A DNA stretch of 14,625 bases from Candidatus Eiseniibacteriota bacterium (GTDB taxonomy: Bacteria > Eisenbacteria > RBG-16-71-46 > SZUA-252). Below, one piece after another: positions 1-14,625 of the stretch (position 1 is the first letter of the stretch; every line of letters begins with the position of its first letter). The notes below the pieces were generated by a model, which was not told the origin of the DNA, searched no databases, and saw only the letters and a program-made list of their open reading frames with translations. The position numbers were made by a program, and so were the translations under genes. The DNA lies in NCBI GenBank assembly GCA_031370645.1, contig JANMQV010000024.1, positions 1 to 14,625 of the forward strand. The letters are read 5' to 3'.

Positions 1-852
1 GAGGGGAGCAAGGTCTTCGACGTCGTCGTGACCCTGGATCCGGAGGATCGGAGGGAGCCCGAAGAGATCGGAGCATTCCTCCTACGAAACGCAGAGGGGA
101 CGAGAGTCCCCCTGCGCGAGCTGGCGGATGTCGAGCTGACGACCGGCCGCTACTCAGTGCTGCACGAAGGAGCACGGCCGGTCCAGGCGGTCACCTGCAA
201 CGTCGGCGGGAGGGATCTTGCCTCCTTCGTATCGGAGGCGGAGCGGGTAGTGAACCGTCGGGTGGTCTTCCCGGCCGGGGTGTATGCCGTGTTCAAGGGC
301 GCAGCCGAAGCCAAGGCCCAGGCCCAACGCGATCTGCTCCTCAATTCCGCGATTGCGGGAGTGGGGATCGTGCTCCTCCTCTGGCTCGTATTCCAGAGCC
401 CCAGAAGCGTACTTCTCGTGCTCGTGAATCTCCCCTTCGCGCTCGTCGGTGGGATCCTGGCCGTGGCTCTCTCCGGCGGGTCGCTCTCCCTCGGGTCCCT
501 TGTTGGCTTCGTCACCCTGTTCGGCATCACCATGCGGAATTCCATGATGCTCATCTCGCACTACGAGCATCTCGTGGCGGTGGAGGGCATGGCCTGGGGT
601 CCCGAGGCCGCGCTCCGTGGCGCATCCGAGCGGCTCGTCCCCGTGCTCATGACCGCGCTGGTCACAGCCCTCGGGCTTCTCCCGCTCGCGCTCGGGGCCG
701 GCACTCCGGGCCGCGAAATCGAAGGACCGATGGCCATCGTGATCTTGGGCGGGCTGCTCACCTCAACAGCTCTGAACCTGCTCGTTCTACCTTCGTTGGC
801 GCTGCGCTACGCGCGCTTCGACCGCGCCGCGGGCGGGGCGCGGCTCGAATGA
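1..852 (+). CDS. CusA/CzcA-family RND efflux permease, C-terminal part (5' truncated by window)
   Basis: The frame is open from base 1 (EGSKVFDVVVTLDPE...). It carries typical RND C-terminal motifs: VPLRELADV, NLPFALVGG, SLGSLVGFVTLFGITMRNSMMLISHY, ERLVPVLMTALVTALGLLPLA and PMAIVILGGLLTST. Stop TGA is at 850-852. Confidence 0.93.
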   Translation, partial: EGSKVFDVVVTLDPEDRREPEEIGAFLLRNAEGTRVPLRELADVELTTGRYSVLHEGARPVQAVTCNVGGRDLASFVSEAERVVNRRVVFPAGVYAVFKGAAEAKAQAQRDLLLNSAIAGVGIVLLLWLVFQSPRSVLLVLVNLPFALVGGILAVALSGGSLSLGSLVGFVTLFGITMRNSMMLISHYEHLVAVEGMAWGPEAALRGASERLVPVLMTALVTALGLLPLALGAGTPGREIEGPMAIVILGGLLTSTALNLLVLPSLALRYARFDRAAGGARLE

Positions 853-923
853 AGTCGAACTCCAGCAAGCGTGGGGCGGCGGTCCAATAGACCGCTTGCT
901 TCATCCCACGGTACCGCGCGAGG

Positions 924-932
924 TGTTACGCT
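924..932 (+). promoter_or_regulatory. Possible extended -10 promoter (TGnTACGCT) for tRNA-Ser
   Basis: TG-T-TACGCT ends 10 nt before the mature tRNA 5' end. No well-spaced -35 is visible. Confidence 0.4.
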
Positions 933-942
933 CCAGAGAGGT

Positions 943-1030
943 GGAGGGGTGCGCGAGTGGCTTATGCGGGCGGTCTTGAAAACCGCTGTGCTGCAAGGCA
1001 CCGTGGGTTCGAATCCTACCCCCTCCGCCA
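943..1030 (+). tRNA. tRNA-Ser, anticodon TGA (class II, long variable arm, encoded CCA)
   Basis: Acceptor stem GGAGGGG/CCCCTCC is followed by G-CCA. D arm is CGC-GAGTGGCTTAT-GCG. Anticodon arm is GCGGT-CTTGAAA-ACCGC (TGA at 977-979). Variable arm is GTGCT-GCAA-GGCAC. T arm is GTGGG-TTCGAAT-CCTAC. Confidence 0.97.
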
Positions 1031-1031
1031 T
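1019..1031 (+). repeat. Direct repeat copy 1 (CCCCCTCCGCCAT), tRNA 3' end, attL-like
   Basis: The identical 13-mer occurs at 3062-3074. Confidence 0.6.
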
Positions 1032-1032
1032 A

Positions 1033-1067
1033 CCGCACTTCGGGTTACCCTGATCCGAATGATGCGG
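1033..1067 (+). terminator. Stem-loop directly after the tRNA (terminator or processing hairpin)
   Basis: CCGCA-C-TTCGGGT-(TACCCTG)-ATCCGAA-TGA-TGCGG pairs with one G-U and a bulge. There is no strong U-tract. Confidence 0.4.
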
Positions 1068-1320
1068 GAGTTCCTCGGACTTCTCGCGGCGCCAGATCGC
1101 TCTCCTCAAAACTCGTCCGGATCTGAACTGTCAGTTGTCGATCTTCTCGCGACGAGTTTCTGCGCTTGCCCGTGGATTGAAGAACCTGGCGAGACTTTGA
1201 ACTTCCTTCCTTCCCGGCTGAAGTTGGACCCTCGATCCGCCACCGCTCGCGGCGACAAGAAACGATGCTAGTGGAAGCGCCCAGAAGGCCCTATCGAGAG
1301 CCACGAGCCCCATCCCACGT

Positions 1321-1339
1321 ATGGCACTGTTCGTGCCAT
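1321..1339. promoter_or_regulatory. Palindrome ATGGCAC-N5-GTGCCAT, a sigma54-like -24/-12 pattern on both strands
   Basis: The + strand reads TGGCACTGTTCGTGC and the - strand reads TGGCACGAACAGTGC. Both have GG-N10-GC spacing, with GTGC in place of the consensus TTGC. Confidence 0.45.
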
Positions 1340-1504
1340 GACACAGGTACGCCACAGGTCGGCGGGTCCACCGATCCGGGGCAGACTCAGGTCAACTCCC
1401 CATTCCAGCCGCGGGGGTGCGGCGCCATTCACCTCGATAAGCTCACGACACCGTTGCCGACAGTACGGACGCGACGCACGACACACTCCATCGCGAGGTA
1501 GTCG

Positions 1505-2974
1505 ATGTCTAGATATCGGAGACTTGGAACTTCCGCAGTACTGGTTCTGGGACTGCTTCTCGCGAGCGGCGCGGCGCGAGCGCAGACGGTTGTGCGGCCA
1601 GGCTTCAATTTATTCACCGTCCCGCAGGACATCGAACTTGGGAAACAGTCCGCGGTTCAAGTTGATCGCCAGCTTCCAATGGTCTCCCGCCCAAGCGTGA
1701 ACCAGTACGTTGCGCGGCTGGGCGCGAAGCTGGCTCGCAATGCGCCCGGCGCCCCCTATCCATATCAGTTCAAGATCGTGAATCTTTCCGATATCAACGC
1801 CTTCGCGTTGCCGGGGGGATTTGTATACGTCCACCGGGGTCTCATCGAGCGGACGAGGACGGAAGGGGAACTCGCGGGAGTGATGGCCCATGAAATCGCT
1901 CACGTCGCCCTGAGGCACCAAACCAACCAAGTCTCGAAAGCTTACTTGGCGAAAGCCGGAGTCGGAATACTCGGCGGTCTTTTCGGCTCAAGGTCCAAGT
2001 CGACGACAGGCACGATCATGGGGGCCGTGGGCGGCGTCGGGTTGAACGCGCTATTCCTCCGAAATTCCCGCTCGGCCGAGGAACAAGCGGACATCGTGGG
2101 TGCCCAGATCATGGCGAAGTCGGGGTACGACCCGATGGAGATGGCGCGCTTCTTCGACGTTCTGCGACAAGAAGCGGGAGGGAATCCCGGCAAACTCGCT
2201 CAGTTCTTCAGCGACCACCCGGCGCCCGCGAACCGCGCGGCGCGCGTTCGCCGGGAAGCGAACCTTCTCGGCCCGGTGCGCGGCACGGCCCCAGCCGGCG
2301 ACATCGAGTTGGCGCGAACGGAGCTCCGGCGAATGCCCGCGGCCCCGACGATGGCGCAGGTCGCGAACGGCCAGACGCCGACGACGGCGAGCAGCACGAC
2401 CGAGGCATCGATCGAGCGTCCCTCCTCACAATTTCGTATCTTTCGCCAGCCGCAGGGATTTTTCGAGATCCGGTATCCCGACAACTGGAGCGCGTACGCC
2501 TCCTCGTCGGGACCCGGCGCCACGATCGCGCCGAGCGGCGGTCTCGTTCAGGACGCTAACGGCCGTCAGCGAGTCGTCACCGCGGTCATCGTGAGCCACT
2601 ACGTTCCATTCGAGGGGGAGATGGGTTCGCGCTATCGCGACCCGGAGGGCTCGCTATATGGAGGGAGCTCGCTGGAGGAGGCCACGAGCGACCTCGTCCG
2701 CCACATCATGAATGCCAATCAGTATCTGAGACCCGTTTCCGGTTCCGAGCGACGTGCCATGATTTCGGGCCAGAGTGCGCTCTCCGTCCAATTGTCCGGC
2801 TCGCCGGCGACCGGGGTCGAGGAGCGGGTTAAGGTGTTCACGCGCGAACTTCCGGATGGTCACGTGGTCTATGTTCTAGCGTTGGCGCCCGGCAGAGATT
2901 TCGGGGCCCTTCAATCCACGTTCGACGGCATGGTCGGGAGCCTCAAGGTGACCGAAACTGCTGGCCATGACTGA
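1505..2974 (+). CDS. Secreted M48-family zinc metallopeptidase with an extra C-terminal domain
   Basis: GAGGT RBS lies upstream. The signal peptide ends AARA|Q. Motifs are INAFALPGGFVYVHRGLI, ELAGVMAHEIAHV (HExxH), SRSAEEQAD and FFSDHP. A Thr/Ser linker precedes a ~180-aa domain starting near FEIRYPDNW. Confidence 0.92.
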   Translation: MSRYRRLGTSAVLVLGLLLASGAARAQTVVRPGFNLFTVPQDIELGKQSAVQVDRQLPMVSRPSVNQYVARLGAKLARNAPGAPYPYQFKIVNLSDINAFALPGGFVYVHRGLIERTRTEGELAGVMAHEIAHVALRHQTNQVSKAYLAKAGVGILGGLFGSRSKSTTGTIMGAVGGVGLNALFLRNSRSAEEQADIVGAQIMAKSGYDPMEMARFFDVLRQEAGGNPGKLAQFFSDHPAPANRAARVRREANLLGPVRGTAPAGDIELARTELRRMPAAPTMAQVANGQTPTTASSTTEASIERPSSQFRIFRQPQGFFEIRYPDNWSAYASSSGPGATIAPSGGLVQDANGRQRVVTAVIVSHYVPFEGEMGSRYRDPEGSLYGGSSLEEATSDLVRHIMNANQYLRPVSGSERRAMISGQSALSVQLSGSPATGVEERVKVFTRELPDGHVVYVLALAPGRDFGALQSTFDGMVGSLKVTETAGHD

Positions 2975-3009
2975 TGGCGCCGGAGTGGGACAAGAACAAG
3001 GTCTGAAAT

Positions 3010-3050
3010 GAGGGCCCGGCCAGCGTCACGTCGGGCTCCCTCGTACTTCT
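3010..3050 (+). terminator. Probable terminator hairpin of the M48 gene
   Basis: GAGG-GCCCGGC-(9 nt)-GTCGGGC-TC-CCTC is followed by GTACTTCT, a weak U-tract. Confidence 0.4.
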
Positions 3051-3061
3051 GAAATAGGGCT

Positions 3062-3074
3062 CCCCCTCCGCCAT
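3062..3074 (+). repeat. Direct repeat copy 2 of the tRNA-Ser 3' end (attR-like)
   Basis: CCCCCTCCGCCAT is identical to 1019-1031. CACTTCGGG also recurs downstream of both copies (1036-1044 and 3088-3096). Confidence 0.55.
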
Positions 3075-3120
3075 CTTCTCGGCCCCCCACTTCGGGGTGC
3101 TCCGATGGCCGGCTCCGTGT

Positions 3121-3152
3121 CGATTGCCCGCAATCGCCGCCTGCGGTACTCT
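3121..3152 (+). promoter_or_regulatory. Sigma70-like promoter TTGCCC-N17-TACTCT overlapped by the palindrome CGATTGC-CC-GCAATCG
   Basis: The -35 is at 3124-3129 and the -10 at 3147-3152, with a 17-nt spacer. A perfect 7-bp inverted repeat lies at 3121-3127/3130-3136. Confidence 0.55.
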
Positions 3153-3228
3153 TTCCCCTGATTGACTCGGCCCCCGAAGATTCGCTTCGGGGCGATGCCG
3201 TCCGGATTGCCCCGATGAGGGCCCCTCG

Positions 3229-4371
3229 ATGACCGAACCGAAACTCACTGCCCTCCGCGGCGAAATCGACCTCCTGAACGAGAAGCTCCTCGCCCTCGTT
3301 CAGAAGCGGGGCGAGATCGTCCTCGAAATTGCCGCGCTCAAGCGGTCGCTCGGAATCGACGATTTCGACGCCGGGCGCGAAGACGAAATGCTCCAGCGCC
3401 TCACGGCCGGCGTGACCGGACCCTTCAAGCCCGCAGAAATCCGGGAGATCTTCAAGACGATCTTCCGTGCTTCGCTCGACATCCAGGATCGCGATCGTCG
3501 TCAGGCTCTTCACGTCTTTCGCGAAGGGCTCGTCCCGGAATCCGGCATCCGAGTCGGCGACGTCGCGATCGGCCATGGGGCACCGGTCTTCTTCGTAGGC
3601 CCCTGCTCCGTTGAGTCGCCCGAGCAGATGGATGCGATCGCCGCGTACGTCGCCAAACTTCCAGGGAAGAAGATTCTCCGCGCCGGCGCGTTCAAGCCGC
3701 GGACGAATCCCTACTCCTTCCAGGGGCTCCGCGAAGAAGGGCTTCGCATCCTCCGATCGACCGCCGATCGGTACGGCCTGAGCGTCGTGACGGAGGTGCT
3801 CGACACCGCCACGCTCGACCTGGTCGCGGAGCACGCCGACATGCTGCAAATCGGCGCCCGCAATATGTTCAACACCGAGCTGCTGAAGGCGGTCGGACGC
3901 ATCAACAAGCCGGTCCTCCTCAAGCGCGCGTTCATGGCGACTCTCGAGGAACTTCTCCTTTGCGCGGAGTACATCCTTGCCGGGGGGAACGAACAGGTAG
4001 TCCTCTGCGAGCGGGGGATTCGAACGTTCGAGCGCTCGACGCGCTTCACGCTCGACATCTCCGCAGTGCCGTTGCTTCAGCAGCAGACTTCGCTTCCGGT
4101 GATCGTCGATTTGAGCCACGCGCTCGGGCGGAAGGACATCATGGCCCCCTGCGGGCGCGCCGCGCTCGCCGCCGGTGCCGACGGATTGATGATCGAAATC
4201 CACGATCGCCCGGACCAAGCGCTCTCCGACGGATTCCAGCAATTCAACTTGGCGGAGTTCGGCACCTTCTATGAATCGCTCCACGTCACCGCCGCCGACT
4301 CCGGCGACGCCCGAGAACCCGTGGAGCTCTCCGCACACACCGAACTCGGCGGCAGCCGAAGGAGCAGATAA
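3229..4371 (+). CDS. aroA: Bifunctional chorismate mutase (AroQ-type) / DAHP synthase class I-beta, Bacillus AroA(G)-like
   Basis: The N-terminal CM domain reads LRGEIDLLNEKLLALVQKRG...LK...DAGRE...GPF...IFKTIFRASLDIQ. DAHPS motifs are VGPCSVES, RAGAFKPRTNPYSFQGL, QIGARNM, CERGIRTFE, DLSH, IEIH and ALSDG. The symbol follows B. subtilis usage; this is not EPSP synthase. Confidence 0.95.
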   Translation: MTEPKLTALRGEIDLLNEKLLALVQKRGEIVLEIAALKRSLGIDDFDAGREDEMLQRLTAGVTGPFKPAEIREIFKTIFRASLDIQDRDRRQALHVFREGLVPESGIRVGDVAIGHGAPVFFVGPCSVESPEQMDAIAAYVAKLPGKKILRAGAFKPRTNPYSFQGLREEGLRILRSTADRYGLSVVTEVLDTATLDLVAEHADMLQIGARNMFNTELLKAVGRINKPVLLKRAFMATLEELLLCAEYILAGGNEQVVLCERGIRTFERSTRFTLDISAVPLLQQQTSLPVIVDLSHALGRKDIMAPCGRAALAAGADGLMIEIHDRPDQALSDGFQQFNLAEFGTFYESLHVTAADSGDAREPVELSAHTELGGSRRSR

Positions 4372-5105
4372 TGGCGGCGCGCGACGAGATCTTCGCGGAA
4401 TTGGCCGAACGCATCGCGGATTTCCACTTCGGCCATAAGGTCGCCGGCGTGTTCGACGACATGGTGGGACGATCGGTCCCGTTCTACCACGAGATCCAGC
4501 GGATGACTGGGGAACTCGTCGCGGATTTCGCGGCGGAGGGTACGGCAATCTACGACCTCGGCTGCTCGACGGGGACGACGTTCTTGCAGATCGCGCAGAG
4601 CGTCCCGGCCGAGCGAAACGTCCGCTACGTCGGAATCGATTCGTCGCCCGAGATGCTGGAACTCGCGAAAGAGAAGCTGTCGGGTCCCGGCTTCGGCCGT
4701 CCGTTCGAACTCCAATGCGCCGATCTGAATCAAGGCGTACGGATCGACAACGCCTCGGTCGTACTCATGGTGCTCACGCTTCAGTTCATCCGTCCGCTCT
4801 ATCGCCAGCGGCTGATCCGAAGCATCTGCGAGGGGTTGACCGACAACGGCGCACTCATTCTGGTGGAGAAGGTTCTGGGCGAGAACTCCACGTTCAACCG
4901 GCTCTTCATCGAGCACTACTACGAGATGAAGAAAGAGAACGGCTACAGCGAACTGGAAATCGCGCAGAAGCGCGAGGCGCTGGAAAACGTCCTGATCCCG
5001 TACCGCCTCGAGGAGAACAAGGAACTCCTGCACGAACAGGGCTTCCGGCACGTCGACGTCTTCTTCAAGTGGTACAACTTCTGCGCGATCATCGCGACCA
5101 AGTGA
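4371..5105 (+). CDS. cmoA: Carboxy-S-adenosyl-L-methionine synthase (CmoA family)
   Basis: The sequence is colinear with E. coli CmoA as recalled: RDEIF, DFHFGHKVAGVFDDMVGRSVPFY, IYDLGCSTG, TLQF and the signature NGYSELEIAQKREALENVL with the carboxylate-binding Arg. It has an AAGGAG RBS and a TAATG overlap with the upstream stop. Confidence 0.9.
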   Translation: MAARDEIFAELAERIADFHFGHKVAGVFDDMVGRSVPFYHEIQRMTGELVADFAAEGTAIYDLGCSTGTTFLQIAQSVPAERNVRYVGIDSSPEMLELAKEKLSGPGFGRPFELQCADLNQGVRIDNASVVLMVLTLQFIRPLYRQRLIRSICEGLTDNGALILVEKVLGENSTFNRLFIEHYYEMKKENGYSELEIAQKREALENVLIPYRLEENKELLHEQGFRHVDVFFKWYNFCAIIATK

Positions 5106-5905
5106 CGCCGAACGGAGCCGCGGAACCGACGCCAGTCGCCGAACCGGCCGCGCCCGCGAACCGGGCGCTCGTCCGGTTCGGCAACTTCCTCTTCAAGTGG
5201 CGAAACGAAGTCTTCCCGCTCACGTTTCTCGTCATCGCCGCCGCCTCCTACCCACGCGCTTCCTTCGGGACGGAACGTGGCGATCTCGTGGCGGATGTTG
5301 TCGGGATCGGTGTGGCGTTGGCGGGGCAGGCGCTCCGTGCCGCGGTCATCGGGCTCGCCTACATTCAGCGGGGAGGTAAGGCCAAGAAGATTCACGCCGA
5401 CGCTCTCGTGAAGGACGGACTCTTCGCGCATTCACGGAATCCGCTTTACCTGGGAAACATGCTCGTTTTTCTCGGGCTCTTCCTCGTGCTGAACTCGACC
5501 CTGGGCTACCTGGTCGGGGTTCCGTTCTTCTTCATCGCCTATTTGAGCCTTACGCTCGCCGAAGAGGAATTCCTGCGCAAACAATTCGGCGCGGAATACG
5601 AGGAGTACTTCCAGCGCGTGAACCGCTTCATCCCCGGGTTTCGAGGATTGGGAGCAACGATGCGGAGCATGTCGTTCAACTGGAAGCGGCTGATTCGCAA
5701 GGAATACGGCTCCACGTTCATCTGGATCACGGCCGCCATGGCGCTGGTGGTCTGGGAAGTTGCCGCCCGGCACGGATGGACGGCCGCCGGGCCGCGCGCA
5801 CGGATACTGGCGCCGATGTGGGCCATCGTGATCGCTGGATACGCGCTGGCGCGTTACCTCAAGAAGTCCGGCCGTCTTGTGGCGGCTTCGACACCCGCAC
5901 CGTAG
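5102..5905 (+). CDS. Integral-membrane ICMT/PEMT-family methyltransferase, similar to Leptospira lipid A phosphate methyltransferase LmtA
   Basis: A GTG start overlaps the cmoA stop (GTGA). Motifs are GNFLFKWR, LRAAVIG, ADALVKDGLFAHSRNPLYLGN, AEEEFLRKQFGAEYEEY..RVNRFIP and RLIRKEY. About six hydrophobic segments are present. The ORF-track extension from 4715 overlaps cmoA and is not credible. Confidence 0.85.
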   Translation: MTPNGAAEPTPVAEPAAPANRALVRFGNFLFKWRNEVFPLTFLVIAAASYPRASFGTERGDLVADVVGIGVALAGQALRAAVIGLAYIQRGGKAKKIHADALVKDGLFAHSRNPLYLGNMLVFLGLFLVLNSTLGYLVGVPFFFIAYLSLTLAEEEFLRKQFGAEYEEYFQRVNRFIPGFRGLGATMRSMSFNWKRLIRKEYGSTFIWITAAMALVVWEVAARHGWTAAGPRARILAPMWAIVIAGYALARYLKKSGRLVAASTPAP

Positions 5906-5958
5906 TCGTCTCCTTTGGTCCGCAACATGCCCTGCCTCCGTTCCCCGAATCGCGGCCC

Positions 5959-6768
5959 ATGAATCCCGAATTCCAGGACGACGATCTCGCGAGGTTCGAA
6001 GCGAACGGAGCGGAACCTCTGCCGGCTCCTAGAGTCCACGGGCACGTGGAGCAGGACGGCGCTCGAATCTGGTACGCCACCTACGGCTCCGGCGCCCCCG
6101 TGATTCTGCTTCACGGCGGCCTCGGCCACAGCGGCAATTGGGGCTACCAGGTGCCTGCCATCGTCGAGTCCGGCCACCGTGTCGTGCTCATCGATAGCCG
6201 CGGCCACGGCAGGAGCACGCGCGACTCTCGACCGTTCACCTATGAATTGATGGCGTCCGATGTGCTCGCCGTAATGGATTCGTTGGGGTTGCATCAGGCG
6301 GCGTTCGTGGGGTGGAGCGACGGGGCCTGCACCGCGCTCGTCCTCGCAAGGAGCGCGCCGGAGCGGGTAGCCGGGGTCTTCTTCTTCGGCTGCAACATGG
6401 ATCCGAGCGGCACGAAGGAGTTCGAATTCACCCCCATCGTTTGCCGCTGCTTCGGCCGGCACACCAAGGACTACGCCGAACTCTCCGCAACGCCGGACGA
6501 GTTCGAGGGCTTCTCCGACGCGGTTGGCGCCATGATGAAGACGCAACCCAATTACTCCGCCAGTGACCTAGCCGAAGTCCGAGTCCCCGTCATCATCGTG
6601 CAGAGCGAGCACGATGAATTCATCAAACCGGAACACGCTGAGTATCTAGCGCAAACCATCCCCGGCGCCACGCTCGTCCGCCTTCCGGGTGTAAGCCACT
6701 TCGCGCCGCTCCAGCGGCCGGAGCTCTTCAATGCAGCCCTGCGCTCCTACTTCGCGAAAATCCGTTAG
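5959..6768 (+). CDS. Alpha/beta-fold hydrolase
   Basis: Motifs are PVILLHGGLG, IDSRGHGRS and the nucleophile elbow GWSDG, with Asp in EHDEFI and His in GVSHFA. The start is taken at ATG 5959 (MNPEFQDDDL), after the upstream stop. Confidence 0.9.
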   Translation: MNPEFQDDDLARFEANGAEPLPAPRVHGHVEQDGARIWYATYGSGAPVILLHGGLGHSGNWGYQVPAIVESGHRVVLIDSRGHGRSTRDSRPFTYELMASDVLAVMDSLGLHQAAFVGWSDGACTALVLARSAPERVAGVFFFGCNMDPSGTKEFEFTPIVCRCFGRHTKDYAELSATPDEFEGFSDAVGAMMKTQPNYSASDLAEVRVPVIIVQSEHDEFIKPEHAEYLAQTIPGATLVRLPGVSHFAPLQRPELFNAALRSYFAKIR

Positions 6769-6770
6769 TA

Positions 6771-6800
6771 GGGACGGGCCGAAAACAAAAGGGCCGTCTC
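6771..6800. terminator. Imperfect hairpin between convergent stop codons
   Basis: GGGACGG...CCGTCTC flanks the A-rich GAAAACAAAA, which reads as a U-tract on the - strand. Confidence 0.3.
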
Positions 6801-6801
6801 G

Positions 6802-7890
6802 TTACCCACCCGCGCTGACTCTCTGAACGAACCAGAACCCACCGGCGGCGATGATTCCCCACGAGCCGGCGGCGACGACGCGCGCCGCGAGCCGGGGAGC
6901 CTGCCGTTCCAGAAGGCCGAGAGCGGGCGCGATGAGAAGCACGATGCAAACCTGGCCCGCCTCGACCCCCAGGTTGAACCCGAGCAGCGACCACGCGAGC
7001 ACCTCGCGCGGGAGTCCCACTTCGCCGAGCACCGAGGCGAATCCGAAGCCGTGCATGAGCCCAAATCCGAACGCGATCGGGGCGCGCCAGTCACGCCCTC
7101 CGTGCCGCGTCCGCAGATTGTCCCAACCGATCGTGACGATGCTGATCGCGATCAGCGGTTCAACGACGCTTGCCGGCGGCCGAAAGGCTCCGAGCGCGGC
7201 CAACGCGAGCGTGATACTGTGCGCCGCCGTGAATGCCGTGACCACCCCGAGAATGCGGCGCGCTCCCCCTCCCAGAAGGATGAGCCCCACGATGAACAGG
7301 ATGTGGTCGGGTCCGATGAAGATGTGATGCATCCCCGCGGCCACGTATCGAGTGAACGCGGCGGCCGCCCCCGCGGCGTCGGTTCGATAGACCTCGACGC
7401 GAGGGTGCCCGGCGGTGAGAACGTCTTGCCGCGTCAATCGACCGTCGACATAAACCTTCAAGAAGGTCTCGTGCTGCGTTGCCACGGTGAAGAGCCGGGA
7501 TTCGACCGCGATCGACCGGAGCGGGCGCCGGGGGAGGGCCTCGAGTGCGAACGCCACGGAGTTCCGCTCGGGAACCGTGGATGCCCCCAGGAATCGAAAC
7601 CTGAGACCCTCCGCGTCTCCCCGGATCGAAAATCGCGCCGCCACGTCGCGCGCCAGCCGCTCCGCGGTCGGACCGGACACCGCGTCCGCCAGCAGAAGAG
7701 ATGCCGGCGCCACGCCGAGAAGCGTCGCGGCATCATCGCGGTGGAGCGTCACGGTCACCGCCAAGCGGGCGCCGCGCCACTCGATGTCGGCGTAGCTGAA
7801 GGACTGATCGTGAGCCGAAGCGGTCGCCGGCAGCGAGAGCGCAGCACCGAGCGCGAGCACGCGGGCCAGGGTGACACGCCGGCGCGTCAT
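6802..7890 (-). CDS. HupE/UreJ-family membrane protein with an N-terminal periplasmic domain
   Basis: ATG 7890 overlaps the DUF4198 stop (ATGA). The signal peptide ends ASA|HDQ. Motifs are GMHHIFIGPDHILF, VTAFTAAHSITL, VEPLIAISI, FGFGLMHGFGFA and FNLGVEAGQ. Confidence 0.9.
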   Translation of the reverse strand: MTRRRVTLARVLALGAALSLPATASAHDQSFSYADIEWRGARLAVTVTLHRDDAATLLGVAPASLLLADAVSGPTAERLARDVAARFSIRGDAEGLRFRFLGASTVPERNSVAFALEALPRRPLRSIAVESRLFTVATQHETFLKVYVDGRLTRQDVLTAGHPRVEVYRTDAAGAAAAFTRYVAAGMHHIFIGPDHILFIVGLILLGGGARRILGVVTAFTAAHSITLALAALGAFRPPASVVEPLIAISIVTIGWDNLRTRHGGRDWRAPIAFGFGLMHGFGFASVLGEVGLPREVLAWSLLGFNLGVEAGQVCIVLLIAPALGLLERQAPRLAARVVAAGSWGIIAAGGFWFVQRVSAGG

Positions 7891-8774
7891 CGGCGTTCGA
7901 AGGTAAGCGATGCCCACGTGCTCTCCCAATCGGCTATGGCTCGATCGGATGAAGGGACCATCGTCACCGCGCTCACGAGCCATTCGCCGGCGGTTCGCAC
8001 GTCGAGGACAGCCTCCCCTCGCGCGTCGGTCGTTCCGCGCCAGCAGACAACGGACGAATCGCGCGCCGATGGATCGGTCGGCATCCCCGAGGGTTCGAGC
8101 CTCGTGCGCCATGCCTTCACAAGCACGCCAGCGACGGGTCGCCCCTGCGCGAGAACGCGAATGGGAAGCGTCGATCCCGATCCCGGCGCGACGAGCGGAA
8201 CGATCTCGAAGGGGAGGCCGAACGGCACGGTGGCGCGCCTCTCGATGTCCCCCGTGAGCCAGGCCTTGGCGCAGCGGCGATACCGCTCTCGCCCGGGAAC
8301 GGCGGCGCCAAGCCTGCGCGAAGCCGCGAGACGCACGGCCAACGCGTCGTTCAGCCCCTCGTCGCGCAAGTAGCGGTCGAAGCGCTCAGGATCGAGCGTA
8401 ATGGGGGTGAAGTCCGATTCGAACGCGAGGAGCGCACCTCCGTGGTCGGAGGGGGAAAAACGCACCCATTCCAATTCGCCCGCCGCCGCCGCCGCACTCA
8501 GATCTAGCACCTTGGTTGCGCGGACTGCGAAGCGGACGCCGTGGTTGGGCGACCATGGCTTTCGCTCACCCCGAAATCCCGTACCCGCCACCGCGGCGAT
8601 CGATACCGGTGCTCCCGGGATCCCGTCGTAGCGCGAAGGCGCGAGCCAATATTCGTGCGCGTGGGCGATCGGAGGGAGACAGGCAGCCGCGACCGTGACG
8701 CTCGCGACGAGAACGAGCGAGCGCGCCCCCACCAGGGCGGCATGAACGCTTTGGGTGATTCGGGGACGCGTCAT
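7887..8774 (-). CDS. DUF4198-family periplasmic protein (Ni/Co uptake associated)
   Basis: The signal peptide ends AHA|HEYWLAP. Motifs are FDRYLRDEGL, RERYRRCAKA, GLPFEIVP, TTDARG and DWESTWASLTF. Start 8774 is preferred over 8783 because 8783 abuts the -10 element. Confidence 0.85.
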   Translation of the reverse strand: MTRPRITQSVHAALVGARSLVLVASVTVAAACLPPIAHAHEYWLAPSRYDGIPGAPVSIAAVAGTGFRGERKPWSPNHGVRFAVRATKVLDLSAAAAAGELEWVRFSPSDHGGALLAFESDFTPITLDPERFDRYLRDEGLNDALAVRLAASRRLGAAVPGRERYRRCAKAWLTGDIERRATVPFGLPFEIVPLVAPGSGSTLPIRVLAQGRPVAGVLVKAWRTRLEPSGMPTDPSARDSSVVCWRGTTDARGEAVLDVRTAGEWLVSAVTMVPSSDRAIADWESTWASLTFERR

Positions 8775-8783
8775 ACTTCCCAT

Positions 8784-8809
8784 TACGAAGCCGAACAGGA
8801 AGTGGATGA
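8784..8809 (-). promoter_or_regulatory. ECF (SigK-like) promoter TCATCC-N15-TCGTA upstream of DUF4198
   Basis: The - strand reads TCATCC acttcctgtt CGGCT TCGTA. This is one of three matching copies. Confidence 0.8.
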
Positions 8810-8824
8810 GGGACCTGCGTGGAG

Positions 8825-9628
8825 TTAGACGCCGACCTTTCCGACGAGGACGACGGGGCCGGCAGGCGCATGGGGAGTCGGCGCTCCGCCAGCCGCCTCG
8901 AGGGAGACCGCGAACGCCGCCGGCGCCTCCGCAGCGCCGACGTCGGTGAGGCGGATCAACGCGTTTCCCGCACCGTCGGCGCGAATGACACCGAGACTCG
9001 CGGGGCCCGACGCGGTGATCGCCCAGAGCTGATAATCCTTCCCGGCCGGCGGGGTGAAGTTCGAAAGGGCAACGACCGCTCGCTTGCTGTCGGGATCGTA
9101 GGTCACCTTCGCGACGAGCTCCTTCGATCCGTCAGGAGTCGGTTCGAGTCTGATTTCCCTGGCGTGCGGCGCGGACCAGAAAGCGGTCCACTCTTCCTCG
9201 ATGTGAAGTTTGGCTTCGAGCGCGGCGACTTCGCTTCGAGTGGCCGCGAGCTGGCGTTCGATGTCGGCGGTGACGCGCCAGTGCCAGACCCCGGCGGCGA
9301 GCGCAAGCAACGCGGCCGCACCCCACGCCCACGCCAACGGCCGGCGGCGCGGCGCCATCGCCAGCGGCTGCGTCGGGCGAGAGGCCCGGTCGGCCGCAGC
9401 TTCTGCGCGAACCGCATCGAGTACGCGGGCACGAACCGCCGTCGGCGCACGGTGAATCGGCGCCGCCGAGGCCACCAGGTAGGCGGCGCGGCCCAGGCGT
9501 TCGATTTCCGCGCGGCAGACGGCGCAGCCCTCGTCCAGATGGGCCTCGAACAAGCGGCGCTCTTCGTCGCTCAGGTCGCCGACGACGAACCCGGCGCAGA
9601 GAATGAGATGTTCGTCCTGGTGAGCCAT
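8825..9628 (-). CDS. rskA: RskA-family anti-sigma factor (N-terminal zinc-finger/ZAS-like region, one TM helix, RskA domain)
   Basis: ATG 9628 overlaps the sigma stop (TGATG). The N-terminus has H...EERRLFEAHLDEGCAVC and the TM is WAWGAAALLALAAGVW. The RskA domain has PPAGKDYQLWAI...PASLG and FAVSLEAAGGAPTP. Confidence 0.9.
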   Translation of the reverse strand: MAHQDEHLILCAGFVVGDLSDEERRLFEAHLDEGCAVCRAEIERLGRAAYLVASAAPIHRAPTAVRARVLDAVRAEAAADRASRPTQPLAMAPRRRPLAWAWGAAALLALAAGVWHWRVTADIERQLAATRSEVAALEAKLHIEEEWTAFWSAPHAREIRLEPTPDGSKELVAKVTYDPDSKRAVVALSNFTPPAGKDYQLWAITASGPASLGVIRADGAGNALIRLTDVGAAEAPAAFAVSLEAAGGAPTPHAPAGPVVLVGKVGV

Positions 9629-10185
9629 CACGAGAAATCCTCTGGGGGCACCAGTGACCCAAGTTTGAGGAGCGCCTGGCGCGTCCACGACTTCACGGTC
9701 CCGAGCGGAGCGCCCACGCGCCCGGCGATCTCAACCTGCGAGAGTCCCGAGTAGTAGGCGAGTTCCAACACCTGCCGATGGTGCGTCTCGAGCTGCCCGA
9801 GCGCCGCCGTCACCCGCTCGCTCCGCTGGCGCTGGGACGCTTCGTCGGCAGCATCGGCGGTGGGCGCAGGCGGATCGAGCGTCGATTCACTCTCCACGCG
9901 CCGCCTCGAGCCTTCGCTTCTCAGGCGATCGATGGCGCGGCTCCTTGCGACCGTTACGAGCCAAGCGCCGACGGCGCCGCGCGACGCGTCGTAAGACCCG
10001 GCGGTGCGCCACACCTGAAGCCAGGTCTCCTGGAGCACCTCTTCGGCCTCGGCCGCCCCACGGACGATGCGGAGGATCACGGAGTAGAGAAGATCGGCGT
10101 GGCGGTCATAGAGATCCGCAAGCGCGCGTTCGTCCCGGGCTCGAATCCGTTCCATGGAGGATCGATCACGATCGCGGTCGTTCAC
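9628..10185 (-). CDS. ECF sigma factor, SigK-like
   Basis: GTG start. Region 2 reads AEEVLQETWLQVWRTAGSYDASRG...WLVTVARSRAIDRLR. Region 4 reads LELAYYSGLSQVEIA...PLGTVKSWTRQAL. Confidence 0.93.
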   Translation of the reverse strand: MNDRDRDRSSMERIRARDERALADLYDRHADLLYSVILRIVRGAAEAEEVLQETWLQVWRTAGSYDASRGAVGAWLVTVARSRAIDRLRSEGSRRRVESESTLDPPAPTADAADEASQRQRSERVTAALGQLETHHRQVLELAYYSGLSQVEIAGRVGAPLGTVKSWTRQALLKLGSLVPPEDFS

Positions 10186-10223
10186 GGGCGGTGTCAGGTC
10201 TCTCGCGGTCCATACATCTTATC

Positions 10224-10249
10224 TACGGAGCCGGGCGAATCGGGGATGC
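10224..10249 (-). promoter_or_regulatory. ECF autoregulatory promoter GCATCC-N15-CCGTA upstream of the sigma gene
   Basis: The - strand reads GCATCC ccgattcgcc CGGCT CCGTA, ending 38 nt before the GTG start. Confidence 0.8.
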
Positions 10250-10376
10250 GCCACGGCGCCGTGAAGCGAACACCGGATTCTCCATCCGGGACCCGAGACT
10301 AGCCAGGCGACTCCCCAGCCGCAAGAGGTCATTCCGTCGATTACCGCGGCAGCGAGCGATGAAGGTGCGGATGGGG

Positions 10377-10402
10377 TCATCCGCATCGCACACGGCTCCG
10401 TA
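10377..10402 (+). promoter_or_regulatory. ECF promoter TCATCC-N15-CCGTA upstream of DUF4331
   Basis: The + strand reads TCATCC gcatcgcaca CGGCT CCGTA. Confidence 0.82.
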
Positions 10403-10484
10403 ATAGGGGCATCGAGGGGAAGCATGGCCCTTCTTACCCGGCCCCGATCAGCCGGACGACCACCCTTATGAAAGGATTCCGCCG

Positions 10485-12212
10485 ATGCTACGACGCATCA
10501 TTCACTCCGCCGCCGCCGGCGGCCTGGCGCTCGCACTCCTGATTTCGCCCTCGGCCTCCCGTGCATCGAGCCACAGCGAAGCGCCCGGAACCAGCAAGGA
10601 CCGACTGGCCGACGACACCGACCTCTACGCCTGGATCGCGAACGACGCGCCGGACGCGGTCACGATCGTGGGCAACTGGGTTCCCCTCATCGAGCCGGCC
10701 AGCGGACCCAACTTCGCTTCGTTCGACGACGAGGCTCACTACTACATCAACATCGACAATGTCGGGGATTCGAAGAAGCACATCCGCTTCGAGTTCACGT
10801 TCCACACCACTCGGCGAAACGAAGGCACGTTCCTCTACAACACCGGACCCGTTTCGAGCCTGACCGATCCCAATTTGAACGTCGTCCAGACGTGGACGCT
10901 CACCCGAGTCAACGTCGACACCGGCAACGAGACGGTGCTCGGCTCCGGACAAGTCGCTCCCTATTACGTCGGCCCCACCTCGATGCCGAACTACTCGGCA
11001 TTGGCCCAATCCGCCATCCAAGCCCTCCCCGGAGGCTACCGGGTCTTCGTGGGACCGCGCGACGATCCCTTCTTCGTCGATCTCGCGGCTGTCTTCGATC
11101 TCTTGAGCATTCGCCGCCTGCCGGGCGACAAAGGGAAGGGCATCGACGGCGTCGGCGGTTACAACGTGATGACGGTGGCCATGCAGATTCCGAAGGATCA
11201 ACTGACGAAAGACGGCACGTCCCCCGATCCGAGCCGCGGCAATCACATCCTCGGCGTCTGGGACACCGCGGAGCGCTCCCAGACGCGCACGCTGAACGGA
11301 GATGGCACCGTTATGAACGCGGGGCCGGAAGTCCAGGTGTCTCGGCTTGGCATGCCGCTCGTGAACGAACTCGTGATTCCGCTCGGGAAAAAGGATCTCT
11401 TCAATGCGAGTGAACCGTCGAACGACGTCGCGCAGTTCGGGGCTTCGGTGGTCGATCCCGAACCGGCGAAGCTCCTTCACGCGCTCTTGGGCATCAACGT
11501 GCCGCCTGCGCCGCGGAGCGATATCGTCGCCGTGTTCGCAACCGGCGTGGCGGGGCTCAATCAGCCCGCAAACGTCGCACCGGGGGAGATGCTTCGGCTC
11601 AACATGACGATTCCGCCGTCGGTGAAGCCGAGCCGATTCGGTGTCCTCGCGGGCGACCTCGCCGGATTTCCGAATGGGCGGCGTCTCGGAGACGACGTCG
11701 TGGATATCGAACTCCGTGTGGTAGCCGGCGTGCTGGTCGACGGCTTCAATGTATCGCCGAACAACCAGTTGGGCGACGGAGTCGACGGGAACGACCTCCC
11801 GTTCCTCCCCTATTTCCCGTACGTGGCGCCGCCGCAGAACCCGGTGAATCACGTCCACCACGACGATCGCCCCATCAGACTTGCGAACCTCGGCGCGGCC
11901 CTCCCCGCGCGCGACCTCCGGAACACCGGCGCGAGCGCCGGTGCCGCGCTCCGAATGGCGTCGACCACGCCTGGCCCGAACGCGGTGCTCCAATATTCGC
12001 TCGAGAAGGCCTCGCGGGTGACGCTTCGCGTCTACGACATCCAGGGAAGAATGGTCCGATCGCTCGTCGATCAAGACGCGGCGCCAGGAACCTTCCGCGC
12101 GGAGTGGGATGGCGGGGCGGACAATGGGGCGAACGCCGCACGCGGTGTCTACTTTGTTCGAATGACCGCGGCGGGGCAAACGGTCGATACGCGAAAGGTG
12201 ATTCTCCAGTAA
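10485..12212 (+). CDS. Secreted DUF4331-family protein with a C-terminal FlgD-Ig/T9SS-sorting-like domain
   Basis: AAAGGA RBS. The signal peptide ends SRA|SSHSEAP. Motifs are DDTDLYAW, FVGPRDDPFFVDL, QVSRLGMPLVNE, GFPNGRRLGDDVVDIELR and FPYVAPP. The tail reads LRVYDIQGRMVRSL...WDG...GVYFVRM...RKVILQ. Confidence 0.88.
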   Translation: MLRRIIHSAAAGGLALALLISPSASRASSHSEAPGTSKDRLADDTDLYAWIANDAPDAVTIVGNWVPLIEPASGPNFASFDDEAHYYINIDNVGDSKKHIRFEFTFHTTRRNEGTFLYNTGPVSSLTDPNLNVVQTWTLTRVNVDTGNETVLGSGQVAPYYVGPTSMPNYSALAQSAIQALPGGYRVFVGPRDDPFFVDLAAVFDLLSIRRLPGDKGKGIDGVGGYNVMTVAMQIPKDQLTKDGTSPDPSRGNHILGVWDTAERSQTRTLNGDGTVMNAGPEVQVSRLGMPLVNELVIPLGKKDLFNASEPSNDVAQFGASVVDPEPAKLLHALLGINVPPAPRSDIVAVFATGVAGLNQPANVAPGEMLRLNMTIPPSVKPSRFGVLAGDLAGFPNGRRLGDDVVDIELRVVAGVLVDGFNVSPNNQLGDGVDGNDLPFLPYFPYVAPPQNPVNHVHHDDRPIRLANLGAALPARDLRNTGASAGAALRMASTTPGPNAVLQYSLEKASRVTLRVYDIQGRMVRSLVDQDAAPGTFRAEWDGGADNGANAARGVYFVRMTAAGQTVDTRKVILQ

Positions 12213-12230
12213 CGACGATTCGGATGAGAG

Positions 12231-12268
12231 AAAGCCCCGGCGGCTCTGGCCGTCGGGGCTCCTTGTTT
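12231..12268. terminator. Rho-independent terminator between convergent genes, probably bidirectional
   Basis: A 12-bp stem AGCCCCGGCGGC-TCTG-GCCGTCGGGGCT (one G-U) is followed by CCTTGTTT and preceded by GAGAGAA. Confidence 0.75.
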
Positions 12269-12296
12269 CGTTCCTGCCTTCCCCCCGCGCGGCCGG

Positions 12297-13076
12297 CTAG
12301 CGCGCGCCTCCGTGCAACGTCTCGAGCATCTTCTTCGCGCCCTGATTCCGCGGTTCCACCGAGACCGCCTTCTCGTAGTGCACGGTCGCCTGCGCCGTAT
12401 CGGCCGCGGCCAAGTACGCCCCGCCGAGCGCTTCGTGCACGAACCCCGACTCCGGATAGAACTCGGCGTCGACGTTCAGAATAGAGATTGCGCCGCGCGG
12501 GTCCTTCTTCTCCAATGCGGCGCCGGCCACGTCCACCAGCGACCCTTCGCGGAAGTCGTACGAAGCCGAGCCGTAGAAGCGGCCGCGGAGCGCGCGATAG
12601 AGCGCGATCGTCGAGTCGGTCCCTGCCGCGGAGTACGTGCGCGTCAACTCCTCCGCCAGCGTCATCGGCAGCGGCCGCCCGTGGTGGCAGGTCTGGCACA
12701 TCATGTTCACCCGCTCCGCTTTCGCCGGCTGGATCGTCTTCAACTCCTTGTTCACTTTGCCGAGCATCTTGATCATGCCGCGCGCGATGTTCTTCTTCTC
12801 CTTCTTGTCGGAGGCGAAGTCGTAAGTGTCGAGCGGCTTTCCCTCTTCTCCCACATGGCAGTACGAGCAGCGGACACCGAGCGCCCGGGTGAAGCCGACC
12901 ATGTTGCCGCGGAGCTCGTCCGCCGACGTATTTTTCGGGAGCACCTTCAAGTTCTTGCTCTTCTCCGGCCACGACCAATGGGGTTGCTGGGCCTGGGCGG
13001 AGGGAACTGCGAACGAGGCAACGAGAAGCGAGAGGAGGAGCAGCGGGATCGCGAACATCGAGAGTCGGACGGTCAT
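12297..13076 (-). CDS. Periplasmic di-haem c-type cytochrome (photosynthetic reaction-centre cytochrome c-like) with a C-terminal TPR
   Basis: GGAGA RBS lies before ATG 13076. The signal peptide ends AQA|QQ. Motifs are KNLKVLP, M-x10-CSYCH, ARGMIKM and CQTCHHG. The TPR-like tail reads YPESGFVHEALGGAY...AT..YEKAVSVEPRN..A. Confidence 0.85.
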   Translation of the reverse strand: MTVRLSMFAIPLLLLSLLVASFAVPSAQAQQPHWSWPEKSKNLKVLPKNTSADELRGNMVGFTRALGVRCSYCHVGEEGKPLDTYDFASDKKEKKNIARGMIKMLGKVNKELKTIQPAKAERVNMMCQTCHHGRPLPMTLAEELTRTYSAAGTDSTIALYRALRGRFYGSASYDFREGSLVDVAGAALEKKDPRGAISILNVDAEFYPESGFVHEALGGAYLAAADTAQATVHYEKAVSVEPRNQGAKKMLETLHGGAR

Positions 13077-13195
13077 GGCGTCTCCAAACGGCCCAGGGCA
13101 AGTGACGGTTCGCACGATGGGGGAGGCCGGAGGATACAACGGCTTGGCCGCCGCTTCCGCCCCCATTCGCACCAGGCGCGGCCCGGCGGCAACTG

Positions 13196-13204
13196 TGCTA
13201 ACCT
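13196..13204 (+). promoter_or_regulatory. Extended -10 (TGcTAACCT) of the kinase gene; likely near-leaderless
   Basis: The element ends 9 nt before ATG 13214, and there is no Shine-Dalgarno sequence. Confidence 0.5.
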
Positions 13205-13213
13205 CCGCCCTTC

Positions 13214-14625
13214 ATGAGCATGGAACCCGGCACTCGCCTCGGCGCCTACGAGATCACCGGCCAGATCGGGGCCGGCGGCATGGGCGAGGTCTTCAAGGCG
13301 CGCGACACCCGCCTCGACCGAACCGTCGCCATCAAAGTCCTGCAGGGACACCTCACCGTCAGCCCCGAGACGCGCCAGCGCTTCGAGCGCGAGGCCCGCG
13401 TCATCTCGAGCCTCAACCATCCCAACATCTGCACCCTTTATGACGTCGGCCACCAGGACGGGATGGACTATCTCGTCATGGAATTCATCGAGGGGGAGTC
13501 GCTCGCCGATCGCCTGACGCACGGCTCGATCCCTCTCGCCGAACTCCTAAAGGTCGGCACGGAGATCTCGGACGCCCTCGATCGCGCGCACCGCCAGGGA
13601 CTCGTCCATCGAGACCTGAAGCCCGGGAACATCATGCTCACGAAGTCGGGCGCCAAGTTGCTCGACTTCGGCCTCGCGCGTGCCACGGGCCTCGCCCCGA
13701 CGGCTGGCGACATGTCTTCACCCACGATGAGCCGCCCGCTGACGGCCGAAGGGACGATCGTCGGCACGTTCCAGTACATGGCGCCCGAGCAGCTCGAGGG
13801 AAAAGAGGCCGATCCACGGAGCGACCTTTTCTCCCTCGGTGCCGTGCTCTACGAGATGGCGACGGGGAAGCGGGCGTTTGAAGGGAAGAGCCAGGCGAGC
13901 CTCATCGCGTCGATCCTGAAGGAGACGCCGCAGCCGATTTCCTCCATCTCCAATGTGTCACCGCCCGCGCTCGACAAGATCGTCATGCGCTGCCTCGAGA
14001 AAGACCCCGAGGATCGCTACCAGACGGCGCGCGACGTGCTGCTCGAACTCAAGTGGGTTTCGGAAGCCGGCTCCCGCGCCGGCATTCCGGCGCCGGTGGC
14101 GGCGAAGCGGAAGTCGCGCGAACTCCTGGCGTGGCGCTTGGTCGCCCTCGCTGCCGCTGCCGCGTTGATCTTCGGCGTGAAGGGGATCCTCACTCGCACG
14201 GAGCCGCCGCGTCCGATCGAGTTCATCACCGACGTGCCCGGCGGGATCAATTTCATCGACACACCGAAGATTTCCCCGGATGGACGGACGATCGCGTTCA
14301 GCGCCTCCGACACGACGGGTATCCAAAAGGTTTGGGTGCGCTCGCTCGGCTCCATCGAATCGAAGGCCATCGCGAACACGGAAAACGCCGGCCGCCCCTT
14401 CTGGTCTCCCGATAGCCGCTTCGTCGCCTTCATGTCGGACGGGAAATTGAAGAAGATCGCGCTCGACGGGGGGCCGCCTCAGACCATTTGCGAATCGAAG
14501 AGCAGAGGGGACGGTTCCTGGAGCAAACGCGGAGTCATCGTGTACGACGGCTCGCCGAGCGACTCGATCCGATGGGTGAGCGCCGGCGGAGGTACGGAAG
14601 CGGCGCCCGCCACCAAGATCGATCG
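13214..14625 (+). CDS. Hanks-type Ser/Thr protein kinase with a TM helix and PD40/TolB-like beta-propeller repeats (3' truncated by window)
   Basis: Translated by hand because it is absent from the ORF track (no stop in the window). It reads MSMEPGTRLGAYEITGQIGAGGMGEVFKARDTRLDRTVAIKVL, then HRDLKPGN, LLDFGLA, GTFQYMAPEQ and RSDLFSLG. The TM is LLAWRLVALAAAAALIFGV, followed by ISPDGRTIAF and PFWSPDSRFVAF. Confidence 0.95.
   Translation, partial: MSMEPGTRLGAYEITGQIGAGGMGEVFKARDTRLDRTVAIKVLQGHLTVSPETRQRFEREARVISSLNHPNICTLYDVGHQDGMDYLVMEFIEGESLADRLTHGSIPLAELLKVGTEISDALDRAHRQGLVHRDLKPGNIMLTKSGAKLLDFGLARATGLAPTAGDMSSPTMSRPLTAEGTIVGTFQYMAPEQLEGKEADPRSDLFSLGAVLYEMATGKRAFEGKSQASLIASILKETPQPISSISNVSPPALDKIVMRCLEKDPEDRYQTARDVLLELKWVSEAGSRAGIPAPVAAKRKSRELLAWRLVALAAAAALIFGVKGILTRTEPPRPIEFITDVPGGINFIDTPKISPDGRTIAFSASDTTGIQKVWVRSLGSIESKAIANTENAGRPFWSPDSRFVAFMSDGKLKKIALDGGPPQTICESKSRGDGSWSKRGVIVYDGSPSDSIRWVSAGGGTEAAPATKID

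Follow-up and report, generated by a model that had tools for sequence, protein, structure and literature searches.

Carboxy-S-adenosyl-L-methionine (carboxy-SAM, Cx-SAM), a rare cofactor, is produced by CmoA from SAM and prephenate (PMC10491745). In Escherichia coli and other Gram-negative bacteria, the synthase gene stands beside the gene for CmoB, the transferase that uses Cx-SAM on tRNA (PMC10491745). [quoted passage not shown] TglF is a relative of CmoB, the MccB domain has a methyltransferase fold, and CmoX is a homologue of C5 DNA methyltransferases. The corresponding cascades are TglE/TglF for 3-thiaglutamate, MccS/MccB-CTD for microcin C-like compounds and the phage pair CmoA/CmoX for 5-carboxymethylcytosine (PMC10491745, PMC12783734). 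In each of them, a CmoA homologue is encoded beside a Cx-SAM transferase other than CmoB, and they were found by the same neighbourhood reasoning that is applied here. Ordinary methyltransferases can also use cxSAM (PMC7496830). At the membrane, LmtA of Leptospira interrogans O-methylates the 1-phosphate of lipid A (PMC4402001).

The window, that is, the whole 14,625-nucleotide stretch of DNA analysed here, carries three genes at positions 3229–5905, encoding a chorismate mutase/DAHP synthase, CmoA and an integral-membrane protein. The locus shares with CmoA/CmoB the first enzyme and the placement of the synthase gene beside that of a putative Cx-SAM-using transferase. The partner here is an integral-membrane ICMT-fold protein, whereas CmoB is a soluble Rossmann-fold enzyme, and the presumed acceptor is a membrane lipid instead of tRNA. 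Compared with TglF, MccB-CTD and CmoX, the transferase here belongs to the membrane and has a different fold, and the module includes a dedicated chorismate mutase. On balance, we favor the reading that the genes encode a carboxy-SAM cascade, the consumer being an integral-membrane carboxymethyltransferase whose acceptor would most likely be lipid A or a different lipid of the envelope. The original prediction had named CmoB as the known consumer of Cx-SAM, and this has to be corrected in view of TglF, the MccB C-terminal domain and phage CmoX. Because these other consumers have already been described, use of Cx-SAM by an enzyme other than CmoB is not new in itself, and the novelty lies in the ICMT fold and membrane setting of the proposed consumer. 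The accompanying statement that no system of this kind was described still holds for the literature searched, in which no carboxy-SAM system with a membrane transferase was found.

Gene layout and linkage

The three genes had been read as translationally coupled, and both junctions are present in the sequence (Table 1). In the closest relative (P0004, 89% identity, 267 aa), the membrane gene begins at the same site. Profile matches bore out the proposed identities of the chorismate mutase/DAHP synthase, CmoA and the ICMT-family membrane enzyme. As the best overall explanation, we moderately favor a single translationally coupled module, by which carboxy-SAM would be made and then used at the inner membrane.

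Table 1. Features of the three-gene locus in window coordinates.
Feature	Position	Strand	Remarks
Bifunctional chorismate mutase/DAHP synthase gene	3229..4371	+	380 aa; profile matches
Shine-Dalgarno-like AAGGAG	4359..4364	+	6 nt ahead of the cmoA ATG, within the end of gene 1; consensus resemblance only
TAATG: chorismate mutase/DAHP synthase stop and cmoA start with one base in common	4369..4373	+	Direct sequence reading
cmoA, predicted carboxy-S-adenosyl-L-methionine synthase	4371..5105	+	244 aa; TIGR00740 equivalog
GTGA: membrane-gene start overlapping the cmoA stop	5102..5105	+	Direct sequence reading
Predicted integral-membrane ICMT/PEMT-fold enzyme, distinct cmoA-linked clade	5102..5905	+	267 aa, GTG start; profile, fold model, linkage

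A neighbourhood search for cmoA with the ICMT-like and chorismate mutase/DAHP synthase genes showed that the association is conserved. Across 206 genomes of the phylum, the membrane family was found in 10 and cmoA in 11, the 10 being contained in the 11 (both genes in 10, cmoA without the family in 1, the family without cmoA in none, neither gene in 195). In all 10 family-bearing genomes, cmoA and the membrane gene are adjacent and the chorismate mutase/DAHP synthase gene lies upstream; the genes flanking the triad are not conserved. For the best 80 of 311 metagenome matches, cmoA was found directly upstream on the same strand in 68 loci and was lacking in 5, and 7 were uninformative (68 of 73 informative loci), many of these loci being near-duplicates, just as kin genomes are not independent. 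The five loci without upstream cmoA (L119, L126, L147, L153 and L159) have at least 439 nt of upstream sequence. Possibly their enzyme uses SAM, or else cmoA sits elsewhere in those genomes. All 6 plasmid or chromid loci that were fetched from 18 matches (Rhizobium, Ensifer, Sinorhizobium and Gemmatirosa) have cmoA directly upstream. Ensifer adhaerens, Rhizobium spp. and Gemmatirosa kalamazoonensis are cultured and harmless carriers of the pair, and in Rhizobium sp. T136 it lies between two IS6 transposase genes. The adjacency is kept in at least three phyla named by the records (Candidatus Eisenbacteria, Gemmatimonadota and Pseudomonadota), and no third conserved gene was seen beside the pair in the loci surveyed. 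Because of these co-occurrence and adjacency counts, the linkage of cmoA and the membrane gene is far above chance.

The tRNA route of Cx-SAM use was searched for in the genome. The lack of cmoB in the window, noted in the original prediction, was confirmed and extends to the whole genome, which is 95.4% complete: the best score for CmoB (TIGR00452) was 28.5 bits, against a cut-off of 275. No cmoB over the cut-off was detected in the window's own genome (0/1), in 41 genomes (0/41) or in the 206 genomes of the phylum (0/206), nor was a TglF homologue over the cut-off found in the genome or phylum. PF17773 (UPF0176_N) and PF01136 (Peptidase_U32), which we take to be the families of TrhO and TrhP, the hydroxylases that form ho5U at uridine 34, had no match in the same 95.4%-complete genome, which is no proof of absence. 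In these respects, the locus differs from the CmoA/CmoB systems that form cmo5U34 in tRNA. Canonical CmoA–CmoB systems are reported mainly outside Alphaproteobacteria (PMC6063277). The PGAP annotation gives cmoA of Rhizobium sp. T136 a tRNA-modification GO term. For the cmoA of this clade, a tRNA-modification annotation is probably wrong.

Family and fold of the membrane enzyme

The membrane protein matched PF04191 (PEMT) with 47.5 bits (cut-off 25), and reached 20.6 bits on PF04140 (ICMT), under the cut-off of 24. Its best NCBIfam match was LmtA_Leptospira (TIGR04571, positions 9–196 of 252). Because the score was 99.7 bits against a cut-off of 325, the protein is classified as a distant relative of LmtA and not as a member. 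Six other members of the clade score 73–99 bits on this profile. Homologues closer to LmtA, from cmoA-less genomes of the same phylum, score 195–216 bits over the full length. The LmtA-like signatures GNFLFKWR (residues 27–34) and RKEY (199–202) were found in the translation as originally described, together with QRGGKAKKIH (89–98), but the signatures are not specific. Because GNxLFxxR and R(K/R)EY also occur in the LmtA-closer homologues of cmoA-less genomes, they are markers of an LmtA-like group in the wider sense, not of carboxy-SAM use. Those homologues likewise have basic counterparts to the basic residues in the RGGK loop and in RKEY. Conserved features of the cmoA-linked clade itself are the RGGK loop, AHSRNP instead of xxxRHP, and LNS. 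The clade-specific conserved residues are R90, K93, H110, N113, N131 and S132; the sequence comparison singled out no ligand of the cofactor carboxylate. In CmoB, the carboxylate of Cx-SAM is bound by Lys91, Tyr200 and Arg315 (PMC4482062).

The AF2 model of the enzyme has a pLDDT of 86.6 and a pTM of 0.83. Its residues 24–179 were compared with 5vg9 and 4a2n by VIA, which gave Z values of 11.2 (rmsd 3.2, 142 aligned) and 10.9 (rmsd 3.1, 146 aligned), lower than the value of about 13 attainable by helical bundles; the same entries were also found by sequence profile. The top Foldseek match was 4a2n (E 0.016, probability 1.00). R112-N113-P114-L-Y116 and E154-E155 show no variation across 59 sequences, and align with the cofactor motifs of 5vg9 and 4a2n. 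In the profile alignment, the conserved Arg of GQxLR lies opposite the Arg of the equivalent 5vg9 motif, and presumably this Arg binds the substrate carboxylate. As modeled, the core of the membrane enzyme has the ICMT-type helical fold and belongs to this superfamily. The catalytic core fold and the cofactor motifs are common with ICMT (Ste14; 4a2n, 5vg9/5v7p). The window enzyme differs from ICMT in the extra C-terminal helical hairpin (residues 194–255 of the AF2 model), in the exchange of the His of the R-H-P-x-Y motif for Asn, and in a context without prenylated CAAX substrates.

This relationship raises the question of whether the membrane enzyme transfers the carboxymethyl group or caps it. 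It could be a SAM O-methyltransferase acting on a carboxyl group, while another Cx-SAM enzyme installs the carboxymethyl group on the same substrate. ICMT methylates the carboxyl group of prenylcysteine, and CmoM caps cmo5U. The best-known members of the superfamily methylate carboxylates or phosphates with SAM (the top fold matches 4a2n and 5vg9, and LmtA), and the canonical cofactor motifs (R-x-P-x-Y and the EE pair) are kept in the window enzyme. We nevertheless regard this division of labor as unlikely, since the minimal mobile unit contains only cmoA and the membrane gene (IS6-flanked in T136; 7 metagenome loci). No third gene is conserved, and CmoB and TglF homologues over the cut-off were not found in the genome or the phylum.

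A similarly low probability is assigned to an ordinary LmtA-type SAM methyltransferase, with CmoA put to another use, such as tRNA modification via an unrecognised CmoB analogue or control of the SAM pool, and with adjacency reflecting co-regulation or hitch-hiking. Such an enzyme would be in keeping with the five family members without upstream cmoA, and with the LmtA-closer homologues of the same phylum that work without cmoA in the genome. Against it stand the strict co-occurrence in the phylum, the overlapping start and stop codons and the adjacency across phyla. In other lineages the membrane enzyme is fused to chorismate mutase, for which a SAM-only enzyme offers no rationale, and the failure of TrhO and TrhP to match in the genome also speaks against this assignment.

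The predicted synthase and its proposed prephenate supply

The window CmoA scored 245.7 bits on the TIGR00740 equivalog (cut-off 193.3, model positions 1–239 of 239), and 245.1 bits in the whole-genome scan. It matches E. coli CmoA (4gek) with an E value of 1.1e-50, at an identity that was judged moderate from the alignment. R201 aligns with E. coli Arg199, which forms a salt bridge with the cofactor carboxylate (PMC3663124), and all 28 cassette CmoAs compared keep this Arg. By reading of the same alignment, Tyr39, Asp62, Gly64, Ser66, Asp89, Asp117 and Glu164 are kept. Val134 takes the position of Asn132, which touches the methionine part of the cofactor in E. coli CmoA (PMC3663124). By sequence, the window CmoA is a member of the carboxy-SAM synthase family, and prephenate-dependent carboxylation of SAM is predicted. 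The Val134 exchange and the moderate identity could point to a diverged paralogue that makes no Cx-SAM and is a plain methyltransferase or the source of another SAM derivative, so that two successive (methyl) transfers would occur on the membrane substrate. We judge this very improbable, given the score above the curated equivalog cut-off, the invariant equivalent of Arg199 and the other residues kept. The recurrent, independent recruitment of chorismate mutase, described below, fits a need for prephenate.

In the gene 1 protein, residues 9–86 match Pfam CM_2, an AroQ-type chorismate mutase (64.1 bits), and residues 111–351 match DAHP_synth_1, type I-beta (252.1 bits). The protein scored 461 bits on NCBIfam NF009239 (bifunctional DAHP synthase/chorismate mutase, cut-off 279, positions 2–353 of 360), which gives it the domain order and family of the Bacillus-type AroA(G). 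Cassette-bearing genomes have a second DAHP synthase with 46–49% identity, which matches only the DAHP synthase part of gene 1, and the window's genome has a second CM_2 gene on contig C38. In contrast to the Bacillus-type enzyme, the window's copy is assigned as an extra, cassette-specific paralogue beside the housekeeping DAHP synthase and the second chorismate mutase gene. This paralogue occurs only where cmoA and the membrane gene occur.

Chorismate mutase is attached to the pair in three ways: as a fusion to DAHP synthase, as a stand-alone gene, or as a fusion to the membrane enzyme itself. Among the best 80 of 311 metagenome matches, a stand-alone chorismate mutase gene precedes cmoA in 9 loci, and 6 of the 6 such genes checked are Pfam CM_2. 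A C-terminal CM_2 domain was found in 5 of 12 long members of the membrane family, and CM_2 fusions make up 15 of 120 among the listed relatives of one fusion protein. Because chorismate mutase also occurs as a stand-alone gene and, in other lineages, as a fusion to the membrane enzyme, its link to the pair is independent of DAHP synthase. Of the best 80 metagenome matches (of 311), 7 loci with at least 350 nt of sequence ahead of cmoA carry neither domain, and chorismate mutase is also missing from the 6 replicon loci that were fetched. The minimal unit is cmoA with the membrane gene, and chorismate mutase is an optional supply part.

Envelope context and biological meaning

LmtA is the closest characterised relative of the window enzyme by NCBIfam, and is also a membrane protein of the ICMT/PEMT superfamily. 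Both have GNxLFxxR at the N-terminus and R(K/R)EY at the C-terminus, and likely share the target class, lipid A; the proposed donor is Cx-SAM for the window enzyme, as opposed to SAM for LmtA. LpxC and LpxK are present in the window's genome. Of the 29 cmoA-linked loci surveyed, 5 have an ArnT-like GT-C gene next to the pair, 4 an OmpR-type regulator and 2 PagL, and there are single loci with an ArnC-like GT2 and with an MsbA-like exporter. No LPS-related neighbours were seen in the window or in any of the closely related loci. The link to lipid A rests on a minority of distant loci, because the neighbours at the near loci are unrelated to LPS. Very improbable as well is action not on an envelope lipid but on a lipophilic small molecule derived from chorismate or prephenate, or on a sulfur compound, yielding a secreted or membrane-soluble metabolite: the direct fusion to chorismate mutase could mean that the aromatic pathway supplies the acceptor, and the enzyme weakly matches MddA (18.4 bits), a superfamily member acting on a sulfur compound, but cmoA is the constant partner and chorismate mutase is dispensable, the characterised protein nearest to the enzyme acts on lipid A, and ArnT-, ArnC- and PagL-like neighbours occur in several loci.

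The preferred reading, a carboxy-SAM cascade ending at the membrane, can be set out as follows. From its family assignment, the extra chorismate mutase/DAHP synthase would push carbon into the shikimate pathway and convert chorismate to prephenate. CmoA would then carboxylate the methyl group of SAM with prephenate to give Cx-SAM and phenylpyruvate, the co-product of the CmoA reaction. The membrane enzyme, with its cofactor site facing the cytoplasm, would bind Cx-SAM instead of SAM and pass its carboxymethyl group (+58 Da) on to an acceptor embedded in the membrane, at an anionic or nucleophilic position. The analogy with LmtA would make lipid A or LPS the most likely acceptor, perhaps through a phosphate of lipid A, and other envelope lipids are possible. 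The order of precursor supply, cofactor synthase and membrane transferase, as originally predicted, is supported by the co-occurrence, the absence of cmoB and the recurrent linkage to chorismate mutase, while we infer the transfer and its acceptor. The chemistry of the cascade is a proposal from gene linkage and homology.

Most known lipid A modifications lower the negative charge. A carboxymethyl phosphate ester would not do so, and its benefit is therefore not obvious. We know of no natural carboxymethylated lipid, and the word 'carboxymethyl' is absent from the available text of a review on Kdo2-lipid A (PMC4402001).

A membrane-embedded consumer of a different fold, if true, would bring carboxy-SAM to lipids or the envelope, and would give the ICMT/PEMT superfamily a type of reaction new to it. 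With lipid A as the acceptor, bacteria of soil and sediment, plant-associated rhizobia among them, would carry a new modification of their LPS. Carboxymethylation of lipid A could affect outer-membrane charge, cation binding and host recognition. Only tentatively do we go further and suggest that this may be the first integral-membrane ICMT-fold carboxymethyltransferase, carboxymethylating a lipid A phosphate with Cx-SAM from CmoA and prephenate from a dedicated or fused chorismate mutase, and spread horizontally across phyla, cultured rhizobia included. Under that reading, LPS would be modified in a new way, and carboxy-SAM would have its first lipid substrate.

Genes of the cassette and their surroundings

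According to the original prediction, a chorismate mutase (CM)/DAHP synthase (DAHPS) gene, cmoA, and a gene for an ICMT-like membrane protein are translationally coupled. Both overlaps were present in the sequence (TAATG at 4369–4373 and GTGA at 5102–5105), and all motifs cited for the membrane protein were found in its translation. The identities also held, the first two proteins being over their cut-offs and the third belonging to the PEMT/ICMT superfamily. The CM-DAHPS scored 461 bits against NCBIfam NF009239 (cut-off 279), with Pfam CM_2 and DAHP_synth_1 domains at residues 9–86 and 111–351, respectively. CmoA matched the TIGR00740 equivalog with 245.7 bits (cut-off 193.3) and E. coli CmoA (4gek) with E 1.1e-50. 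In the 4gek alignment, R201 was paired with E. coli Arg199, which forms a salt bridge to the cofactor carboxylate and is not kept in ordinary SAM enzymes, according to excerpts of PMC3663124. Reading the same alignment by eye, we found Tyr39, Asp62, Gly64, Ser66, Asp89, Asp117, and Glu164 retained, and Asn90 and Asn132 replaced by Ser and Val, respectively. The top NCBIfam match of the membrane protein was the Leptospira lipid A phosphate methyltransferase LmtA, at 99.7 bits versus a cut-off of 325.

Features of the window, with the supporting match where one is reported
Feature	Position	Strand	Support
AcrB-family RND transporter, C-terminal part, cut by the window start	1–852	+	
M48-family peptidase, upstream of the cassette	1505–2974	+	
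Bifunctional CM/DAHPS, 380 aa	3229–4371	+	Pfam and NCBIfam matches
CmoA, 244 aa	4371–5105	+	TIGR00740 equivalog
Integral-membrane PEMT/ICMT-superfamily protein, 267 aa, GTG start	5102–5905	+	PF04191, 47.5 bits
Alpha/beta hydrolase, 54 nt downstream of the membrane gene	5959–6768	+	Abhydrolase_1, 105 bits
HupE/UreJ_2 membrane protein beside a DUF4198 protein	6802–8783	-	
DUF4331 protein with a C-terminal FlgD Ig-like domain	10485–12212	+	
Ser/Thr protein kinase with PD40 (WD40-like) repeats, running off the window end	13214–14625	+	

The alpha/beta hydrolase was rejected as a fourth cassette member, since no homologue was found in the loci of five relatives or in 80 metagenome loci. The HupE/UreJ_2–DUF4198 pairing is known from metal (nickel/cobalt) uptake systems. 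Two further loci, L109 and L118, likewise have RND or efflux genes next to the cassette. A promoter and terminator scan of 2900–6900 yielded no promoter-like and two terminator-like elements (minus strand), no more than shuffled sequences gave, and is uninformative for this organism. Two studies contributed eight DNA runs that contain the stretch (metagenomes of freshwater sediment, sediment or unspecified origin), and no RNA run was listed.

Linkage of the membrane gene to cmoA

The proposed use of carboxy-SAM (Cx-SAM) by the membrane enzyme would fit a membrane gene conserved beside cmoA, and this neighbourhood recurs within and outside the phylum. The membrane family occurred in 10 of 206 phylum genomes (profile A1, E ≤ 1e-40) and cmoA in 11 (E ≤ 1e-30), including all ten family-bearing genomes. 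Thus, ten genomes held both, one held cmoA only, none held the family only, and 195 held neither; kin genomes among them are not independent samples. In all ten, the order was CM-DAHPS, cmoA, and then directly the membrane gene. A single-protein scan of genome contigs returned one close relative only. Within genera, the distribution was patchy: the cassette was present in three of seven genomes of g1 and two of six of g3 in a search of 41 relatives, and in three of ten of g3 in the phylum search, where more of this genus was sampled. Together with the non-conserved flanking genes of the triad, this patchiness fits a cassette gained and lost as a unit.

The sole phylum cmoA that lacks a membrane partner lies in genome G028 (L049, 6752–7492, on the contig C1 of about 4.60 Mb), among two dCTP-deaminase-like genes, a B12-binding radical-SAM gene, and a PLD-like gene. 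The cofactor would here be put to another use, and the locus may serve nucleotide or DNA modification, like phage CmoA/CmoX.

Outside the phylum, the family profile matched 311 relatives on metagenome contigs, and the best 80 were analysed. This choice favours close relatives, and many of the loci are near-duplicates from related samples. cmoA stood immediately upstream on the same strand in 68 of these 80; five lacked it although their contigs extend 439 nt or more upstream (L119, L126, L147, L153, and L159), and seven had too little upstream sequence to judge. In the plasmid collection, 18 records carried a homologue with 35–44% identity (Ensifer 9, Rhizobium 6, Sinorhizobium 2, Gemmatirosa 1), with cultured carriers such as Ensifer adhaerens, Rhizobium sp. 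T136 and BG6, and Gemmatirosa kalamazoonensis; cmoA was directly upstream in all six of the 18 loci that were analysed. For two of these six, the depositors annotated CmoA followed by an 'isoprenylcysteine carboxylmethyltransferase family protein'. On plasmid pT136b of Rhizobium sp. T136 (L177, 4213–7793), the pair of cmoA and membrane gene is bracketed by two oppositely oriented IS6-family transposase genes, an arrangement that resembles a composite transposon. By source name only, further relatives came from Thermoanaerobaculia, Planctomycetota, Phycisphaerales, Verrucomicrobiae, Luteolibacter, Haloferula, Pseudoduganella, and an Enterobacteriaceae bacterium.

An apparent CmoA–membrane enzyme fusion (P0124, 528 aa, genome G174, L173 1441–3027) was rejected, as tblastn split it into two frames: the last ~60 codons of cmoA are frameshifted, so that the ORF continues in the reading frame of the following gene. 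The frameshift is either an assembly indel in this single-contig genome or the mark of a pseudogene. No true fusion of the two was found among the long matches, which is weak evidence for its absence. Prediction of a CmoA–membrane enzyme complex gave no answer (score 0.00 versus a mark of 0.32) and counts neither for nor against binding.

Proposed prephenate supply and the tRNA route

The known tRNA route would be another destination for Cx-SAM made by this CmoA, and the original prediction had noted that the window has no cmoB. In the window's genome (95.4% complete), the best match to CmoB (TIGR00452) was 28.5 bits versus a cut-off of 275; no CmoB exceeded the cut-off in any of the 41 relatives or the 206 genomes of the phylum, while the E. 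coli control did so in every search. PF17773 and PF01136, which we take as the markers of TrhO and TrhP, the two known uridine-34 hydroxylases, had no match in the window's genome either.

The linkage to chorismate mutase recurs in several architectures. Among the best 80 metagenome loci, a CM-DAHPS fusion was found upstream of cmoA in 23 and a stand-alone CM of ~100–118 aa with no DAHPS in nine; the six stand-alone CMs checked were all over the Pfam CM_2 cut-off. Seven loci had a DAHPS match starting at or near the contig end, where the CM domain is not assessable, and another seven had neither CM nor DAHPS although 350 nt or more precede cmoA. In the other 22 cmoA-linked loci, the upstream sequence was too short to tell the pattern. 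In addition, five of the 12 longest proteins among the 150 profile matches listed combine the membrane enzyme, with all clade motifs kept, and a C-terminal CM_2 domain. For one such fusion, 120 relatives were listed, and 15 of these carried both PF04191 and PF01817; the 15 came from several sources, one of them named as a Phycisphaerales MAG. The fusions measure 344–417 aa (P0194, P0212, P0216, P0218, P0220, and P0275–P0287), and none was found in the plasmid collection. A CM at the C-terminus points to a cytoplasmic location of this end of the membrane enzyme and would place the cofactor site on the same side.

The cassette genomes hold a second DAHPS (46–49% identity, matching the DAHPS part only), as do nearly all relatives, and in the window's genome a further CM_2 gene lies on a different contig. 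The cassette CM-DAHPS is an extra copy. A CM is of no evident use to a membrane methyltransferase that employs SAM only, but it would be of use with a prephenate-derived cofactor.

Fold, proposed cofactor, and possible acceptor

An AlphaFold2 model of the membrane protein was built from 59 relatives (mean pLDDT 86.6, pTM 0.83). Its core (residues 24–179) superimposed on ICMT structures 5vg9 (VIA Z 11.2, rmsd 3.2 Å, 142 residues aligned) and 4a2n (VIA Z 10.9, rmsd 3.1 Å, 146 aligned). The latter was also the top Foldseek match (E 0.016, probability 1.00), and the sequence profile found both structures with E ~1e-8. In contrast to ICMT, the model carries an added helical hairpin outside the core (residues 194–255). 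Mean column identity within the family was 59%, and the invariant residues include R79, R90-G-G, H110, R112-N113-P114, Y116, E154-E155, R175, R196, and K200-E201. The profile retrieved 305 of 1.84 billion representative proteins at E ≤ 1e-30, which indicates a distinct family of moderate size. In the protein atlas, the protein fell among generic PEMT/ICMT clusters, with the sole LmtA-named cluster at rank 11. Two other architectures were seen in the family (P0262/P0135): a protein of 442 aa with an additional hydrophobic segment and an OmpA-family domain at its C-terminus, and a protein of 507 aa with two tandem PEMT/ICMT-type domains.

Homologues closer to LmtA are present in genomes of the same phylum (L010–L015; genomes G011, G014, G019, G035, G028, and G009), including cmoA-less ones. 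Three of them scored 195–216 bits on TIGR04571, and two of these aligned to nearly the whole model; six other cmoA-linked clade members scored 73–99 bits, and the window protein 99.7 bits. Among the 41 relatives, the six cassette genomes and the seven with an LmtA-closer homologue (E ≤ 1e-17) did not overlap, a comparison of small numbers and related genomes. The two enzymes may be alternatives at the same envelope site. They differ in the loop ahead of the cofactor motif, which is RGGK in the clade and Ser/Gly-Arg-Asn-Thr in the LmtA-closer proteins, and in the AHSRNP motif, which is replaced by xxxRHP in the latter. The LNS motif is a clade feature, while the YYER motif ahead of the EE pair is confined to the LmtA-closer group.

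We infer that the membrane enzyme would use Cx-SAM. Comparing the clade with the cmoA-less LmtA-closer homologues gave only candidates for a carboxylate-binding residue (R90, K93, H110, N113, N131, and S132), and none can be named because basic residues stand at comparable places in both groups. In CmoB, selectivity for Cx-SAM is attributed to Lys91, Tyr200, and Arg315 in excerpts of PMC4482062; the CmoB variant K91A loses this selectivity yet keeps methyl transfer. cxSAM is described as acceptable to ordinary methyltransferases in part of PMC7496830.

For the acceptor, lipid A or LPS is our best guess, with moderate support that comes from distant members. LmtA, the nearest characterised relative, methylates the lipid A 1-phosphate (PMC4402001, in excerpt), LpxC and LpxK are encoded in the window's genome, and lipid A-related neighbours occur in distant members. 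In a survey of 29 cmoA-linked loci, the pair was adjoined by an ArnT-like GT-C glycosyltransferase in five, by an OmpR-type response regulator in four, and by a PagL lipid A deacylase in two. ArnT was the best or only NCBIfam match for all five GT-C genes (60–150 bits, well below the cut-off). An ArnC-like GT2, a gene with a Wzy_C domain (O-antigen-ligase family), and an MsbA-like exporter were each seen in single loci. No lipid A- or LPS-linked neighbour was found at the window or in the loci of close relatives.

Among the papers listed from the open full-text literature, we found no described case of CmoA or Cx-SAM together with an isoprenylcysteine- or LmtA-type enzyme. The Cx-SAM users described in a review of 2023 (PMC10491745) and a paper of 2025 (PMC12783734) are CmoB, TglF, the MccB C-terminal domain, and CmoX. 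The steps of prephenate supply and Cx-SAM synthesis are predicted from tested family membership. A two-enzyme Cx-SAM cascade is thus known as such; what would be new here is the fold of the transferase, the class of its substrate, and a dedicated supply of prephenate.
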